From: Escherichia coli
GTDB lineage: Bacteria; Pseudomonadota; Gammaproteobacteria; Enterobacterales; Enterobacteriaceae
Direction: 5' to 3' (one strand)
DNA length: 64,000 bases
Assembly: GCF_011045215.1 (NCBI RefSeq)
Contig: NZ_CP049201.1
In this document: piece by piece, positions 1 through 64,000 of the stretch
Numbering within the stretch: position 1 is the first letter of the stretch
How the letters are laid out: each line of letters opens with the position of its first letter
Made by a program: the position numbers and the translations under genes
The notes under the pieces: generated by a model
Database searches by the model: none
Told to the model about the DNA's origin: nothing
Seen by the model: only the letters and a program-made list of their open reading frames with translations

Positions 1-380
1 GTTTCGTGGTGCTCTGTCACGCGCGTGCCAAGTACCGTGCCGTTAAAATCGGCTCCCACCAGCAGCTGAATCGCACCGGAATAGCCATCTGGCGCGGTTG
101 CTTCCAGAACGGCGGCTACCGGTTTGTCATTCTGTTTGGCGATGTAAACCCGATGCTCACCTTTACCTAACTCTGGCGCAGTTACCAGATAGCAACTCTG
201 TGCCAGCGCATTGTTATAGCGTTCGGCTGGCAGCACCTGATCAAATAACGCCTTTTGTTGCAGACTGGCCTGTTCAGCAATCGTCGTTTTGGTCATCTGG
301 TTGATGGCCGCAGTTAACCCTGTTGAACCCGCTGCAAATAGCGCCAACGTAATGCCGTGTTTTCGGATAGTTTTCAGCAT
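1..380 (-). CDS. rsxG: RsxG/RnfG electron-transport complex subunit; N-terminal part only, gene runs off the window start
   Basis: Minus-strand ATG at 378-380 begins MLKTIRK..., matching my recollection of RsxG; lies directly downstream of rsxD in the conserved rsxABCDGE order. Confidence 0.85.
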
Positions 381-383
381 GGT

Positions 384-1442
384 TTACCCTTTGCGATGGC
401 CGTAGACGCGCGGACGCGTGTAGTAATCGATCAGAGGAACCGTGATGTTCGCCAGCAGGACGGCAAAAGCCACGCCGTCAGGATAGCCGCCGAAACTGCG
501 GATCAACCAGACCAATAAGCCCGCCAGCGCGCCGAAAATAAGACGACCACGATTGGTCGTAGAAGCGGTAACCGGGTCAGTCAAAATAAAGAATGCACCG
601 AGCATGGTCGCTCCAGACAGCAGATGAATTTGCGGTGCTGCCAGTGTTTCTGGTGAGAACAACCAGCCCAACGTTGCGCATAACGCCAGCGTTACTAAGA
701 AGCTGAGGGGAATATGCCAGCGAATCGCTTTCTGCCATAGCAACCATACGCCGCCAGCCAGCCAGGCGAGATTTACCCATTGCCAACCAGCGCCCGCCAG
801 AATACCGCTGTAGATCGGATATTGCATAATCTGTTCAACCGAATGACCGGCACGGACAGAGGTTTTAAATGTATCCAGCGGTGTCGCCTGACTAATGCCA
901 TCAATACCTAAGCGTAGTGTGTTCATATCACCACCACTGGCGGTATGCCCGCTGAAAATAACCTGTATGGCGTCGATAAAACCTGGGATGTTGACCGCAA
1001 TTTCATGTGGCGGTAACCAGCTGGTCATCTGCACCGGGAAGGAGATCAGTAAGACCACATAACCAATCATTGCCGGATTAAACGGGTTTTGTCCCAGACC
1101 GCCATACAACTGTTTAGCGATGATCACCGCAAACACCGTACCCAGCACGACCATCCACCATGGCGCGAGGGGGGGAATACTTACCGCCAGCAATAAGCCT
1201 GTCAGCAATGCTGAGTTATCTTTCAACGTGGCGGCTACCGACTGTTTGCGTAGTTTGAGTACGAGAGCTTCGGCTAACAGAGCACTGACCGACGCCAACA
1301 GGATCTGAACGAGAGTACCCCAACCAAAAAACCACAGTTGCGCTGCGATTCCTGGCACGGCTGCGAGCAACACCAACAGCATAATGCGCGATGTCTGGCG
1401 CTGGTTATGGGTATAAGGGGAGCTAGCTATTCTGAATACCAT
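384..1442 (-). CDS. rsxD: RsxD/RnfD membrane subunit of the Rsx (Rnf-like) complex
   Basis: 352-aa [29 protein letters not shown]...; recognised as RsxD; operon context. Confidence 0.95.
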
Positions 1443-3851
<2,409 letters not shown>

Positions 3852-3852
<1 letters not shown>

Positions 3853-4433
3853 TACAACTTCACCAAACCACTAAAGCCCATAAAGGCCAGAGACATAAGA
3901 CCTGCGGTAATTAACGCAATGGCATTACCGCGAAAAGGAGCCGGGACATCAGCCACAGCAAGGCGTTCGCGGATGGCTGCGAAGAGAACCATCACCAGCG
4001 AGAAACCGACAGCGGCGGAAAAACCGTACAGCGCCGACTGCAAGAAATTGTGCCCGAGATTGATATTCAGCAACGCCACGCCGAGCACTGCACAGTTGGT
4101 GGTGATAAGCGGCAAAAAAATCCCCAGCAGACGGTAAAGCACCGGGCTGGTTTTGCGCACCACCATCTCGGTGAACTGCACAACCACAGCAATCACCAGA
4201 ATAAACGCCAGGGTACGCAGGTAAATCAGATTAAGTGGGATCAAAATCCACGTATCGATAAGCCAGGCGCAAATAGACGCCAGCGTCATCACAAACGTTG
4301 TTGCCAGCCCCATGCCCATCGCGGTTTCCAGCTTTTTGGAAACTCCCATAAACGGACAGAGACCGAGAAACTTGACCAGTACAAAGTTATTGACCAGTAC
4401 AGTTCCGACAAACAGTAACAGGTAGTCAGTCAT
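3852..4433 (-). CDS. rsxA: RsxA/RnfA membrane subunit
   Basis: 193-aa hydrophobic [37 protein letters not shown]...; first gene of the rsx operon. Confidence 0.95.
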
Positions 4434-4509
4434 TTTTCGGCCTGAAATAAAAAAGCCGCCTATTATCCGTTAATCCAGAGCAGGCGACAACAGGTTAACT
4501 GTAAGGTTA

Positions 4510-4950
4510 TTACGGATTCACAAACGTCGCTTTCACCCGCGACGAGCGTTTGAAATAGGGGACGATCAATGCGGTTGCCAACAAAGTAAACAGCAACTGG
4601 CGAACGGCTATGCCATCTTCCACGGGTGAAAAAGCGAACGCTTTTACTGCCAGCAATACGGAAATAAGCAGCCAGATAATATAGTGTTTAGGAACACAAC
4701 GCCGACGTTTAAAGAAAGCGATGGTCAACCACAGTGTGTAATACCACATGGCGATAGCAGTAATAAAAGAAACGCCCCATAAGATTTGTGTCGTCAGTGC
4801 TTGTGCGCCGAGCGTTTGAAATGTTTGCGGAGAAGATAACGCAGCGGTATACAGCAACAACGCCAGCGTCGTACTTAACAGAGCGACTAAAAGCCAGGCC
4901 AACGGGCCAAGCAACCAGCCTCCAATACGTTGTGGCGTTGTGGTGGTCAT
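4510..4950 (-). CDS. ydgK: Inner-membrane protein YdgK
   Basis: ORF 4510-4974; likely start at internal Met (MTTTTPQRIGGWLLGPLAWLL...) giving 146 aa; position between rsxA and cnu. Confidence 0.85.
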   Translation of the reverse strand: MTTTTPQRIGGWLLGPLAWLLVALLSTTLALLLYTAALSSPQTFQTLGAQALTTQILWGVSFITAIAMWYYTLWLTIAFFKRRRCVPKHYIIWLLISVLLAVKAFAFSPVEDGIAVRQLLFTLLATALIVPYFKRSSRVKATFVNP

Positions 4951-5035
4951 AGGTTCTCCAGAATAGCGACGCAAACAGGCAAATCTAATTTTAGGGGCGT
5001 TATTATAAGGCTTTTATAACCGATCGCTACTTTCT

Positions 5036-5251
5036 TTATTGGACATAGTGCCAGACGGACTTCGGTACCTGGCCGAGGTCAAACAAACGCCCGCCAGAAA
5101 CCAGCTCTGCGCGACGGTGATCGGCAGCACGATACATATTGATCAGTTCCTGATCGTCCGTCAGGGTGTAATTAAGATGGTCGTAGAGTTTTTCCAGACT
5201 TTCGAGTGAACTGATTTTGCGAAATTTTAATAAGTAGTCCTGAACAGTCAT
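5036..5251 (-). CDS. cnu: Cnu (YdgT), Hha-family OriC-binding nucleoid-associated protein
   Basis: 71-aa [74 protein letters not shown]. Confidence 0.9.
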
Positions 5252-5523
5252 AAAAGGTCCATAAAATAATTAATACCAAAGGGGTAGGTATTATTAGTGA
5301 TGATAAAATTTCACCAAAAGTGAACGCTTGTGTTATTACAATAATAAGAATGCGCTGATGGCAAATATTCAGGGATGAAAAACTGCTCTGAAAAGAGTAA
5401 CGCGCTTTACTATCCCTGACAATCACCAACAACATCGAACAAGATAATAAATTCCTGGTTTAATATCCGACAAGTGAAAACATGCACCCGGACGGGCAGC
5501 ATGTCGCTCTACAAGTGCAGAGC

Positions 5524-5649
5524 TTACTTGTGTTGTACCGTAGTACTCTGTTCAGGTGGCTGATAGTTGTCAATGTGACTCGCCACGCCAAGAAGAATGA
5601 CTGAAACGACAAGAACGATCCAACCTGTTAATTCAATAAGACGATTCAT
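5524..5649 (-). CDS. blr: Blr, 41-aa small membrane protein (beta-lactam resistance / divisome-associated)
   Basis: Hand-translated minus-strand ORF MNRLIELTGWIVLVVSVILLGVASHIDNYQPPEQSTTVQHK; below the 60-aa cutoff of the ORF track; located between cnu and ydgJ. Confidence 0.8.
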   Translation of the reverse strand: MNRLIELTGWIVLVVSVILLGVASHIDNYQPPEQSTTVQHK

Positions 5650-5891
5650 TACAACTCACATCTCTGTTGATTGATCCATTAACTTCAGGGGGTAAATGTT
5701 ACTTAGCAATAATAGCTCCAGCAAGATTTTTACTGAGGTTTTTGCGATATTTAGCTTTTGTCGTTGGAAAAATCGCTATTTTTTTGACTTAAGTTAAACA
5801 ACATCCCTTATTGCTGGCAGGTTATTAAACTGTTGAGCGAGGGTAAAGGATAGTGTCAAATAGCCATCATACTTCAATGAGAGGCAATGAC

Positions 5892-6932
5892 ATGAGCGAC
5901 AACATCCGTGTTGGGTTGATTGGGTATGGTTATGCGAGCAAAACCTTCCATGCGCCCCTGATTGCGGGCACGCCCGGGCTGGAACTGGCGGTTATCTCCA
6001 GCAGTGATGAAACAAAAGTAAAAGCCGACTGGCCAACGGTTACGGTTGTCTCTGAGCCGAAGCATCTGTTTAACGATCCCAACATAGACCTGATTGTCAT
6101 TCCTACACCCAACGATACCCATTTCCCGTTAGCCAAAGCGGCGCTTAAGGCGGGTAAACATGTGGTCGTTGATAAACCCTTTACCGTGACACTGTCACAA
6201 GCGCGAGAGCTGGATGCGCTGGCAAAAAGCCTGGGGCGTGTGCTGTCTGTATTCCATAACCGTCGTTGGGATAGCGATTTCTTGACGCTAAAAGGTTTGC
6301 TAGCGGAAGGCGTGCTGGGTGAAGTTGCTTACTTTGAGTCTCATTTTGACCGCTTCCGTCCGCAGGTGCGCGATCGTTGGCGTGAACAGGGCGGCCCAGG
6401 CAGCGGTATCTGGTACGATTTAGCACCACATCTTCTTGATCAGGCTATTACATTATTTGGTTTACCGGTCAGCATGACGGTGGACTTGGCACAGTTACGG
6501 CCTGGAGCGCAGTCGACCGATTATTTCCACGCCATCTTGTCCTATCCACAGCGGCGAGTCATTTTACACGGTACCATGCTGGCAGCCGCTGAGTCAGCAC
6601 GGTATATCGTGCATGGATCCCGAGGCAGTTATGTGAAATATGGCCTCGATCCACAGGAAGAACGTCTGAAAAATGGCGAGCGTCTGCCGCAGGAAGACTG
6701 GGGCTACGATATGCGTGATGGCGTACTTACCCGCGTGGAAGGTGAGGAACGTGTCGAAGAAACGCTGTTGACGGTGCCTGGGAATTATCCGGCTTACTAT
6801 GCGGCGATTCGTGATGCGTTAAATGGCGATGGTGAAAATCCGGTTCCGGCAAGCCAGGCAATCCAGGTAATGGAGTTGATTGAGCTGGGCATCGAATCCG
6901 CCAAACATCGCGCGACTTTGTGCCTTGCATGA
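5892..6932 (+). CDS. ydgJ: Gfo/Idh/MocA-family oxidoreductase YdgJ
   Basis: ORF 5853-6932; start taken at Met 14 (MSDNIRVGLIGYGYASKTFHAPLI...) to give 346 aa; NAD-binding GxGxxS-type N-terminus. Confidence 0.9.
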   Translation: MSDNIRVGLIGYGYASKTFHAPLIAGTPGLELAVISSSDETKVKADWPTVTVVSEPKHLFNDPNIDLIVIPTPNDTHFPLAKAALKAGKHVVVDKPFTVTLSQARELDALAKSLGRVLSVFHNRRWDSDFLTLKGLLAEGVLGEVAYFESHFDRFRPQVRDRWREQGGPGSGIWYDLAPHLLDQAITLFGLPVSMTVDLAQLRPGAQSTDYFHAILSYPQRRVILHGTMLAAAESARYIVHGSRGSYVKYGLDPQEERLKNGERLPQEDWGYDMRDGVLTRVEGEERVEETLLTVPGNYPAYYAAIRDALNGDGENPVPASQAIQVMELIELGIESAKHRATLCLA

Positions 6933-6966
6933 AAAATGGATGGTGCAATTTGCACCATCCATTTTT
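6933..6966. terminator. Bidirectional intrinsic terminator between convergent ydgJ and add
   Basis: Near-perfect palindrome aaaaatggatggtgcaatttgcaccatccattttt, flanked by A-run on one side and T-run on the other. Confidence 0.6.
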
Positions 6967-6967
6967 G

Positions 6968-7969
6968 TTACTTCGCTGCGGCTTTTTCTCGCAGTGCGCG
7001 TTTTTCCTCAGCGCTGAGGAAAGCCATTTCCAGACCATTAATCTGTGCCTGGCGGATTTGCTCGCGGGATAACCCAGCAGCTGGCGCGGCAACGTTATAT
7101 TCGTGAATGATATCCACTCCCTGTACGCCGGGATCGTCAGTGTTAATGCTGGCACGAATGCCATGATCAAGGAACGTTTTCAGCGGATGTGCAGCCAGCT
7201 CAGCCACGGTGCTGGTCTGAATATTGGAGGTCAGACAGGATTCAATACCAATTTGTTGCTCGGCGAGAAAATCCATCAGCGCCCGATCTTCAATGGCTTT
7301 TACGCCATGTCCAATACGCTCCGCACCCAGTTCACGAATCGCCTGCCAGATGCTTTCCGGCCCGGCAGCTTCGCCTGCATGGACGGTAATATGCCAGCCC
7401 GCATCACGCGCGCGGTTGAAGTGGGAAAGGAACAGACTTCCCGGGAAACCAAGTTCATCACCGGCTAAATCAAGTGCGGTAATCTGGTCACGGTGGGCTA
7501 AAAAGGCTTCCAGCTCTTGCTGACAGGCGGCTTCGCCGAAGGTCCGGCTCATAATGCCGATAAGCTTCGCCTGCACACCAAAGGTGCGGCAACCTTCACG
7601 TACGCCATCGATCACCGCTTCGACAACACCCGCTACAGGCAGCTTATGTGCCATTGCCATGTAGCCTGGTGAAAAACGCAGCTCGACATAGTGCAGGCCG
7701 TTACGGGCTGCATCTTCAATGTTTTCAAATGCCACGCGGCGGCAGGCATCAAGAGAGGCGAGAACTTTAACACCCCAGTCAAGTTTGGTCAGAAAGCTCA
7801 CCAGATCGGGTTCGTTGGCAATGACCTGAACGTGGGGAATCAGTGTTTCCAGGGATTGTGCAGGAAGCGAGATATTATACTGGCGGCCAAGTTCAAGAAT
7901 GGTCTGGGGACGAATGTTACCATCAAGGTGGCGATGGATATCAGTTAATGGCAGGGTGGTATCAATCAT
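6968..7969 (-). CDS. add: Adenosine deaminase
   Basis: 333-aa [40 protein letters not shown]...; recognised as Add. Confidence 0.95.
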
Positions 7970-8072
7970 GGTCGCACTCTTTTTCTGGATATAAAAGTGC
8001 GCACCATTATAAAAACAAAGCAGGGTAAAAATCCACGATTGCGCAACAATTTTTTACGTTGCGCAATTGGGG

Positions 8073-9245
8073 TTAGCGAACAGCGCGGATGGCGTTAATT
8101 AATCCAGCCACACCTTTTTCCAGTTTCGAACGTGGGCAGCCGGCATTGAGACGGACAAAACCACGACCTTCTTCACCGTAGGTATACCCCGGCATGATCG
8201 CGACCTTTTCTTGCTCGATAAGCGCTTTTTGCAACGCGTTGTCGTCAATATTCAATGGACGTAGATCAAGCCAGGCCAGATAAGTGGATTGCGGGATCTG
8301 CCAGTTGAGTTCAGGAAACGCGGCGTTCATTTTATCTGCGATATACGTCAGGTTATCTTTCAGATAGACGCGTAAGGCATCCAGCCACGGCGCGCCTTGC
8401 TGATAGGCGGCGATATGAGCAGTTAACGCCAGTACCGAAGGGGAAGAAAGCCCATCACGGCCTTTCAGTGCCGATAAATAGGCATCGCGGCTACTGCTAT
8501 TTTCTATAATCCCGTAAGCACCGGTCAGGGCGGGAATATTGAAACTTTTCGATCCCGACGTTAGCAACGCCCAGTCTCCGCGAGCCACATTACTCCAGGG
8601 AATATGCGGCTGCTCGCCCCAAACCATATCCATATGGATTTCATCGGAAATAACCCGCACACCATGACGCTCGCACAGGTCAGCCATGATCTCCAGCTCA
8701 TCGCACGTCCACACTTTCCCGGTAGGATTCTGTGGGCTACACAGGAGCATAATTTTACATTCTGGTTTCGCCAACACGGCTTCCAGCTTGCCCATATCGC
8801 AAAACCAGCCGTCAGCCTGCTTCTCTAAAGCAACGGGCATTACTGTGCGCTGGTTACCTTCAATGGCCTTGTAAAATGCGTCATAGGCGGGCGTGTGGAT
8901 CACCACGCCTTCACCTGTTTCAGACCACTGACGAATCAGTTCTGAAACCATATAGATGACAGAAGGGCCATACACCACCGTCTGCGTATCAATTGCGGTG
9001 TAATGCTGGGTGGAAAACCAGTGGGCAATAGCCGCGAGAAATTCATCGTTTTTCCAGCGGCTGTAGCCAAATACGCCGTGCATCAGGCGCTGATTCAGCG
9101 CCTCGATAATGCAGGGGGCAGTGGCAAAATCCATGTCTGAAATCGTGAACGGTAACAGGTCAGCAGTGCCGAAACGGTCAGCGACATAATCCCACTGTGT
9201 ACACCATGTGCCATGACGATCCACGACCTTTGAAAAATCGAACAT
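8073..9245 (-). CDS. malY: MalY, PLP-dependent cystathionine beta-lyase and MalT modulator
   Basis: 390-aa ORF MFDFSKVVDRHGTWCTQWDYVADRFGTADLLPFTISDMDFATAP...; immediately downstream of malX. Confidence 0.95.
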   Translation of the reverse strand: MFDFSKVVDRHGTWCTQWDYVADRFGTADLLPFTISDMDFATAPCIIEALNQRLMHGVFGYSRWKNDEFLAAIAHWFSTQHYTAIDTQTVVYGPSVIYMVSELIRQWSETGEGVVIHTPAYDAFYKAIEGNQRTVMPVALEKQADGWFCDMGKLEAVLAKPECKIMLLCSPQNPTGKVWTCDELEIMADLCERHGVRVISDEIHMDMVWGEQPHIPWSNVARGDWALLTSGSKSFNIPALTGAYGIIENSSSRDAYLSALKGRDGLSSPSVLALTAHIAAYQQGAPWLDALRVYLKDNLTYIADKMNAAFPELNWQIPQSTYLAWLDLRPLNIDDNALQKALIEQEKVAIMPGYTYGEEGRGFVRLNAGCPRSKLEKGVAGLINAIRAVR

Positions 9246-9254
9246 ATCTTATCC

Positions 9255-12050
<2,796 letters not shown>

Positions 12051-12161
12051 TCCTCTCTTTATCTGCTATACCTGGTAGTGTCCTTTCCTCAAGGTTAATG
12101 ATAAAAAATGTGGCACACAGGCGGTGCCTTTTATTTTTACTGAAGTTCACAGGAGGTTTAT

Positions 12162-12929
12162 GTGTTTAATTCTGACAACCTGAGACTCGACGGAAAATGC
12201 GCCATCATCACAGGTGCGGGTGCAGGTATTGGTAAAGAAATCGCCATTACATTCGCGACAGCTGGCGCATCTGTGGTGGTCAGTGATATTAACGCCGACG
12301 CAGCTAACCATGTTGTAGATGAAATTCAACAACTGGGTGGTCAGGCATTTGCCTGGCGTTGTGATATTACTTCCGAACAGGAACTCTCTGCACTGGCAGA
12401 CTTTGCCGTCAGTAAGCTGGGTAAAGTTGATATCCTGGTTAACAACGCCGGTGGCGGTGGTCCTAAACCGTTTGATATGCCAATGGCGGATTTTCGCCGT
12501 GCTTATGAACTGAATGTGTTTTCTTTTTTCCATCTGTCACAACTTGTTGCGCCAGAAATGGAAAAAAATGGCGGTGGCGTTATTCTGACCATCACTTCTA
12601 TGGCGGCAGAAAATAAAAATATAAACATGACTTCCTATGCATCATCTAAAGCTGCGGCCAGTCATCTGGTCAGAAATATGGCGTTTGACCTGGGTGAAAA
12701 AAATATTCGGGTAAATGGCATTGCGCCGGGGGCAATATTAACCGATGCCCTGAAATCCGTTATTACACCAGAAATTGAACAAAAAATGTTACAGCACACG
12801 CCGATTAGACGTCTGGGCCAACCGCAAGATATTGCTAACGCAGCTCTGTTCCTTTGCTCGCCTGCAGCCAGCTGGGTAAGCGGACAAATTCTCACCGTCT
12901 CCGGTGGTGGGGTACAGGAGCTCAATTAA
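12162..12929 (+). CDS. hdhA: 7-alpha-hydroxysteroid dehydrogenase (SDR family)
   Basis: 255-aa ORF with GTG start, MFNSDNLRLDGKCAIITGAGAGIGKEIA...; SDR TGxxxGIG motif; AGGAGG RBS 6 nt upstream. Confidence 0.95.
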   Translation: MFNSDNLRLDGKCAIITGAGAGIGKEIAITFATAGASVVVSDINADAANHVVDEIQQLGGQAFAWRCDITSEQELSALADFAVSKLGKVDILVNNAGGGGPKPFDMPMADFRRAYELNVFSFFHLSQLVAPEMEKNGGGVILTITSMAAENKNINMTSYASSKAAASHLVRNMAFDLGEKNIRVNGIAPGAILTDALKSVITPEIEQKMLQHTPIRRLGQPQDIANAALFLCSPAASWVSGQILTVSGGGVQELN

Positions 12930-13157
12930 TACACTAACGAACCGGTAAACAGCCGTATGTGTTGTTTACCGGGATAGCGTGTGCAATTCATCAACGTCTC
13001 TGCTAAACAACTGGCAGCCAAATCACGGCTATTGGTTAACCAATTACTGGGTGAAAAGTAAACGAATAGAGTGTGCCTTCGCACTATTCAACAGCAATGA
13101 TAGGCGCTCACCTGACAACGCGGTAAACTAGTTATTCACGCTAACTATAATGGTTTA

Positions 13158-13748
13158 ATGATGGATAACATGCAGACTGAAGCACAACCGACACGGACCC
13201 GGATCCTCAATGCTGCCAGAGAGATTTTTTCAGAAAATGGATTTCACAGTGCCTCGATGAAAGCCATCTGTAAATCTTGCGCCATTAGTCCCGGGACGCT
13301 CTATCACCATTTCATCTCCAAAGAAGCCTTGATTCAGGCGATTATCTTACAGGACCAGGAGAGGGCGCTGGCCCGTTTCCGGGAACCGATTGAAGGGATT
13401 CATTTTGTTGACTATATGGTCGAGTCTATTGTCTCTCTCACCCATGAAGCCTTTGGGCAACGGGCGCTGGTGGTCGAAATTATGGCGGAAGGGATGCGTA
13501 ACCCACAGGTCGCCGCCATGCTTAAAAATAAGCATATGACGATCACTGAATTTGTTGCTCAGCGGATGCGTGATGCCCAGCAAAAAGGCGAGATAAGCCC
13601 AGACATCAACACGGCAATGACTTCACGTTTACTGCTGGATCTGACCTACGGTGTACTGGCCGATATCGAAGCGGAAGACCTGGCGCGTGAAGCGTCGTTT
13701 GCTCAGGGATTACGCGCGATGATTGGCGGTATCTTAACCGCATCCTGA
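13158..13748 (+). CDS. uidR: UidR, TetR-family repressor of the uid operon
   Basis: 196-aa ORF MMDNMQTEAQPTRTRILNAAREIFSENGFHSASMKAICKSCAISPGTLYHHF... Confidence 0.95.
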   Translation: MMDNMQTEAQPTRTRILNAAREIFSENGFHSASMKAICKSCAISPGTLYHHFISKEALIQAIILQDQERALARFREPIEGIHFVDYMVESIVSLTHEAFGQRALVVEIMAEGMRNPQVAAMLKNKHMTITEFVAQRMRDAQQKGEISPDINTAMTSRLLLDLTYGVLADIEAEDLAREASFAQGLRAMIGGILTAS

Positions 13749-14086
13749 TCCTCTCATTTCGCGGGCTGGTGATAACTGTGCCCGCGTTTCATACTTTAAT
13801 TTCCCTGTACAAAATACAATCTCCCCGGGATCGGAGAATTCCCCCCCCCAAAATATTCACCGTAGCCATATGTCATGAGAGTTTATCGTTCTCAAGATGC
13901 TCGAACGAACGTTCGATTGCTTATTTTATGGCTTCTGTCAACGCTGTTTTAAAGATTAATGCGATCTATATCACGCTGTGGGTATTGCAGTTTTTGGTTT
14001 TTTGATCGCGGTGTCAGTTCTTTTTATTTCCATTTCTCTTCCATGGGTTTCTCACAGATAACTGTGTGCAACACAGAATTGGTTAA

Positions 14087-17319
<3,233 letters not shown>

Positions 17320-17357
17320 TATTCTATAAAAATAATCAGAACATCAAAGGTGCAACT

Positions 17358-18623
17358 ATGAGAAAAATAGTGGCCATGGCCTTTATTTACCTGACGGCTG
17401 CCTCTGGCCTTACCTCTGCTTACGCGGCGCAACTGGCTGACGATGAAGCGGGACTACGCATCAGATTGAAAAACGAATTGCGCAGGGCTGATAAGCCCAG
17501 TGCTGGCGCGGGAAGAGATATTTACGCATGGGTACAGGGAGGATTGCTCGATTTCAATAGTGGTTATTATTCCAATATTATTGGCGTTGAAGGCGGAGCG
17601 TATTATGTCTATAAATTAGGTGCTCGTGCTGATATGAGTACCCGTTGGTATCTTGATGGTGATAAAAGTTTTGGCTTTGCCTTGGGTGCGGTAAAAATAA
17701 AACCGAGTGAAAATAGTTTACTTAAATTAGGTCGCTTCGGGACGGATTATAGTTATGGTAGCTTACCTTATCGTATTCCGTTAATGGCTGGCAGTTCGCA
17801 ACGTACATTACCGACTGTTTCTGAAGGAGCATTAGGTTATTGGGCTTTAACGCCAAATATTGATCTGTGGGGAATGTGGCGTTCACGAGTATTTTTATGG
17901 ACCGATTCAACAACCGGCATCCGTGATGAAGGGGTTTATAACAGCCAGACGGGAAAATACGATAAACATCGCGCACGTTCTTTTTTAGCCGCCAGTTGGC
18001 ATGATGATACCAGTCGCTATTCTCTGGGGGCATCGGTACAGAAAGATGTCTCCAACCAGATTCAAAGTATTCTGGAGAAAAGCATTCCGCTCGCTCAGGA
18101 TTATGCGCTGAAAGGGGAGTTGCTTGGCTTTTACGCGCAACTCGAAGGCTTAAGTCGTAATACCAGCCAGCCCAATGAAACGGCGTTGGTTAGTGGACAA
18201 TTGACCTGGAGTGCGCCGTGGGGAAGCGTTTTTGGTAGTGGTGGTTATCTGCGTCATGCGATGAATGGAGCTGTAGTGGATACCGACATTGGCTATCCCT
18301 TTTCATTAAGTCTTGATCGTAACCGTGAAGGAATGCAGTCCTGGCAATTGGGCGTCAATTATCGTTTAACCCCGCAATTTACGCTGACATTTGCGCCGAT
18401 TGTGACCCGCGGCTATGAGTCCAGTAAACGAGATGTGCGGATTGAAGGCGCGGGTATCTTAGGTGGTATGAACTATCGGGTCAGCGAAGGGCCGTTACAA
18501 GGGATGAATTTCTTTCTTGCTGCCGATAAAGGGCGGGAAAAGCGCAACGGCAGTACGCTGGGCAATCGCCTGAATTACTGGGATGTGAAAATGAGTATTC
18601 AGTATGACTTTATGTTGAAGTAA
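17358..18623 (+). CDS. uidC: UidC outer-membrane glucuronide porin-like protein
   Basis: 421-aa ORF with N-terminal signal peptide (MRKIVAMAFIYLTAASGLTSAYA) and C-terminal aromatic residue typical of beta-barrels. Confidence 0.9.
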   Translation: MRKIVAMAFIYLTAASGLTSAYAAQLADDEAGLRIRLKNELRRADKPSAGAGRDIYAWVQGGLLDFNSGYYSNIIGVEGGAYYVYKLGARADMSTRWYLDGDKSFGFALGAVKIKPSENSLLKLGRFGTDYSYGSLPYRIPLMAGSSQRTLPTVSEGALGYWALTPNIDLWGMWRSRVFLWTDSTTGIRDEGVYNSQTGKYDKHRARSFLAASWHDDTSRYSLGASVQKDVSNQIQSILEKSIPLAQDYALKGELLGFYAQLEGLSRNTSQPNETALVSGQLTWSAPWGSVFGSGGYLRHAMNGAVVDTDIGYPFSLSLDRNREGMQSWQLGVNYRLTPQFTLTFAPIVTRGYESSKRDVRIEGAGILGGMNYRVSEGPLQGMNFFLAADKGREKRNGSTLGNRLNYWDVKMSIQYDFMLK

Positions 18624-18624
18624 G

Positions 18625-18660
18625 AAAAAACGCCGGAGTGAAAATCCTCCGGCGTTTTGG
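18625..18660. terminator. Bidirectional intrinsic terminator between convergent uidC and ydgA
   Basis: Stem cgccggag / ctccggcg with 8-nt loop, flanked by A6 and T4 runs. Confidence 0.6.
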
Positions 18661-18667
18661 CTGTGAA

Positions 18668-20176
18668 TTACTGCTGCGGAATAGCGGGTACAGCCGGAAC
18701 GTTTAATGCCGGCATCGCAAACATACCAACAAAATCTTCCAGTGGCATTTTCTGCCCGTTTAACGTGATCTGACCGTTAGCATATTGCAGGCTGGTGGTG
18801 ATGGTGTTGTCCTGCAAGGTGGTCAGACGGAACATCTGGCCCATTGCTGATGCGCCTTCAACTTGCTGTTTCGCCAGCTTTTTCGCTTGATCTTCCTGAT
18901 AACCTTCCAACTTCGCTACCTGAGTCATCAGTTCAGTTGCCATATCGACCGGAATGGTCAGTTTCGCATCCAGAGATTTAACCGAACGATCTACTTCCTG
19001 CGCCAGCGTTTGCGGCGCTTCTTTAGTCGTTGCCGGATCTTTCAGGAACAACGACAGATTCAGCGCACTTTCACCCTGACTGTTTTTCCAGCTTAGTGGC
19101 GCGATAGTAATCACCGGATCGCCTTTCAACATCAGCGGCAGGGCGCTAAAGAAGGCTTCCGTCACTTTCTCCTGATAAAGTTCGGGATTGTTGGCAATTT
19201 CTGGCTGTGCCAGCAGCGCCTGAGTTTGCGCGTTATATTGCTGGCTAAACTGATGCCAGGCTTCACCATCAATCTGGCCGACTTTTAAAGTCAGCTTGCC
19301 GCTGCCCAGATCCTGATTCTGTACCTTCAGGCTGTTTAGCGAGTAATCCAGTTGGCTATTGATCGTTTTACCGTCATTGACCAGATCCGATTTACCGCTG
19401 ATCTCCATGCCTTCCAGCAGTGCCAGTTCTTTGCCTTCCACTGAAATGGTCATTTTTTCCAGTGACAGTTTTTGGTTTCCTACGCGCTCACCAAAACTTG
19501 CCAGCGTGCTGGAACCGTCGGTTTTCAGATTATTAAAGGTCAACTGCACTTTCTGGTTGTATTCGTTAACTGCGTCTATCCGACCACTTTGCGCCTCCCC
19601 GGAAAGGGAGATAGCTTTGCCGTCTCTGTCCGCATTTAACTGGAACTCGCCGCCGCTAAAGGCGACTTTTTCATCCTTTTGCTCGTAATTCAGCGGATTG
19701 AGCGAAATATCGGAACTGGAATCACCGCTGTAACCAATGCGCGAGTTAATCTCAAAAGGCGTTTCACCTTTTGCCATATCAAACAGTGGTTTGCTTACTT
19801 CGTTATTAACCAGCGTGGTTTGAATTGATGCCATCGATGGGATCAGGTTCAGTTTTTTAAGCTGGGCAAGGGGGAAGGGACCATGATCAACCGATTCGTT
19901 GAAGATGACGCTCTGACCGCTTTTAATCCACGGATTTTCTTTCCCGGCAATGGGTTTCACCAACAGTTGCAACTGGCTGCTGAATACGCCGCGATGATAG
20001 TTTTGATAACTCACTTCCAGGTTGGATTCAGGAGCTGTCAGTTTAAGTTGCGCGTTCGCCTGCGCGACCATCTCTTCGAGATGGGTTTCAATCTTCTTGC
20101 CTGTATACCATGCGCCGCCTGTCCAGACTACGCCTAGCGCAACAATGACGCCTACCGCTACCAGCGATTTATTCAT
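18668..20176 (-). CDS. ydgA: YdgA, DUF945 periplasmic protein
   Basis: 502-aa ORF MNKSLVAVGVIVALGVVWTGGAWYTGKKIETHLEEMVAQ...; conserved position between uidC and manA. Confidence 0.85.
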   Translation of the reverse strand: MNKSLVAVGVIVALGVVWTGGAWYTGKKIETHLEEMVAQANAQLKLTAPESNLEVSYQNYHRGVFSSQLQLLVKPIAGKENPWIKSGQSVIFNESVDHGPFPLAQLKKLNLIPSMASIQTTLVNNEVSKPLFDMAKGETPFEINSRIGYSGDSSSDISLNPLNYEQKDEKVAFSGGEFQLNADRDGKAISLSGEAQSGRIDAVNEYNQKVQLTFNNLKTDGSSTLASFGERVGNQKLSLEKMTISVEGKELALLEGMEISGKSDLVNDGKTINSQLDYSLNSLKVQNQDLGSGKLTLKVGQIDGEAWHQFSQQYNAQTQALLAQPEIANNPELYQEKVTEAFFSALPLMLKGDPVITIAPLSWKNSQGESALNLSLFLKDPATTKEAPQTLAQEVDRSVKSLDAKLTIPVDMATELMTQVAKLEGYQEDQAKKLAKQQVEGASAMGQMFRLTTLQDNTITTSLQYANGQITLNGQKMPLEDFVGMFAMPALNVPAVPAIPQQ

Positions 20177-20189
20177 AATGATTATCCAT

Positions 20190-20221
20190 AAAATGAAATC
20201 AGGCGGACTGGCCGCCTGAAG
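20190..20221 (-). terminator. Putative intrinsic terminator downstream of manA
   Basis: On the minus strand: hairpin tcaggcggccagtccgcctga followed by tttcatttt. Confidence 0.5.
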
Positions 20222-20276
20222 GTGTTATAAGCCTTTAATAAGCTTAGCAAGAGATGTTAATTTTTTCAGTAAGCTC

Positions 20277-21452
20277 TTACAGCTTGTTGTAAACACGCGC
20301 TAAACGGCCGTGGCCTTTAACAGTCACCGGTGATTCGTTGGCGGCAATAAACGCTGATTCACCCGGTTTAAGCTGTAACTGCTGAGAACCTTTACACAGC
20401 GTTGCATCGCCTTCGACACAGAACAAAATGGCGGCACTCTGCTGGCTAATGGTGGTTTCTTTATCACTAAGGTCATGCAGCGAGAAGGCAAAATCATCAA
20501 CAGGAATCGGGAAGTCCAGTTCTGCACCTTGTTTCACCGGCTGGGTCAACAACTGGTTAGCCGGTTTGGCTTCGAACTTCACATTGGCAACCAGTTCCGG
20601 AATATCAATGTATTTAGGCGTCAGACCCGCACGCAGCACGTTATCGGAGTTTGCCATCACTTCCAGCGCCACGCCTTGCAGGTAAGCGTGCGGTGTTTCA
20701 GCGAACAGGAACATCGCTTCGCCAGGATTCAATTTCACCACATTCAGCAACAGCGGAGAGAACAGGCCGCTGTCATCCGGGTAAAATTCAGAAATTAAAC
20801 GAATCGTTTGCCACGGTTCACCCTGCTGACTGTCGAGCGCCGATTTTAAAATCGCCAGCGCGCGGGATTTTTCTTCACCCTGCATATTCAACAGGCTGGC
20901 GAACAGTTCGCTTAAACGTTCGGCATCAGGCTGTTGTAAAAAGTGAGCAATCGCCGGATGTGCACCTGCGACCGGCTGGAGTAGGGAGACAATCTCGGAA
21001 AATTCACGAAACGCGTTCATCGCAAGGAAAGGCGTCAGCGCAAAAACCAGCTCCGGCTTGTGGTTAGGATCTTTATAGTTACGCTCGGCGGCATCCATCG
21101 GGATACCTGCGGCATTTTCTTTGGCAAAACCGATTTCAGAATTGTGTTTGTTTGGATGAACCTGAATGGAGAGTGGCTGTGCTGCGCATAATACTTTGAA
21201 CAGGAAAGGCAGTTCGCCAAAGCGTTTGGCAACGGCCTCTCCGAGCAGAGTCGATTTATCACTCTCAATCACATCACGCAGTGAAACGATATCTCCGGCG
21301 GCATTCTGCACTCGTGAACTGCTTTTCGGATGTGCGCCCATCCACAGCTCGGCCATCGGCTGGCTGGACGGATTTTCCATACCATAAAGTTCAGTCAACG
21401 CCGTTTTGCTGCCCCAGGCATAGTTTTGCACTGAGTTAATGAGTTTTTGCAT
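20277..21452 (-). CDS. manA: Mannose-6-phosphate isomerase
   Basis: ORF 20277-21530; start taken at Met 27 (MQKLINSVQNYAWGSKTALTELYGMENPSSQPMAELWMGAHP...) giving 391 aa. Confidence 0.95.
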   Translation of the reverse strand: MQKLINSVQNYAWGSKTALTELYGMENPSSQPMAELWMGAHPKSSSRVQNAAGDIVSLRDVIESDKSTLLGEAVAKRFGELPFLFKVLCAAQPLSIQVHPNKHNSEIGFAKENAAGIPMDAAERNYKDPNHKPELVFALTPFLAMNAFREFSEIVSLLQPVAGAHPAIAHFLQQPDAERLSELFASLLNMQGEEKSRALAILKSALDSQQGEPWQTIRLISEFYPDDSGLFSPLLLNVVKLNPGEAMFLFAETPHAYLQGVALEVMANSDNVLRAGLTPKYIDIPELVANVKFEAKPANQLLTQPVKQGAELDFPIPVDDFAFSLHDLSDKETTISQQSAAILFCVEGDATLCKGSQQLQLKPGESAFIAANESPVTVKGHGRLARVYNKL

Positions 21453-21650
21453 GATCAATCCCTGTTTTAATGTGGAAATTAATCCCGCTATTAAAGCAAG
21501 AATCCTACGGGAAGTAACCTGGAGCCGCAAAAAGTCGTACTAGTCTCAGTTTTTGTTAAAAAAGTGTGTAGGATATTGTTACTCGCTTTTAACAGGGCAA
21601 CGGAACACCCGCCCAGAGCATAACCAAACCAGGCAGTAAGTGAGAGAACA

Positions 21651-23297
21651 ATGTCAAACAAACCCTTTCATTATCAGGCTCCTTTTCCACTCAAAAAAGA
21701 TGATACTGAGTATTACCTGCTAACCAGCGAACACGTTAGCGTATCTGAATTTGAAGGGCAGGAGATTTTGAAAGTCGCACCCGAAGCGTTAACTCTGTTG
21801 GCGCGTCAGGCGTTTCATGATGCGTCGTTTATGCTGCGTCCGGCGCACCAACAACAGGTGGCCGACATTCTGCGTGACCCGGAGGCCAGCGAAAATGATA
21901 AATATGTGGCGCTGCAATTCCTGCGTAACTCCGACATCGCGGCGAAAGGCGTTCTGCCAACCTGTCAGGATACCGGCACCGCGATTATTGTTGGTAAAAA
22001 AGGGCAGCGTGTATGGACCGGTGGTGGTGATGAAGCGGCGCTGGCACGCGGTGTCTATAACACTTATATCGAAGATAATCTGCGCTACTCGCAAAACGCG
22101 CCGCTGGATATGTATAAAGAAGTGAATACTGGCACCAATCTGCCAGCGCAGATCGATCTTTATGCCGTTGATGGCGACGAATACAAATTCCTCTGTATCG
22201 CCAAAGGTGGTGGTTCGGCAAACAAGACGTATCTCTATCAGGAAACCAAAGCGTTACTGACGCCGGGGAAACTGAAAAATTACCTGGTTGAGAAGATGCG
22301 CACGCTGGGTACGGCGGCCTGTCCTCCGTATCATATTGCGTTCGTTATTGGTGGAACTTCTGCAGAAACGAACCTTAAAACGGTGAAACTGGCTTCCGCG
22401 AAATACTATGATGAACTGCCAACGGAAGGGAATGAGCACGGTCAGGCGTTCCGCGATGTGGAACTGGAAAAAGAATTGCTGATCGAAGCGCAAAATCTTG
22501 GTCTGGGTGCGCAGTTTGGTGGTAAATACTTCGCTCACGACATCCGCGTGATTCGCCTGCCACGTCACGGCGCATCCTGCCCGGTCGGTATGGGCGTCTC
22601 CTGTTCTGCTGACCGTAATATCAAAGCGAAGATCAACCGTCAGGGGATCTGGATCGAAAAACTGGAACATAATCCAGGCAAATATATCCCGGAAGAGCTG
22701 CGCAAAGCGGGAGAAGGCGAAGCGGTGCGCGTTGACCTTAACCGTCCGATGAAAGAGATCCTCGCACAGTTGTCGCAGTATCCCGTTTCTACACGCTTAT
22801 CGCTTAACGGCACGATTATCGTCGGTCGTGATATTGCTCACGCCAAACTGAAAGAGCGGATGGATAACGGTGAAGGGCTGCCGCAGTACATCAAAGATCA
22901 TCCGATTTACTACGCGGGTCCGGCCAAAACGCCGGAAGGTTATGCCTCCGGTTCTCTTGGCCCAACGACCGCCGGACGGATGGATTCTTATGTCGATCAA
23001 CTGCAAGCGCAGGGCGGAAGTATGATCATGCTGGCGAAAGGCAACCGCAGCCAGCAGGTGACGGATGCCTGTAAAAAACACGGCGGCTTCTACCTTGGCA
23101 GTATCGGTGGTCCGGCCGCTGTATTGGCGCAGGGAAGTATTAAGAGCCTGGAATGTGTTGAATATCCGGAACTGGGAATGGAAGCCATCTGGAAAATTGA
23201 AGTGGAAGATTTCCCGGCGTTTATCCTTGTGGATGATAAAGGAAATGACTTCTTCCAGCAGATACAACTCACACAATGTACCCGCTGTGTGAAATAA
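21651..23297 (+). CDS. fumA: Fumarate hydratase class I (aerobic)
   Basis: 548-aa [48 protein letters not shown]... Confidence 0.97.
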
Positions 23298-23302
23298 ACA
23301 GA

Positions 23303-23327
23303 GCCGCCCTTCGGGGCGGTTTTTTTA
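23303..23327 (+). terminator. Intrinsic terminator after fumA
   Basis: gccgccc-ttcg-gggcggt hairpin followed by T7, 6 nt after the fumA stop codon. Confidence 0.7.
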
Positions 23328-23439
23328 CATGGCACGAAAGACCAAACATTTGTTATCAAATAGTAAATAATGAGTGAGCTAAAAGTTGCTTAACGAAAGC
23401 AAAACAGAAAGAAAAAATTAATCAGGTGAGGAGCAGGCC

Positions 23440-25802
<2,363 letters not shown>

Positions 25803-25844
25803 TTATAGCACAGTGGTGGTGACTTGACCACCGTGCGCGTAGTG

Positions 25845-27146
25845 TCAAGCAGAGGTAAATTGCGGGATGTTATGCCATAACGGCCAGCTAAACGAGAAGC
25901 GGGCACCACCCAGTTCGCTGGTGTCACAATTAACCGTACCGCCCATTGCCAGTGCTATAGAGTGGACAATTGCCAGCCCCAGCCCGCAGCCGCCGGTTGA
26001 GCGATCCCGGCTGGGATCGAGGCGAACAAAAGGTTCAAAGATATGTTCGCGGTTTTCTGGGGCAATCCCTGGGCCATCATCCTCAACAATTAATGTCGCT
26101 CTATTCCCCGACAGTAGCAGGCTGGTTTCAACCGTTGAATGGCAGTAGCGCAGGGCGTTATTGAGCAAATTATCCAGCACACGCTCCATTAAGCGCATAT
26201 CCAACGCCGCATAATGGCCTTGCGCGAGCGTTTTTATCCGTACCGTTTTATCGGGCGTTACTGCCTGAATGTCTGCCAGATGCGTTGACAGCCACAACGG
26301 CAGGTCTGGTTCGCTAAGATGAAGCTCGTTTTGTGGGCGATCGAGTCGGGCATAAGTCAGCAGCTCTTCAATTAAAGCTTCAAGTTGACTGATATCACGA
26401 TTCAACGCCTGGGATTCGGCGGCGCTCAGGTTATCGCTCATCTCCAGTCGATAACGCAGGCGCACTAACGGTGTTCGCAGTTCGTGTGCAATACCGTCAA
26501 TAAGCTGTTTTTTGCTGGCTATCAAGGCGTTGATATTGTCCGCCATCTGGTTAAATGCGACGCCAAGGCGTTCAAAGCTCGAACCCTCATCAAAGTGGAT
26601 ACGTTCATTGAGATGCCCATCGCCAAATCGTTGCGCCGCAGCTTCCAGTTTTAACATATCCTGCCAGTGCGGACGCATCCAGATAAACACCGGAAAGGCG
26701 AGGGAAATGGCAATAAAAGCGATCAGGGCGATATCCAGCAATCGCATCTGATGGAGGTAATAAAGATAAGGAACAGGACCAACTGCCAGCACGTAGTGGC
26801 TGCGCGGGATACGTTGCAAAAACGTGTACTGATCGTCCAGGGCGACAATTTCGCCGCCACGCAGTCGGTGCATGGAAATATCATCAAGATGGTATTTACT
26901 CAGTGGCTCGACACGCAGATCGAAAGAGAGATTTAAATCCATCTCTTTCAGCGTCTTACCCCAGTCGTGTGGGGGGATCTCACGCAATTCGCTGCGCATC
27001 AGATACAGCGAACTGTTCATCAAATCATCCAGCGACTGTTTGCCCGCGCGTTCGGCGGTAAATTTGTACACCAGCCCAACCAGCAGAGACATCACAAGGA
27101 AGCAGACAAACAATAACAGGTAAAACTGGATAAACAATTTTTTCAT
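25845..27146 (-). CDS. rstB: RstB sensor histidine kinase
   Basis: ORF 25845-27161; start taken at MKKLFIQFYLLLFVCFLV... giving 433 aa; HAMP, H-box (IAHELRTPL) and ATPase motifs present. Confidence 0.9.
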   Translation of the reverse strand: MKKLFIQFYLLLFVCFLVMSLLVGLVYKFTAERAGKQSLDDLMNSSLYLMRSELREIPPHDWGKTLKEMDLNLSFDLRVEPLSKYHLDDISMHRLRGGEIVALDDQYTFLQRIPRSHYVLAVGPVPYLYYLHQMRLLDIALIAFIAISLAFPVFIWMRPHWQDMLKLEAAAQRFGDGHLNERIHFDEGSSFERLGVAFNQMADNINALIASKKQLIDGIAHELRTPLVRLRYRLEMSDNLSAAESQALNRDISQLEALIEELLTYARLDRPQNELHLSEPDLPLWLSTHLADIQAVTPDKTVRIKTLAQGHYAALDMRLMERVLDNLLNNALRYCHSTVETSLLLSGNRATLIVEDDGPGIAPENREHIFEPFVRLDPSRDRSTGGCGLGLAIVHSIALAMGGTVNCDTSELGGARFSFSWPLWHNIPQFTSA

Positions 27147-28895
27147 TGGCATCGCCCGCAACAGAATACTATTCGTATTAATTCACGACTGTGGAGCAAT
27201 GTAAACCGCCAACTGGATAAGGCCTTGTTTGGAAGATAATGTCCGGAACAGACGGATGTATCCCCGGCGTATTCATATTCAGTAAATTCAATTTTCCACC
27301 GGGGCTTGTTTATTATGCTAAGGTTTAATTTAACGTGACGCTTTGTTGTTCTTTAGTCTCTCTATCCTTAAGAAGACGGGCTGATATTACACCGGACATC
27401 ATTGAACCATTCACATTAAGCGCTGTTCTTGCCATATCAACGATCGGCTCTATGGCAATAAAAATACCCACTAATGCGACAGGGAAATTAAGTGTTGAAA
27501 GGACAATCAGCGCCGCGAATGTCCCACCACCACCTACGCCTGCTACCCCTATTGAGCCAAGCGCGATGGCAGGTAAAAGAGTAGCGAGGAATTGCAATGA
27601 GAAGGGATCGATACCCATTGTTGGAGCAATTATCGCCACCATCACGGCAGGATAAATCCCAGCGCAGCCATTTTGTCCCATGTTGGAACCAAAAGACGCT
27701 GCAATATTAGCAATCGTATTTGGAACCCCCAATTTTTCCAATGCAGAAATAGCCAGAGGAATTGAAGCCGCACTACTGCGAGAAACAAACGCAAAGGTAA
27801 GTACTTGCCAGACGGTCTTGTAATAGTTAACGGGGTTTTTACCTATTAACAGCAAAATGCCCGAGTGAACAATAAACATCACAAAAACGGCCAGATAACA
27901 GGCGACGATGAACCCGAGCAAATTGGTAAACTGTGAAAGCTGATACGTTGAGAAGACTTTCGCCATTAGTGCCATTACCCCATAAGGCGTCAGCGCAATG
28001 ACAATACGGACCATTTTCATTACCCATATTTGAATCGCGTTGATCCCCGCGCTCAATTTTTCGCCCTCTGCTGGTGCATCTTTCTTTACTTTTAACAGCG
28101 CAATACCAGCAAGAATTGTAAAGATGACGATGCCAATAACCGAAACACTTCTTGCCCCGGTCAGATCAAGGAAGAGGTTGGTTGGGATCAATGACGTAAT
28201 GAGTCGCGGTAAAGATACCGCAGCTGTTTTCGAGACGTCATCGCTGGTTAAAGAGGATTGCATATGACCAAAGGCGCTGGCATCAAGGCCAATTGCACTG
28301 GCAATAGCCAGGCCAACTAAACCTGCAATCATGACTAAACACAACATACAGGCAACAATAGTTAAAGACATCTTGCCAATACCAGCGCTATTTTCGAGCT
28401 TATTAATCGCTGAAAGAATAGAAATGAATATGAGTGGAACGGCAACAAGTTTTAATAAATTAACATAACCGTTACCAGCAATATTATACCATTCGATAAC
28501 GGTTTCACTGTTTGTCTCAGGAATGAAATGCAGGGAGATACCAATGATAGCCCCCAGGAAAATCGCGATAAAAACACTTTTGGAAAGGGATTCGCTCTTT
28601 TGATCCGTTTTGAAAATCCCCCATGAGCAGATCAAAAAAAGCACAATATATGTGAAAGTTGTAACCATTTTTTAAGCCTCTTGCCTCATTCAGCACCTGA
28701 AATGCCGGAAAGAGTTTGTTGTAAAAAATCTGCGCCATAAGACGCAGGGACGAGGCGATTATAGAGAAATTTTTTCTCATATTCACATCAAATGTAGGGG
28801 GGTTGGAATTTGAATAAGCTCTTATTAATTGAATTCGTTAATTGTTCTCTTTTTCAGATGAACAAATATTAGTCATCTGATTATTTATTGTCACT
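27147..28895. other. About 1.7 kb AT-richer inserted segment separating rstA from rstB
   Basis: rstA and rstB are adjacent in K-12 as I recall; here 1.73 kb intervenes. Left boundary is placed where the RstA C-terminus departs from the expected ...PHAWE; right boundary just upstream of the rstB start. Boundaries are approximate. Confidence 0.6.
27325..28668 (-). CDS. DAACS-family (sodium:dicarboxylate symporter superfamily) transporter, TcyP/YdjN-like, putative L-cystine or amino-acid:cation symporter
   Basis: 447-aa polytopic ORF; shares the family signature FVSRSSAASIPL and long conserved blocks (WYNIAGNGYVNLL, ASFGSNMGQNGCAGIYPA, GVGGGGTFAALIV) with my recollection of E. coli YdjN/TcyP, estimated at about 50-55 percent identity; GAGG RBS upstream; visibly AT-richer than the flanks. 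Confidence 0.8.
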   Translation of the reverse strand: MVTTFTYIVLFLICSWGIFKTDQKSESLSKSVFIAIFLGAIIGISLHFIPETNSETVIEWYNIAGNGYVNLLKLVAVPLIFISILSAINKLENSAGIGKMSLTIVACMLCLVMIAGLVGLAIASAIGLDASAFGHMQSSLTSDDVSKTAAVSLPRLITSLIPTNLFLDLTGARSVSVIGIVIFTILAGIALLKVKKDAPAEGEKLSAGINAIQIWVMKMVRIVIALTPYGVMALMAKVFSTYQLSQFTNLLGFIVACYLAVFVMFIVHSGILLLIGKNPVNYYKTVWQVLTFAFVSRSSAASIPLAISALEKLGVPNTIANIAASFGSNMGQNGCAGIYPAVMVAIIAPTMGIDPFSLQFLATLLPAIALGSIGVAGVGGGGTFAALIVLSTLNFPVALVGIFIAIEPIVDMARTALNVNGSMMSGVISARLLKDRETKEQQSVTLN

Positions 28896-29612
28896 ATCCC
28901 ATGCATGAGGCGCAAAAAGATAGCCTTTGTTACGCACGGTTTTAATGCGATAAGGTTCTGCGGCGTTATCGAGCAGTTTTTTTCTTAACCGCGAAATAGC
29001 CACGTCCACGCTACGATCCAGTCCGTCATAACTGACGCCGCGTAAATTTTTCAGCAATGCATCGCGGTCCATGATTTGCCCGGCATGGGTAGCTAATTCC
29101 CACAATAATTCGAAATCAGCTGTTGAGAGCGAGATTTCAGTGTTAGCCAGGGTGACTACGCGGTTGATAGGATCGATGGTCAACGTGCCGAAATGCAGGG
29201 CTTTGTAGGGAGTCAGAGACGTTTCCTGAAGACCTTTGGTCAGTGTGGCTTGCTCATTCTGACGCAAATGCAAACGTAAACGCGCTAGCAAAACAGCAGG
29301 GGGCGTCGTTTTGAGAATATAGTCGCAGGCACCCATTTCCAGTGCCAGGATGTGGTTCATATCGCTATCGAGAGAGGTTAGAAGAACAATCGGTCCAGAC
29401 CACTTTGCGCGTAAATCACGACAAATGGTCATGCCGTCCTTGCCTGGTAGCATGATGTCGAGTAACACCAAATCCGGATTTTCTCGCAAAATGGTTTCTT
29501 CGGCATGGTCGCCGCGCGGCTCTACGGTAACCTGCATATCATGTTTTGCCAGGTACGCGGCAATCAGTGAACCGACTTCCGCATCATCTTCCACAAATAC
29601 GATAGTGTTCAT
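28881..29612 (-). CDS. rstA: RstA response regulator (OmpR family) with an altered C-terminal tail
   Basis: ORF 28881-29672; start taken at MNTIVFVEDDAEVGSLIAAYL...; receiver and winged-helix domains intact; ends ...GYLFAPHAWDSDNK, where I recall ...HAWE in K-12, consistent with the insertion junction lying in the last codon. Confidence 0.9.
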   Translation of the reverse strand: MNTIVFVEDDAEVGSLIAAYLAKHDMQVTVEPRGDHAEETILRENPDLVLLDIMLPGKDGMTICRDLRAKWSGPIVLLTSLDSDMNHILALEMGACDYILKTTPPAVLLARLRLHLRQNEQATLTKGLQETSLTPYKALHFGTLTIDPINRVVTLANTEISLSTADFELLWELATHAGQIMDRDALLKNLRGVSYDGLDRSVDVAISRLRKKLLDNAAEPYRIKTVRNKGYLFAPHAWDSDNK

Positions 29613-29740
29613 AACATTCACGGTAGATATAAAAACGTCACAATACACCGCGCTGTTTTTACTTACTATCAATCGTTTCTAAACAAGTTTTCATCAGGTA
29701 TTCTACTGATGACTTGTTATGGAAGTGTTAAGGTAAAAAG

Positions 29741-30076
29741 ATGGGGCTGGTAATCAAAGCCGCGCTCGGTGCGCTGGTAGTGCTGTTGATTGGTGTTTTA
29801 GCAAAAACGAAAAATTATTATATCGCCGGGCTGATTCCACTTTTCCCGACCTTTGCGCTTATCGCGCATTATATTGTTGCCAGCGAACGCGGCATTGAAG
29901 CCTTACGCGCAACCATCATTTTTAGTATGTGGTCGATTATTCCCTATTTTGTTTACCTGGTGTCGCTGTGGTATTTCACCGGAATGATGCGCTTGCCCGC
30001 CGCTTTTGTTGGTTCTGTTGCGTGTTGGGGGATAAGCGCATGGGTGTTGATTATATGCTGGATAAAGCTGCATTAA
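29741..30076 (+). CDS. ydgC: YdgC, GlpM-family inner-membrane protein
   Basis: 111-aa hydrophobic ORF MGLVIKAALGALVVLLIGVLAKTKNYYIAGLIPLFPTF... Confidence 0.85.
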   Translation: MGLVIKAALGALVVLLIGVLAKTKNYYIAGLIPLFPTFALIAHYIVASERGIEALRATIIFSMWSIIPYFVYLVSLWYFTGMMRLPAAFVGSVACWGISAWVLIICWIKLH

Positions 30077-30795
30077 CGCAGATGACGACCGCCATCAAGT
30101 GGGAAACTGCGTCCGGTGACAAAGCAACTGGTAAGTAAGTAATCGACCAGGTCGATCACTTCTTTCTCGCCAGGCGCGGTTTTCATCAGTGATTTATTCA
30201 GCGCCTGTTGTCGATATTCGGCATCATCATGTTCATTAAACAGGATCAGCGATGGCGCAATAGAATTCACTTTCACTTCCGGTGCCAGCTTGCGGGCAAA
30301 CGAGCGGGTCATATTATCCAGTGCCGCTTTGCTTGCAGCATACGCAATATGTTTGTCGCTACCGCGCTCCACCACATAATCGGTAAAGTGAATGATATCG
30401 CTGGCGGCGTGTCCGTGCCCACGCAGTAATCTTTCCAGCGCATGGTTGAGCAGGTATGGGGTATTAACGTGGATCTGCATCATGCAAGCCAGTACGTCGG
30501 CCAGTGGCGCACCCGGTTTTTCCGCCATCCACGCACTGGCGTTATGCAAAATAGCACGCAGACCATGGGTGCTTTTTAGTACTTCATCGGCAAACGCCAT
30601 CACACCGTCGTTGGTCGAAAAATCAGCCTGAATACACTGCGCACCTGCATTAATCAGTCCATCAATGGCTGGATAGTGAGTCCGATAGCTGACAATCACC
30701 GGTTGCTTTTGATTAATGAAATGCCATGCGAGGGCGAGGCCGATGCGACGACCTCCGCCAGTAATTAATATTGGCAAGGGCTGGGTTTTACCCAT
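30073..30795 (-). CDS. folM: FolM, dihydromonapterin reductase / alternative dihydrofolate reductase (SDR)
   Basis: 240-aa ORF MGKTQPLPILITGGGRRIGLALAWHFINQKQPVIVSYRTHYPAIDGL...; 4-nt convergent overlap with ydgC. Confidence 0.9.
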   Translation of the reverse strand: MGKTQPLPILITGGGRRIGLALAWHFINQKQPVIVSYRTHYPAIDGLINAGAQCIQADFSTNDGVMAFADEVLKSTHGLRAILHNASAWMAEKPGAPLADVLACMMQIHVNTPYLLNHALERLLRGHGHAASDIIHFTDYVVERGSDKHIAYAASKAALDNMTRSFARKLAPEVKVNSIAPSLILFNEHDDAEYRQQALNKSLMKTAPGEKEVIDLVDYLLTSCFVTGRSFPLDGGRHLR

Positions 30796-30831
30796 CGTTA
30801 TCTCCTTTGCTATCCAACGATGGGATGAACG

Positions 30832-32214
30832 TTATCCCACCAGCATCCAGGTCGCCGGAACTGAGGCAATTAACAGCATGCCAATCAGCACCATTTCCTG
30901 ACGGTTCAGTACATTATCATGTGTATGCGTTTTGCGCGCATACAGGAAAACCAGCAGCCCCGGTGCATACAGAACAACGGATAACAGCAAGTGCATTGGA
31001 CCAGAGGCGTACAATAACCATAAGCCATAAATGCAGGCACCGACACCTACCGCTTTATGCAGTGGACGGGTTGCGATTTTCAGCAAGAACGCGCCGACCA
31101 GGAAATAGGGCACCAGAATCATTTCTGAGGCGATGGTCAGCAACGTGTTGTAATCGGAACCGGTCAGCCAGATGAGTACCAGACAAATTTGCACGCAGAT
31201 GTTGGTCAACCACAGTGAGGCGGATGGCGCAGCTTGTGCGTTCTGGCGCGCAAAAATGCGTGGGAATGCTTTATGGGTGGCAGCCAGGAACGGAACTTCT
31301 GCCGCCATGATGGTCCAGCTTAAGTACGCGCCGCAAACGGAAACGATCAAACCGGCAGCGATGATGATTTCGCCCCATGGTCCCATCATTTCCACCATCA
31401 GACCGGCCATTGACGGGTTACGAATTTCAGCCAGTTCAGGACGTGCCACCACACCCAGCGAAAGCAGCGTTACCAGCAAGTAAACGCCCAGAGCGGAGAG
31501 AACCGCCAGCAGTGTCGCTTTGCCAACATCACGTTTATTGCGCGCACGCGCAGAAACAACCACGGCACCTTCCACACCAATGAAAACCCACAGGGTGATC
31601 AGCATGGTGTTTTTCACCTGTTCCCAAACAGGTACGCCAAGTGCAAGTCCGGTGAAGTCGAGCTTGAAGGTATCCAGTTTGAACATCATCATCGCCAGCA
31701 CAACAAACAGACCCAGCGGCAACAATTTTGCCAGTGTCGCCACCAGGTTAATGCTGGCAGCGGTTTGCACCCCGCGCAGGATCAAAAAGTGAACAATCCA
31801 CAATAAAGCCGATGCACCGACTATCGATTGCCAGGTATTACCATCGCCAAACAGGCGCAATTCCGGCGTGTCCGTAAAAAAGCTTAACGCGGAAAAAACG
31901 ATCACCAGATAGGAGACGTTGGCGATGACTGCGCACAGCCAGTATCCCCATGCGGAACAAAAGCCGATTAGCTCGCCAAACCCTTCGCGGGCATAGGTAA
32001 AGATACCGCCGTCAAGTTCGGGACGAATGCGCGTGAGGATCAGCATGGCAAAGGCCAGCAATAAAATGCCAGCGCCAGTAATACCCCAGCCGATGAGCAG
32101 TGCTGCCGGGCTGGCAACTGCCGCCATATTTTGCGGCAGACTGAAAACACCCGCGCCCAGCATTGAGCTTAATACCAGCGCGGTGAGTGCGCTCAGTCCC
32201 AGTTTCTTTTCCAT
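30832..32214 (-). CDS. ydgI: APC-family putative arginine:ornithine antiporter (YdgI/ArcD)
   Basis: 460-aa polytopic ORF MEKKLGLSALTALVLSSMLGAGVFSLPQNMAAVASPAALLIGW... Confidence 0.9.
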   Translation of the reverse strand: MEKKLGLSALTALVLSSMLGAGVFSLPQNMAAVASPAALLIGWGITGAGILLLAFAMLILTRIRPELDGGIFTYAREGFGELIGFCSAWGYWLCAVIANVSYLVIVFSALSFFTDTPELRLFGDGNTWQSIVGASALLWIVHFLILRGVQTAASINLVATLAKLLPLGLFVVLAMMMFKLDTFKLDFTGLALGVPVWEQVKNTMLITLWVFIGVEGAVVVSARARNKRDVGKATLLAVLSALGVYLLVTLLSLGVVARPELAEIRNPSMAGLMVEMMGPWGEIIIAAGLIVSVCGAYLSWTIMAAEVPFLAATHKAFPRIFARQNAQAAPSASLWLTNICVQICLVLIWLTGSDYNTLLTIASEMILVPYFLVGAFLLKIATRPLHKAVGVGACIYGLWLLYASGPMHLLLSVVLYAPGLLVFLYARKTHTHDNVLNRQEMVLIGMLLIASVPATWMLVG

Positions 32215-32350
32215 CGATATCCAGTGATTAAAACGTGATAAGAAGAATAAATATTAGGGCAAAACGCATAAAAATGGAGTTTGCCACTGAAGCGCGGGAT
32301 TTTACGAAGAGATGTGTCTGCATGCAATGGTCGCAGGGAAATTTGTGACT

Positions 32351-32383
32351 AAAAATGCGAAAGGCGGCATCAAGCCGCCTTAT
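32351..32383 (-). terminator. Putative intrinsic terminator downstream of ydgH
   Basis: Minus strand: aaggcggcttgatgccgcctt hairpin followed by tcgcattttt. Confidence 0.5.
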
Positions 32384-32399
32384 AGGAGTAACTGAATAG

Positions 32400-33344
32400 T
32401 TATTTATACAGATCTGCGCTGACGGTCAGGTTATTACCACGTTCCTGCCACTGGCGGGTGATGTGGTAATACTTAGCACCTTTCTTCGCGGCACGTTTCG
32501 CAACCTGATAGGAGACTTCGGTCATGTTGCCGTAGTTGCCAGAGAATTTGATGCTGTCGAACGGGACCATCATCGCTGCTGTCGCTTTGTTCAGTTCTTC
32601 GACTTTAGTGCCGTCCGGGAGCGTGACGGTGTAACGCCCGCCTTTTGATGACTGGGTTTCAAAGAAGCGACCGACTTCAGAACTTGGTGATGCGGTAGTC
32701 GCAACACCCGGGATCTCAACTTTCTTCGCGGCTTCGCCACCGGCAGCCAGAGCTGCACGTCCTGCTTCGGAATCTGCCGGGATCACATCCGGGCTCTGGA
32801 CGATACGTTTCTTAGCATCTTTTTTATAGATGAATGCAGTAATACGCTGGTTGCCGCCCTGGTTGGCATCGATTTGACGAACAATGTAGAAAGAGTAGGC
32901 ACCTTTCGCTTTTGCCGCTTTGGTGATGGCATCATTGACTTCTGGCTGGCTACGATAGAAGCCCTGGACGGTGACCGTGTCAAACGGTTCAATCAGAACA
33001 GCCTGATCTTTCGGCAGTTCGACAACACCGTTAATTACGCGATTACTTGTTTCTTCTGCTTTTTCAGCATCGGCTTTATAGAGGTCAGCGACCACACGCC
33101 AGTTACCGCTGTTACCAAAATCAGAAGTGTCGACAACATAAAAAGAGGCGGCACCTTCTTTATCTGCGCGACGAGAAACGGCTTTCACCGCTTCGCCAAT
33201 AGCATTAAAACGACCGGTAACCACTACACGGTCAAAAGGTTTAACCGCTGCCGCTTGCTCCGGTGTCAGTTCTGTTGCTGCGTTAACGGAGAATGCCGTA
33301 GCAGAAAGCAGTGCCGACGCCAGGAGGGTGTTCTTAAGCTTCAT
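32400..33344 (-). CDS. ydgH: YdgH, periplasmic DUF1471-repeat protein
   Basis: 314-aa ORF with signal peptide MKLKNTLLASALLSATAFSVNA and three internal repeats of a YdgH/BhsA/McbA-like module. Confidence 0.85.
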   Translation of the reverse strand: MKLKNTLLASALLSATAFSVNAATELTPEQAAAVKPFDRVVVTGRFNAIGEAVKAVSRRADKEGAASFYVVDTSDFGNSGNWRVVADLYKADAEKAEETSNRVINGVVELPKDQAVLIEPFDTVTVQGFYRSQPEVNDAITKAAKAKGAYSFYIVRQIDANQGGNQRITAFIYKKDAKKRIVQSPDVIPADSEAGRAALAAGGEAAKKVEIPGVATTASPSSEVGRFFETQSSKGGRYTVTLPDGTKVEELNKATAAMMVPFDSIKFSGNYGNMTEVSYQVAKRAAKKGAKYYHITRQWQERGNNLTVSADLYK

Positions 33345-33804
33345 AAAAATAATCCTTCGCCTTGCGCAAACCAGGTACTGGTATTGTTATTAACGAGAAA
33401 CGTGGCTGATTATTGCATTTAAACGGTGTAACTGTCTGCGTCATTTTTCATATCAGATTCCTTAAGCCAATTTTAATCCTGCCCAAATGACCGTCTATGC
33501 TTAAAAAACAGCCGTATCAGCATCAATACTACTGAAGCAACTGAATTGTATAAGTTAATTTAATGTTAAGTAGTGATTCGTGCCGGGGCGATGTCTCGTT
33601 TTACCTGACCGTCGAAGACAATTATCAGTCTTTATCCAGCGTTCTAAGGTGTTTATCCCACTATCACGGCTGAATCGTTAATATTTTGCGAGTTCACGCC
33701 GAAATACTGATTTTTGGCGCTAGATCACAGGCATAATTTTCAGTACGTTATAGGGCGTTTGTTACTAATTTATTTTAACGGAGTAACATTTAGCTCGTAC
33801 ATGA

Positions 33805-35400
<1,596 letters not shown>

Positions 35401-35407
35401 GGGGTAA

Positions 35408-36799
<1,392 letters not shown>

Positions 36800-36803
36800 C
36801 CCT

Positions 36804-36837
36804 GACGGCCTCTGCGGAGGCCGTCACTCTTTATTGA
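36804..36837. terminator. Bidirectional intrinsic terminator between convergent pntB and tqsA
   Basis: Perfect 9-bp stem gacggcctc-tgcg-gaggccgtc followed by a T-rich run; the tqsA stop codon lies within the stem. Confidence 0.6.
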
Positions 36838-37858
36838 GATCGCTTAACAGAACGGCGATGCTTTGACCTCCCGCTGTTTGTTCAAGCGCAATTTTGACAA
36901 TAATTGTCAACGGCACGGAAAGCAGCATACCCACCGGTCCTAACAACCATCCCCAAAAAATCAACGACAAAAATACCACCAATGTCGAAAGCCCCAGCCC
37001 ACGTCCCATGATGCGCGGCTCCAGAATATTGCCGAAGACCAGATTAATCAGCAGATATCCCGCCAGCACCAGCAACGCTTCGTAGAAGCCATTAAACACC
37101 AGTACCTGAGCGATAGGGGGGATTGCCGCGAGAACTGAACCAATATTAGGGATGTAATTAAGCGCAAAGGCCAGCAATCCCCAGACAAAAGCGAAGCGAA
37201 CATCGAGTGCGGCGAGCATCGCCCAGGCGACCAGGCCGGTGATGATGCTGATGGCTGTTTTCAGCACCAGATAATGAGACACACTGTCAATCGCGCGTTG
37301 AATCGCCGCCATCCCTTCAACCGGACGCGCCATCATTTGCTGAAATTTTCCGGGCAATTGTGGCACTTCGAGCAGCATAAACAGCACCGTCAGCAGCAAT
37401 AAAAATATTGATGACATGGCATTAGATAACTGCGTCAATAAGTTGGTGAGCAACGTCATCGCCGCGTTCGGATCAATGTAATGCGCCAGTTGGTCAACTG
37501 AGACGTCAATCCCTACGCGTTGCAACAACGGCTCAAGAGCTTGCAGCGGCGTCATAATAGAGTTGCGATATTGTGGTAACGTCCGCGTCAACTCGTTGAG
37601 CGCGGAACCCAGATAAGCTAACAGCAACACCATAGCCATCACGATGATGGTCATCAAAATCGACACCGCCAGTACACGCGGCACTCGCCAGCGGACCATG
37701 TGTTGCACCAGCGGGTTAAGAATAACAGCAATAAATAATGCGAGAATAAACGGCACGATGATCTCGGCGGCAAAACGGATACCGCAGAGAATAATGACCA
37801 GCATTCCCAACATAATGACGATTTTTAGGCCATTGAGCGTGATGATCGGCTTTGCCAT
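36824..37858 (-). CDS. tqsA: TqsA (YdgG), AI-2 exporter family membrane protein
   Basis: 344-aa polytopic [45 protein letters not shown]... Confidence 0.9.
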
Positions 37859-38058
37859 GCTTGTCCCCGTTTTTTCTTCCTTTGCTAATAATGTCTTTTT
37901 CGCTCCGTCATCATAACGAAAATCAAACCGCTCAGGTAAAGAAGTGAAAATATTTTGAGTTAATTCTTAAGCTATGATACAAATCAGGCGTGTTCAACTA
38001 CCGAGGACAATTATCATCCGCGATGACGAGAAGCAACACTGCGGATAATTGTAATATT

Positions 38059-38160
38059 ATGGACAATTTGTTCAGGACGTTATTTTCTACATTTACCCAT
38101 CTTCGTACCTCATCCACTATCTTGCTCGTAGGTGAGCAGCACTGGCGCAACGCGCTTTAG
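38059..38160 (+). CDS. Candidate 33-aa upstream ORF in the long mdtJI leader (possibly the uORF I recall being named mdtU)
   Basis: Hand-translated ORF MDNLFRTLFSTFTHLRTSSTILLVGEQHWRNAL in the 408-bp tqsA-mdtJ intergenic region, on the mdtJ strand; no obvious Shine-Dalgarno. Confidence 0.3.
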   Translation: MDNLFRTLFSTFTHLRTSSTILLVGEQHWRNAL

Positions 38161-38266
38161 TCCTTTCTTCTGCCAAAGCTTGCCCTATACGCGGGGCTTG
38201 ACCACTTTACTTTGGTTTCGCTGAATTAAGCGAAAATTAGAATAATTCTCTTGCAGGAGAAGGACA

Positions 38267-38632
38267 ATGTATATTTATTGGGTTTTATTAGGTCTGGCTA
38301 TTGCTACAGAAATTACCGGTACGCTGTCCATGAAATGGGCGAGCGTCAGTGAGGGAAATGGCGGCTTTATTTTAATGCTGGTGATGATTTCTCTGTCGTA
38401 TATATTTCTCTCTTTCGCCGTTAAAAAAATCGCCTTAGGCGTGGCTTATGCACTGTGGGAAGGTATCGGTATTTTATTTATTACCTTGTTTAGCGTTTTG
38501 TTATTCGACGAAAGTTTATCGCTGATGAAAATTGCCGGGTTAACCACCCTGGTCGCCGGGATAGTGTTGATCAAATCAGGTACCCGTAAAGCGCGTAAAC
38601 CTGAACTGGAGGTGAACCATGGCGCAGTTTGA
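38267..38632 (+). CDS. mdtJ: MdtJ, SMR-family spermidine exporter subunit
   Basis: 121-aa [57 protein letters not shown]... Confidence 0.9.
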
Positions 38633-38948
38633 ATGGGTTCACGCCGCCTGGCTGGCATTGGCAATCGTGCTGGAAATCGTTGCTAACGTCTTTTTGAAAT
38701 TTTCTGACGGCTTTCGTCGCAAAATATTTGGCTTGCTCTCCCTGGCGGCGGTGCTGGCTGCCTTTAGTGCGCTTTCTCAGGCCGTTAAAGGGATCGACTT
38801 GTCTGTCGCTTATGCATTGTGGGGCGGGTTTGGTATTGCCGCCACGTTAGCCGCAGGTTGGATCTTGTTTGGTCAACGGTTAAATCGTAAAGGCTGGATT
38901 GGCCTGGTCTTGCTGTTGGCTGGAATGATCATGGTGAAACTTGCCTGA
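38619..38948 (+). CDS. mdtI: MdtI, SMR-family spermidine exporter subunit
   Basis: 109-aa [38 protein letters not shown]...; 14-nt overlap with mdtJ. Confidence 0.9.
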
Positions 38949-38953
38949 TGAAG

Positions 38954-38982
38954 ACGCTGCCCGCGCTGTCGGGCAGCGTTTG
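38954..38982. terminator. Bidirectional intrinsic terminator between convergent mdtI and ydgD
   Basis: Perfect 10-bp stem acgctgcccg-cgctgt-cgggcagcgt followed by ttgaacattattttt. Confidence 0.6.
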
Positions 38983-38986
38983 AACA

Positions 38987-39808
38987 TTATTTTTGCGACA
39001 GTTGATCCAGCTTGTCGCGAAAACCGGTAACAGAAATGGCCCGGTTATCGGCGCGCCAGCGATCTTTCGCGGCAGGAGCCGAACTTTGCACCCCAATTAA
39101 TTGCCAGCCGTCATCGGTATGCAACATCAGAGGCGAACCGCTGTCACCCGGCAAGGTATCGCACTGATGTGACATCACCGACGTTTGCGCCCAGCCAGTC
39201 ACTTCACAGTTTTGATGACTGTACAACGTATCGAGATGATCTTCAGGGTATCCTGCCTGAGTCACTTTACGACCTGCCGCTTTTAATGCGGCGGTAAGCG
39301 CGGCTTTATCTCCCTCAAATAACGGCAACGGCGTAATGCCAGAAGGGGGATTACGTAGCACAATCAATCCGAAGTCCCACGGCGCGGCTGCGGGAGGTAC
39401 AATCCAACCATCCCCATCTGCTTTTAACCGCTTTCCCAGTGTCGGATCAACGCGGCCTTCTATGTCGTGGATGTCATAGCGCCAAAGACCTTTATTTGAC
39501 ACAAAACGCAGCGCCACTGCTTTATCGGCTTTACCCTTTGGAGGTGTCAATAAACAGTGTCCTGCCGTTAATGCCAGATTGGGTGCAATCAGCGTCGCCG
39601 TACATAAATTGCCGCTGGCCGTTTCCAGTTGCCCAACCGCATCCCACGGTGATTGGGTCGTGTCATTCACTGGCACACGATCATCATGACCAAAAAACAG
39701 GGTGCTGACCTCATCGTTTGCCGATTTGGCAATGTCTGGTTTATCTGCAAACACAAAAGCAGACGTCAAACTAATTGCACCCAACACTACAGCAATGGTT
39801 GTACGCAT
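38987..39808 (-). CDS. ydgD: YdgD, secreted trypsin-like (S1 family) serine peptidase
   Basis: 273-aa ORF with signal peptide; TAGHC histidine motif and GDSGSP serine motif. Confidence 0.85.
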
Positions 39809-40039
39809 ATCACACTCTGGTGGGTAATTATGATTATTAAAAGCAAACCCTCATAAATACTATAGACGGGACGGGATGAAAGTGGGAGTAAAATCAGATA
39901 ACTACAGTCAGGAAAGATAAAAACGGGCGGCAATCAGTGCGCATAAAATAAGGATGATCAGAATGAACTCAAAGCGATAACGGCCCACCATACTACCCTC
40001 CGCTAAAGGCGGTGCTAAACGTTACCCGCTTAGCACCGT

Positions 40040-40066
40040 AATTTTCAGGCGCGAGGGGGCGCGCCA
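40040..40066 (-). terminator. Putative terminator downstream of asr
   Basis: Minus strand: GC-rich hairpin ggcgcgccccctcgcgcc followed by tgaaaatt. Confidence 0.4.
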
Positions 40067-40083
40067 GCATTACTGTTGAAAAC

Positions 40084-40392
40084 TTACGCTGCGGGTTGTG
40101 CAGCAGGTTTTGCCGGTTGCTGATGGCTGTGTTTCTTGGCGTGTTTCTTCGCTGCCTGCGCTTTTTGTTCAGGGGCTTTCTGTTCAGCTTTCGTATTTTT
40201 ATGATGCTTTTTAGCCGCCTGCGCTTTCTGGGCAGGTGCTGCTTTATGCTGTTTTTTATGATGTGTAGTTTTCGCCGGCGCTGCTTTGGTGGTCGTCGCA
40301 GTCGGAGCAGGTGTGGTCGCAGTCTCTGCAGCAAAGGCGGCAGAAGACAGACCCATAGCAGCGGCAACAACCAGAGCTAATACTTTTTTCAT
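40084..40392 (-). CDS. asr: Acid shock protein Asr (Lys/Ala/His-rich, repetitive)
   Basis: ORF 40084-40419; start taken at [21 protein letters not shown]... giving 102 aa; low-complexity K/A/H repeats. Confidence 0.9.
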
Positions 40393-40773
40393 TGTCATAC
40401 CCTCAATTTGTTTTTTCATTTAACCCCACTGCGGGGCCGTTGAAATAACTATATCCCTGGGAATGGCAGACTTCCGTGAGTGGTTGGTTTCAGCGTGTAA
40501 CGATATGTACAAACGCTGAATAAATTACAGCGTTGATAATAACGTATTGTGACTTAAGGGAAATTTAGCTACCAATAATAGTAGTCTTGATCGGGTTAAC
40601 TATTTTACTACTTACAAAGCGGTAGAATAACTGCGCATCAGTAATAAATGACACACAGCAAAATGAATCCGTTTATTTGGGTACTTATAATCCTGATGAC
40701 GCTAGACGCGCTGCGGGAATTGGCTGGCGCTTCGTCTATTTTAGGATGGCTATTAACGTTGGTTTGAGCAGGC

Positions 40774-40816
40774 AATAAGTCCGGACGGGTATTTACCGCA
40801 GTCCGGACTTATTTTT
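40774..40816 (-). terminator. Hairpin immediately after the ynfM stop codon (candidate terminator)
   Basis: Perfect 13-bp inverted repeat aataagtccggac / gtccggacttatt with a 14-nt loop, abutting the ynfM TGA. Confidence 0.45.
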
Positions 40817-42069
40817 CAGGCGTGCAGACGACGATGCAAACGCGTCCCGACCAGCAGAGCAATGACCAGCATCAGAGCAATAAATGCGCCGACGCCGTTC
40901 CAGCCATAGTTATGCCAGAAAACACCACCCAGCGTCCCGGCAATACTCGACCCCAGATAGTAACTGAACAGATACAGCGAGGAGGCCTGGCCTTTAGCGC
41001 GTTTTGCGCGGGGGCCGATCCAGCTGCTGGCTACTGAGTGGGCTGCGAAGAATCCGGCTGAGAAGAGTAACATTCCGGCAAAGATCAGCCACAGCGAGCT
41101 GAATAAGGTCATCAGTAAACCAAACAGCATAACCCCCGTCGAAAACAACATCACTGGACCACGCCCATAGCGGGTGGTCATGGTTCCGGCTTTGGGTGAG
41201 CTCCATGTACCGGTCAAATAAGCCAGCGATAATAAGCCAACCACGGCCTGACTGACATGCCAGGGGGAGAGCATCAACCGATAGCCGATGTAATTAAACA
41301 GCGTGACGAACGACCCCATCAGCAAAAAGCCTTCTGCGAACAATAACGGTAATCCCCGGTCACGCCAGTGCAGACGAAAGTTGATAAACAACGACTTAGG
41401 TCGCAGCGAAGTCGGGCGAAAATGGCGTGATTCCGGGAGGATTTTCCAGAACATCAACGCCGAGGCTAGCGCGAAACAACCGATTGCCGCCAGCGCAATT
41501 CGCCAGTTGAAAAAGTCCGTGAAGACACCGCTAATTAAGCGTCCGCTCATGCCGCCAATTGAGTTGCCGCTGATATACAACCCCATCGAAAAGGCCACGA
41601 AACTGGGGTGGATTTCCTCGCTAAGATAAGTCATGCCAACAGCTGCCACGCCACTTAACGAAAGCCCAATCAAGGCGCGCATAATCAAAATGCCGTGCCA
41701 GCTGGTCATCATTGTCGAAAGTAACGTACAAATGGAGGCCAACAGTAGCGCCGTGACCATCACTGGTTTGCGACCAATGGCATCGGATAGCGGACCAGTA
41801 AACAGCAAACCGATAGCCAACATCGCCGTGGAAATGGACAGTGAAATACTACTGTTCGCGGGCGTTAAGCCAAACTCCTGCGAAAGCACCGGAAGGATAG
41901 GCTGCACACAATAGAGAAGTGCAAATGTTGCCAGTCCGGCAGAGAACAGCGCCAGGGTGACGCGCATAAATTGCGGCGTACCGCGTTTAATAAATTGATT
42001 TGGCTGAGAAATGCTTTGCTTGTCAGTGTCGCTTGCCGGAGCGCCATCAACAGTTGTAGTACGGCTCAC
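40816..42069 (-). CDS. ynfM: YnfM, MFS transporter
   Basis: 417-aa polytopic ORF MSRTTTVDGAPASDTDKQSISQPNQFIKRGTPQFMRVTLALFSAG... Confidence 0.9.
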   Translation of the reverse strand: MSRTTTVDGAPASDTDKQSISQPNQFIKRGTPQFMRVTLALFSAGLATFALLYCVQPILPVLSQEFGLTPANSSISLSISTAMLAIGLLFTGPLSDAIGRKPVMVTALLLASICTLLSTMMTSWHGILIMRALIGLSLSGVAAVGMTYLSEEIHPSFVAFSMGLYISGNSIGGMSGRLISGVFTDFFNWRIALAAIGCFALASALMFWKILPESRHFRPTSLRPKSLFINFRLHWRDRGLPLLFAEGFLLMGSFVTLFNYIGYRLMLSPWHVSQAVVGLLSLAYLTGTWSSPKAGTMTTRYGRGPVMLFSTGVMLFGLLMTLFSSLWLIFAGMLLFSAGFFAAHSVASSWIGPRAKRAKGQASSLYLFSYYLGSSIAGTLGGVFWHNYGWNGVGAFIALMLVIALLVGTRLHRRLHA

Positions 42070-42175
42070 TTGAAATCCTTGCTAAATATGCCTGTGGATC
42101 AGGCTTATACATAGGGTAGGAAAATCGAATTGTTCTGTCTAATATATTAATAATCTCAAATAAGATGTTTTAAAT

Positions 42176-43069
42176 ATGAATATTGAACTTCGTCATCTGC
42201 GTTACTTTGTTGCTGTTGCGGAAGAGCTGCATTTCGGGCGCGCCGCTGCCCGCCTGAATATTTCGCAACCGCCGCTAAGTCAGCAGATTCAGGCGCTGGA
42301 GCAACAAATTGGTGCCCGACTGCTGGCACGAACCAATCGCAGTGTATTGCTGACGGCAGCAGGAAAACAGTTTCTTGCAGATAGTCGGCAAATCCTGTCT
42401 ATGGTGGATGACGCTGCCGCTCGCGCTGAAAGGCTGCATCAGGGTGAAGCGGGGGAGTTGCGTATTGGTTTTACTTCGTCCGCTCCTTTTATTCGGGCGG
42501 TGTCTGATACGTTATCGCTGTTTCGCCGTGATTATCCTGATGTCCATTTACAAACCCGCGAAATGAACACTCGCGAGCAAATCGCTCCGCTCATTGAAGG
42601 AACGCTGGATATGGGATTGCTGCGTAACACAGCGTTACCGGAGACGCTTGAACACGCAGTCATCGTCCATGAACCGCTTATGGCGATGATCCCGCACGAT
42701 CATCCCCTGGCAAATAATTCGAGTGTAACACTGGCTGAACTGGCTAAAGAACCCTTTGTCTTTTTTGATCCGCACGTCGGGACAGGGCTGTATGACGATA
42801 TTCTCGGGCTGATGCGACGTTACCATTTGACGCCCGTCATCACTCAGGAGGTGGGCGAGGCAATGACCATCATCGGTCTGGTTTCCGCCGGTCTGGGTGT
42901 TTCAATTTTGCCTGCGTCATTTAAACGTGTTCAGCTCAACGAAATGCGCTGGGTGCCGATTGCTGAAGAGGATGCGGTTTCTGAAATGTGGTTGGTCTGG
43001 CCGAAGCATCATGAACAAAGTCCAGCTGCGCGTAACTTTCGTATTCATCTGCTGAATGCTCTCAGGTGA
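42176..43069 (+). CDS. ynfL: YnfL, LysR-type transcriptional regulator
   Basis: 297-aa ORF MNIELRHLRYFVAVAEELHFGRAAARLNISQPPLSQQIQALEQQIG... with LysR HTH; divergent from ynfM. Confidence 0.85.
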   Translation: MNIELRHLRYFVAVAEELHFGRAAARLNISQPPLSQQIQALEQQIGARLLARTNRSVLLTAAGKQFLADSRQILSMVDDAAARAERLHQGEAGELRIGFTSSAPFIRAVSDTLSLFRRDYPDVHLQTREMNTREQIAPLIEGTLDMGLLRNTALPETLEHAVIVHEPLMAMIPHDHPLANNSSVTLAELAKEPFVFFDPHVGTGLYDDILGLMRRYHLTPVITQEVGEAMTIIGLVSAGLGVSILPASFKRVQLNEMRWVPIAEEDAVSEMWLVWPKHHEQSPAARNFRIHLLNALR

Positions 43070-43203
43070 GGGAAATTTCAGCGAAAAAGCCCGAAAAATG
43101 TGCTGTTAATCACATGCCTAAGTAAAAATTTGACGACACGTATTGAAGTGCTTCACCATAGCCTACAGATTATTTCGGAGCGCGAAAATATAGGGAGTAT
43201 GCG

Positions 43204-44424
43204 GTGGTTGCTGAAAACCAGCCTGGGCACATTGATCAAATAAAGCAGACCAACGCGGGCGCGGTTTATCGCCTGATTGATCAGCTTGGTCCAGTCTCGC
43301 GTATCGATCTTTCCCGTCTGGCGCAGCTGGCTCCTGCCAGTATCACTAAAATTGTCCGTGAGATGCTCGAAGCACACCTGGTGCAAGAGCTGGAAATCAA
43401 AGAAGCGGGGAACCGTGGCCGTCCGGCGGTGGGGCTGGTGGTTGAAACTGAAGCCTGGCACTATCTTTCTCTGCGCATTAGTCGCGGGGAGATTTTCCTT
43501 GCTCTGCGCGATCTGAGCAGCAAACTGGTGGTGGAAGAGTCGCAGGAACTGGCGTTAAAAGATGACTCGCCATTGCTGGATCGTATCATTTCCCATATCG
43601 ATCAGTTTTTTATCCGCCACCAGAAAAAACTTGAGCGTCTAACTTCGATTGCCATAACCCTGCCGGGAATTATTGATACGGAAAATGGCATTGTACATCG
43701 CATGCCGTTCTACGAGGATGTAAAAGAGATGCCGCTCGGCGAGGCTCTGGAGCAGCATACCGGCGTTCCGGTTTATATACAGCATGATATCAGCGCATGG
43801 ACGATGGCAGAGGCCTTGTTTGGTGCCTCACGCGGGGCGCGCGATGTGATTCAGGTGGTTATCGATCACAACGTGGGGGCGGGCGTCATTACCGATGGTC
43901 ATCTGCTACACGCAGGCAGCAGTAGCCTCGTGGAAATAGGTCACACACAGGTAGACCCATATGGTAAACGCTGTTATTGCGGGAACCACGGCTGCCTCGA
44001 AACCATCGCCAGTGTGGACAGTATTCTTGAGCTGGCACAGCTGCGTCTCAATCAATCCATGAGCTCGATGTTACATGGGCAACCGTTAACCGTGGACTCA
44101 TTGTGTCAGGCGGCATTGCGCGGCGATCTGCTGGCAAAAGACATCATTACCGGGGTGGGCGCGCATGTAGGGCGCATTCTTGCCATCATGGTGAATTTAT
44201 TTAACCCACAAAAAATACTGATTGGCTCACCGTTAAGTAAAGCGGCAGATATCCTCTTCCCGGTCATCTCAGACAGCATCCGTCAGCAGGCCCTTCCTGC
44301 GTATAGTCAGCACATTAGCGTTGAGAGTACTCAGTTTTCTAACCAGGGCACGATGGCAGGGGCTGCGCTGGTAAAAGACGCGATGTATAACGGTTCTTTG
44401 TTGATTCGTCTGTTGCAGGGTTAA
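43204..44424 (+). CDS. mlc: Mlc (DgsA), ROK-family global repressor of PTS genes
   Basis: 406-aa ORF with GTG start, MVAENQPGHIDQIKQTNAGAVYRLIDQLGPVSRIDLSRLAQLAPASITKIVREMLEAH... Confidence 0.95.
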   Translation: MVAENQPGHIDQIKQTNAGAVYRLIDQLGPVSRIDLSRLAQLAPASITKIVREMLEAHLVQELEIKEAGNRGRPAVGLVVETEAWHYLSLRISRGEIFLALRDLSSKLVVEESQELALKDDSPLLDRIISHIDQFFIRHQKKLERLTSIAITLPGIIDTENGIVHRMPFYEDVKEMPLGEALEQHTGVPVYIQHDISAWTMAEALFGASRGARDVIQVVIDHNVGAGVITDGHLLHAGSSSLVEIGHTQVDPYGKRCYCGNHGCLETIASVDSILELAQLRLNQSMSSMLHGQPLTVDSLCQAALRGDLLAKDIITGVGAHVGRILAIMVNLFNPQKILIGSPLSKAADILFPVISDSIRQQALPAYSQHISVESTQFSNQGTMAGAALVKDAMYNGSLLIRLLQG

Positions 44425-44548
44425 CATTTTTTAACTGTTCTACCAAAATTTGCGCTATCTCAATTTGGGCCAGGAAAGCATAACTTAGACTTTCAAGGTT
44501 AATTATTTTCCTGGTTTATATTTGTGAAGCATAACGGTGGAGTTAGTG

Positions 44549-45244
44549 ATGCTGAAGCGTTTCTTTATTACCGGTACAGACACTTCTGTAGGGAAAACGG
44601 TGGTTTCCCGCGCATTGCTACAAGCGTTAGCCTCCCAGGGAAAAACGGTTGCGGGATATAAACCCGTAGCGAAGGGGAGCAAAGAGACACCCGAAGGGCT
44701 GCGTAATAAAGATGCCCTGGTGTTGCAGAGTGTTTCAACCATCGAACTGCCTTATGAAGCAGTTAATCCTATCGCGTTAAGCGAAGAAGAAAGTAGCGTG
44801 GCGCACAGTTGCCCAATCAATTACACCCTCATTTCAAACGGCCTGGCAAACCTGACCGAAAAAGTCGATCATGTCGTGGTAGAAGGGACTGGCGGCTGGC
44901 GCAGTCTGATGAATGATTTGCGTCCACTCTCTGAATGGGTGGTGCAGGAACAACTGCCGGTGTTGATGGTTGTCGGTATTCAGGAAGGTTGCATTAACCA
45001 TGCACTGCTAACAGCTCAGGCGATTGCCAACGACGGGCTGCCGCTCATTGGCTGGGTGGCTAACCGAATCAACCCAGGACTGGCGCATTATGCGGAAATC
45101 ATTGATGTGCTCGGTAAAAAACTTCCGGCACCGCTCATTGGTGAACTGCCTTATCTGCCGCGCGCCGAACAGCGTGAACTGGGGCAATACATCCGCTTAG
45201 CTATGCTGCGCAGTGTGCTGGCGGTAGATAGAGTCACGGTGTAA
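44549..45244 (+). CDS. ynfK: YnfK, dethiobiotin synthetase paralog (BioD2)
   Basis: ORF 44537-45244; start taken at [25 protein letters not shown]... (P-loop GTDTSVGKT) giving 231 aa. Confidence 0.85.
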
Positions 45245-46453
45245 CATCCGCGAGATTACCGACGCAATTACGCAGGCAATCAATAAACCGGGGAGTAGCT
45301 GATACTCCCCGGTCATTTCACATATCATCAACGTCGACATAATCGGTGCGTGCGTGGTTGCCGCCAACAGTGTCGCCATCCCGGTCAATCCGAGTAAAAG
45401 CGTAATTTCTTCGCCGTCAGGGAACCATAATCCCAGGCTACGACCATACAACATGCCAATGGCAAGACCGATAAATAGCGTCGGTGTAAAGACACCACCG
45501 GGCGCGCCGGAACCGCTACTCGCCAGCACGGCACACAGTTTACAAAGGAAGATCCCGGCAATGATCATTAACAGTGGCGGGGCGGTTAAAAAGGATTGTA
45601 CGGTGCTATAGCCGTTGCCCCACACTGCAGGTGTGAACAGGGAAAGCAGACCCACGATCAACCCGCCTAGTGCCAGTTGCCAGGGCGGTGCAAGTTTGAG
45701 ACTCACAAATCCACGATGACAGGCGTTCATTAACGTTAACAACAGTGGTCCGCACAGACCTGCCAGCACACCTGTACTGATAATCAGCGCATAGTCACGA
45801 GCCTGAACCGTCACTGAGAGTTGTACGCTGTAGAGTAACGCGTCGCTATGATTAATCAGATTGCTAACCAGCAATGCCACGACGGCGGAAATAATCACCG
45901 GGCCGAGAGAGGCCAACATCATAGTGCCAAACAGCACTTCGGCTATAAATAAACTGCCAGCAAGCGGGGCACGATAGGCCGCAGCCATTCCCGCCGCGGC
46001 CCCACAGGCGATCCATAATTTCCACTCCTGGCGTGGCGTAAAACGTTGGGCAAAACAGGAGGCGGCAAGGACAGCTAAAAGAATCATCGCACCTTCGCGA
46101 CCAATTGCACTGCCGCTGGTTACTACCAGCAGAGAGGCAAGCGATTTAACCAGGCTTGCTGCGTAATCAAACTGACCCTCGGTTTGCAACGCTTCCATAT
46201 AATCGGTCGGCGCATGAGGGCGTTGCTGGGTAAATTTCTGCCAGCCCATCAGCAACAAACCCGCCGCCAGTCCGCCGAGCGCCGGAGTTAGCAGCCGTCG
46301 CCAGGGGGAAAGGTTTGTCGCTGCATTGACCAGACTGCCGGAGTCATTATTGAGGAACAACCACTCCAGTAGCAGCATCGTATGACGAAACCCGGCAACG
46401 GCAAAGGCCGCGAGAATACCGACGACTGTTGCGATAAGCAGACGGCGGAACAT
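45197..46453 (-). CDS. clcB: ClcB (YnfJ), CLC-family voltage-gated chloride channel/transporter
   Basis: ORF 45197-46513; start taken at [24 protein letters not shown]... giving 418 aa; GREGA-type CLC selectivity motif (GREGAMIL). Confidence 0.9.
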
Positions 46454-46646
46454 AGTGCGCAGATCCGGATAGGTGTGTAGATGATGCATGAGCAGAAATG
46501 GGCAATGAAACACGGGCGACTATTTTGCGGCAAAAGAGGCCAGCTGCAAAAGCAGTGCGTGCTTTAAGAGATAAAAAACGTGACACTGTAACCTATTATT
46601 GCCGAATTGCGCGTAATCGCCACTATCCGGCAATATTACGGTGATC

Positions 46647-47261
46647 CTATCGAAAGAGTGGTTTAACCGCGACAGGAATCAACAGTTGTGATTGCCATTG
46701 CGCCAGCGTTAAGCGAGCCAGTTCACCCAGTGCACGGTAGAAAGGGTGTTCTGCTTTTTCGATAAAAACGTCAAGAAAACGTGTTGACCACGGAAAAAGG
46801 TGCCATGCCAGCAATTCTTCGCATTCTGTCTGGCGACCATTCTCCGCCAACCACGCAGCCATCAACAGCAGTGAACCAAAATGATCTTCCGGTTCGTTTT
46901 GCTTCATTTCAAACTGAATGCCTTTCTCGCGCATCCACTGACGAAGTGCCAATGTTGAATCGCCAAACAGCACAGATTCGCGATCCAGCCAGACCGATCC
47001 CCACGGCGGAGACGGCAGTGCCCACGGGCCGACAAACAAACGCTGCCAGGCCTGGGCGTGAGTCTCTTCACACTGTGTCTGAAAAGCCGTCACCAGCGGC
47101 GCTAATGACGCTTCTGGTAGAGGCCACTGAGTTTCCCAGCCGTCACGGGTGAGTACCGCAACCAGAGGTGCGGCTTCCGCACTCTCTGGAGCGTAATAAA
47201 ACAGCGCGCCCAACACGCGCGCCGCGACAGAAAAATTATCTTGCTGTGAAAAATGGGTCAT
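46647..47261 (-). CDS. dmsD: DmsD, Tat proofreading chaperone for DMSO-reductase-family enzymes
   Basis: ORF 46647-47270; start taken at MTHFSQQDNFSVAARVLGALFYYAPESAEAAPL... giving 204 aa. Confidence 0.9.
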   Translation of the reverse strand: MTHFSQQDNFSVAARVLGALFYYAPESAEAAPLVAVLTRDGWETQWPLPEASLAPLVTAFQTQCEETHAQAWQRLFVGPWALPSPPWGSVWLDRESVLFGDSTLALRQWMREKGIQFEMKQNEPEDHFGSLLLMAAWLAENGRQTECEELLAWHLFPWSTRFLDVFIEKAEHPFYRALGELARLTLAQWQSQLLIPVAVKPLFR

Positions 47262-47303
47262 TCCTAACATCCTGAAATGTGCGGGTTGCCCCGCACCAAT
47301 TTG

Positions 47304-48158
47304 TTAACCTGCAATAGCCACTCCTACCGTCATGTGCAGGCCATAAAAGAGCACACGCCCGATCATCTCACCGCCAAGAATGAGGATTAACCCCAGAATA
47401 AGTCCGGCAACGTGAGGTTCACGGCGACGTATGAGCGGACAAAGCCAGCATCCTAGACCTGCACATAACAATACCACACGCCAGACCTGTAAGGAGGCGT
47501 AATCTGGTACCAGTGCGCTGGCTTGTTGCACGGATGAGTGAATAGACGACAGAGACAAACCTTGCAGCACAATCACCCCGGCACAAGCGATCAGCGCCAG
47601 AACGCTAATGATGGCAAATGGTGTGGTATTAAATGTAACGCGGGCTGCCCGCAGAATTGCGGCAGCAAGTATTGGACCACTCAACAATACCGTCAGGAAG
47701 AAAGCCAGCGTAGTGTAACCGTTATGCCAGGTTGGCACAGTGTCGATTTGATACACGCAGGTCATCATCCAGACGAAAATGACGCCGAGCGCCATGCTGA
47801 CAAGTAACCAGAGTTTCCCCAACGCTTGCGGCATTTTACCGATGACCGCCACCAGCCACCATAGTCCGCCAACGGCAAAAAATATGGAACCGGCAGCAAT
47901 CTCGTTACTCAGACCAGAAGCTCCGATTCGATTCAGCGAGTTAAACGCCCGCAGTGGCGATCCCAGGTGCATGACAGAGGCAATAAACCCGATGCCCATC
48001 AACAGCCAGAGGAAAAACATGCCACGAACAATGTGCTGACGGTCTGCGTCATTTTTGGCGGCGAACCAGCCAATTCCGCTAACAATCAGCGCGCCTACTA
48101 CGCATTGACCCAATACGGTAAAGATAACCAGTGGCCATTCATGCCATCCATTTCCCAT
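47304..48158 (-). CDS. ynfH: YnfH, DmsC-like membrane anchor subunit
   Basis: ORF 47304-48398 is upstream-extended; start taken at MGNGWHEWPLVIFTVLGQCVVGALIV... giving 284 aa. Confidence 0.9.
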   Translation of the reverse strand: MGNGWHEWPLVIFTVLGQCVVGALIVSGIGWFAAKNDADRQHIVRGMFFLWLLMGIGFIASVMHLGSPLRAFNSLNRIGASGLSNEIAAGSIFFAVGGLWWLVAVIGKMPQALGKLWLLVSMALGVIFVWMMTCVYQIDTVPTWHNGYTTLAFFLTVLLSGPILAAAILRAARVTFNTTPFAIISVLALIACAGVIVLQGLSLSSIHSSVQQASALVPDYASLQVWRVVLLCAGLGCWLCPLIRRREPHVAGLILGLILILGGEMIGRVLFYGLHMTVGVAIAG

Positions 48159-48159
48159 T

Positions 48160-48777
48160 TTACACTTCCTCCGGATTAGCCAGATAACCAGTGGTATCGC
48201 CGGTCGGGCGGCTGTTGGCGTTAGGTTTGATAACGATATTGGGTTTTGTGAAATGCGCGCGCGGCAGTGGCGCGACGGCAGCCAGAGTGCCGTGCTTCTG
48301 GCGCAGCTCTTCAATTGGACCGAACTCAAGTGCACGCAGCGGGCAGGATTCGACGCATATGGGTTGTTTCCCCTCGGCGACGCGCGAATAACAACCATCG
48401 CACTTCGTCATGTGCCCTTTTTCAGCATTGTACTGTGGCGCGCCGTACGGACAAGCCATGTGGCAGTAGCGGCAGCCGATACAAACATCTTCATCAACCA
48501 CCACAAAGCCATCTTCACGCTTATGCATTGCGCCGCTGGGGCAGACTTTTGTACATGCGGGGTCATCGCAATGGTTACAGGAGATGGAGAGATAATAAGC
48601 GAACACGTTCTGGTGCCAGACGCCATTATCTTCCTGCCAGTCGCCGCCAGCATATTCATAAATACGGCGGAAACTGACTTCCGGGCCAAGATCTTTAAAA
48701 TCTTTGCACGCCAGTTCGCAGGTTTTACAGCCAGTGCAGCGGCTGGAATCGATAAAAAATCCATATTGTGTGGTCAT
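48160..48777 (-). CDS. ynfG: YnfG, DmsB-like 4Fe-4S ferredoxin subunit
   Basis: 205-aa ORF MTTQYGFFIDSSRCTGCKTCELACKDFKDLGPEVSFRRI... with four Cys clusters. Confidence 0.9.
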   Translation of the reverse strand: MTTQYGFFIDSSRCTGCKTCELACKDFKDLGPEVSFRRIYEYAGGDWQEDNGVWHQNVFAYYLSISCNHCDDPACTKVCPSGAMHKREDGFVVVDEDVCIGCRYCHMACPYGAPQYNAEKGHMTKCDGCYSRVAEGKQPICVESCPLRALEFGPIEELRQKHGTLAAVAPLPRAHFTKPNIVIKPNANSRPTGDTTGYLANPEEV

Positions 48778-48787
48778 GGGCTACTCC

Positions 48788-51214
48788 TTAAACCTTTTCG
48801 ATCTGGACAAGATTGCTGTGCGACGGGTTTCCCTTTGCCAGCGGTGAAGGGCGGTGAGAGGTCAGAATATTAATACTGCCGCCGTGATCGACCCGGTCAC
48901 CAAACATATCCGCTTTAAGCCACGCACCTTGCCCGATGGCGGTAACGCCAGGCAGAATACGCGGAGTCACTTTTGCGGCAATCAGCATTTCTCCATTATT
49001 GTTAAATACCCGCACGGTATCGCCATGACGGATACCGCGAGCCTGAGCATCAATGGGGTTGATCCACACCTCTTGTGGGCAGGCCTGCTGTAACACATCA
49101 ATATTGCCGTAGCTGGAGTGGGTACGCGCTTTGTAGTGGAAGCCCGTTAACTGCAGTGGATAGGTTTTCCGCAGGGGATCGTCCCAGCCATCAAAACCTG
49201 GGGTATACGCAGGAAGGGGATGAATAATTTCATCTTTTTTCAATTCCCAGGTATCTGCAATCTTCGCCAGTCGTTCAGAATAAATTTCGATTTTCCCCGA
49301 AGGTGTTTTCAACGGGTTTGCCTGTGGATCTTCACGGAATGCGCGGAAAGCGACGTAGTGTTCTTCCGGGCATTTTTTCTTAAAGATCCCGGTCGTTTTC
49401 ATCTCCTCGTAGTCGGGCATCTCAGGGTTACGTTCCTTCGTTTTCGCATGGAGATATTTGATCCATTCATGCTGACTGCGACCTTCAGTAAAGGTTTGAT
49501 AAACGTCCGGTCCTAAGCGGTTGGCGACTTCACTCAGCATCCAGTAGATGGGTTTGCGTTCAAATTTTGCTGAGGTTGCGGGTTGGGCGAGGATCACATA
49601 GCCCATATTCCCTGCAGATTCATGAGAGATAAGGTCTTCTTGCTCTGTTGGCATCAGGTCGGGCAACAGGATATCGCAATACTTAGCCGAGGCCGTCATG
49701 AAGTGGTCAATGCCAACAATCATCTCGCACTTGCTGTCATCCTGAAGCACCTCATGGGTGTGATTGATGTCGCCATGTTGATTGATCAATGTGTTACTGG
49801 CGTAGCACCATAAAAACTTGATGGGGACATCCAGTTTTTCTTTTCCACGAACACCATCACGGGTCGCGGTCATTTCCGTACCATGGTCGATGGCATCTGT
49901 CCATGTAAAGACGGAAATCTGCGTTTTAACAGGATTCTCGAGCATCGGGAACCATTCTACCCCCAGATCCCAGCTACCTTCGCGTACGCCTGAGTTGCCG
50001 CCGTTTATGCCGACGTTACCGGTGAGAACGGAAAGCATGGCAATAGCGCGGGATGTTTGTTCGCCGTTGGAGTGTCGTTGTGGCCCCCAACCCTGACAAA
50101 TATAAGCAGGTTTTGCTGAACCGATCTCTCGTGCCAACTGGATAATTTTTTCTGCCGGGATGCTGGTGATTTTTGCTGCCCATTCCGGCGTTTTAGCTAT
50201 GCCGTCAGGCCCTTCGCCCAGAATATAGGCTTTATAATGCGCGTTACGTGGTGCGTTGGCGGGAAGCGTTTTTTCATCGTAACCAACACAATATTTGTCG
50301 AGAAATGGCTGATCGACCATGTTTTCAGTAATCAGTACCCAGGCAATCGCACAGGCCAGTGCGCCATCGGTGCCAGGGCGAATGGGCAGCCATTCATCTT
50401 CACGTCCGGCAGCTGTGTCGTTATAACGTGGATCGATGACGATCATGCGTGCGTTTGAACGTTCGCGGGCTTGCTCGACGTAGTAAGTGACACCACCACC
50501 GCTCATCCGCGTTTCTGCCGGGTTATTTCCGAACATAACGACCAGTTTCGTATTGGCGATATCATCCGGGCTGTTGCCATCATTGGCACCGAACATATAA
50601 CTCATTGCGGCACTGATCTGTGCGGTACTGTAGCTGCCATAGCGACTGAGAAAACCACCGCAAGAGTTCATCAGACGGTACGGGACGTTTGAGTTGGTGA
50701 TGTTTCCGCCATCTACACCTGTTCCGTACAGGACATGTACAGCCTCATTGCCGTAATCTTTTAGGATCTGCCGAAGATTATCACTGATGGTATCCAGGGC
50801 TTCGTCCCAACTTATCCGTTCAAATTTACCTTCACCGCGCTTGCCGACGCGCTTCATGGGATATTTCAACCTATCAGGATGATTCATCCGTCGGCGGATA
50901 GAGCGCCCGCGTAAACACGCTCGAACCTGATGATTACCGTAGACGTCGTCACCTGTCGTATCAGACTCCACCCAGTACACGGTGTCATCTTTCACATGCA
51001 AACGTAACAGACAGCGGCTCCCGCAGTTAACGGTGCAGGAACTCCAGACCGCTTTCTCTTCTACCGGAGCCTCTGCCGCCCGGACCATTTGGGAAAATGG
51101 CAGAGTGAAAGCACTGCTTGCCAGCGCAAGACTGCCAAGTGCGGAGGTTTTCATCAGACTTCTACGGCTGATTTCAGCCTTCATGAGCGCCTCTGTGGTA
51201 TGGATTTTCATCAT
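48788..51214 (-). CDS. ynfF: YnfF, DMSO-reductase-family molybdopterin oxidoreductase catalytic subunit (Tat-exported)
   Basis: 808-aa ORF; twin-arginine signal (SRRSLMKTSALGSLALASSAFTLPFSQMVRA); paralog of ynfE/DmsA. True start may be the second Met. Confidence 0.9.
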   Translation of the reverse strand: MMKIHTTEALMKAEISRRSLMKTSALGSLALASSAFTLPFSQMVRAAEAPVEEKAVWSSCTVNCGSRCLLRLHVKDDTVYWVESDTTGDDVYGNHQVRACLRGRSIRRRMNHPDRLKYPMKRVGKRGEGKFERISWDEALDTISDNLRQILKDYGNEAVHVLYGTGVDGGNITNSNVPYRLMNSCGGFLSRYGSYSTAQISAAMSYMFGANDGNSPDDIANTKLVVMFGNNPAETRMSGGGVTYYVEQARERSNARMIVIDPRYNDTAAGREDEWLPIRPGTDGALACAIAWVLITENMVDQPFLDKYCVGYDEKTLPANAPRNAHYKAYILGEGPDGIAKTPEWAAKITSIPAEKIIQLAREIGSAKPAYICQGWGPQRHSNGEQTSRAIAMLSVLTGNVGINGGNSGVREGSWDLGVEWFPMLENPVKTQISVFTWTDAIDHGTEMTATRDGVRGKEKLDVPIKFLWCYASNTLINQHGDINHTHEVLQDDSKCEMIVGIDHFMTASAKYCDILLPDLMPTEQEDLISHESAGNMGYVILAQPATSAKFERKPIYWMLSEVANRLGPDVYQTFTEGRSQHEWIKYLHAKTKERNPEMPDYEEMKTTGIFKKKCPEEHYVAFRAFREDPQANPLKTPSGKIEIYSERLAKIADTWELKKDEIIHPLPAYTPGFDGWDDPLRKTYPLQLTGFHYKARTHSSYGNIDVLQQACPQEVWINPIDAQARGIRHGDTVRVFNNNGEMLIAAKVTPRILPGVTAIGQGAWLKADMFGDRVDHGGSINILTSHRPSPLAKGNPSHSNLVQIEKV

Positions 51215-51271
51215 TACTCACTTATTGCTTTTCAAACAAAATGTCATGCCAGAATTTATGTTTGTAGTGGG

Positions 51272-53698
51272 TTATATTTTTTCGATCTCGACCAGATTAG
51301 TGTGCTGCGGGTTTCCCTTCGCCAGTGGTGAAGGGCGCAGAGTGGTTAGCGTATTCACACAGCCTCCATGGTCGATTTTATCGCCAGACATATCGGCCTC
51401 GTGCCAGGCTCCCTGGCCCATAGCGCTAACTCCAGGGAGAATACGTGGTGTCACTTTGGCTGGTAGCCGAACTTCGCCACGATGGTTAAACACCCGCACC
51501 ATATCGCCGTTGGCAATCCCACGTTTCTGCGCATCTATAGGGTTGATCCACACCTCCTGACGGCAGGCAGCCTTCAGGAGATCAATATTGCCGTAGGTCG
51601 AGTGAGTACGGGATTTGTAATGGAAACCAAACAGTTGCAGTGGGAAGGTTCTACGTTCAGGGGAGTCCCAGCCTTCAAAGGTTGAGGCATAAACTGGCAG
51701 TGGGCTTATCACTTCATCTTTTTCCAGTTCCCAGGTACGGGCAATTTCCGCCAGCCTGCTGGAATAAATTTCAATCTTACCGGAAGGCGTTTTAAGTGGA
51801 TTTGCCTCGGGGTCGTCACGAAATGCTTTGTAGGCGACAAAATGACCATTGGGATCTTTACGCTTATAGATACCCATTTTTTTCAGTTCGTCGTAAGACG
51901 GTAACGCCGGATCTTTGGCAAGCATTTTGGCGTACAGATGTTGTAACCATTGTTCCTGCGTGCGACCTTCTGTGAACTTTTGATAGACGTCAGGTCCAAG
52001 ACGTTTCGCGACTTCACTCAGGATCCAGTAAATCGGTTTGCGTTCGAATTTTTCGCTGGTGACAGGCTGGAGGAAAATGAGATATCCCATGTTACCGGCG
52101 TAGTCGTTAGGAATAATATCTTCCTGCTCAACGGTCATCAGGTCTGGCAGCAGAATGTCGGCATATTTTGCCGATGAGGTCATAAAGTTTTCGATGACCA
52201 CAATCATTTCGCATTTCGATTCGTCTTGCAGAATTTCATGCGTTTTGTTGATGTCAGAATGCTGATTAACGAGGGTATTTCCCGCGTAGTTCCAGATGAA
52301 CTTAATGGGCACATCCAGTTTATCTTTGCCCCGGACGCCGTCGCGGATTGCCGTCATTTGCGGGCCATGATCGATAGCATCTGTCCAGCTGAAGCAGGAG
52401 ATTGACGTTTTGACCGGATTGTCCAGCACCGGCAGGCGTTCTATGGTAATGGTATAGGTCGATTCACGCGCGCCACTATTTCCGCCGCTGATGCCGACAT
52501 TGCCCGTCAGAATAGGCAACATAGCAATAGCGCGTGCGGTCAGCTCGCCGTTTGCCTGGCGTTGTGGCCCCCAGCCCTGGCAGATATAAGCGGGTTTTGC
52601 TGTGCCAATTTCACGCGCCAGTTTGATGATACGGTCCACCGGGATACCGGTAATTTGCGAAGCCCACTGCGGCGTTTTCGCTGTTTTATCGTCACCTTCA
52701 CCAAGAATATAGGCTTTATAGTGACCATTTTTGGGGGCATCTGCGGGTAAGGTTTTTTCGTCATAGCCGACGCAGTATTTATCGAGAAAAGGTTGATCAA
52801 CGAGATTTTCGTTAATCAATACCCAGGCAATACCCGCAACCAGCGCGGCATCGGTGCCCGGGCGAATAGGAAGCCATTCATCTTCACGACCAGCAGCCGT
52901 ATCGGTATATCGCGGATCGATAACAATCATTTTTGCGTTCGATTTTTCGCGCGCTTTTTCAAGAAGATAAGTGATGCCACCGCCGCTCATGCGGGTTTCT
53001 GCCGGGTTGTTACCAAACATCACGACCAGCTTGCTGTTTTCAATATCCGTGGTGCTGTTGCCATCATTACTGCCGTAGGTGTAGGGCATGGCACAGGAAA
53101 TTTGCGCGGTGCTGTAGGAGCCATACTGATTGAGTGAACCGCCGTAGCAGTTCATCAGGCGTTTGACCGCCGAGGCTGATGGCGAAGAGCGGGTCATATT
53201 GCCGCCAACGATCCCCGAAGAGTACTGAATATATACAGCCTCATTGCCATATTGTTCGACGGTTTTCTTCAGGCTACTGGCGATAGTATCCAGGGCTTCA
53301 TCCCAGCTAATCCGTTCGAATTTGCCTTCGCCGCGTTTGCCCGCGCGTTTCATTGGGTAATTCAAGCGATCGGGATGATTAATACGCCGGCGGATGGAGC
53401 GACCGCGCAAACAGGCGCGTACCTGATGGTTGCCGTACTCATCGCTGCCGGTATTGTCAGTTTCCACCCAGGTCACTTCATTATCTTTAACATGTAGACG
53501 AAGTGCACAGCGGCTACCACAGTTGACGGAACAGGCACCCCAGACCACTTTTTCGCTGGCCTGTTGTACCGCTGCCGCTGCACTGCGCAGGGTGAACGGT
53601 AAAGAAAAACCGCCTGCAGCCAGGGCCAGAGAACCTATCGCGGTAGATTTAACGAGTGTTCTGCGGCTGATGCCCACCATTTGTTCATTTTTGGACAT
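51272..53698 (-). CDS. ynfE: YnfE, DMSO-reductase-family molybdopterin oxidoreductase (putative selenate reductase, Tat-exported)
   Basis: 808-aa ORF; twin-arginine signal (SRRTLVKSTAIGSLALAAGGFSLPFTLRSAAA); tandem paralog of ynfF. Confidence 0.9.
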   Translation of the reverse strand: MSKNEQMVGISRRTLVKSTAIGSLALAAGGFSLPFTLRSAAAAVQQASEKVVWGACSVNCGSRCALRLHVKDNEVTWVETDNTGSDEYGNHQVRACLRGRSIRRRINHPDRLNYPMKRAGKRGEGKFERISWDEALDTIASSLKKTVEQYGNEAVYIQYSSGIVGGNMTRSSPSASAVKRLMNCYGGSLNQYGSYSTAQISCAMPYTYGSNDGNSTTDIENSKLVVMFGNNPAETRMSGGGITYLLEKAREKSNAKMIVIDPRYTDTAAGREDEWLPIRPGTDAALVAGIAWVLINENLVDQPFLDKYCVGYDEKTLPADAPKNGHYKAYILGEGDDKTAKTPQWASQITGIPVDRIIKLAREIGTAKPAYICQGWGPQRQANGELTARAIAMLPILTGNVGISGGNSGARESTYTITIERLPVLDNPVKTSISCFSWTDAIDHGPQMTAIRDGVRGKDKLDVPIKFIWNYAGNTLVNQHSDINKTHEILQDESKCEMIVVIENFMTSSAKYADILLPDLMTVEQEDIIPNDYAGNMGYLIFLQPVTSEKFERKPIYWILSEVAKRLGPDVYQKFTEGRTQEQWLQHLYAKMLAKDPALPSYDELKKMGIYKRKDPNGHFVAYKAFRDDPEANPLKTPSGKIEIYSSRLAEIARTWELEKDEVISPLPVYASTFEGWDSPERRTFPLQLFGFHYKSRTHSTYGNIDLLKAACRQEVWINPIDAQKRGIANGDMVRVFNHRGEVRLPAKVTPRILPGVSAMGQGAWHEADMSGDKIDHGGCVNTLTTLRPSPLAKGNPQHTNLVEIEKI

Positions 53699-53896
53699 AA
53701 CTCACTCCCTGTTCTTTATCGTTATATAAATGTTTATATATTGAATATTTAGCGCGCTAACAATAGAGGGAGTCTACCCATTTTGGGTTAAGAATTATTA
53801 ATCCACATCAATAGAAGGGTATGAGTAATATGGTGGGATTATGTTGTATGTTCAAATCGCCGGATGTGTCATATCCGGCGTTCAGTCGATAATGTG

Positions 53897-54202
53897 TTAC
53901 TGCGGTTCGGCAGGCGCGCCATCCTGGGTAGACTGCGCGGGAGCAGAGACGTTACCGCTGGTGGTGCGGGTGTAGAGAATTTTATGCGTATCATTAGCAC
54001 AATGCCCGACGACCTGGGAATCAGGCTGATCAACCTGGTCATTGGGTACAATACTTAACGTGAAGCTGCTTTCGGGTACGCCATTATTGATAATGCGCTG
54101 TGATATATCGCTCTGTATGCGCTCACAGGATCCCGGCGCGGCGAGTACCGTGGGTGAGGAGAGGGCGAGCAGAAGCGCGGCACAGCAGGCTGAGAGTTTC
54201 AT
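53897..54202 (-). CDS. ynfD: YnfD, DUF1161 secreted protein
   Basis: ORF 53897-54244; start taken at MKLSACCAALLLALSSPTVLA... (signal peptide); the adjacent Met at 54205 is an alternative start. Confidence 0.8.
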   Translation of the reverse strand: MKLSACCAALLLALSSPTVLAAPGSCERIQSDISQRIINNGVPESSFTLSIVPNDQVDQPDSQVVGHCANDTHKILYTRTTSGNVSAPAQSTQDGAPAEPQ

Positions 54203-54309
54203 CATAAGCTCCTTACGCGAAGATAACTTCTTTAAGCATAGCATTTAACGTGTAAAGTACTGTATTTGCTACTATGATTGAGAATCATCTCTACTCTCTG
54301 GTGACTGAT

Positions 54310-55020
54310 GTGAAATACAAATTACTGCCATGCTTACTCGCGATATTACTCACAGGATGTGACCGCACAGAGGTAACACTTTCATTTACTCCTGAGATGG
54401 CCAGTTTCTCTAATGAATTCGATTTTGATCCGCTGCGTGGTCCGGTAAAAGATTTCACTCAGACATTAATGGATGAGCAAGGTGAAGTGACGAAACGTGT
54501 TTCGGGGACTTTGTCGGAAGAAGGCTGTTTTGATTCACTCGAATTACTGGATCTGGAAAATAATACCGTGGTCGCTCTGGTACTGGACGCCAATTATTAC
54601 CGTGATGCCGAGACGCTGGAGAAGAGAGTACGTTTACAGGGAAAATGCCAGCTAGCGGAATTACCTTCCGCCGGGGTGAGTTGGGAAACCGATGATAATG
54701 GCTTCGTGATTAAAGCCAGCAGCAAACAGATGCAGATGGAATATCGCTATGATGATCAGGGGTATCCGCTGGGTAAAACCACGAAAAGTAACGACAAAAC
54801 ATTATCTGTCAGCGCCACGCCATCAACGGATCCGATCAAAAAATTAGATTACACAGCGGTTACTTTACTGAACAATCAACGGGTTGGTAATGTAAAACAG
54901 AGCTGTGAATATGACAGTCACGCCAATCCGGTGGACTGTCAGCTGATCATTGTTGATGAAGGAGTAAAACCCGCCGTCGAACGGGTTTACACCATCAAAA
55001 ATACAATCGATTATTATTAA
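54310..55020 (+). CDS. ynfC: YnfC, UPF0257 lipoprotein
   Basis: ORF 54274-55020; probable GTG start at 54310 giving (M)KYKLLPCLLAILLTGCDRTEV... with lipobox LTGC; 236 aa. Confidence 0.8.
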   Translation: MKYKLLPCLLAILLTGCDRTEVTLSFTPEMASFSNEFDFDPLRGPVKDFTQTLMDEQGEVTKRVSGTLSEEGCFDSLELLDLENNTVVALVLDANYYRDAETLEKRVRLQGKCQLAELPSAGVSWETDDNGFVIKASSKQMQMEYRYDDQGYPLGKTTKSNDKTLSVSATPSTDPIKKLDYTAVTLLNNQRVGNVKQSCEYDSHANPVDCQLIIVDEGVKPAVERVYTIKNTIDYY

Positions 55021-55022
55021 TG

Positions 55023-55583
55023 CTATTGTGCGGTCGGCTTCAGGAGAGTCTGACCCGGTGTTTTGTGCTCTGCCAGATACTGATGCTGGAATATACACAT
55101 GCGAATGGCATTACGATATTGACCATTAATAAAGAACTCATGCATCAATTCACCTTCAACCGTAAAGCCAAGCTTGCGGTAAATGTGAATCGCTTTTTCA
55201 TTCTCTTTATCGACGATCAGATACAGCTTATAGAGATTGAGAACGGTGAAGCCATAGTCCATTGCTAATTTGGCGGCACGGGTTGCCAGACCTTTCCCCT
55301 GATACTCCGGGGAGATAATTATCTGAAATTCTGCGCGGCGATGAACATGGTTAATTTCCACCAGCTCCACCAGACCGGCTTTTTCGCCGTCACATTCCAC
55401 CACAAAGCGCCGTTCGCTCTGATCGTGAATATGCTTATCATACAGATCAGAGAGTTCAACAAAGGCTTCGTAGGGTTCCTCAAACCAGTAACGCATCACA
55501 CTGGCGTTATTGTCGAGTTGATGTACATAGCGTAAATCTTCACGCTCCAGCGGGCGTAGCTTAACACTGTGGGCGCTTGGCAT
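55023..55583 (-). CDS. speG: Spermidine N1-acetyltransferase (GNAT)
   Basis: 186-aa [63 protein letters not shown]... Confidence 0.95.
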
Positions 55584-55617
55584 AACGTGTCCTTACATTC
55601 CTTAAATCAATAACAGG

Positions 55618-55959
55618 TTAGGGGGTAATAACGCGGCCAGTTCGACGGTCCAGGCAGCGCAAAGTATTGGGCTCCCAGTAGGCATTGATGTTGGCGCTTT
55701 GCTCACATTTATCGCGGTTATCAAAAGCGGCGTCGGCTTTATCCCACTCTTTTTCAGTGCGTTTATTCACTTTCTGGCGCAGATTGCGCGTGTCATTCCA
55801 TTGCTCTTTTTCCATAGCGGCGTGCTGGCGGCTTTGTGCACTGTCGCCAGACTCAATCACCAGTTTGTTAGTTTCGGCATGAACAGTTGTGCTCAATGCC
55901 AGTGCGCAAGGCAGCAGAAAAGCGAGCAGGCCGATTCGTTTGCTGAGAGTGATTTTCAT
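55618..55959 (-). CDS. ynfB: YnfB, UPF0482 secreted protein
   Basis: 113-aa ORF with signal peptide [28 protein letters not shown]. Confidence 0.85.
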
Positions 55960-56093
55960 AATTCATTCCCTGTGTGAATGATTAAAGGTGATTCTACACC
56001 ATCCACTGCGAACGCAAAACGTACCAGGAGGGTGTTTATATTGATGATATTATGTCGCCCTATAACTATACATGATGTCAATAAGTGACAAAG

Positions 56094-56420
56094 ATGATTA
56101 AAACAACGTTACTATTTTTTGCTACTGCGCTGTGTGAAATTATTGGATGCTTTCTGCCCTGGTTGTGGTTAAAACGAAACGCCAGTATCTGGCTGTTGCT
56201 TCCGGCGGGGATTTCTCTGGCGCTGTTTGTCTGGTTGTTAACGTTGCATCCTGCGGCGAGTGGGCGTGTTTACGCCGCTTATGGTGGCGTTTATGTCTGC
56301 ACGGCGTTGATGTGGCTGCGCGTTGTGGATGGCGTGAAACTGAGTCTTTATGACTGGACGGGGGCGTTGATTGCGCTTTGCGGCATGTTGATCATTGTTG
56401 CCGGCTGGGGGCGCACGTAA
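56094..56420 (+). CDS. ynfA: YnfA, UPF0060 small membrane protein
   Basis: ORF 56085-56420; start taken at [31 protein letters not shown]... giving 108 aa. Confidence 0.85.
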
Positions 56421-56625
56421 GGACATAAATCTATTTTATCAATAAGATACGAGGAAGCGTCAGCTGATAAAAGGTACTCTATTTCATCTTTTGTCAACCA
56501 TTCATGGCGAAAATATACGCCTTTTTTTGTGATCACTCCGGCTTTTTTTGATCTTCATACTTGTATGGTAGTAGCTCAGTTGCGTAGATTTCATGCATCA
56601 CGACAAGCGATGCAAGGAATCGAAC

Positions 56626-57840
56626 ATGAAGATCGTAAAGGCTGAAGTTTTTGTTACCTGTCCGGGGCGTAATTTCGTCACATTAAAAATCACCACTAAG
56701 GACGGTATTACGGGCCTTGGGGATGCCACCCTCAATGGACGTGAGCTTTCCGTGGCCTCTTATTTGCAGGATCACCTTTGTCCGCAGCTTATTGGTCGCG
56801 ATGCGCACCGTATCGAAGATATCTGGCAGTTTTTCTATAAAGGTGCTTACTGGCGTCGCGGTCCGGTTACGATGTCGGCCATTTCAGCGGTTGATATGGC
56901 GCTGTGGGATATTAAAGCCAAAGCTGCCAACATGCCGCTTTACCAGTTACTCGGCGGCGCGTCTCGTGAAGGGGTGATGGTTTATTGCCATACCACCGGT
57001 CACAGTATTGATGAAGCTCTGGATGATTATGCCCGTCATCAGGAGCTGGGATTCAAAGCCATCCGCGTGCAGTGCGGCATCCCTGGTATGAAAACCACCT
57101 ACGGCATGTCGAAAGGTAAAGGTCTGGCTTATGAACCCGCAACCAAAGGACAGTGGCCGGAAGAGCAGCTGTGGTCGACGGAGAAATACCTCGATTTCAT
57201 GCCGAAATTGTTTGACGCGGTACGTAACAAGTTTGGTTTTAATGAACATTTGCTGCATGACATGCACCATCGCTTAACGCCTATTGAAGCGGCGCGCTTT
57301 GGTAAAAGCATTGAAGATTATCGCATGTTCTGGATGGAAGACCCGACGCCTGCGGAAAACCAGGAATGCTTCCGTCTCATTCGCCAACATACCGTCACAC
57401 CCATCGCAGTGGGTGAAGTCTTCAACAGCATCTGGGACTGCAAACAACTGATTGAAGAGCAACTCATCGATTATATCCGCACCACGCTGACCCATGCAGG
57501 CGGAATTACCGGTATGCGCCGGATTGCCGATTTTGCTTCGTTGTATCAGGTACGTACTGGCTCACACGGTCCTTCCGATTTGTCACCAGTCTGCATGGCT
57601 GCGGCGCTGCACTTTGATCTGTGGGTCCCCAATTTCGGTGTCCAGGAATACATGGGTTATTCCGAACAAATGCTCGAAGTCTTCCCGCACAACTGGACTT
57701 TCGATAACGGCTATATGCATCCGGGAGACAAACCGGGTCTTGGCATCGAATTAGATGAAAAGCTGGCGGCGAAATATCCCTATGAACCTGCTTATCTACC
57801 AGTCGCACGTCTGGAAGATGGCACGCTGTGGAACTGGTAA
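56626..57840 (+). CDS. rspA: RspA, starvation-sensing protein, enolase-superfamily mannonate dehydratase-like
   Basis: ORF 56593-57840; start taken at [40 protein letters not shown]... giving 404 aa. Confidence 0.95.
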
Positions 57841-57851
57841 GGAGTAAGATA

Positions 57852-58871
57852 ATGAAAAGCATATTAATTGAAAAACCGAATCAACTGGCGATTGTCGAAC
57901 GTGAAATACCCACCCCGTCAGCGGGTGAAGTACGAGTAAAAGTGAAACTTGCCGGAATTTGTGGTTCAGATAGCCATATTTATCGTGGGCATAATCCTTT
58001 TGCGAAATATCCGCGCGTCATTGGACATGAATTCTTTGGCGTCATTGATGCGGTGGGTGAAGGTGTGGAAAGCGCCAGAGTCGGTGATCGTGTTGCTGTC
58101 GATCCGGTGGTCAGCTGTGGTCATTGCTATCCGTGCTCAATAGGTAAGCCGAACGTTTGTACGACACTCGCTGTATTAGGTGTGCACGCTGACGGTGGTT
58201 TCAGTGAATATGCTGTGGTTCCGGCAAAAAATGCGTGGAAAATTCCTGAAGCATTGGCCGATCAATATGCGGTAATGATCGAACCTTTTACCATTGCGGC
58301 TAACGTAACCGGTCATGGTCAACCGACTGAAAATGATACCGTTCTGGTTTATGGTGCCGGTCCAATCGGCCTGACGATCGTTCAGGTATTAAAAGGCGTC
58401 TATAACGTTAAAAATGTGATTGTTGCCGATCGCATTGATGAACGACTGGAAAAAGCGAAAGAGAGCGGGGCTGACTGGGTGATTAATAACAGCCAGACAC
58501 CGCTTGGCGAGATTTTCGCTGAAAAAGGCATAAAGCCGACATTAATTATCGATGCGGCTTGTCATCCTTCTATCCTGAAAGAGGCCGTAACGCTGGCTTC
58601 TCCAGCGGCACGTATTGTATTGATGGGCTTCTCCAGTGAACCGTCTGAAGTGATTCAGCAAGGAATTACCGGAAAAGAACTCTCTATTTTCTCTTCACGC
58701 TTAAATGCAAATAAATTCCCGGTCGTTATCGACTGGTTAAGTAAAGGGTTAATTAAACCAGAAAAATTAATTACCCATACGTTTGATTTCCAGCATGTTG
58801 CTGATGCCATTAGTTTATTTGAACAGGATCAAAAACATTGCTGCAAAGTCTTACTCACTTTTTCTGAATAA
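57852..58871 (+). CDS. rspB: RspB, Zn-dependent alcohol dehydrogenase family
   Basis: ORF 57828-58871; start taken at MKSILIEKPNQLAIVEREIPTPSAGEVRVKVKLAGICGSDSHIY... giving 339 aa. Confidence 0.95.
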   Translation: MKSILIEKPNQLAIVEREIPTPSAGEVRVKVKLAGICGSDSHIYRGHNPFAKYPRVIGHEFFGVIDAVGEGVESARVGDRVAVDPVVSCGHCYPCSIGKPNVCTTLAVLGVHADGGFSEYAVVPAKNAWKIPEALADQYAVMIEPFTIAANVTGHGQPTENDTVLVYGAGPIGLTIVQVLKGVYNVKNVIVADRIDERLEKAKESGADWVINNSQTPLGEIFAEKGIKPTLIIDAACHPSILKEAVTLASPAARIVLMGFSSEPSEVIQQGITGKELSIFSSRLNANKFPVVIDWLSKGLIKPEKLITHTFDFQHVADAISLFEQDQKHCCKVLLTFSE

Positions 58872-58928
58872 TACCAATAACGGCGAGTAAGTAGTACGCA
58901 TCTTACCTCTTTTTTAGAGATAACCATT

Positions 58929-59039
58929 ATGACAATAGAAAAACACGAAAGAAGCACTAAGGATTTGGTGAAAGCAGCGGTATCGGGATGGCTGGGCACT
59001 GCGCTTGAATTTATGGATTTCAAGAGTCATGCGTATTAA
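58929..59039 (+). pseudogene. ydfJ: N-terminal fragment of an MFS transporter gene (ydfJ-like) truncated by prophage integration
   Basis: Hand-translated 36-aa ORF MTIEKHERSTKDLVKAAVSGWLGTALEFMDFKSHAY; the first 31 residues look like a sugar/metabolite MFS N-terminus (GxLxEWxDF-like motif), then the frame terminates 5 codons later, 20 bp before the integrase stop. Confidence 0.5.
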
Positions 59040-59058
59040 CTATTTGATAAATATTAAA

Positions 59059-60354
59059 TTAATTTTTCATTGCTTCGTTATGGGGCATGGTTGGGGCAAA
59101 CTCGCTTAACTGTGTATTTAACAAAGCTACCTGTGCATTATTGTTTTCAGACATCCATTTTCCGTATACCTGAAATACCATTTGCGCATCTGCATGGCCC
59201 ATCTGGTTTGCTATAAATGCCGGGTTAGCACCAGCTGTCAGCGACCAGCAGGCATAAGTATGTCTCGACTGATATGATTTTCGATGGCGGAGTCCGGCAC
59301 GTTTTATCGCTGCGTCCCACATCTGCCTTATTGAGTCAACGGTAAAATGGTCACCATAATTTTTTACTCTCGCTGACACTTCAGGTTGAAAAACAAAGGT
59401 GCATTTTTGTTTTTCTGTTCTGCCATACTCTCTGAGGTGAACATCAATGATATGCTCTTTGCTCAGTCTCGTTAATGTCATCTGACTCCGGAGAGCGTCG
59501 ATTGCTGGCTTAATAAGATGAATGACCCGATTGGTTCCCGCCTGTGTTTTTGGTACCGTGAAACGGTCTTTTGCTAAATTTCTCCTGATCATCATTGTTC
59601 CATTTTTCAGATCTATGTCCTCCCATCCAAGTGCACACAGCTCACCAGGGCGAACGCCAGTATAAACAGAAACACACCATAAATTTTTTGCTTGCTGATT
59701 TCTGCACGCATCGATAAGACGGATAAATTCTTCCCGCGAAAGAGGATCCGGAATGGTTCTTGATTCCTTTAATGGCGAGATCCCCTTAAACGGATTATCT
59801 GCCAGGTAACCGTTATCAACACCAAACTGGAACACGGCGTTAAGATTTGTCATGTAATTATTTACAGTTACAGCCGATCTCCCTGGTTGTGTAACAATAT
59901 AGTTACTTTTGGGGGTCTGGTATCCAGTCAGTAGCTCTTTACGAACCTCCAGTAATTTTTCTTTATTAATCGATGAGGCAAGATTTTTTTCACCGATTAT
60001 GCTCAGGATATTTTTGATGACGGCACGGTATGTGTTGAGTGATGTTTTGGCGACTTCAGTTTCTTTCAGTGCCAGAAATTTTTCAGCCAGTTCTTTTATG
60101 GTTAAATCTTGTCGGGCCTCACCAAATTTTTCCAGATTGCGTGAGGAGGGAAACTGTTTTGCATAGTCGAAAACACCAGTTTTTATTGCGTAACAAACAG
60201 AGGAGCGTAGTTCACCTGCAACGCGCCTGTTTTTTGCTGTGTCAGGAACCCCCAGATTTTCCCTGACTCTTACGCCTTTATAAACAAACCAGATACGTAA
60301 TTTCCCTCCATGGTTTTCCACGCCTGTCGGATATTTCATTTCAACTTCTCTCAT
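59059..60354 (-). CDS. Phage tyrosine integrase (lambda Int family), apparently full length
   Basis: 431-aa ORF (or 426 aa from the second Met); C-terminal catalytic region with HxxR (HRKSYQSRH) and a downstream Tyr; sits at the prophage/chromosome junction. Confidence 0.85.
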   Translation of the reverse strand: MREVEMKYPTGVENHGGKLRIWFVYKGVRVRENLGVPDTAKNRRVAGELRSSVCYAIKTGVFDYAKQFPSSRNLEKFGEARQDLTIKELAEKFLALKETEVAKTSLNTYRAVIKNILSIIGEKNLASSINKEKLLEVRKELLTGYQTPKSNYIVTQPGRSAVTVNNYMTNLNAVFQFGVDNGYLADNPFKGISPLKESRTIPDPLSREEFIRLIDACRNQQAKNLWCVSVYTGVRPGELCALGWEDIDLKNGTMMIRRNLAKDRFTVPKTQAGTNRVIHLIKPAIDALRSQMTLTRLSKEHIIDVHLREYGRTEKQKCTFVFQPEVSARVKNYGDHFTVDSIRQMWDAAIKRAGLRHRKSYQSRHTYACWSLTAGANPAFIANQMGHADAQMVFQVYGKWMSENNNAQVALLNTQLSEFAPTMPHNEAMKN

Positions 60355-60373
60355 TAGTTAGTGTGGCTTTTAG

Positions 60374-60625
60374 TCAAGTAAGATGACGTCTTGGTCTCGC
60401 TGATGCCTGGCGCTCAATCCAGCGATCAATTTCTTCCAGGTTGTAAAAGCATGGACTGTTATCCCATGGCATACCGTCATGAGCGACATGCTTATATTCC
60501 CTTCCTTCCATAAACGATTTTTCCCGGGCCTTTTTTAACGTACCTTTTTTTATTCCTTTCAGCGCAATTAACTGCTCTTCGGATACCCATTTGCCGGGAG
60601 AGACAATCATGATTACTTCGCTCAT
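60374..60625 (-). CDS. Putative excisionase / small DNA-binding protein
   Basis: 83-aa ORF MSEVIMIVSPGKWVSEEQLIALKGIKKGTLKKAREKSF... directly upstream of the integrase, the usual xis position; no confident sequence match from memory. Confidence 0.5.
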   Translation of the reverse strand: MSEVIMIVSPGKWVSEEQLIALKGIKKGTLKKAREKSFMEGREYKHVAHDGMPWDNSPCFYNLEEIDRWIERQASARPRRHLT

Positions 60626-60697
60626 CGATTTCTTTATCTCTTACATCAGACGAGCGCCGGTTGCAGAATACCAGTCACAACCGGCGACAGTTGAACA

Positions 60698-63169
60698 TTA
60701 AGAATCAGCCTGACTCGGGATCAGTTTTTGCCAGATAACTGAAACGTATTTTGCCTGGTAACGGGCGTCATCAAGTGCATTATGGCGCTCACCTTCGAAT
60801 GGAATAGCCGTTCTGGGATCGAAGTCTATGGCTTTCCCCAGCTCAACGATTGTGCGTACATCGCGATCGTTGTAGTAACGCCACGGGCAGGGGATCCCCT
60901 GCCGTTCGTATGAACGGCGCAAAATCGTGTTGTCGAAGTTGGCTCCATTTCCCCAGACCTGAACAAAAAATTCACCGGAGTTTTCGTCGATAAATTCCCG
61001 CAATTGTAACAGTGCATCATCTAACGGGATTTCATCGGTCATAATGGCAGATTGCGCTTCGCGTGATTGCTTAAGCCACCATTTAATGGTGTCCCGATCA
61101 ATGACTCCGCCAGCAGTTTCCAGATCGATAGTCTTACTAAATTCCGGTCCCATATCTCCGGTTTGCGGATCGAAAAATATTGCACCTATTGAGATGATCG
61201 GGGCATCAGGATTTTTTCCCATGGTTTCAAGGTCGATCATTAGATGGTCACACGTCCTGCTGGTGGATGTGATTTCGTGATGACCGTTCACCTTAATTGA
61301 GTGATCTGCCGTCTCGCCAGTTTCATTATCGCTATTGTGATGCTGATTGCCGCCAGTGTTCTCCTTGTGTGGATGTTCAGCGCCTTCCATTTCCTCCGGA
61401 TCATCTTCCTGAACTTCAACCTGATACTCTTCATCGAATGTTTCTTGGTATGTTGCGTCGCCCATCACCGCGCCACAATCAGGGCAGTTGCCGCCGCCGG
61501 TCTGACCGCAGGCGGTGCAGACTTTTTCCACTTCCTGTTGCGCCACTGGTTCAGGCTGTTTCGTTTCTGGCTCGTTTTGTAACGCATTTGGGCTGTTTTG
61601 TTCCGCTTTTTGGTAGTTCCGTTCCGATTCATGCTGGTTCTGGTTCACAGAATCGCGGGTCTGGATCCCCTTAACCCATTTCGGATCATTCGGGTCACTA
61701 ATCCCTTCAACAAATTCACCACGTGATGCAGCAAGCAACTTATCGGCGTCAGGCTGGCTGATATTGGCTGCCTGCATAATTTTGTTTACTTCGTCAGCGG
61801 TAACTTTTATCGGCTCTGGTTGTTCTGAATCTTCAGCGGTATCTACATTTTGCGGTAAGCCCGTGTATGTGCCATTTTTTCGGGCAAAATATTCTTCTTT
61901 TGTGATTTCAGTGGCGCCAGCAGCCAGTGCCTTATCCAGACCAGAAAGTTTGTTTGCGCGACCGTATTTTTCTCCGTCCTTATCTGCGAAGAGGAAATAG
62001 AACGGCCCCTCACGCTCTACAGATGGTTCAGCTTCCGGCGCGGTTTCATTTTTTGGGATATCAGATACCTCAGTTTCCACTGCATCAGTTTGTGTTTCTG
62101 ATGACTGGAGAACATCAACAGTGCCCAGGTCTGTTTCTTCATTCTCAAACACGCCCTTTGTCGTCAGGTATTCGCAGATATATTTGTTCAGTGCTACGGG
62201 ATCTTTGTGAATGTCGATCGGACGCTCACGGACAAGGCCAAAAATAGTTTGGCGGTCGTAGCGAAGGGCATCAGGCTGTTTGCGCATTGATGCCGAGATA
62301 CGCTTCCAGTCTTCGCGGTCGTTGTCGATAACTTCTTTTTTTGCCCAGCGATGGATGCTGCCGTCAATGTTTCCGGCATCCACATCACCAGGCCAGAGAG
62401 CGTAGGCCAGTTCGTCATCCAGTGTTTTCCATGTCTGCTTGTATTCGCGATGAATGGCAGCAATGACCGGGCTGATTTTTCCTGTTGAATTTTCAGTGTA
62501 CTGTTGATTGGCTCTGGCGCGGGCGAGATCAACAACAGACGTGTATTTTCCGGTTTCCTTGCGTTCACCTTCGCGACGTTTTTTCCAGATGCGCATCTCT
62601 GTCTGAATTTCGGGCCATTTAGCACCAGGAATACATTTATGCTTAACCCACCCAATGGCGTGCAACTTAAGCTCCGGATACATGGCGTTAACTTCTGGCA
62701 TTTTCATCAACGCTTCAACGATATGTCCGTCGAATGTTGCCATGTCTTCCTGCAACAATTCCTGTGTGCTAATAACCATATCAACGGTGATGTTTTCACA
62801 TGTGTCGAACTTAACCATGACAGCGTTCTGTACTTCAGGGGCCAGCTTGTCAAAAGTGACGTTCATCGGATCGGATTCAGTCTCAACCGGGACAAAAGAA
62901 GCAGACTCCTCATCCCAGCGGTTTTCCTGCATATATTCAGCATCCCATGAATCGAGGGCAGGGCGGGGTATGCCAGGTTTATCCTCGCAGATAATAAATT
63001 TATAAGCGCAGTCCTGAGCAGCCGGATAATGTTCCAGGAACTGCCAGTGAAATTTTGCTCGAGCACGGCGTTCGTCGCCAGCTTCAATGGCTGTGGCTAC
63101 AGCCACCGCGCCTTCTCCCCTTGTTGCCAGTTCGTCAGGAATAGCGGCGCAAATAAAGACTTTACTCAT
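60698..63169 (-). CDS. YdfE-like large prophage nuclease: RecE-like segment, Cys4 zinc ribbon, acidic linker and C-terminal DnaQ-like DEDDh 3'-5' exonuclease domain
   Basis: 823-aa ORF; the segment DADKLLAASRGEFVEGISDPNDPKWVKGIQTRD resembles one I associate with RecE; CTACGQTGGGNCPDCG zinc ribbon; C-terminus has DEDDh-type motifs (MIDLETMG ... VWGNGANFDNTIL ... HNALDDARY). Confidence 0.7.
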   Translation of the reverse strand: MSKVFICAAIPDELATRGEGAVAVATAIEAGDERRARAKFHWQFLEHYPAAQDCAYKFIICEDKPGIPRPALDSWDAEYMQENRWDEESASFVPVETESDPMNVTFDKLAPEVQNAVMVKFDTCENITVDMVISTQELLQEDMATFDGHIVEALMKMPEVNAMYPELKLHAIGWVKHKCIPGAKWPEIQTEMRIWKKRREGERKETGKYTSVVDLARARANQQYTENSTGKISPVIAAIHREYKQTWKTLDDELAYALWPGDVDAGNIDGSIHRWAKKEVIDNDREDWKRISASMRKQPDALRYDRQTIFGLVRERPIDIHKDPVALNKYICEYLTTKGVFENEETDLGTVDVLQSSETQTDAVETEVSDIPKNETAPEAEPSVEREGPFYFLFADKDGEKYGRANKLSGLDKALAAGATEITKEEYFARKNGTYTGLPQNVDTAEDSEQPEPIKVTADEVNKIMQAANISQPDADKLLAASRGEFVEGISDPNDPKWVKGIQTRDSVNQNQHESERNYQKAEQNSPNALQNEPETKQPEPVAQQEVEKVCTACGQTGGGNCPDCGAVMGDATYQETFDEEYQVEVQEDDPEEMEGAEHPHKENTGGNQHHNSDNETGETADHSIKVNGHHEITSTSRTCDHLMIDLETMGKNPDAPIISIGAIFFDPQTGDMGPEFSKTIDLETAGGVIDRDTIKWWLKQSREAQSAIMTDEIPLDDALLQLREFIDENSGEFFVQVWGNGANFDNTILRRSYERQGIPCPWRYYNDRDVRTIVELGKAIDFDPRTAIPFEGERHNALDDARYQAKYVSVIWQKLIPSQADS

Positions 63170-63262
63170 TTTGTTTGAACCTCATGACAGATTTAAGGAT
63201 GAACAAATCCCTGCCATTGCTGGCATATAAGAATGAAACCGGATATTTATTACGGAACTGTT

Positions 63263-63454
63263 TTAAAGACCTGCCGGGATTTCGATATTATCCTGGTGAA
63301 TAACTTTATCGACCGGGTAACAGTTACCGGGAATTTTCTGTTCGGTTGCTGCAGTCATACACTCCTGCATTGTCCTGTGAACACTGACTGCAATATCAAC
63401 TGGCTCTCCGGAAACAAGAAAAACTGTCAGAACAAGCGCAAATGCTGAATTCAT
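63263..63454 (-). CDS. ydfD: YdfD, small prophage lysis-associated protein
   Basis: ORF 63263-63508; start taken at MNSAFALVLTVFLVSGEPVDIAVSVHRTMQECMTAATEQKIPGNCYPVDKVIHQDNIEIPAGL (63 aa); 4-nt overlap with the dicB stop. Confidence 0.7.
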   Translation of the reverse strand: MNSAFALVLTVFLVSGEPVDIAVSVHRTMQECMTAATEQKIPGNCYPVDKVIHQDNIEIPAGL

Positions 63455-63639
63455 TGTGCACATCCTTTTGGCATCAGACGTAAACGAGCCAGCATTGAAA
63501 CAATGCATATTTTATTTAATAGCTCCCGTTCTTGTTTTCTCTTGTTAATGGCATCTTCAGTAAATACAGGGTTACTGATAGTGACACCAATTTCAAAACA
63601 ACCTTCAGACGTATTAACGTTTGGTAATAACGTTTTCAT
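63451..63639 (-). CDS. dicB: DicB, prophage-encoded cell-division inhibitor (acts with MinC)
   Basis: ORF 63451-63744; start taken at MKTLLPNVNTSEGCFEIGVTISNPVFTEDAINKRKQERELLNKICIVSMLARLRLMPKGCAQ (62 aa), matching DicB as I recall it. Confidence 0.85.
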   Translation of the reverse strand: MKTLLPNVNTSEGCFEIGVTISNPVFTEDAINKRKQERELLNKICIVSMLARLRLMPKGCAQ

Positions 63640-63808
63640 TATCGCGTCCTCAACAATGAATTTTGTGATGCAGTGCCTGGTGCCTCCAGGTGACGTTAAC
63701 CAGTTAACAATTAACGCCGGATACAGAGAATCCACCCATAACACTGTTTTTGGTTTTAACTGTTCCGCGTGCGCTTAGCCGCATTCACCGCATCACAAAA
63801 TTCACTTT

Positions 63809-63866
63809 AAAAACGGCGGCAGAGCAGTCACGGAGTAAAACTGATACCGCCAAACGTCACCAGAAA
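63809..63866 (-). ncRNA. dicF: DicF small regulatory RNA (represses ftsZ and other targets) with its intrinsic terminator
   Basis: Minus strand reads TTTCTGGTGACGTTTGGCGGTATCAGTTTTACTCCGTGACTGCTCTGCCGCCGTTTTT, which matches the DicF sequence I recall, including the GC stem and U-run; lies directly upstream of dicB. Confidence 0.85.
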
Positions 63867-63964
63867 ATTGATAACAGAGGGCGTTGCAGCGGGGTTGTCA
63901 CTTAAGCGTATGGTCAACCTGACAACTCGGTGTCCTCAACGGGGAAGGAATAACCCCGCCATAC

Positions 63965-64000
63965 TTACCGCCGCGCCATTTCGCGGATTGCCACAACCGG
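63965..64000 (-). CDS. 3' end of a prophage ORF upstream of dicF (ydfC-like?), partial at window edge
   Basis: Minus-strand frame reads ...PVVAIREMARR then stop at 63965-63967; only 11 codons are in the window, so identity is unsupported. Confidence 0.25.
   Translation of the reverse strand, partial: PVVAIREMARR

Follow-up and report, generated by a model that had tools for sequence, protein, structure and literature searches.

The junction between rspB and int in an Escherichia coli genome as the very probable attL of a Qin/mEp460-type prophage within ydfJ

Introduction

The 5' end of ydfJ is the site-specific integration target of the Qin prophage, which removes the promoter and 28 N-terminal codons of the gene and is present at this position in 48% of 638 strains (PMC6379469). 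ydfJ has also been recognized as the Qin insertion site in the E. coli strains W, K-12, B and Crooks (PMC3032704), and a 46.8-kb lambda-like prophage of strain SE11 was described as lying 'between ydfJ and rspB' (PMC2608844). One relative of this group, mEp460_ev081, is a functional temperate phage that carries dicB, dicF, dicAC and rem (PMC10448788).

Here, we describe the corresponding junction in a 64-kb stretch of E. coli DNA, referred to as the window throughout. In K-12, ydfJ is a split pseudogene (b4600) and intQ lies beside rspB. The K-12 Qin/ydfJ junction is 99.5% identical to window positions 58700-59300. The two loci also agree in their att core, in the host genes rspA, rspB and ydfJ' on the flank, and in the order of int, exonuclease, ydfD/dicB and DicF. 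K-12 intQ lacks its N-terminus and adjoins an IS2 fragment, the K-12 exonuclease is shortened and an excisionase is missing from the annotation, whereas the window has intact genes for Int (431 aa), Xis and the exonuclease (823 aa).

Results

The spacer between rspB and int

Positions 58872-59058 are the exact spacer between rspB, which ends at 58871, and the integrase gene, whose minus-strand stop codon is at 59059-59061. The following features are located in this region and at its borders:

57852 to 58871, plus strand: rspB, gene for a Zn-dependent oxidoreductase, the host gene 5' of the junction (NCBIfam PRK10083 equivalog, 692.9 bits; RefSeq annotation of matching loci)
58929 to 59021, plus strand: ydfJ', the host-derived part of the open reading frame, with the first 31 codons of an MFS transporter gene (all 93 nt agree with the intact ydfJ of strain 1916D18)
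58929 to 59039, plus strand: chimeric open reading frame of 36 codons, with 31 YdfJ codons, 5 phage-derived codons and a stop (list of open reading frames and alignment to ydfJ)
59011 to 59021, no strand assigned: att common core TTATGGATTTC, 11 bp, identical in attL, attR, attB and attP (four-way alignment and ungapped table)
59022 to 59100, no strand assigned: phage P' arm of attL, the first phage bases, overlapping the 3' end of int (collinear with free phages from 59006)

The 36-codon open reading frame translates to MTIEKHERSTKDLVKAAVSGWLGTALEFMDFKSHAY. A sequence-only reading of this DNA had noticed that its first 31 residues resemble the N-terminus of an MFS transporter, and that the frame then diverges and stops five codons later, 20 bp before the stop of the integrase. 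These observations hold. Over residues 1-31 the product is the same as YdfJ from strain 1916D18 (WP_000151243.1, 456 aa, 'MHS family MFS transporter YdfJ'); the residues KSHAY and a stop codon ending at 59039 follow, and the distance to the integrase stop measures 19 nt. That reading had also proposed an alignment to an E. coli genome free of the prophage. Strain 1916D18 provides such an empty site with an intact ydfJ, and when aligned from the ATG the two sequences agree in all 93 nucleotides and lose their similarity after 59021. In a BLAST comparison the match of intact ydfJ to the window runs to 59024 with one mismatch (96 nt, E = 1e-43), far more than chance would produce. The rest of the gene was found nowhere else in the 64-kb window, so that of full-length YdfJ (about 456 aa with 12 membrane helices) the window holds a gene fragment of codons 1-31. 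Judged from these alignments, host DNA extends to 59021 and phage DNA begins at 59022. The 36-codon open reading frame is a by-product of integration, and in an annotation it should be marked as what remains of the 5' end of ydfJ, a pseudogene that a prophage has split, with the left prophage boundary placed at 59011-59021.

The att core in four contexts

The core TTATGGATTTC occurs once in the window, where 0.07 occurrences are expected. It is present in attL and attR of K-12, in attL and attR of the O27:H7 strain B4103-1, in attP of mEp460 and in attB of 1916D18. With the flanking arms, the four forms read as follows:

attL (window, K-12, B4103-1): left arm ...gcgcttgaat, core TTATGGATTTC, right arm aagagtcatgcg...
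attB: left arm ...gcgcttgaat, core TTATGGATTTC, right arm cagttatattcg...
attR (K-12, B4103-1): left arm ...cacctgtgaa, core TTATGGATTTC, right arm cagttatattcg...
attP (mEp460): left arm ...cacctgtgaa, core TTATGGATTTC, right arm aagagtcatacg...

The window thus equals attB of 1916D18 up to 59021 and equals attP of the free phages from 59006/59011 onward. At the far prophage end of K-12 and B4103-1 a second TTATGGATTTC is followed by ydfJ from codon 32 onward (CAGTTATATTCGC). The free phages HannyBb, Tritos, mEp460_ev081 and PhiR42_1 carry an attP that consists of the left arm of the K-12/B4103-1 attR, TTATGGATTTC and the right arm of the window attL; it is the exact recombination partner that yields the attL of the window. 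Their P arm 5' of the core, DNA from the pin side that reads ...AACACCTGTGAA, takes the place that host ydfJ' has in the window. This DNA contains neither ydfJ nor rspB and is the same as that preceding the 3' part of ydfJ at K-12 Qin and at the far end of B4103-1. In the aligned sequences, the four att forms show the complete reciprocal pattern of an integrative site-specific recombination.

The collinearity of the window with the free phage genomes begins at 59006 and reaches about 62200. Across these 3.2 kb the identity is 99.6% for HannyBb and 99.4% for Tritos; for mEp460_ev081 it is 94.6%, with a higher value of 99.1% in the first 1.7 kb. The free phage genome of PhiR42_1 likewise matches. 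Over the 1.7 kb of att-int-xis-exo the four phages are 99.1-99.6% identical to the window.

We conclude that 58872-59058 is almost certainly an attL (B-O-P') at which a lambdoid prophage of the Qin/mEp460 type begins on its int side, formed by Int-mediated recombination of attP with attB inside ydfJ codons 28-31; no observation contradicts this. The four-way comparison agrees with the sequence-only reading, which had proposed a lambdoid prophage in the 5' end of ydfJ that leaves an N-terminal fragment behind. Both of its expectations for the other prophage end are borne out by the relatives K-12 and B4103-1, where the remainder of the MFS gene follows a second copy of the core. Its placement of the core near 59015-59040 was right for 59015-59021, which belong to the true core at 59011-59021, and wrong for 59022-59040, which are phage P' arm. 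A second core copy is absent from the window; the matching repeat lies outside, since the prophage continues beyond the right end, and for the same reason the attR of this strain is deduced from its relatives. The core string did not turn up in the searchable literature, where unrelated papers were the sole matches.

Candidate sites for Int and IHF

Several short motifs around the core may serve in the assembly of the recombination complex:

59004 to 59024, no strand assigned: perfect inverted repeat CTTGAA (59004-59009) and TTCAAG (59019-59024), centre at 59014, candidate core-type Int half-sites read from the sequence
59037 to 59049, minus strand: exact IHF consensus WATCAANNNNTTR (TATCAAATAGTTA), candidate H' site, 16 bp from the core
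59081 to 59098, plus strand: two TGGGGCA motifs, 11 bp apart (59081-59087 and 59092-59098), candidate arm-type Int sites (motif match)

The position of the inverted repeat suggests a 7-bp overlap, TTATGGA at 59011-59017, which would lie wholly inside the core and start at its left edge. The same repeat forms a hairpin in the computed RNA fold of the int 3' region. Exact matches to the IHF consensus occur seven times in the 64 kb, the one at 59037-59049 included, and in a diverged O157 relative the consensus is retained despite a change at one of its N positions. A pair similar to the TGGGGCA motifs is found in the P arm (TGGGGCATATATGGGACA) and is invariant across relatives in which the flanks vary, which is evidence at the level of the motif. 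For the pair at 59081-59098 conservation is confounded, because it sits within the int coding sequence. Strand exchange would then take place across TTATGGA (59011-59017) between core sites of the CTTGAA type, and assembly would be aided by IHF at 59037-59049 and by the arm-type TGGGGCA pairs, as in lambda. The candidate sites seem to fit the lambda model, in which an Int with an arm-binding domain uses arm-type sites and IHF bending.

The attP of Tritos differs at one core position. A G to C change, aligned to window position 59016 and hence inside the proposed overlap, makes this core read TTATGCATTTC. At attL or attR the Tritos base is present in no complete E. coli genome, and the best full-length matches have exactly one mismatch. 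With the base missing from all complete E. coli attL and attR sites, the variant was uninformative for placing the crossover within the core. The change may be a private mutation or an error, or it may be evidence against the proposed overlap; if real, it would not fit an efficient recombination with the attB in ydfJ.

Within the 3' end of int we observed a stretch that resembles the core region. At 59129-59149, ACCTGTGCATTATTGTTTTCA agrees in 18 of 21 positions with the phage attP core region ACCTGTGAATTATGGATTTCA located 127 bp away. It encodes the C-terminal tail SENNNAQVA of Int and is kept with two changes in the O157 relative. This resemblance could be due to chance, an old duplication or a pseudo-core.

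Integrase and early-left genes

The visible part of the prophage comprises its first 5 kb, with these features:

59059 to 60354, minus strand: tyrosine integrase, open reading frame of 431 aa (RefSeq start at 60339, 426 aa) (Pfam domains; phage homology)
60374 to 60625, minus strand: excisionase, 83 aa (Pfam DUF1233 'putative excisionase', 1.9e-31; phage and RefSeq annotations also call it an excisionase)
60698 to 63169, minus strand: gene of the early-left operon for a RecE/exonuclease VIII-like protein, 823 aa (NCBIfam PRK09709, exodeoxyribonuclease VIII, 3.8e-84, partial and below cut-off)
63814 to 63865, minus strand: small RNA DicF, part of the dicBF module of the prophage (Rfam RF00039, scoring 72.5 bits where the gathering score is 48)

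The integrase contains the Pfam domains Arm-DNA-bind_2 (PF12167, 3.7e-23) and Phage_integrase (8.7e-18) as well as weak SAM-like matches, and its R...RHT...H...Y motifs (RHT, GH, Y) align to the catalytic domain of Tn1549 Int. Judged by these matches it is an intact tyrosine integrase of the heterobivalent type, with arm-binding, SAM-like and catalytic domains. It shares 429 of 431 residues (99.5%) with the Int of phage HannyBb. Around residues 359-366 the first histidine of the HxxR box aligns to a tyrosine (SYQSRHT, compared with PHAMRHT in Tn1549 Int). An Int with this tyrosine is presumably functional, since the Int of the isolated phage HannyBb has the same residue.

Among the NCBIfam families Xis found no match. 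The similarity of the 823-aa exonuclease to the exodeoxyribonuclease VIII model is confined to residues 246-625 and reaches 283 bits against a cut-off of 1269; RefSeq names its relatives variably as exonuclease, 3'-5' exonuclease or 3'-5' exoribonuclease domain protein. The gene order int-(xis)-exo-ydfD/dicB-DicF of Qin/mEp460-like prophages is found in the window. The stretch from int through xis and exo to DicF makes up the early-left arm of a lambdoid phage like Qin. The prophage has the dicBF module for inhibition of cell division, which is also present in K-12 Qin.

Occurrence in E. coli genomes

We compared window positions 58700-59300 by megablast with 5426 complete E. coli genomes and counted a genome as having the attL type when at least 80% of the query was covered. 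In 2671 of the 5426 (49%) the whole query was matched, with rspB, the short open reading frame and the integrase. In most of the others the match ends at query position 322-325 (window 59021-59024), and the gene at this place is full-length ydfJ. The attR type was present in 2658 genomes (601-nt probe), while a short probe for the junction, which allows for differing distal arms, found 3154. Our attL and attR counts agree with the frequency published for Qin at ydfJ (PMC6379469). Empty sites, occupied sites and free attP thus all exist in nature, as judged from the matches to genome and phage sequences. The insertion being already documented and occupied in about half of the E. coli genomes, the site is an ordinary one. 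The closest complete genome is 99.2% identical to the window over 24.5 kb, and over 58000-64000 the closest is B4103-1 with 99.7%.

An unusual arrangement was seen in E. coli O157:H7 Z570 (about 2340-2660 of the locus), where a chromosomal, attP-like junction consists of a DinI-like gene, the P arm, TTATGGATTTC, the P' arm and an integrase gene. This integrase lacks its N-terminus and is about 90% identical at its 3' end, and IS elements are located nearby. The arrangement points to prophages of this att family that lie in tandem or have recombined.

Transcription around the junction

Between the convergent genes rspB and int, a scan of 58600-59400 on both strands detected no terminator-like site, and the promoter scan of the same interval gave a single weak promoter-like match. 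The RNA folds were no better than those of shuffled sequences, with z = -0.3 for the rspB-ydfJ spacer and z = -1.2 for the int 3' region. A sib-like or terminator element near the junction is therefore unsupported by the scan and the folds.

Discussion

The data point to a junction at which an 11-bp sequence common to attP and ydfJ codons 28-31 was used for integration. Recombination at the core brings int beside rspB-ydfJ' and shifts ydfJ codons 32-456 to the other end of the prophage. Upon this split the 31 promoter-proximal codons stay next to rspB and run into five phage codons and a stop, and the remaining 425 codons are moved to the far prophage end. The transporter is therefore left without its promoter and without half of its first predicted membrane helix. 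A replacement N-terminus is not supplied by the phage, because the codons at attR in the relatives are TGA ATT ATG GAT TTC, with the TGA two codons 5' of Met29. Occupancy of the site disconnects the transporter gene ydfJ and the downstream ydfI from rspAB.

Whether the element behind this junction is still an active prophage is a separate question. It might be a decayed, immobile ('grounded') remnant like K-12 Qin, with the att site as a fossil, and we regard the chances of this as evenly balanced. The closely related B4103-1 element spans just 15.5 kb between its two cores, contains many pseudogenes, lacks head and tail genes and is followed by a deletion beyond attR; moreover, elements at the ydfJ site range from 11 to 97 kb and are frequently decayed (PMC6379469). 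Against this, int and xis are full length here, whereas the K-12 int is truncated by IS2, Int is nearly identical to that of an isolated phage, and the visible 5 kb are collinear with free phages. Either way, the remnant explanation bears on the state of the prophage and leaves the nature of the junction as attL untouched.

The deletion in B4103-1 deserves a description of its own. At its far end (36527-36620) 41 nt of ydfJ follow the attR core, and then the 3' part of ydfI begins; the remainder of ydfI is annotated as a truncated gene of the mannitol dehydrogenase family. As read from this arrangement, a secondary deletion has taken most of ydfJ together with the 5' part of ydfI.

It is tempting to see in the junction a reversible switch, or a junction with regulatory consequences. 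With int and xis intact, excision would restore an intact ydfJ and its link to rspAB. Read-through from rspAB, a starvation-sensing operon, would run antisense into int where no terminator-like structure intervenes, and rspAB expression could therefore modulate Int levels and excision. The operon is presumably linked to sugar-acid catabolism; a literature search for rspA, rspB and gulonate returned nothing. In at least one close relative, B4103-1, the remainder of ydfJ is deleted, and a switch would thereby be ruled out in that genome. Overall we consider such a role improbable.

That the 36-aa open reading frame is a true gene for a small protein, independent of ydfJ, is less probable still. 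Its start codon and upstream region are those of native ydfJ, it lies just 3' of rspB, and with no terminator-like structure in between it may be transcribed and translated. However, its first 31 codons are those of ydfJ and the last five come from the phage arm, it has no NCBIfam match and RefSeq leaves it unannotated in matching genomes. We have rejected the independent gene, as its sequence is fully explained as a by-product of recombination. A juxtaposition by illegitimate recombination or deletion has next to no likelihood: nothing specific speaks for it beyond the fact that deletions do occur at the locus, as at the far end of B4103-1, and it is effectively refuted by the four-way comparison, in which attL, attR, attP of four free phages and the empty attB share the 11-bp core at the same position, with the same breakpoint in about 2700 genomes.

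Integration by Int can be compared with that of lambda. As in lambda, a short common core is combined with int and xis beside attP, with an Int that has a separate arm-binding domain, and with arms that contain repeated motifs and an IHF consensus, here as candidate sites. There are distinct differences as well. The core of the window is 11 bp long and unrelated in sequence to that of lambda, which has 15 bp. Unlike lambda Int, the window Int has an arm domain of the Arm-DNA-bind_2 family, and its excisionase is of the DUF1233 type; lambda Int chains were absent among the solved-structure sequence matches to the window Int. Lambda uses the intergenic site between gal and bio, whereas the target in ydfJ is coding sequence that is inactivated by the insertion. 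Site-specific integration inside a host open reading frame is likewise known for Rac (in ttcA) and e14 (in icd) of K-12 (PMC6379469). While e14 duplicates the 3' end of icd so that the gene stays intact, and Rac replaces the N-terminus of TtcA, nothing is restored at ydfJ. The base-level anatomy given here defines a core of 11 bp and proposes an overlap of 7 bp, an IHF site that matches the consensus, and arm-type sites; it is a small refinement and no discovery. The junction is a textbook prophage attL at a well-documented and very common integration site of E. coli, and as such it is already known.

What the first reader, a model, noticed from the sequence alone, without database searches (positions are those of the whole stretch)
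59059..60625. Apparently intact integrase and excisionase-like pair at the Qin-like prophage end, with no IS element
As I recall, the K-12 Qin integrase is a pseudogene associated with an IS2 insertion. Here the integrase ORF is full length (431 aa) with an upstream 83-aa xis-like gene and no IS sequence I can recognise. This prophage may therefore still be excision-competent, which matters because it carries the dicB/dicF division-inhibitor cassette.
Basis: partly seen in the sequence, partly recalled or inferred. Interest (0 to 1): 0.45.

Follow-up and report, generated by a model that had tools for sequence, protein, structure and literature searches.

The report
Intact Qin-type prophage integrase and excisionase
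This is the undamaged integration and excision module (attL, integrase, excisionase) of a common lambda-like prophage inserted in the E. coli ydfJ gene; it is the ancestral form of what K-12 lost to an IS2 deletion, and it is widespread and already described.

Summary
Window 59059-60354(-) is an uninterrupted integrase ORF (431 aa at most; 426 aa from the likelier start at 60339). Window 60374-60625(-) is an 83-aa excisionase (Pfam DUF1233). No IS element lies between the att core (59013-59021) and dicF (63814-63865). K-12 has a 706-bp IS2E remnant in place of window 60219-62402, which removed the integrase N-terminus, all of xis and most of the exonuclease gene.

The module is ordinary. Of 5426 complete E. 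coli genomes, 2706 carry this attL junction and 2219 carry the whole int-to-dicB block. The int-xis DNA is 100% identical to that of strains with complete 44-kb prophages. Isolated phages (mEp460_ev081, PhiR42_1, HannyBb, Tritos) encode an integrase 99.1-99.5% identical. The attP of the two checked (mEp460_ev081, PhiR42_1) equals K-12 attR plus the window's attL.

The catalytic residues are R230, K264, Y356, R359, H382 and Y392. Tyr replaces the first His, as it does in the active integrases of Rac and the Stx1 phage VT1-Sakai.

Excision competence is plausible but unproven, because attR and the immunity region lie beyond the window. By counts, at least 91% of attL-bearing genomes also keep attR. 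This is already known, so interest is low.

The parts
58929..59039 (+). 5' fragment of the host gene ydfJ (the K-12 ynfP equivalent). Its codons up to Phe31 are host sequence; the ORF then runs into phage DNA and stops at 59037-59039.
   Evidence: It translates to MTIEKHERSTKDLVKAAVSGWLGTALEFMDF.... K-12 annotates the same piece as ynfP. Intact ydfJ continues ...EFMDFQLYSLG in genomes with an empty site.
59013..59021 (.). attL core ATGGATTTC. The stretch identical between attP and attB is TTATGGATTTC (59011-59021). The prophage begins at 59022.
   Evidence: The same 9 bases sit at both ends of Qin in K-12, in the attP of mEp460_ev081 and PhiR42_1, and in empty ydfJ sites.
59022..59150 (.). P' arm of attL, overlapping the integrase 3' end. 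It contains a match to the IHF consensus (TATCAAATAGTTA on the - strand, 59037-59049) and a degenerate copy of the attP core region (59129-59149).
   Evidence: It is identical to the P' side of attL in L007-L014 and L016, and differs at 1-3 bases from the phage attP sequences. The IHF match is a consensus match read from the sequence only. The 21-nt repeat matches 18/21 and no such match arose in 200 shuffles.
59059..60339 (-). Integrase gene, 426 aa (the maximal ORF reaches 60354, 431 aa). It is a tyrosine recombinase with an N-terminal arm-binding domain.
   Evidence: The nucleotide sequence is 100% identical to the gene in six other loci, including MLI107 with a complete prophage.
60374..60625 (-). 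Excisionase (xis), 83 aa, DUF1233 family. An alternative start at Met6 would give 78 aa.
   Evidence: Pfam 1.6e-31 and PHROG 'excisionase' 1.4e-35. It is 26% identical to Rac XisR, E 2e-5. The DNA is identical to xis of phage PhiR42_1 and to RefSeq WP_000005552.1.
60656..60685 (-). Stable RNA hairpin (GCCGGUUG...CAACCGGC) between the exonuclease stop codon and the xis start codon. It has no U tract.
   Evidence: The 86-nt stretch containing it folds at -25.9 kcal/mol, z = -2.66 against shuffles. Its function is unknown.
60698..63169 (-). 823-aa exonuclease, the full-length form of the K-12 ydfE pseudogene, with a C-terminal Rv2179c-like 3'-5' exonuclease domain.
   Evidence: Pfam 1.5e-67 and PHROG 'exonuclease', full length. 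K-12 keeps only the first 767 nt.
63212..63225 (-). Weak terminator-like hairpin between ydfD and the exonuclease gene.
   Evidence: Pattern scan, which found no more sites than chance predicts. In K-12, transcripts from dicBp were seen up to ydfD but not beyond (PMC10448788).
63263..63454 (-). ydfD (63 aa).
   Evidence: PHROG match over the full length. RefSeq annotates the homologue as ydfD.
63451..63639 (-). dicB, the cell-division inhibitor (62 aa).
   Evidence: The DNA is 100% identical to dicB in L001, L007, L010-L016.
63814..63865 (-). DicF small RNA.
   Evidence: Rfam RF00039, 72.5 bits (gathering score 48), E 6e-15.

Best explanation
The region is the int-proximal end (attL) of a lambda-like prophage of the Qin/mEp460 type, inserted by site-specific recombination into codons 28-31 of the host gene ydfJ.

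What the parts do:
- The integrase is a lambda-Int-type tyrosine recombinase with an arm-binding N-terminal domain. It recombines the core ATGGATTTC.
- The DUF1233 excisionase is inferred, by analogy with Rac XisR and lambda Xis, to bind the P arm at attR and set the direction towards excision.
- Host IHF probably bends the P' arm.

Expression (inferred). xis and int are the last genes of the leftward early operon: dicBp, ydfABC, dicF, dicB, ydfD, exonuclease, xis, int. They would be made only when the DicA-type repressor is relieved and transcription reads past the stops after ydfD. Excision would then coincide with DicB/DicF production.

Shown here:
- Intact genes and an intact attL.
- Identity or near-identity to the same module in complete prophages and isolated phages.
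- K-12 is a derived IS2 deletion of this state.

Inferred: catalytic activity, the Xis role, the expression route, and the presence of attR. My estimate that this particular prophage can excise is about 0.65.
For: - Domains and full-length ORFs.
- The six active-site positions R230, K264, Y356, R359, H382 and Y392 are invariant across the window integrase, phage mEp460_ev081, VT1-Sakai (prophage Sp15), Stx2_112808 and Rac IntR. Rac and Sp15 excise experimentally (PMC3105296; PMC4632033; PMC2669165).
- The integrase is 99.1-99.5% identical to that of four deposited phage genomes. Its four differences from mEp460_ev081 and two from PhiR42_1 are not at catalytic positions.
- xis DNA is identical to that of phage PhiR42_1.
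- The phage attP equals the K-12 attR P arm plus the core plus the window's P' arm.
- MLI107 has the identical int-xis in a 44.4-kb prophage with a full set of head, tail and lysis genes, bounded by attL and attR.
- There is a step in divergence exactly at the core. The 1185 bp on the host side differ at 17-33 positions from the other loci. The 1676 bp of int-xis differ at 0 positions in six of them. This points to recent horizontal arrival rather than ancient vertical inheritance.
- mEp460_ev081 is described in the literature as a functional temperate phage carrying dicB, dicF, dicAC and rem (PMC10448788).
Against: - attR, the repressor/antirepressor region and the late genes are outside the window. 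The source genome was not found.
- The prophage DNA most similar to the window (99.8%, strains B4103-1 and MB06101) belongs to 15.5-kb remnants that lack morphogenesis genes. Those remnants still keep both att cores.
- In K-12, dicBp transcripts were not detected beyond ydfD, so int-xis expression may need an antitermination function that I did not identify.
- No activity was measured for this integrase or excisionase. The Xis role rests on family membership and 26% identity to XisR.
- The window allele has T142 where the phages, K-12 and H1 have I142. T142 also occurs in MLI107's complete prophage.
Confidence: 0.85

Rival explanations
1. The prophage is grounded despite intact-looking genes. 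Int and Xis are recent relics that are never expressed, or that lack a usable partner site, so the element is fixed in the chromosome as K-12 Qin is.
For: - The closest prophage DNA (99.8%) is in 15.5-kb remnants with pseudogenes and no structural genes.
- K-12 transcripts from dicBp stop after ydfD.
- Up to 250 of 2706 attL-bearing genomes could lack the attR junction.
- A published survey attributed the grounding of Qin to integrase mutations (PMC6379469).
Against: - Both genes are full length and identical to those of complete prophages.
- Even the 15.5-kb remnants keep both att cores. Defective prophages such as Rac still excise.
- Zero mismatches in int-xis beside a host flank that is 1.4-2.8% diverged argues for recent mobility.
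Confidence: 0.3
2. The element is not a Qin relative as a whole. It is an unrelated lambdoid phage that shares only the mosaic integration and early-left module.
For: - Lambdoid phages are mosaics.
- The immunity and replication regions differ among loci that carry the identical integrase.
- The exonuclease gene is only 91.7% identical to that of mEp460_ev081, while int is 99.1% identical.
Against: - Everything visible in the window (attL, int, exonuclease, ydfD, dicB, dicF) is collinear with K-12 Qin at 99.0-99.6% identity wherever K-12 retains it.
- In mEp460_ev081 and MLI107 the far end (ynfT-ydfK-pinQ-tfaQ) also matches K-12 Qin.
- This rival is about naming and does not change the mechanism.
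Confidence: 0.15
3. The integrase-excisionase pair has been co-opted as a host switch. Reversible excision would restore ydfJ, which encodes an MFS transporter, under particular conditions ('active lysogeny').
For: - Insertion removes the promoter and the first 28-31 codons of ydfJ (PMC6379469).
- The site is occupied in about 60% of genomes.
Against: - Nothing found here is specific to such a role.
- Isolated infectious phages carry the same module, which is explanation enough.
- No regulatory link to ydfJ was found.
Confidence: 0.03

Closest known systems
Cryptic prophage Qin of E. coli K-12 (intQ pseudogene, IS2E, ydfE')
   Same: - Same insertion point in ydfJ and same core ATGGATTTC.
- Same gene order: dicF, dicB, ydfD, ydfE, int.
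- 99.0-99.6% nucleotide identity wherever K-12 retains the sequence.
   Different: - K-12 has a 706-bp IS2E remnant in place of 2184 bp (window 60219-62402).
- K-12 therefore lacks integrase codons 1-40, all of xis and the 3' two-thirds of the exonuclease gene.
- K-12 Qin does not excise (PMC3105296). The window has the undeleted state.
Temperate phages mEp460_ev081 (LR597641), PhiR42_1 (PV340562), HannyBb (PP925841), Tritos (OV696610)
   Same: All four encode an integrase 99.1-99.5% identical to the window's. For the two whose sequence was fetched, mEp460_ev081 and PhiR42_1:
- xis DNA is 99.6% and 100% identical.
- The exonuclease-xis-int order is the same.
- attP contains the same core and P' arm.
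mEp460_ev081 also has dicB-ydfD upstream, and the literature calls it functional.
   Different: - Those are free phage genomes with attP; here the module is integrated as attL.
- There are 1-3 base differences in the P' arm next to the core.
- The integrase differs at 2 residues (PhiR42_1) or 4 (mEp460_ev081), including I142 where the window has T142. HannyBb and Tritos were not examined beyond the identity figure.
Rac prophage IntR / XisR (E. coli K-12)
   Same: - Same integrase architecture and 43% identity over the full length.
- Same active-site set, including Tyr in place of the first His.
- Small excisionase gene immediately upstream of int.
- Experimentally excision-proficient, with XisR binding attR.
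   Different: - Different attachment site (ttcA).
- XisR is only 26% identical to the window's Xis.
- xisR is controlled by RpoS, which was not examined here.
Phage lambda Int / Xis
   Same: - Heterobivalent tyrosine integrase plus a small directionality factor.
- int lies next to att and its 3' end overlaps the P' arm.
- xis-int sit at the end of the leftward early operon (for the lambda layout).
   Different: - 23% identity.
- A different arm-binding domain family (PF12167).
- Tyr356 where lambda has His308.
- An unrelated core sequence and a different Xis family.

Membership tests
Tyrosine recombinase / phage integrase (lambda Int type) | C-terminal catalytic domain recognised by the family profile | tested here: met
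   PF00589 scores 66.2 bits against a cut-off of 27.1. phrog_1 'integrase' E 3e-76. It aligns to the Tn1549 Int structure 6EMY, E 4e-9.
Tyrosine recombinase / phage integrase (lambda Int type) | Catalytic Arg-I, Lys, Arg-II, His-II and the Tyr nucleophile | tested here: met
   R230, K264, R359, H382 and Y392 (426-aa numbering) are invariant in alignment A2 with four other integrases, two of which (Rac IntR, VT1-Sakai Int) belong to prophages shown to excise. R230 and H382 also align to lambda R212 and H333.
Tyrosine recombinase / phage integrase (lambda Int type) | First His of the HxxR motif (lambda His308) | tested here: not met
   The residue is Tyr356 (SYQSRHT). In the Tn1549 Int alignment, H-A-M-R pairs with Y-Q-S-R. 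The same Tyr is in IntR, VT1-Sakai Int and mEp460_ev081 Int. It is a trait of this subfamily and compatible with activity, not a lesion.
Tyrosine recombinase / phage integrase (lambda Int type) | N-terminal arm-type DNA-binding domain | tested here: met
   PF12167 Arm-DNA-bind_2 scores 82.9 bits against a cut-off of 22, residues 9-72 of the 431-aa ORF. This is the part K-12 intQ has lost.
Tyrosine recombinase / phage integrase (lambda Int type) | Recombination activity on its att sites | not testable with these tools
   Only indirect support: near-identical integrases in isolated phages and the step in divergence at the core.
Excisionase / recombination directionality factor (DUF1233) | Match to the family profile over its full length, with the gene next to int | tested here: met
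   PF06806 scores 108.1 bits against a cut-off of 22, positions 1-69 of 70. phrog_539 'excisionase'. The gene ends 19-34 nt upstream of the integrase start.
Excisionase / recombination directionality factor (DUF1233) | Binds the P arm and stimulates excision | not testable with these tools
   Shown for the distant relative XisR (26% identity; PMC4632033). Not shown for this protein.
Qin/mEp460-type prophage at ydfJ | attL = ydfJ 5' part + ATGGATTTC + phage P' arm | tested here: met
   Window 58929-59058 matches K-12 and 10 other loci. The P' arm matches the phage attP. The same junction is in 2706 of 5426 genomes.
Qin/mEp460-type prophage at ydfJ | attR = phage P arm + ATGGATTTC + ydfJ 3' part in the same genome | not testable with these tools
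   It lies beyond position 64000 and the source genome was not found. Counts bound its presence at 91% or more of attL-bearing genomes.
Qin/mEp460-type prophage at ydfJ | dicF-dicB-ydfD-exonuclease upstream of xis-int | tested here: met
   The block is collinear with mEp460_ev081, PhiR42_1 and MLI107.

The most novel reading that the evidence does not exclude
The host is an E. coli lineage unlike any of 5426 complete RefSeq genomes (best 98.4-99.3% identity in the flanking chromosome). Yet it carries an int-xis block with zero differences from widespread strains. The most novel reading is that a fully active mEp460-type phage carrying dicBF entered this lineage very recently. In that reading, the degenerate second copy of the attP core inside the integrase 3' end (59129-59149) is a working secondary Int-binding or recombination site, not a leftover.
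Probability: 0.1. Interest if true: 0.3.

Novelty: already known. Interest (0 to 1): 0.1.

Why it matters
It matters little beyond correct annotation. It shows that K-12's dead intQ is the exception: the usual state of the ydfJ prophage in E. coli has a complete integration and excision module.

For this strain, the dicB/dicF cassette may sit on an element that can still leave the chromosome, or even form phage. Loss or transfer of the division inhibitors, and restoration of ydfJ, are therefore possible. Because xis-int lie at the end of the same leftward operon as dicF-dicB, any condition that fully derepresses that operon would couple division arrest with excision. That coupling is expected for a lambdoid phage and has been discussed for mEp460_ev081.

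Tried and rejected
1. Finding the source genome in order to read attR.
- A 25-kb flank query gave at best 99.3% identity. Window 1-25000 gave at best 98.4%.
- The exact exonuclease protein is not on record.
- The exact integrase is in 151 blocks of the collection, but none of the eight loci read (L007-L014) is the source: all differ by about 1-2% in the flank.
- A scan of species-representative genomes for any att junction found only three hits, none of them the source.

2. My first reading that the nearest relatives (B4103-1, MB06101) lack attR was wrong. The annotation shows ydfJ missing and ydfI truncated. The sequence, however, keeps the P arm, the core and 41 bp of ydfJ.

3. MAFFT aligned lambda His308 with the window's His360. 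I rejected this in favour of the RHT register given by the Tn1549 Int alignment and the subfamily alignment.

4. dN/dS on int and xis is uninformative: 0-7 synonymous differences are too few.

5. I looked for a copy of the att core inside the integrase 3' end of VT1-Sakai, Stx2_112808 and Rac, to see whether the 59129-59149 repeat is a family feature. None was found, but those loci are attL-type or truncated, so the test is weak.

6. The promoter and terminator scans gave no more sites than chance predicts.

7. The paper on O157 Sakai prophages (PMC2669165) does not mention ydfJ, so it could not be used for direct excision data at this site.

Full report
**1. The observation**

- Integrase domains: an arm-DNA-binding domain (PF12167, 82.9 bits) followed by the Phage_integrase catalytic domain (PF00589, 66.2 bits).
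- The small protein is a full-length DUF1233 'putative excisionase' (108.1 bits).
- PHROGs agrees: integrase 3e-76, excisionase 1e-35.
- RefSeq and most phage records start the integrase at the second ATG (60339, 426 aa). That N-terminus (MKYPTGVE...) is where the homologues begin.

Downstream on the same strand lie:
- an 823-aa exonuclease (60698-63169);
- ydfD (63263-63454);
- dicB (63451-63639);
- DicF RNA (63814-63865, Rfam 72.5 bits).

**2. Comparison with K-12**

In MG1655, intQ is annotated as a pseudogene abutting IS2E/insD7 and the ydfE pseudogene.
- Direct comparison shows the window aligns to K-12 up to 60218 and again from 62403.
- K-12 therefore lacks 2184 bp (60219-62402) and has the 706-bp IS2E remnant instead.
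- The loss covers integrase codons 1-40 (most of the arm-binding domain), all of xis, and all but the first 767 nt of the exonuclease gene.
The window holds the undeleted, ancestral arrangement.
- No IS element is present: 59006-64000 is collinear with phage PhiR42_1 at 99.4%.

**3. The attachment site**

To the left of the integrase the window carries rspA, rspB and the first 31 codons of ydfJ.
- The junction reads ...CTTGAATTT-ATGGATTTC-AAGAGTCATGCG... with the core at 59013-59021.
- The far end of K-12 Qin reads ...CACCTGTGAATT-ATGGATTTC-CAGTTATATTCG....
- The free phages mEp460_ev081 and PhiR42_1 have ...CACCTGTGAATT-ATGGATTTC-AAGAGTCAT....
- Empty ydfJ sites read ...CTTGAATTT-ATGGATTTC-CAGTTATATTCG....

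This is the full attP x attB = attL + attR relationship, and the window's attL is intact. Its P' arm is identical to that of ten other loci and differs by 1-3 bases from the phage copies. On the minus strand it contains TATCAAATAGTTA (59037-59049), which fits the IHF consensus WATCAANNNNTTR. That is a sequence match only and was not tested.

**4. Is the integrase sound?**

- It is 43% identical over its full length to Rac IntR.
- It is 61-62% identical to the integrases of VT1-Sakai and other Stx phages.
- It is 99.1-99.5% identical to four deposited coliphage genomes.

In alignment A2, R230, K264, Y356, R359, H382 and Y392 are invariant. The same Tyr is present in:
- IntR, whose prophage excises in K-12 (PMC3105296; PMC4632033);
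- VT1-Sakai/Sp15, which excises and transfers (PMC2669165);
- the live phage mEp460_ev081.

It is therefore a subfamily trait and not damage.

The window protein differs from the phage proteins only at G22D/T142I (PhiR42_1) or S46A/T142I/H301Y/Q311H (mEp460_ev081). Its exact sequence is in 151 blocks of the protein collection. In the eight loci read, it always sits beside rspB. xis DNA is identical to that of PhiR42_1.

**5. How common is it?**

Among 5426 complete E. coli genomes:

| Feature | Genomes |
|---|---|
| Empty ydfJ site | 2009 |
| attR junction | 3167 |
| attL junction | 2706 |
| Whole int-to-dicB block (at least 80% of the 5.3-kb query) | 2219 |

- Empty-site genomes cannot have attL, and only 250 genomes have neither an empty site nor attR.
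- So at least 2456 of 2706 (91%) attL-bearing genomes also have attR.
- IS-disrupted versions like K-12 occur in other strains, with IS3, IS66, IS1 and IS2, but they are the minority.
- ydfJ is a recognised prophage site in STEC (PMC8767318).
- Qin was reported at this locus in 48% of 638 strains (PMC6379469).

**6. What the rest of the prophage might be**

The window stops at dicF. Two outcomes are seen with essentially the same left end.
- MLI107 has identical int-xis DNA. It carries a 44.4-kb prophage with replication, lysis, terminase, portal, capsid and tail genes, ending in pinQ-ydfK-ynfT and attR.
- B4103-1 and MB06101 have the most similar prophage DNA (99.8%). They carry a 15.5-kb remnant full of pseudogenes. 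That remnant still keeps the attR core and P arm; a host-side deletion starts 41 bp further on.

I could not find the source genome.

**7. Evidence for recent mobility**

Divergence changes abruptly at the core.
- The 1185 bp of rspB-ynfP next to the core differ at 17-33 positions (1.4-2.8%) from the other loci.
- The adjoining 1676 bp of int-xis show 0 differences in six of them.

Host flank and prophage end therefore have different histories. This fits recent integration, or replacement by recombination with a circulating phage. It does not fit an old, vertically inherited fossil.

**8. Expression (inferred)**

xis-int lie at the end of the leftward operon that starts at dicBp.
- In K-12 that promoter is repressed by DicA. 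It is relieved by the antirepressor Rem, by heat or by urea, independently of RecA.
- Transcripts were seen up to ydfD but not beyond (PMC10448788).
- A weak terminator-like hairpin follows ydfD (63212-63225).
- A stable hairpin without a U tract precedes xis (60656-60685; the 86-nt stretch around it folds at -25.9 kcal/mol).
- Int and Xis synthesis probably needs read-through, as in lambda, where N-modified transcription from pL reaches xis-int. I did not identify the antitermination factor.

**9. Verdict**

Excision competence of this particular prophage cannot be decided from the window; my estimate is about 0.65. The feature is common, is annotated routinely in RefSeq, and has a published functional phage counterpart, so it is already known.

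Noticed in passing
window 1-59012: The chromosomal backbone is unusually distant from every one of 5426 complete RefSeq E. coli genomes. The best identity is 98.4% for 1-25000 and 99.3% for 34001-59000, although gene order is collinear. The source is an uncommon lineage, or a Shigella-type genome not in that collection.
   Followed up: partly
window 57828-60697 (around the att core at 59013-59021): There is a sharp step in divergence at the core. The host side differs at 17-33 of 1185 positions from other loci. The int-xis side differs at 0 of 1676 positions in six of them.
   Followed up: yes
window 59129-59149: ACCTGTGCATTATTGTTTTCA, inside the integrase 3' end, matches 18/21 of the P-arm-plus-core sequence of attP/attR (ACCTGTGAATTATGGATTTCA), about 127 bp away. 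No such match arose in 200 shuffles. Its function is unknown.
   Followed up: partly
window 60656-60685 (- strand): A stable GC-rich hairpin with no U tract lies in the 72-nt gap between the exonuclease stop codon and the xis start codon. It could be a processing or attenuation signal.
   Followed up: no
L019 (Buttiauxella gaviniae, NZ_LXEP01000003.1) about 6283; L017 (Citrobacter koseri); L018 (Escherichia sp. MOD1-EC7003): The ydfJ core TGAATTTATGGATTTCCAGTTATAT is conserved as an empty site in C. koseri and in a cryptic Escherichia species. In Buttiauxella the left flank is not ydfJ coding sequence, so a different element seems to occupy the same core.
   Followed up: no
L001 35829-35880; L015 16652-16700: In strains B4103-1 and MB06101 a deletion removes ydfJ from 41 bp past the attR core, as well as the 5' part of ydfI. 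The att core itself is kept.
   Followed up: partly
hits H3, H22-H27 (equivalent to window 59059-63169): Independent IS insertions (IS3 family, IS66/ISEc8/ISCro1, IS1A, IS2) interrupt the int-xis-exonuclease stretch in various strains. The K-12 IS2 event is one of several hits in this region.
   Followed up: no
window 60698-63169: The exact 823-aa exonuclease sequence is not on record in the 15-billion-protein collection. It differs from relatives at 7-20 residues, with a higher nonsynonymous share than int. It carries a CxxC...CxxC motif (CTACGQTGGGNCPDCG) between the N-terminal and the Rv2179c-like domains.
   Followed up: no
window 59914-59916 (integrase codon 142): The window and the loci with an identical integrase (including MLI107) have Thr142. 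K-12, B4103-1, mEp460_ev081 and PhiR42_1 have Ile.
   Followed up: no

Follow-up and report, generated by a model that had tools for sequence, protein, structure and literature searches.

A ydfE-type gene of Escherichia coli prophages that joins RecE-type modules to a predicted DEDDh exonuclease domain

Related nucleases and the prophage setting of the gene

The RecE/RecT pair is a workhorse of recombineering, and Rv2179c, the namesake of the PF16473 family, is an exoribonuclease of Mycobacterium tuberculosis. The region N-terminal to the nuclease domain of RecE has been described as of unknown function (PMC11611040). T4 DexA (PDB 8kel) degrades DNA in the 3'-5' direction and takes part in intron homing and also in scavenging of host DNA; its E. 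coli homologue EcD (HREX) cuts 5hmC DNA and gives protection from T4 (PMC12153337). Both are small stand-alone proteins; the protein studied here shares their Pfam and PHROG exonuclease family, but with a 640-aa N-terminal extension.

The window (the whole 64,000-nt stretch of E. coli contig NZ_CP049201.1 that was analysed) has in its ORF list an 823-aa frame on the minus strand at 60698-63169, with an ATG start and without internal stop, exactly where the preliminary description had placed a prophage nuclease. Residue identity marks it as the full-length counterpart of the K-12 pseudogene ydfE: 252 of 256 residues (98%) match the K-12 remnant across aa 1-256, as far as its IS2 insertion. PHROG 2082 ('exonuclease') matches it end to end (aa 1-822 of 823), and we annotate it as an intact ydfE-type gene for a predicted modular exonuclease.

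The host element is a Qin-type lambdoid prophage, inserted beside rspB, and all features discussed here lie on the minus strand. At the prophage end, next to rspB, is a tyrosine integrase gene (int, 59059-60354; window ORF list and annotation of relatives). Directly downstream of the ydfE-type gene is xis (60374-60625), an ORF whose counterparts in Tritos, PhiR42_1 and RefSeq relatives bear the annotation excisionase, and directly upstream is ydfD (63263-63454), an ORF annotated by RefSeq as a lysis protein at the same locus; the position between xis and ydfD was given correctly in the preliminary description. Farther upstream come dicB (63451-63639), a cell division inhibitor gene recognized from its translation and from annotation in relatives, and the small RNA gene DicF (63814-63865; Rfam RF00039, 72.5 bits, E 3.9e-15). 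The one-strand order is DicF-dicB-ydfD-gene-xis-int, and that of Rac is kilR-ydaE-racC-recE-recT-...-xis-int; the gene occupies the place equivalent to that of recE, between kil-type genes and xis-int. Scanned for promoters and terminators, the surroundings of the gene yielded no excess over shuffled sequence; the two weak plus-strand promoter matches were fewer than shuffles gave.

The ydfE-type gene is among the commonest E. coli prophage genes, not a rare one: of 5426 complete E. coli genomes, 3536 (65%) have it at ≥80% coverage, often in multiple copies per genome. It is also intact in six independent phage records (HannyBb, PhiR42_1, Tritos, mEp460, Evi and PPompW), with the genes of the first three 99% identical to that of the window. 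Given this distribution, the frame is not an artefactual fusion of two ORFs, an eventuality raised in the preliminary description. Many carriers are defective prophages. The family is already catalogued, as PHROG 2082 and by the Pfam domains YdfE_N/YdfE_C and Rv2179c-like, and genes of this type are routinely mislabelled 'exodeoxyribonuclease VIII'. Literature searches on ydfE, on Rv2179c-like proteins and on DEDDh together with RecE in prophages returned no study of this protein. The exact 823-aa sequence had no record in the contig index, and relatives stood in for it. A homologue search with aa 1-345 gave nearly all partial E. coli fragments, because the gene falls at assembly breaks; a search of 50% representatives was the more informative source of relatives.

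The N-terminal scaffold and the modules common to RecE

The first 345 residues (62135-63169) form a confidently folded scaffold of three subdomains, without a catalytic signature and with no recognizable structural relative. Proteins 83-99% identical to aa 1-345 carry YdfE_N (PF27430) and YdfE_C (PF27432); these profiles are newer than the Pfam release used to scan the window protein, to which they are assigned through those near-identical proteins. Identity to K-12 YdfE and the two domains together place the protein in the YdfE family.

RecE and the window protein are alike in overall plan: both are large, and in both a C-terminal nuclease follows a long N-terminal part that is not catalytic. 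BLASTP against K-12 RecE aligned aa 262-625 with RecE 278-591 (E 9e-62), rising to near-identity from about aa 473, which bears out the RecE-like segment of the preliminary description. The match ends just short of the RecE nuclease domain, with none past RecE residue 591. Upstream, aa 173-345 have their homologous counterpart in RecE 188-360 (probability 98.7% by hhalign), whereas the first about 170 aa are unrelated, belonging to YdfE_N in the window protein and to Exonuc_VIII in RecE. In Pfam scans, K-12 RecE carries PF06630 and PF12684, and the window protein matches neither PF06630 nor the PD-(D/E)XK domain PF12684/DUF3799; in place of the latter stands the DEDDh domain, with predicted opposite polarity. 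The NCBIfam RecE equivalog NF007259 reaches 283.4 bits against a cut-off of 1269, covering aa 246-625 only (model positions 271-602 of 877). By the marks of RecE or exodeoxyribonuclease VIII, a full-length NF007259 match and a PF12684 domain, the protein is not a member. The two loci differ as well in what follows, with recT after recE in Rac and none after the window gene.

Between scaffold and nuclease domain, aa 346-636 consist of linkers, including a 160-aa stretch common to Rac RecE that contains a Cys4 ribbon and an acidic tract. The first part, aa 346-465 (61775-62134), is by composition an acidic linker with a short segment (about aa 385-440); the segment has no clear K-12 RecE counterpart, and aa 346-465 as a whole are gapped or barely similar in RecE alignments. 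The RecE-common segment proper, defined by BLASTP, spans aa 466-625 (61295-61774), of which aa 473-625 show near-identity to RecE about 452-591; at the DNA level, gene positions 1425-1867 have 78% nucleotide identity with the RecE gene. Three elements of this segment recur in RecE. (i) A conserved peptide, KLLAASRGEFVEGISDPNDPKWVKGIQTRD, lies at aa 477-506 (61652-61741); that it is a partner-binding motif we only infer. (ii) The Cys4 zinc ribbon of the preliminary description, CTACGQTGGGNCPDC, is present at aa 551-565 (61475-61519; C551, C554, C562 and C565). The same CxxC-x7-CxxC pattern occurs in K-12 RecE at residue 517 (C517...C531) and in some relatives, and is absent from the other DEDDh-type members P0122, P0140 and P0243, so that the ribbon is an optional module. 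(iii) The strongly acidic linker, likewise noted earlier, is a low-complexity stretch recognized by composition at aa 577-636 (61262-61441), which includes the junction to the nuclease domain; the acidic tract spans around aa 577-600, with D/E making up 45% of aa 581-600. Since canonical RecE has both ribbon and acidic tract, neither is special to the window protein, and both are inherited modules of RecE type rather than additions.

The C-terminal exonuclease domain

PF16473 (Rv2179c-like) matches aa 642-813 (60731-61246) with E 3.2e-67 over model positions 2-177 of 177, and the Pfam scan of the C-terminus gave, besides this, a weak RNase_T match and no others. Residues D646, E648, D746, H796 and D801 align with DexA D7, E9, D119, H186 and D191, and these five DEDDh columns are invariant in 8/8 aligned sequences. 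The domain scan could have gone against the preliminary description, which had proposed a DEDDh rather than a PD-(D/E)XK fold; it found the exonuclease fold at the C-terminus, with all five catalytic residues. On this profile and residue evidence we assign aa 642-813 to the DEDDh exonucleases, Rv2179c-like subfamily. The closest relative with a solved structure is T4 DexA: over the aligned stretch, the PDB match 8kel (E 1.6e-6) has 100% identity with T4 exonuclease A. Identity to DexA is 26%, and several DexA insertions are missing from the window protein. By analogy with DexA, the domain would be an active exonuclease of 3'-5' polarity with a preference for DNA over RNA.

The family name, taken from the M. 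tuberculosis exoribonuclease, suggests another substrate, as do the RefSeq name '3'-5' exoribonuclease' given to fragments and the processed sRNA DicF that the operon yields. An exoribonuclease might process or turn over the operon transcript, or remove RNA or oligonucleotide signals of host defences. We hold this to be distinctly unlikely: a single-protein search of solved structures (E≤1) returned T4 DexA and its mutant only, both DNA enzymes, a family profile search (E≤0.01) contributed a single further structure, an unnamed 3'-5' exonuclease, and none deposited as Rv2179c, and the domain is grafted on a DNA-recombination scaffold at the place where a DNA nuclease would be.

EcD, in the same exonuclease family, offers a precedent of a different kind in its cleavage of 5hmC DNA and its protective effect against T4 (PMC12153337). 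A nuclease of defence or superinfection exclusion, degrading the 5hmC DNA of incoming T-even phages and sparing host DNA, would suit a gene that is prophage-borne and extremely widespread. The residues of DexA proposed to recognize 5hmC are not kept, however, W152 being replaced by Y766 and D169 by F783 (flanked by D782 and D784), and at the DexA tetramer residue D90, whose loss marks the dimer-only state, the window protein retains Asp where EcD has Ala; the HREX criteria rest on simulation and mutagenesis of DexA (PMC12153337), and such a mismatch counts as weak negative evidence. The comparison with HREX was made through DexA only, EcD being known from the primer ends MIDTET...TIPETY in the supplement, which no fetched protein matches. 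In addition, PADLOC gave no significant match, the gene sits within the repressed early-left operon with no convincing promoter of its own, and the RecE-type scaffold would be left without a role. Together these points make a defence nuclease improbable.

Purifying selection acts on both folded ends of the protein, and the acidic linker is neutral. The dN/dS ratio is 0.13-0.31 over the folded parts (0.17-0.31 for the DEDDh domain, aa 642-813), 0.20-0.29 for aa 466-580 and 0.30-0.38 for aa 346-465; it reaches 0.84-1.07 in the acidic linker (aa 581-636). Decay is nonetheless frequent: relatives P0004, P0008 and P0084 have internal in-frame deletions, another copy is split across three ORFs, and the K-12 copy is truncated by IS2. 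This decay, and the defective state of many carrier prophages, could be taken to mean that the protein is a chimera without function, thrown up by mosaic recombination between prophages and passively carried. We regard that as very unlikely indeed, with dN/dS near 1 confined to the linker, all catalytic residues kept, the gene intact in particle-forming phages, and scaffold and DEDDh domain combined independently with different N-termini.

Exchange of C-terminal modules and the proposed role

Relatives of the scaffold carry one of three C-terminal modules: a RecE-type PD-(D/E)XK nuclease, a Rad52-fold annealase domain, or a DEDDh domain. Gene neighbours track the type of module. After the PD-(D/E)XK form P0131 comes a gene that PHROGs identifies as RecT-like (PHROG 561, E 3.5e-101), although BLASTP did not align this ORF significantly with K-12 RecT. 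The annealase form P0184 has a Mu Gam-like gene behind it, and the DEDDh forms examined all lie directly before xis or int. The scaffold-annealase fusions (PHROG 2489/7838, e.g. P0184 and P0156) share the YdfE_N/YdfE_C scaffold and the operon position with the window protein and differ in their C-terminus, which has a Rad52-like annealase fold and is not a nuclease; their PHROGs label 'exonuclease' appears to be a carried-over name.

No annealase was found with DEDDh forms at any of nine loci examined. In the window, which ends 830 bp past the gene, there is none between the gene and xis/int and none upstream, in line with the preliminary description, although with so short an upstream stretch this counts for little by itself; nor is there one in Tritos, PhiR42_1, mEp460 or Evi, or at four other DEDDh-type loci. 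Tritos is a complete relative of 46 kb with a 99% identical gene; its annotation lists no annealase, and none of the ten ORFs left unassigned there matches an annealase PHROG. At these loci the system does not look like a two-component phage recombinase, which would have an annealase of RecT, Red-beta, Erf or Sak type adjacent to the nuclease or elsewhere in the phage, and a nuclease resecting 5'-3' to leave 3' single-stranded tails; the DEDDh fold predicts 3'-5' polarity by analogy with DexA.

The YdfE-type protein belongs to a known kind, of which it is a variant by domain swap. The reading that we favour, and put at about an even chance, is that it belongs as a modular protein to the wider RecE family, with a DexA/Rv2179c-type DEDDh exonuclease in place of the usual PD-(D/E)XK 5'-3' nuclease, and that it serves in 3'-end DNA processing during lytic growth. 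In favour are its identity and domain make-up, its recE-like position, the way gene neighbours track the C-terminal module, the kinship with DexA, the selection on its folded ends and its intactness in functional phages and in 65% of complete E. coli genomes. Lying on the DicF-dicB-ydfD strand, the gene would be expressed only once the prophage repressor is lifted; co-transcription is suggested by the published K-12 dicB operon. The scaffold and the RecE-common middle would bring the protein to the partner or substrate of RecE, most likely dsDNA ends or recombination intermediates, a shared target being suggested because these modules are common to RecE-type and annealase-type relatives. The DEDDh domain, whose catalytic residues are present, would then strip nucleotides from 3'-OH ends by two-metal catalysis as T4 DexA does, trimming 3' tails or flaps or forming 5' overhangs on phage DNA in lytic growth. 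Since these phages encode no annealase, the products would probably pass to host recombination functions. A target shared with RecE is as yet without mechanistic content, because the scaffold has no recognizable structural relative and no function is assigned to the N-terminal region of RecE itself (PMC11611040). The role could equally be anti-recombinational, because 3'-5' degradation destroys the 3' tails used by annealing-type recombination.

A wider reading, which we advance tentatively and think unlikely, is that the N-terminal scaffold of YdfE and RecE acts as an all-purpose targeting hub by binding a host factor or DNA ends, that lambdoid phages fit it with a nuclease of 5'-3' or 3'-5' polarity or with a Rad52-like annealase, and that its DEDDh version, carried by most E. 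coli genomes, defines an annealase-independent pathway of 3'-end processing. If so, this pathway could represent a novel way for phages to recombine or repair their DNA, or a deliberate antagonist of 3'-tail-dependent recombination and defence by the host or rival phages, and the purpose of the long-mysterious N-terminal region of RecE would be revealed. If the protein is only a 3'-trimming nuclease, the result is an ordinary one. The equivalent of RecE about 188-591 is found here on a nuclease of predicted opposite polarity, and in relatives the scaffold is found on an annealase; being found on different modules, it is experimentally separable from the catalytic one. Knowing if the YdfE-type protein favours, redirects or prevents recombination, or defends against other phages, would bear on prophage mosaicism, Stx-phage evolution and tool development.

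The nuclease also occurs alone. Genes for exonucleases of 180-190 aa, 57-75% identical to aa 640-823, are found in Salmonella, Klebsiella, Citrobacter and Enterobacter prophages, and start at M(N)xLMIDLETMG, the motif that opens the fused domain. At the Salmonella loci examined they take the same slot, directly upstream of xis-int, but without the scaffold, and their neighbours are a DndB-like gene and a predicted dNMP phosphatase gene; the nuclease is thus evidently able to work alone, which counts against the favoured reading. The YdfE-type protein could be a scavenging enzyme that in lytic growth degrades host or broken DNA from 3' ends for nucleotide pools, its scaffold being irrelevant or only regulatory. 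Host-DNA scavenging is documented for DexA, and in Salmonella the DndB-like gene separates the stand-alone homologue from a predicted deoxyribonucleoside 5'-monophosphate phosphatase gene, which is the second gene upstream of it. This account leaves unexplained a strongly conserved 345-aa scaffold that is common to RecE-type and annealase-type proteins, and we know of no wholesale degradation of host DNA by temperate lambdoid phages; we rate it as quite improbable. RefSeq names the stand-alone genes '3'-5' exoribonuclease/exonuclease'. One E. coli candidate for a stand-alone exonuclease, P0331, was rejected as the last piece of a frameshifted full-length gene.

An intact ydfE gene in a dicB-type operon

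The 823-codon ORF (60698-63169, minus strand, ATG start) lies, as the preliminary description had placed it, between the excisionase gene xis (60374-60625), which adjoins a tyrosine integrase gene (59059-60354), and ydfD (63263-63454). Beyond ydfD come dicB (63451-63639) and the DicF antisense sRNA gene (63814-63865, minus strand; full-length match to Rfam RF00039, 72.5 bits); the latter is on the same strand as dicB and ydfD and upstream of both, which confirms the 823-aa gene as part of a dicB-type operon. The E. coli chromosomal genes ynfA, rspA and rspB are followed by the integrase end of a lambdoid prophage of the Qin type, inserted at rspB, matching the annotation in K-12 and close relatives. 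K-12 has the corresponding gene as a pseudogene, ydfE, interrupted by IS2. The window protein agrees with it at 252 of the first 256 residues, which makes the window gene an intact ydfE allele. A promoter scan around the gene detected no separate promoter for it. Judging from the dicB operon as reportedly described in K-12, it would be switched on along with DicF, dicB and ydfD, and only once repression is lifted. The 72-nt spacer from the exonuclease stop codon to the xis start (60626-60697, minus strand) holds a GC-rich 10-bp stem-loop, CGCCGGUUG...CAACCGGCG, with a minimum free energy of -19.7 kcal/mol (z -1.8 against shuffles) and no U-tract.

A DEDDh exonuclease on a RecE-type scaffold

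The C-terminus, previously read as a DEDDh fold, contains the single strong Pfam domain of the protein, Rv2179c-like (PF16473), matched over the full model length at aa 642-813 (E 3.2e-67). Searched as a single sequence, the protein gave just two solved relatives, PDB 8kel (E 1.6e-6) and 8ken (E 1.5e-5); over its aligned sequence, 8kel matches T4 exonuclease A (DexA) with 100% identity. When the protein is aligned with DexA and six homologues, D646, E648, D746, H796 and D801 fall at the five invariant DEDDh positions. By analogy with DexA, a 3'-5' DNA exonuclease with a part in intron homing (PMC12153337), the domain would act on DNA with 3'-5' polarity; an RNA substrate is a less probable alternative. 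A defence nuclease in the manner of EcD (HREX), the E. coli DexA homologue acting on 5hmC-DNA, would be a plausible kind of role but finds no support: D90 is retained in the DexA alignment and the proposed 5hmC-recognition residues are not kept (W152 is Y766, D169 is F783), PADLOC gives no match, and the gene is located in a repressed operon.

The RecE-like segment is real: aa 262-625 align with K-12 RecE 278-591 (BLASTP, E 9e-62), with similarity becoming near-identical from about aa 473 and ending at aa 625, and the shared stretch has 78% identity at the DNA level. Within it are a conserved peptide (aa 477-506), the Cys4 ribbon (C551, C554, C562, C565) and the acidic tract, the last two as first described, and canonical RecE has all three. 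The ribbon was not found in the other DEDDh-type relatives compared, and is thus an optional inherited module, not a hallmark. Between acidic linkers, aa 385-440 (EREGPFYFLFADKDGEKYGRANKLSGLDKALAAGATEITKEEYFARKNG; 61850-62015, minus strand) have no clear counterpart in K-12 RecE.

The protein is nonetheless not a RecE. It scores 283 bits against the NCBIfam RecE equivalog, whose cut-off is 1269, it lacks the PD-(D/E)XK domain, and its locus lacks RecT, so that the label "exodeoxyribonuclease VIII" frequent in phage records is a misnomer. By sequence it is a genuine member of both the DEDDh Rv2179c-like/DexA family and the YdfE family. The sequence family is already catalogued (PHROG 2082, Pfam, RefSeq "exonuclease"), and literature searches found no functional study of the protein or of ydfE.

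With aa 1-637 as query, the 50%-identity representatives were searched exhaustively, giving 248 relatives; the long ones among these were classified by phmmer with purpose-made module queries. All module combinations occur: YdfE-type N-terminus with DEDDh (the window protein), RecE-type N-terminus with DEDDh (homologues P0128, P0136, P0140, P0243), YdfE-type N-terminus with RecE-type PD-(D/E)XK nuclease (P0131, P0201, P0225), and canonical RecE. What appears distinctive is that a RecE-type scaffold carries an exchanged nuclease, predicted to have the opposite polarity, and that no annealase accompanies it. The protein is chiefly of value for probing the unexplained N-terminal region of RecE.

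Neighbours, spread and decay

Neighbouring genes track the C-terminal module. In Rac, recE is followed by recT; the P0131 gene (YdfE scaffold with PD-(D/E)XK) overlaps the RecT-like gene that comes after it (PHROG 561, E 3.5e-101), and that of P0184, a scaffold-annealase, has a Mu Gam-like end-protection gene after it. The DEDDh-type gene lies directly upstream of xis or int in every locus examined (the window, phages Tritos, PhiR42_1, mEp460 and Evi, and the loci of P0128, P0243, P0140 and P0122), and at none of these is there an annealase, in keeping with the absence of an adjacent annealase first reported for the window. In the complete Tritos genome none is annotated and PHROGs found none among ten unassigned ORFs, and the RefSeq record closest to the window, with 99.7% identity, carries a defective prophage of about 15 kb that likewise lacks one.

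The objection that the gene might be a fusion artefact is not upheld: phages HannyBb, PhiR42_1 and Tritos carry the 2472-nt ORF at 99% identity, and mEp460, Evi and PPompW/Stx2a phages carry it at 87-92%. The gene is common, not exotic: among 5426 complete E. coli genomes, 3536 have it at a threshold of at least 80% coverage, the median being two copies and the maximum 10 places in one genome. Most database proteins in the homologue searches are contig-end fragments, suggesting that short-read assemblies often break at this repeated prophage gene.

When the window gene is compared pairwise with those of mEp460 and Evi, the scaffold has a dN/dS of 0.13-0.15, the segment in common with RecE 0.20-0.29 and the DEDDh domain 0.17-0.31, whereas the acidic linker is at about 1. 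This selection pattern, and the independent recurrence of the architecture, contradict the reading of the gene as a dead chimera. Between Evi (L012 3001-5481) and mEp460 (L011 3001-5472) the scaffolds are near-identical (dS 0.06) while for the DEDDh domains dS is about 1; lineages have exchanged the nuclease module inside one gene, as in ordinary lambdoid mosaicism. Decayed copies are common: one is split into three ORFs of 456, 157 and 183 aa (L017 737-3127), P0004, P0008 and P0084 have lost the first catalytic motif through in-frame internal deletions, and K-12 ydfE (L005 1079-1999) is truncated by IS2. "Stand-alone" exonuclease entries from E. coli can be fragments of a decayed full-length gene.

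Origin of the nuclease module and proposed role

The nearest non-fused relatives of aa 640-823 are stand-alone proteins of 180-190 aa from Salmonella, Klebsiella, Citrobacter and Enterobacter (57-75% identity), which start with the motif M(N)xLMIDLETMG at the same point as the fused domain; in Salmonella these genes stand in the same position, just before xis-int. The fusion may have arisen when the linker of a RecE-type gene became connected, through a deletion or an illegitimate join, to a stand-alone exonuclease gene downstream. The scaffold, for its part, may bring the protein to DNA ends or recombination intermediates, the one support for this being the occurrence of RecE-type nucleases and annealases on the same scaffold. 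With modest confidence as to role, we favour 3'-end processing in phage DNA metabolism during lytic growth, reliant on host functions. Nucleotide scavenging is a less probable role, the one pointer to it being the Salmonella neighbour genes: in one Salmonella prophage (L014 3066-6570) a predicted deoxyribonucleoside 5'-monophosphate phosphatase gene and then a DndB-like gene stand immediately before the stand-alone DEDDh homologue, which is itself next to xis-int, and this arrangement could hint at nucleotide salvage.

Follow-up and report, generated by a model that had tools for sequence, protein, structure and literature searches.

A dicF-dicB-ydfD cassette at the Qin attachment position of a non-K-12 Escherichia coli strain

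The window, by which we mean the whole 64,000-nucleotide stretch of Escherichia coli DNA that was analysed, ends within a common E. coli prophage and carries a group of three short elements known from the Qin prophage of strain K-12. They are the small RNA (sRNA) gene dicF (63814..63866), dicB (63451..63639), which encodes a cell division inhibitor, and ydfD (63263..63454), which encodes a lysis protein. All three lie on the minus strand, and their order, their spacing, their ribosome-binding sites and the 4-nt overlap between dicB and ydfD are as in K-12. The original prediction had placed DicF with its terminator, a 62-aa DicB and a 63-aa YdfD at 63263-63867; each of these elements is present, with coordinates that agree to within 1 nt. 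The protein-coding genes dicB and ydfD are already annotated at this locus by RefSeq. Alignment of the 801 nt from 63200 to 64000 with the Qin prophage of MG1655 contains 0 gaps and 8 mismatches. The MG1655 dicBF operon (dicF b1574, dicB b1575, ydfD b1576) is alike in chromosomal site, gene order, strand, spacing and overlap, and is set apart by two small changes, C53G in DicF and V6A in YdfD, and by the loss of a downstream segment described below.

The dicF gene of the window specifies a 53-nt RNA that matches K-12 DicF at 52 of 53 positions. The Rfam search that had been proposed as a check returned the DicF model RF00039 at 63865..63814. The match spans the full model (positions 1-52 of 52) and scores 72.5 bits, where the gathering score is 48; E is 7.5e-15 when 10 kb are scanned and 4.8e-14 over the whole 64-kb window. 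This was the sole match, as neither a second DicF copy nor any other Rfam RNA was reported in the scan of the 64-kb window. That the match is fortuitous, or reflects another prophage sRNA, can be dismissed altogether: besides the E-value over the whole window and the absence of competing Rfam matches, both the RNA and its flanks are those of K-12 dicF. Nucleotides 1-52 are identical to K-12, and the sole change affects the last nucleotide, between the terminator stem and the U-run. The 5' region, involved in xylR pairing, and the 3' region, involved in ftsZ and pykA pairing, are consequently the same as in the characterised K-12 RNA. That RNA represses ftsZ translation through base pairing, uses two pairing regions for its ftsZ, xylR and pykA targets, and is known to bind Hfq in K-12; a role for Rho-independent termination at its 3' end has also been described (PMC5069750).

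At the 3' end of DicF (63809..63851, minus strand), the minimum-free-energy fold is an interrupted hairpin of 7 + 5 pairs with a 9-nt loop (-16.6 kcal/mol) followed by UUUUU, with the sequence GCCGCCGUUUUU. Its z-score is modest (-1.96). This structure corresponds to the intrinsic terminator at which the 53-nt species ends, in agreement with the prediction of a DicF gene that retains its terminator. The hairpin was not reported by a consensus terminator scan, because that scan accepts loops of 3-8 nt whereas the stem here is interrupted and closes a 9-nt loop. Directly 5' of the DicF start is the AU-rich sequence UGUUAUCAAU, and further upstream the leader (63867..64000, minus strand) shows 2 differences from K-12. 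In K-12, DicF is excised from a polycistronic transcript, with RNase III producing a 190-nt species and RNase E being needed for the 53-nt species, and no promoter internal to the operon was found for dicF (PMC10448788). The leader is part of the 190-nt precursor and is cut by the end of the window; the 134 nt present 5' of DicF represent, together with it, nearly all of that precursor.

Pairing with ftsZ was predicted against the K-12 ftsZ region from -60 to +30, since the ftsZ gene of this strain lies outside the window. Both DicF alleles form the same duplex, in which DicF nt 4-52 face ftsZ -29..+25, with predicted energies of -38.9 and -38.5 kcal/mol for the two alleles and with nt 53 unpaired in both. 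The idea that C53G alters targeting or termination was rejected, as nt 53 lies outside both the predicted ftsZ duplex and the terminator stem. The G53 allele is also carried by the related strains E24377A and B4103-1 (both checked), and the 81-nt DicF region is found, letter for letter as in the window, in 888 records from complete E. coli assemblies.

Between dicF and dicB lies a spacer of 174 nt (63640..63813, minus strand), which shows no gaps and 2 mismatches in the alignment to K-12 if DicF nt 53 is excluded. It contains the dicB ribosome-binding site: the sequence TTGAGGACGCGATAATG directly precedes the dicB ATG, and its GAGGA is kept. The dicB gene differs from the K-12 allele by one synonymous nucleotide change, so that the proteins are identical over 62/62 residues, and DicB matches PF05358 with 136.8 bits (cut-off 27) and NF049927 with 132.8 bits (cut-off 100). 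The ydfD gene starts within the dicB stop (ATGA); this overlap and the AAGGA 5' of the ydfD start are both kept. Its product, annotated as 'lysis protein YdfD' in relatives, matches PF07358 (DUF1482) with 92 bits (cut-off 25) and is identical to K-12 YdfD at 62/63 residues, the sole change being V6A, with the N- and C-termini unchanged. Two longer open reading frames, of 81 aa (63263..63508) and 97 aa (63451..63744), were rejected as gene models because the starts of the 63-aa and 62-aa forms have ribosome-binding sites and agree with the K-12 and RefSeq annotations.

The functions of these two proteins are known from K-12. DicB works with MinC and ManYZ, and YdfD causes lysis of dividing cells, for which it is proposed to act via IspG, to which its binding has been reported; lysis requires an intact YdfD, including both its N- and C-terminal ends, and is prevented when DicB is co-expressed (PMC8835842). 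The division-inhibition and lysis role ascribed to the cassette by the original prediction is supported to the extent that the alleles found here are identical or near-identical to the K-12 alleles on which these functions were demonstrated. Past the ydfD stop, after 38 nt, a weak terminator-like hairpin (63212..63225, minus strand) was picked up by the consensus scan; it has 5 pairs and the tail GGGATTTGTT, is a pattern match only, and is identical in K-12. As no transcript extending into ydfE was detected in K-12 (PMC10448788), the hairpin at 63225..63212 may be related to this lack.

Downstream of ydfD, on the same strand, three further prophage genes separate the cassette from the chromosome. 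The first (60698..63169) encodes an exonuclease of 823 aa that is full-length here and reduced to the pseudogene ydfE in K-12. Its residues 642-813 match PF16473 (227 bits), a C-terminal Rv2179c-like 3'-5' exoribonuclease domain, and the approximately 640 N-terminal residues are without a Pfam domain; residues 246-625 partly match the exodeoxyribonuclease VIII model, with 283 bits, below its cut-off of 1269. A 6-nt indel distinguishes it from relatives, the protein being 825 aa long in B4103-1 and E24377A. The second gene (60374..60625) encodes an 83-aa protein of the excisionase family (PF06806, 108 bits), carries the same annotation in relatives and is absent from K-12. The third (59059..60339) encodes a tyrosine integrase of 426 aa as annotated in relatives, the open reading frame extending to 60354, with a PF12167 arm-binding domain and a PF00589 catalytic domain. 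Beyond the integrase, on the plus strand (57852..59039), are the chromosomal genes rspB (57852-58871) and ynfP (58929-59039), which flank the Qin attachment position and also adjoin the intQ end of Qin in K-12; ynfP is identical to its K-12 counterpart at 35/36 residues. As is characteristic of a Qin-type dicBF operon, dicF, dicB and ydfD thus share one strand at the rspB/ynfP attachment site.

Aligned with the solved Tn1549 integrase, the integrase of the window shares the Arg (TGVRPGE), Lys (PKTQAG), Arg-His (SRHT), His (GHAD) and Tyr (QVYGKW) residues, and it has Y-Q-S-R at the H-A-M-R position, with Tyr in place of His. The original prediction had described the cassette as lying next to a probably functional integrase. 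From its sequence the functional integrase is plausible, and its frame is intact, unlike that of K-12 intQ; the adjacency does not hold, as the integrase gene is 2.9 kb downstream, past the exonuclease and excisionase genes.

The window and K-12 differ in this arm of the prophage. In a blast comparison, homology to K-12 was restricted to window positions 58872-60218 and 62403-64000, the latter alignment ending within the exonuclease gene. The segment matching 60219-62402 is missing from K-12 Qin, and an IS2E sits there. What K-12 has lost comprises the N-terminal part of the integrase, xis and the C-terminal two thirds of the exonuclease, whereas all three genes are intact in the window. Since K-12 lacks 60219-62402 and carries IS2E at that position, only pseudogene stumps, ydfE and intQ, remain there of two genes that the window has intact.

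Elsewhere in the window, comparison of its whole length with B4103-1 revealed two further differences. One is an insertion of 1750 bp (27147-28896) exactly between rstB and rstA, the genes of a two-component pair that are otherwise adjacent. Its G+C content is 42%, compared with 48-51% in the flanking genes, and it contains an open reading frame (27325..28668, minus strand) for a 447-aa transporter of the cation:dicarboxylate symporter family, whose NCBIfam scores against GltP, DctA and SstT all fall far short of the cut-offs. Of 5426 complete E. coli genomes, a single one (NZ_OZ197100.1, an environmental isolate from the Netherlands) has this insertion at the same site. The transporter gene is also present on four plasmids, with 99.3-99.5% identity, and on pBOKZ_020007, the one plasmid of the four that was examined, it lies between two IS1 copies; no IS1 was found in the window and no flanking repeats at the junctions of the insertion. 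This insertion is more unusual than the dicF-dicB-ydfD cassette. The other difference concerns a tandem repeat of about 96 bp in rsxC (about 1492-1626), which has fewer copies than in B4103-1, the window being about 250 bp shorter there.

Only 134 nt of sequence precede the DicF 5' end in the window; the dicBp promoter, ydfA/B/C, dicA and dicC lie beyond base 64000. In K-12, dicBp is located upstream of ydfA and is repressed by DicA, which is relieved by the antirepressor Rem, and DicA and DicC form a CI/Cro-like switch (PMC10448788). Prophages at the Qin position of B4103-1, E24377A and 23S01245-7 carry an int-xis-exonuclease-ydfD-dicB-dicF block that is 98.7-99.8% identical to the window. 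None of them is identical to it, the values for the prophage end being 99.8% (1 gap) for B4103-1, 99.3% (no gap) for 23S01245-7 and 98.7% for E24377A. All three have the gene order int-xis-exonuclease-ydfD-dicB-(dicF)-ydfB'-ydfA-dicA-dicC. The upstream region with the immunity genes is present in the three relatives; its sequence is mosaic, with two types of repressor. E24377A encodes a K-12-type DicA (133/136 aligned positions identical) and an identical DicC. B4103-1 encodes a repressor 56% identical to DicA and a Cro-like protein identical to DicC at 65/77 positions, and 23S01245-7, compared by annotation, has genes equal in size, placement and annotation to this pair. In all three relatives, about 0.5 kb of unrelated sequence without an annotated gene takes the place of the K-12 segment comprising the 3' end of ydfB and ydfC, while dicF-dicB-ydfD stays together as one block. 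Similarity to K-12 begins again 164-220 nt before dicF. The three strains differ among themselves in their upstream immunity regions and in the completeness of their prophages, and because they disagree on repressor type and completeness, no relative can stand in for the part of the prophage beyond the window.

Almost certainly, a Qin-type lambdoid prophage is integrated at its usual site beside rspB/ynfP in this non-K-12 E. coli strain and the window carries the distal part of its dicBF operon. At the level of sequence, the identity of the cassette is confirmed and nothing counts against it. The proposed alignment to K-12 dicF, dicB and ydfD gave 52/53 nt, 62/62 aa and 62/63 aa, and the intact frames and Pfam matches bear out the predicted 62-aa DicB and 63-aa YdfD. 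The prediction had itself named divergence of the DicF pairing sequence or a disrupted dicB frame as the findings that would speak against it, and no frame is disrupted and no pairing region of DicF has diverged.

The same data bear on the state of the element in which the cassette resides. Qin is cryptic in K-12, and relatives have many pseudogenes among their prophage genes at this locus, which could suggest that the cassette has decayed into a non-functional relic whose sRNA or reading frames are broken. Such decay is very improbable here, and the sequence evidence refutes it: both frames are intact and encode proteins identical or near-identical to K-12 alleles that are toxic when expressed (PMC10448788), every DicF nucleotide of the predicted ftsZ duplex is identical to K-12, and the block is retained by most E. 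coli genomes. At the other extreme, the cassette could belong to a lambdoid prophage that is still complete and inducible, in which it would be a host-takeover module of the early left operon, like lambda kil, rather than a domesticated cryptic module. The intact int, xis and exonuclease genes, co-oriented downstream of ydfD, point in this direction, as does 23S01245-7, which has terminase, portal, capsid, tail and rem genes at the site and is the sole complete genome sharing the rare rstA/rstB insertion. Set against this, B4103-1, the strain most similar over the prophage end, has fragments of structural genes, its last prophage gene lying about 15 kb from the integrase; the window covers only about 5 kb of prophage; and the Tyr of the integrase takes the place of a His in Tn1549 Int. 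On balance a complete prophage is a possibility that we take seriously while leaning against it. The more specific version, in which the window would be the left arm of a complete, inducible Qin-type prophage with intact exonuclease, xis and int genes and a non-K-12 DicA-type repressor of the 56% identity class, is put forward tentatively and is a shade more doubtful still.

In lambda, kil belongs to a repressor-controlled early leftward operon, upstream of the recombination and int/xis genes. DicB and Kil are not known to be related in sequence, and to our knowledge lambda has no DicF-like sRNA at the position of kil. Kil of the pL operon is likewise a small prophage-encoded inhibitor; it is reported to target the assembly of the FtsZ ring, and its inhibition to depend on ZipA (PMC3961180), whereas DicB acts via MinC.

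How the cassette of the distal dicBF operon would work can be outlined by combining two kinds of information. Sequence identity, RNA structure, intact frames and synteny come from this analysis, while transcription, processing and activities are inferred from the K-12 literature. Transcription would start at dicBp, beyond base 64000, and run leftward on the minus strand. Cleavage by RNase E would then generate the DicF 5' end, and the DicF hairpin and U-run would end part of the transcripts, giving the 53-nt sRNA, with the transcripts that read through bearing dicB and the translationally coupled ydfD. Once the prophage repressor is relieved, DicF would pair with the ribosome-binding region of ftsZ and block its translation, and YdfD would lyse dividing cells, reportedly via IspG.

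The cassette is real but ordinary, and was already known. Among 5426 complete E. coli genomes, 4741 contain a match to the 801-nt region, and in 3829 of these the coverage is 80% or more; the region occurs at a median of two places per genome and at up to ten. A 2016 study had already described how widely Qin-like and other prophages retain dicF and the dicBF operon (PMC5069750). Because most E. coli genomes contain the cassette, its relevance to host filamentation, which the original prediction had stressed, is generic. The cassette is among the best-studied modules of cryptic prophages, and the present finding has little import beyond annotation. Its practical value lies in a correct label for the locus and in the observation that this strain keeps the int-xis-exonuclease arm lost from K-12. 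Whether the strain filaments or lyses upon derepression of the prophage depends on the immunity region beyond the window. If the prophage should prove complete and equipped with a repressor of the 56% class, it would represent the undecayed ancestor state of K-12 Qin, and the cassette would be a true phage early-operon module for host takeover.
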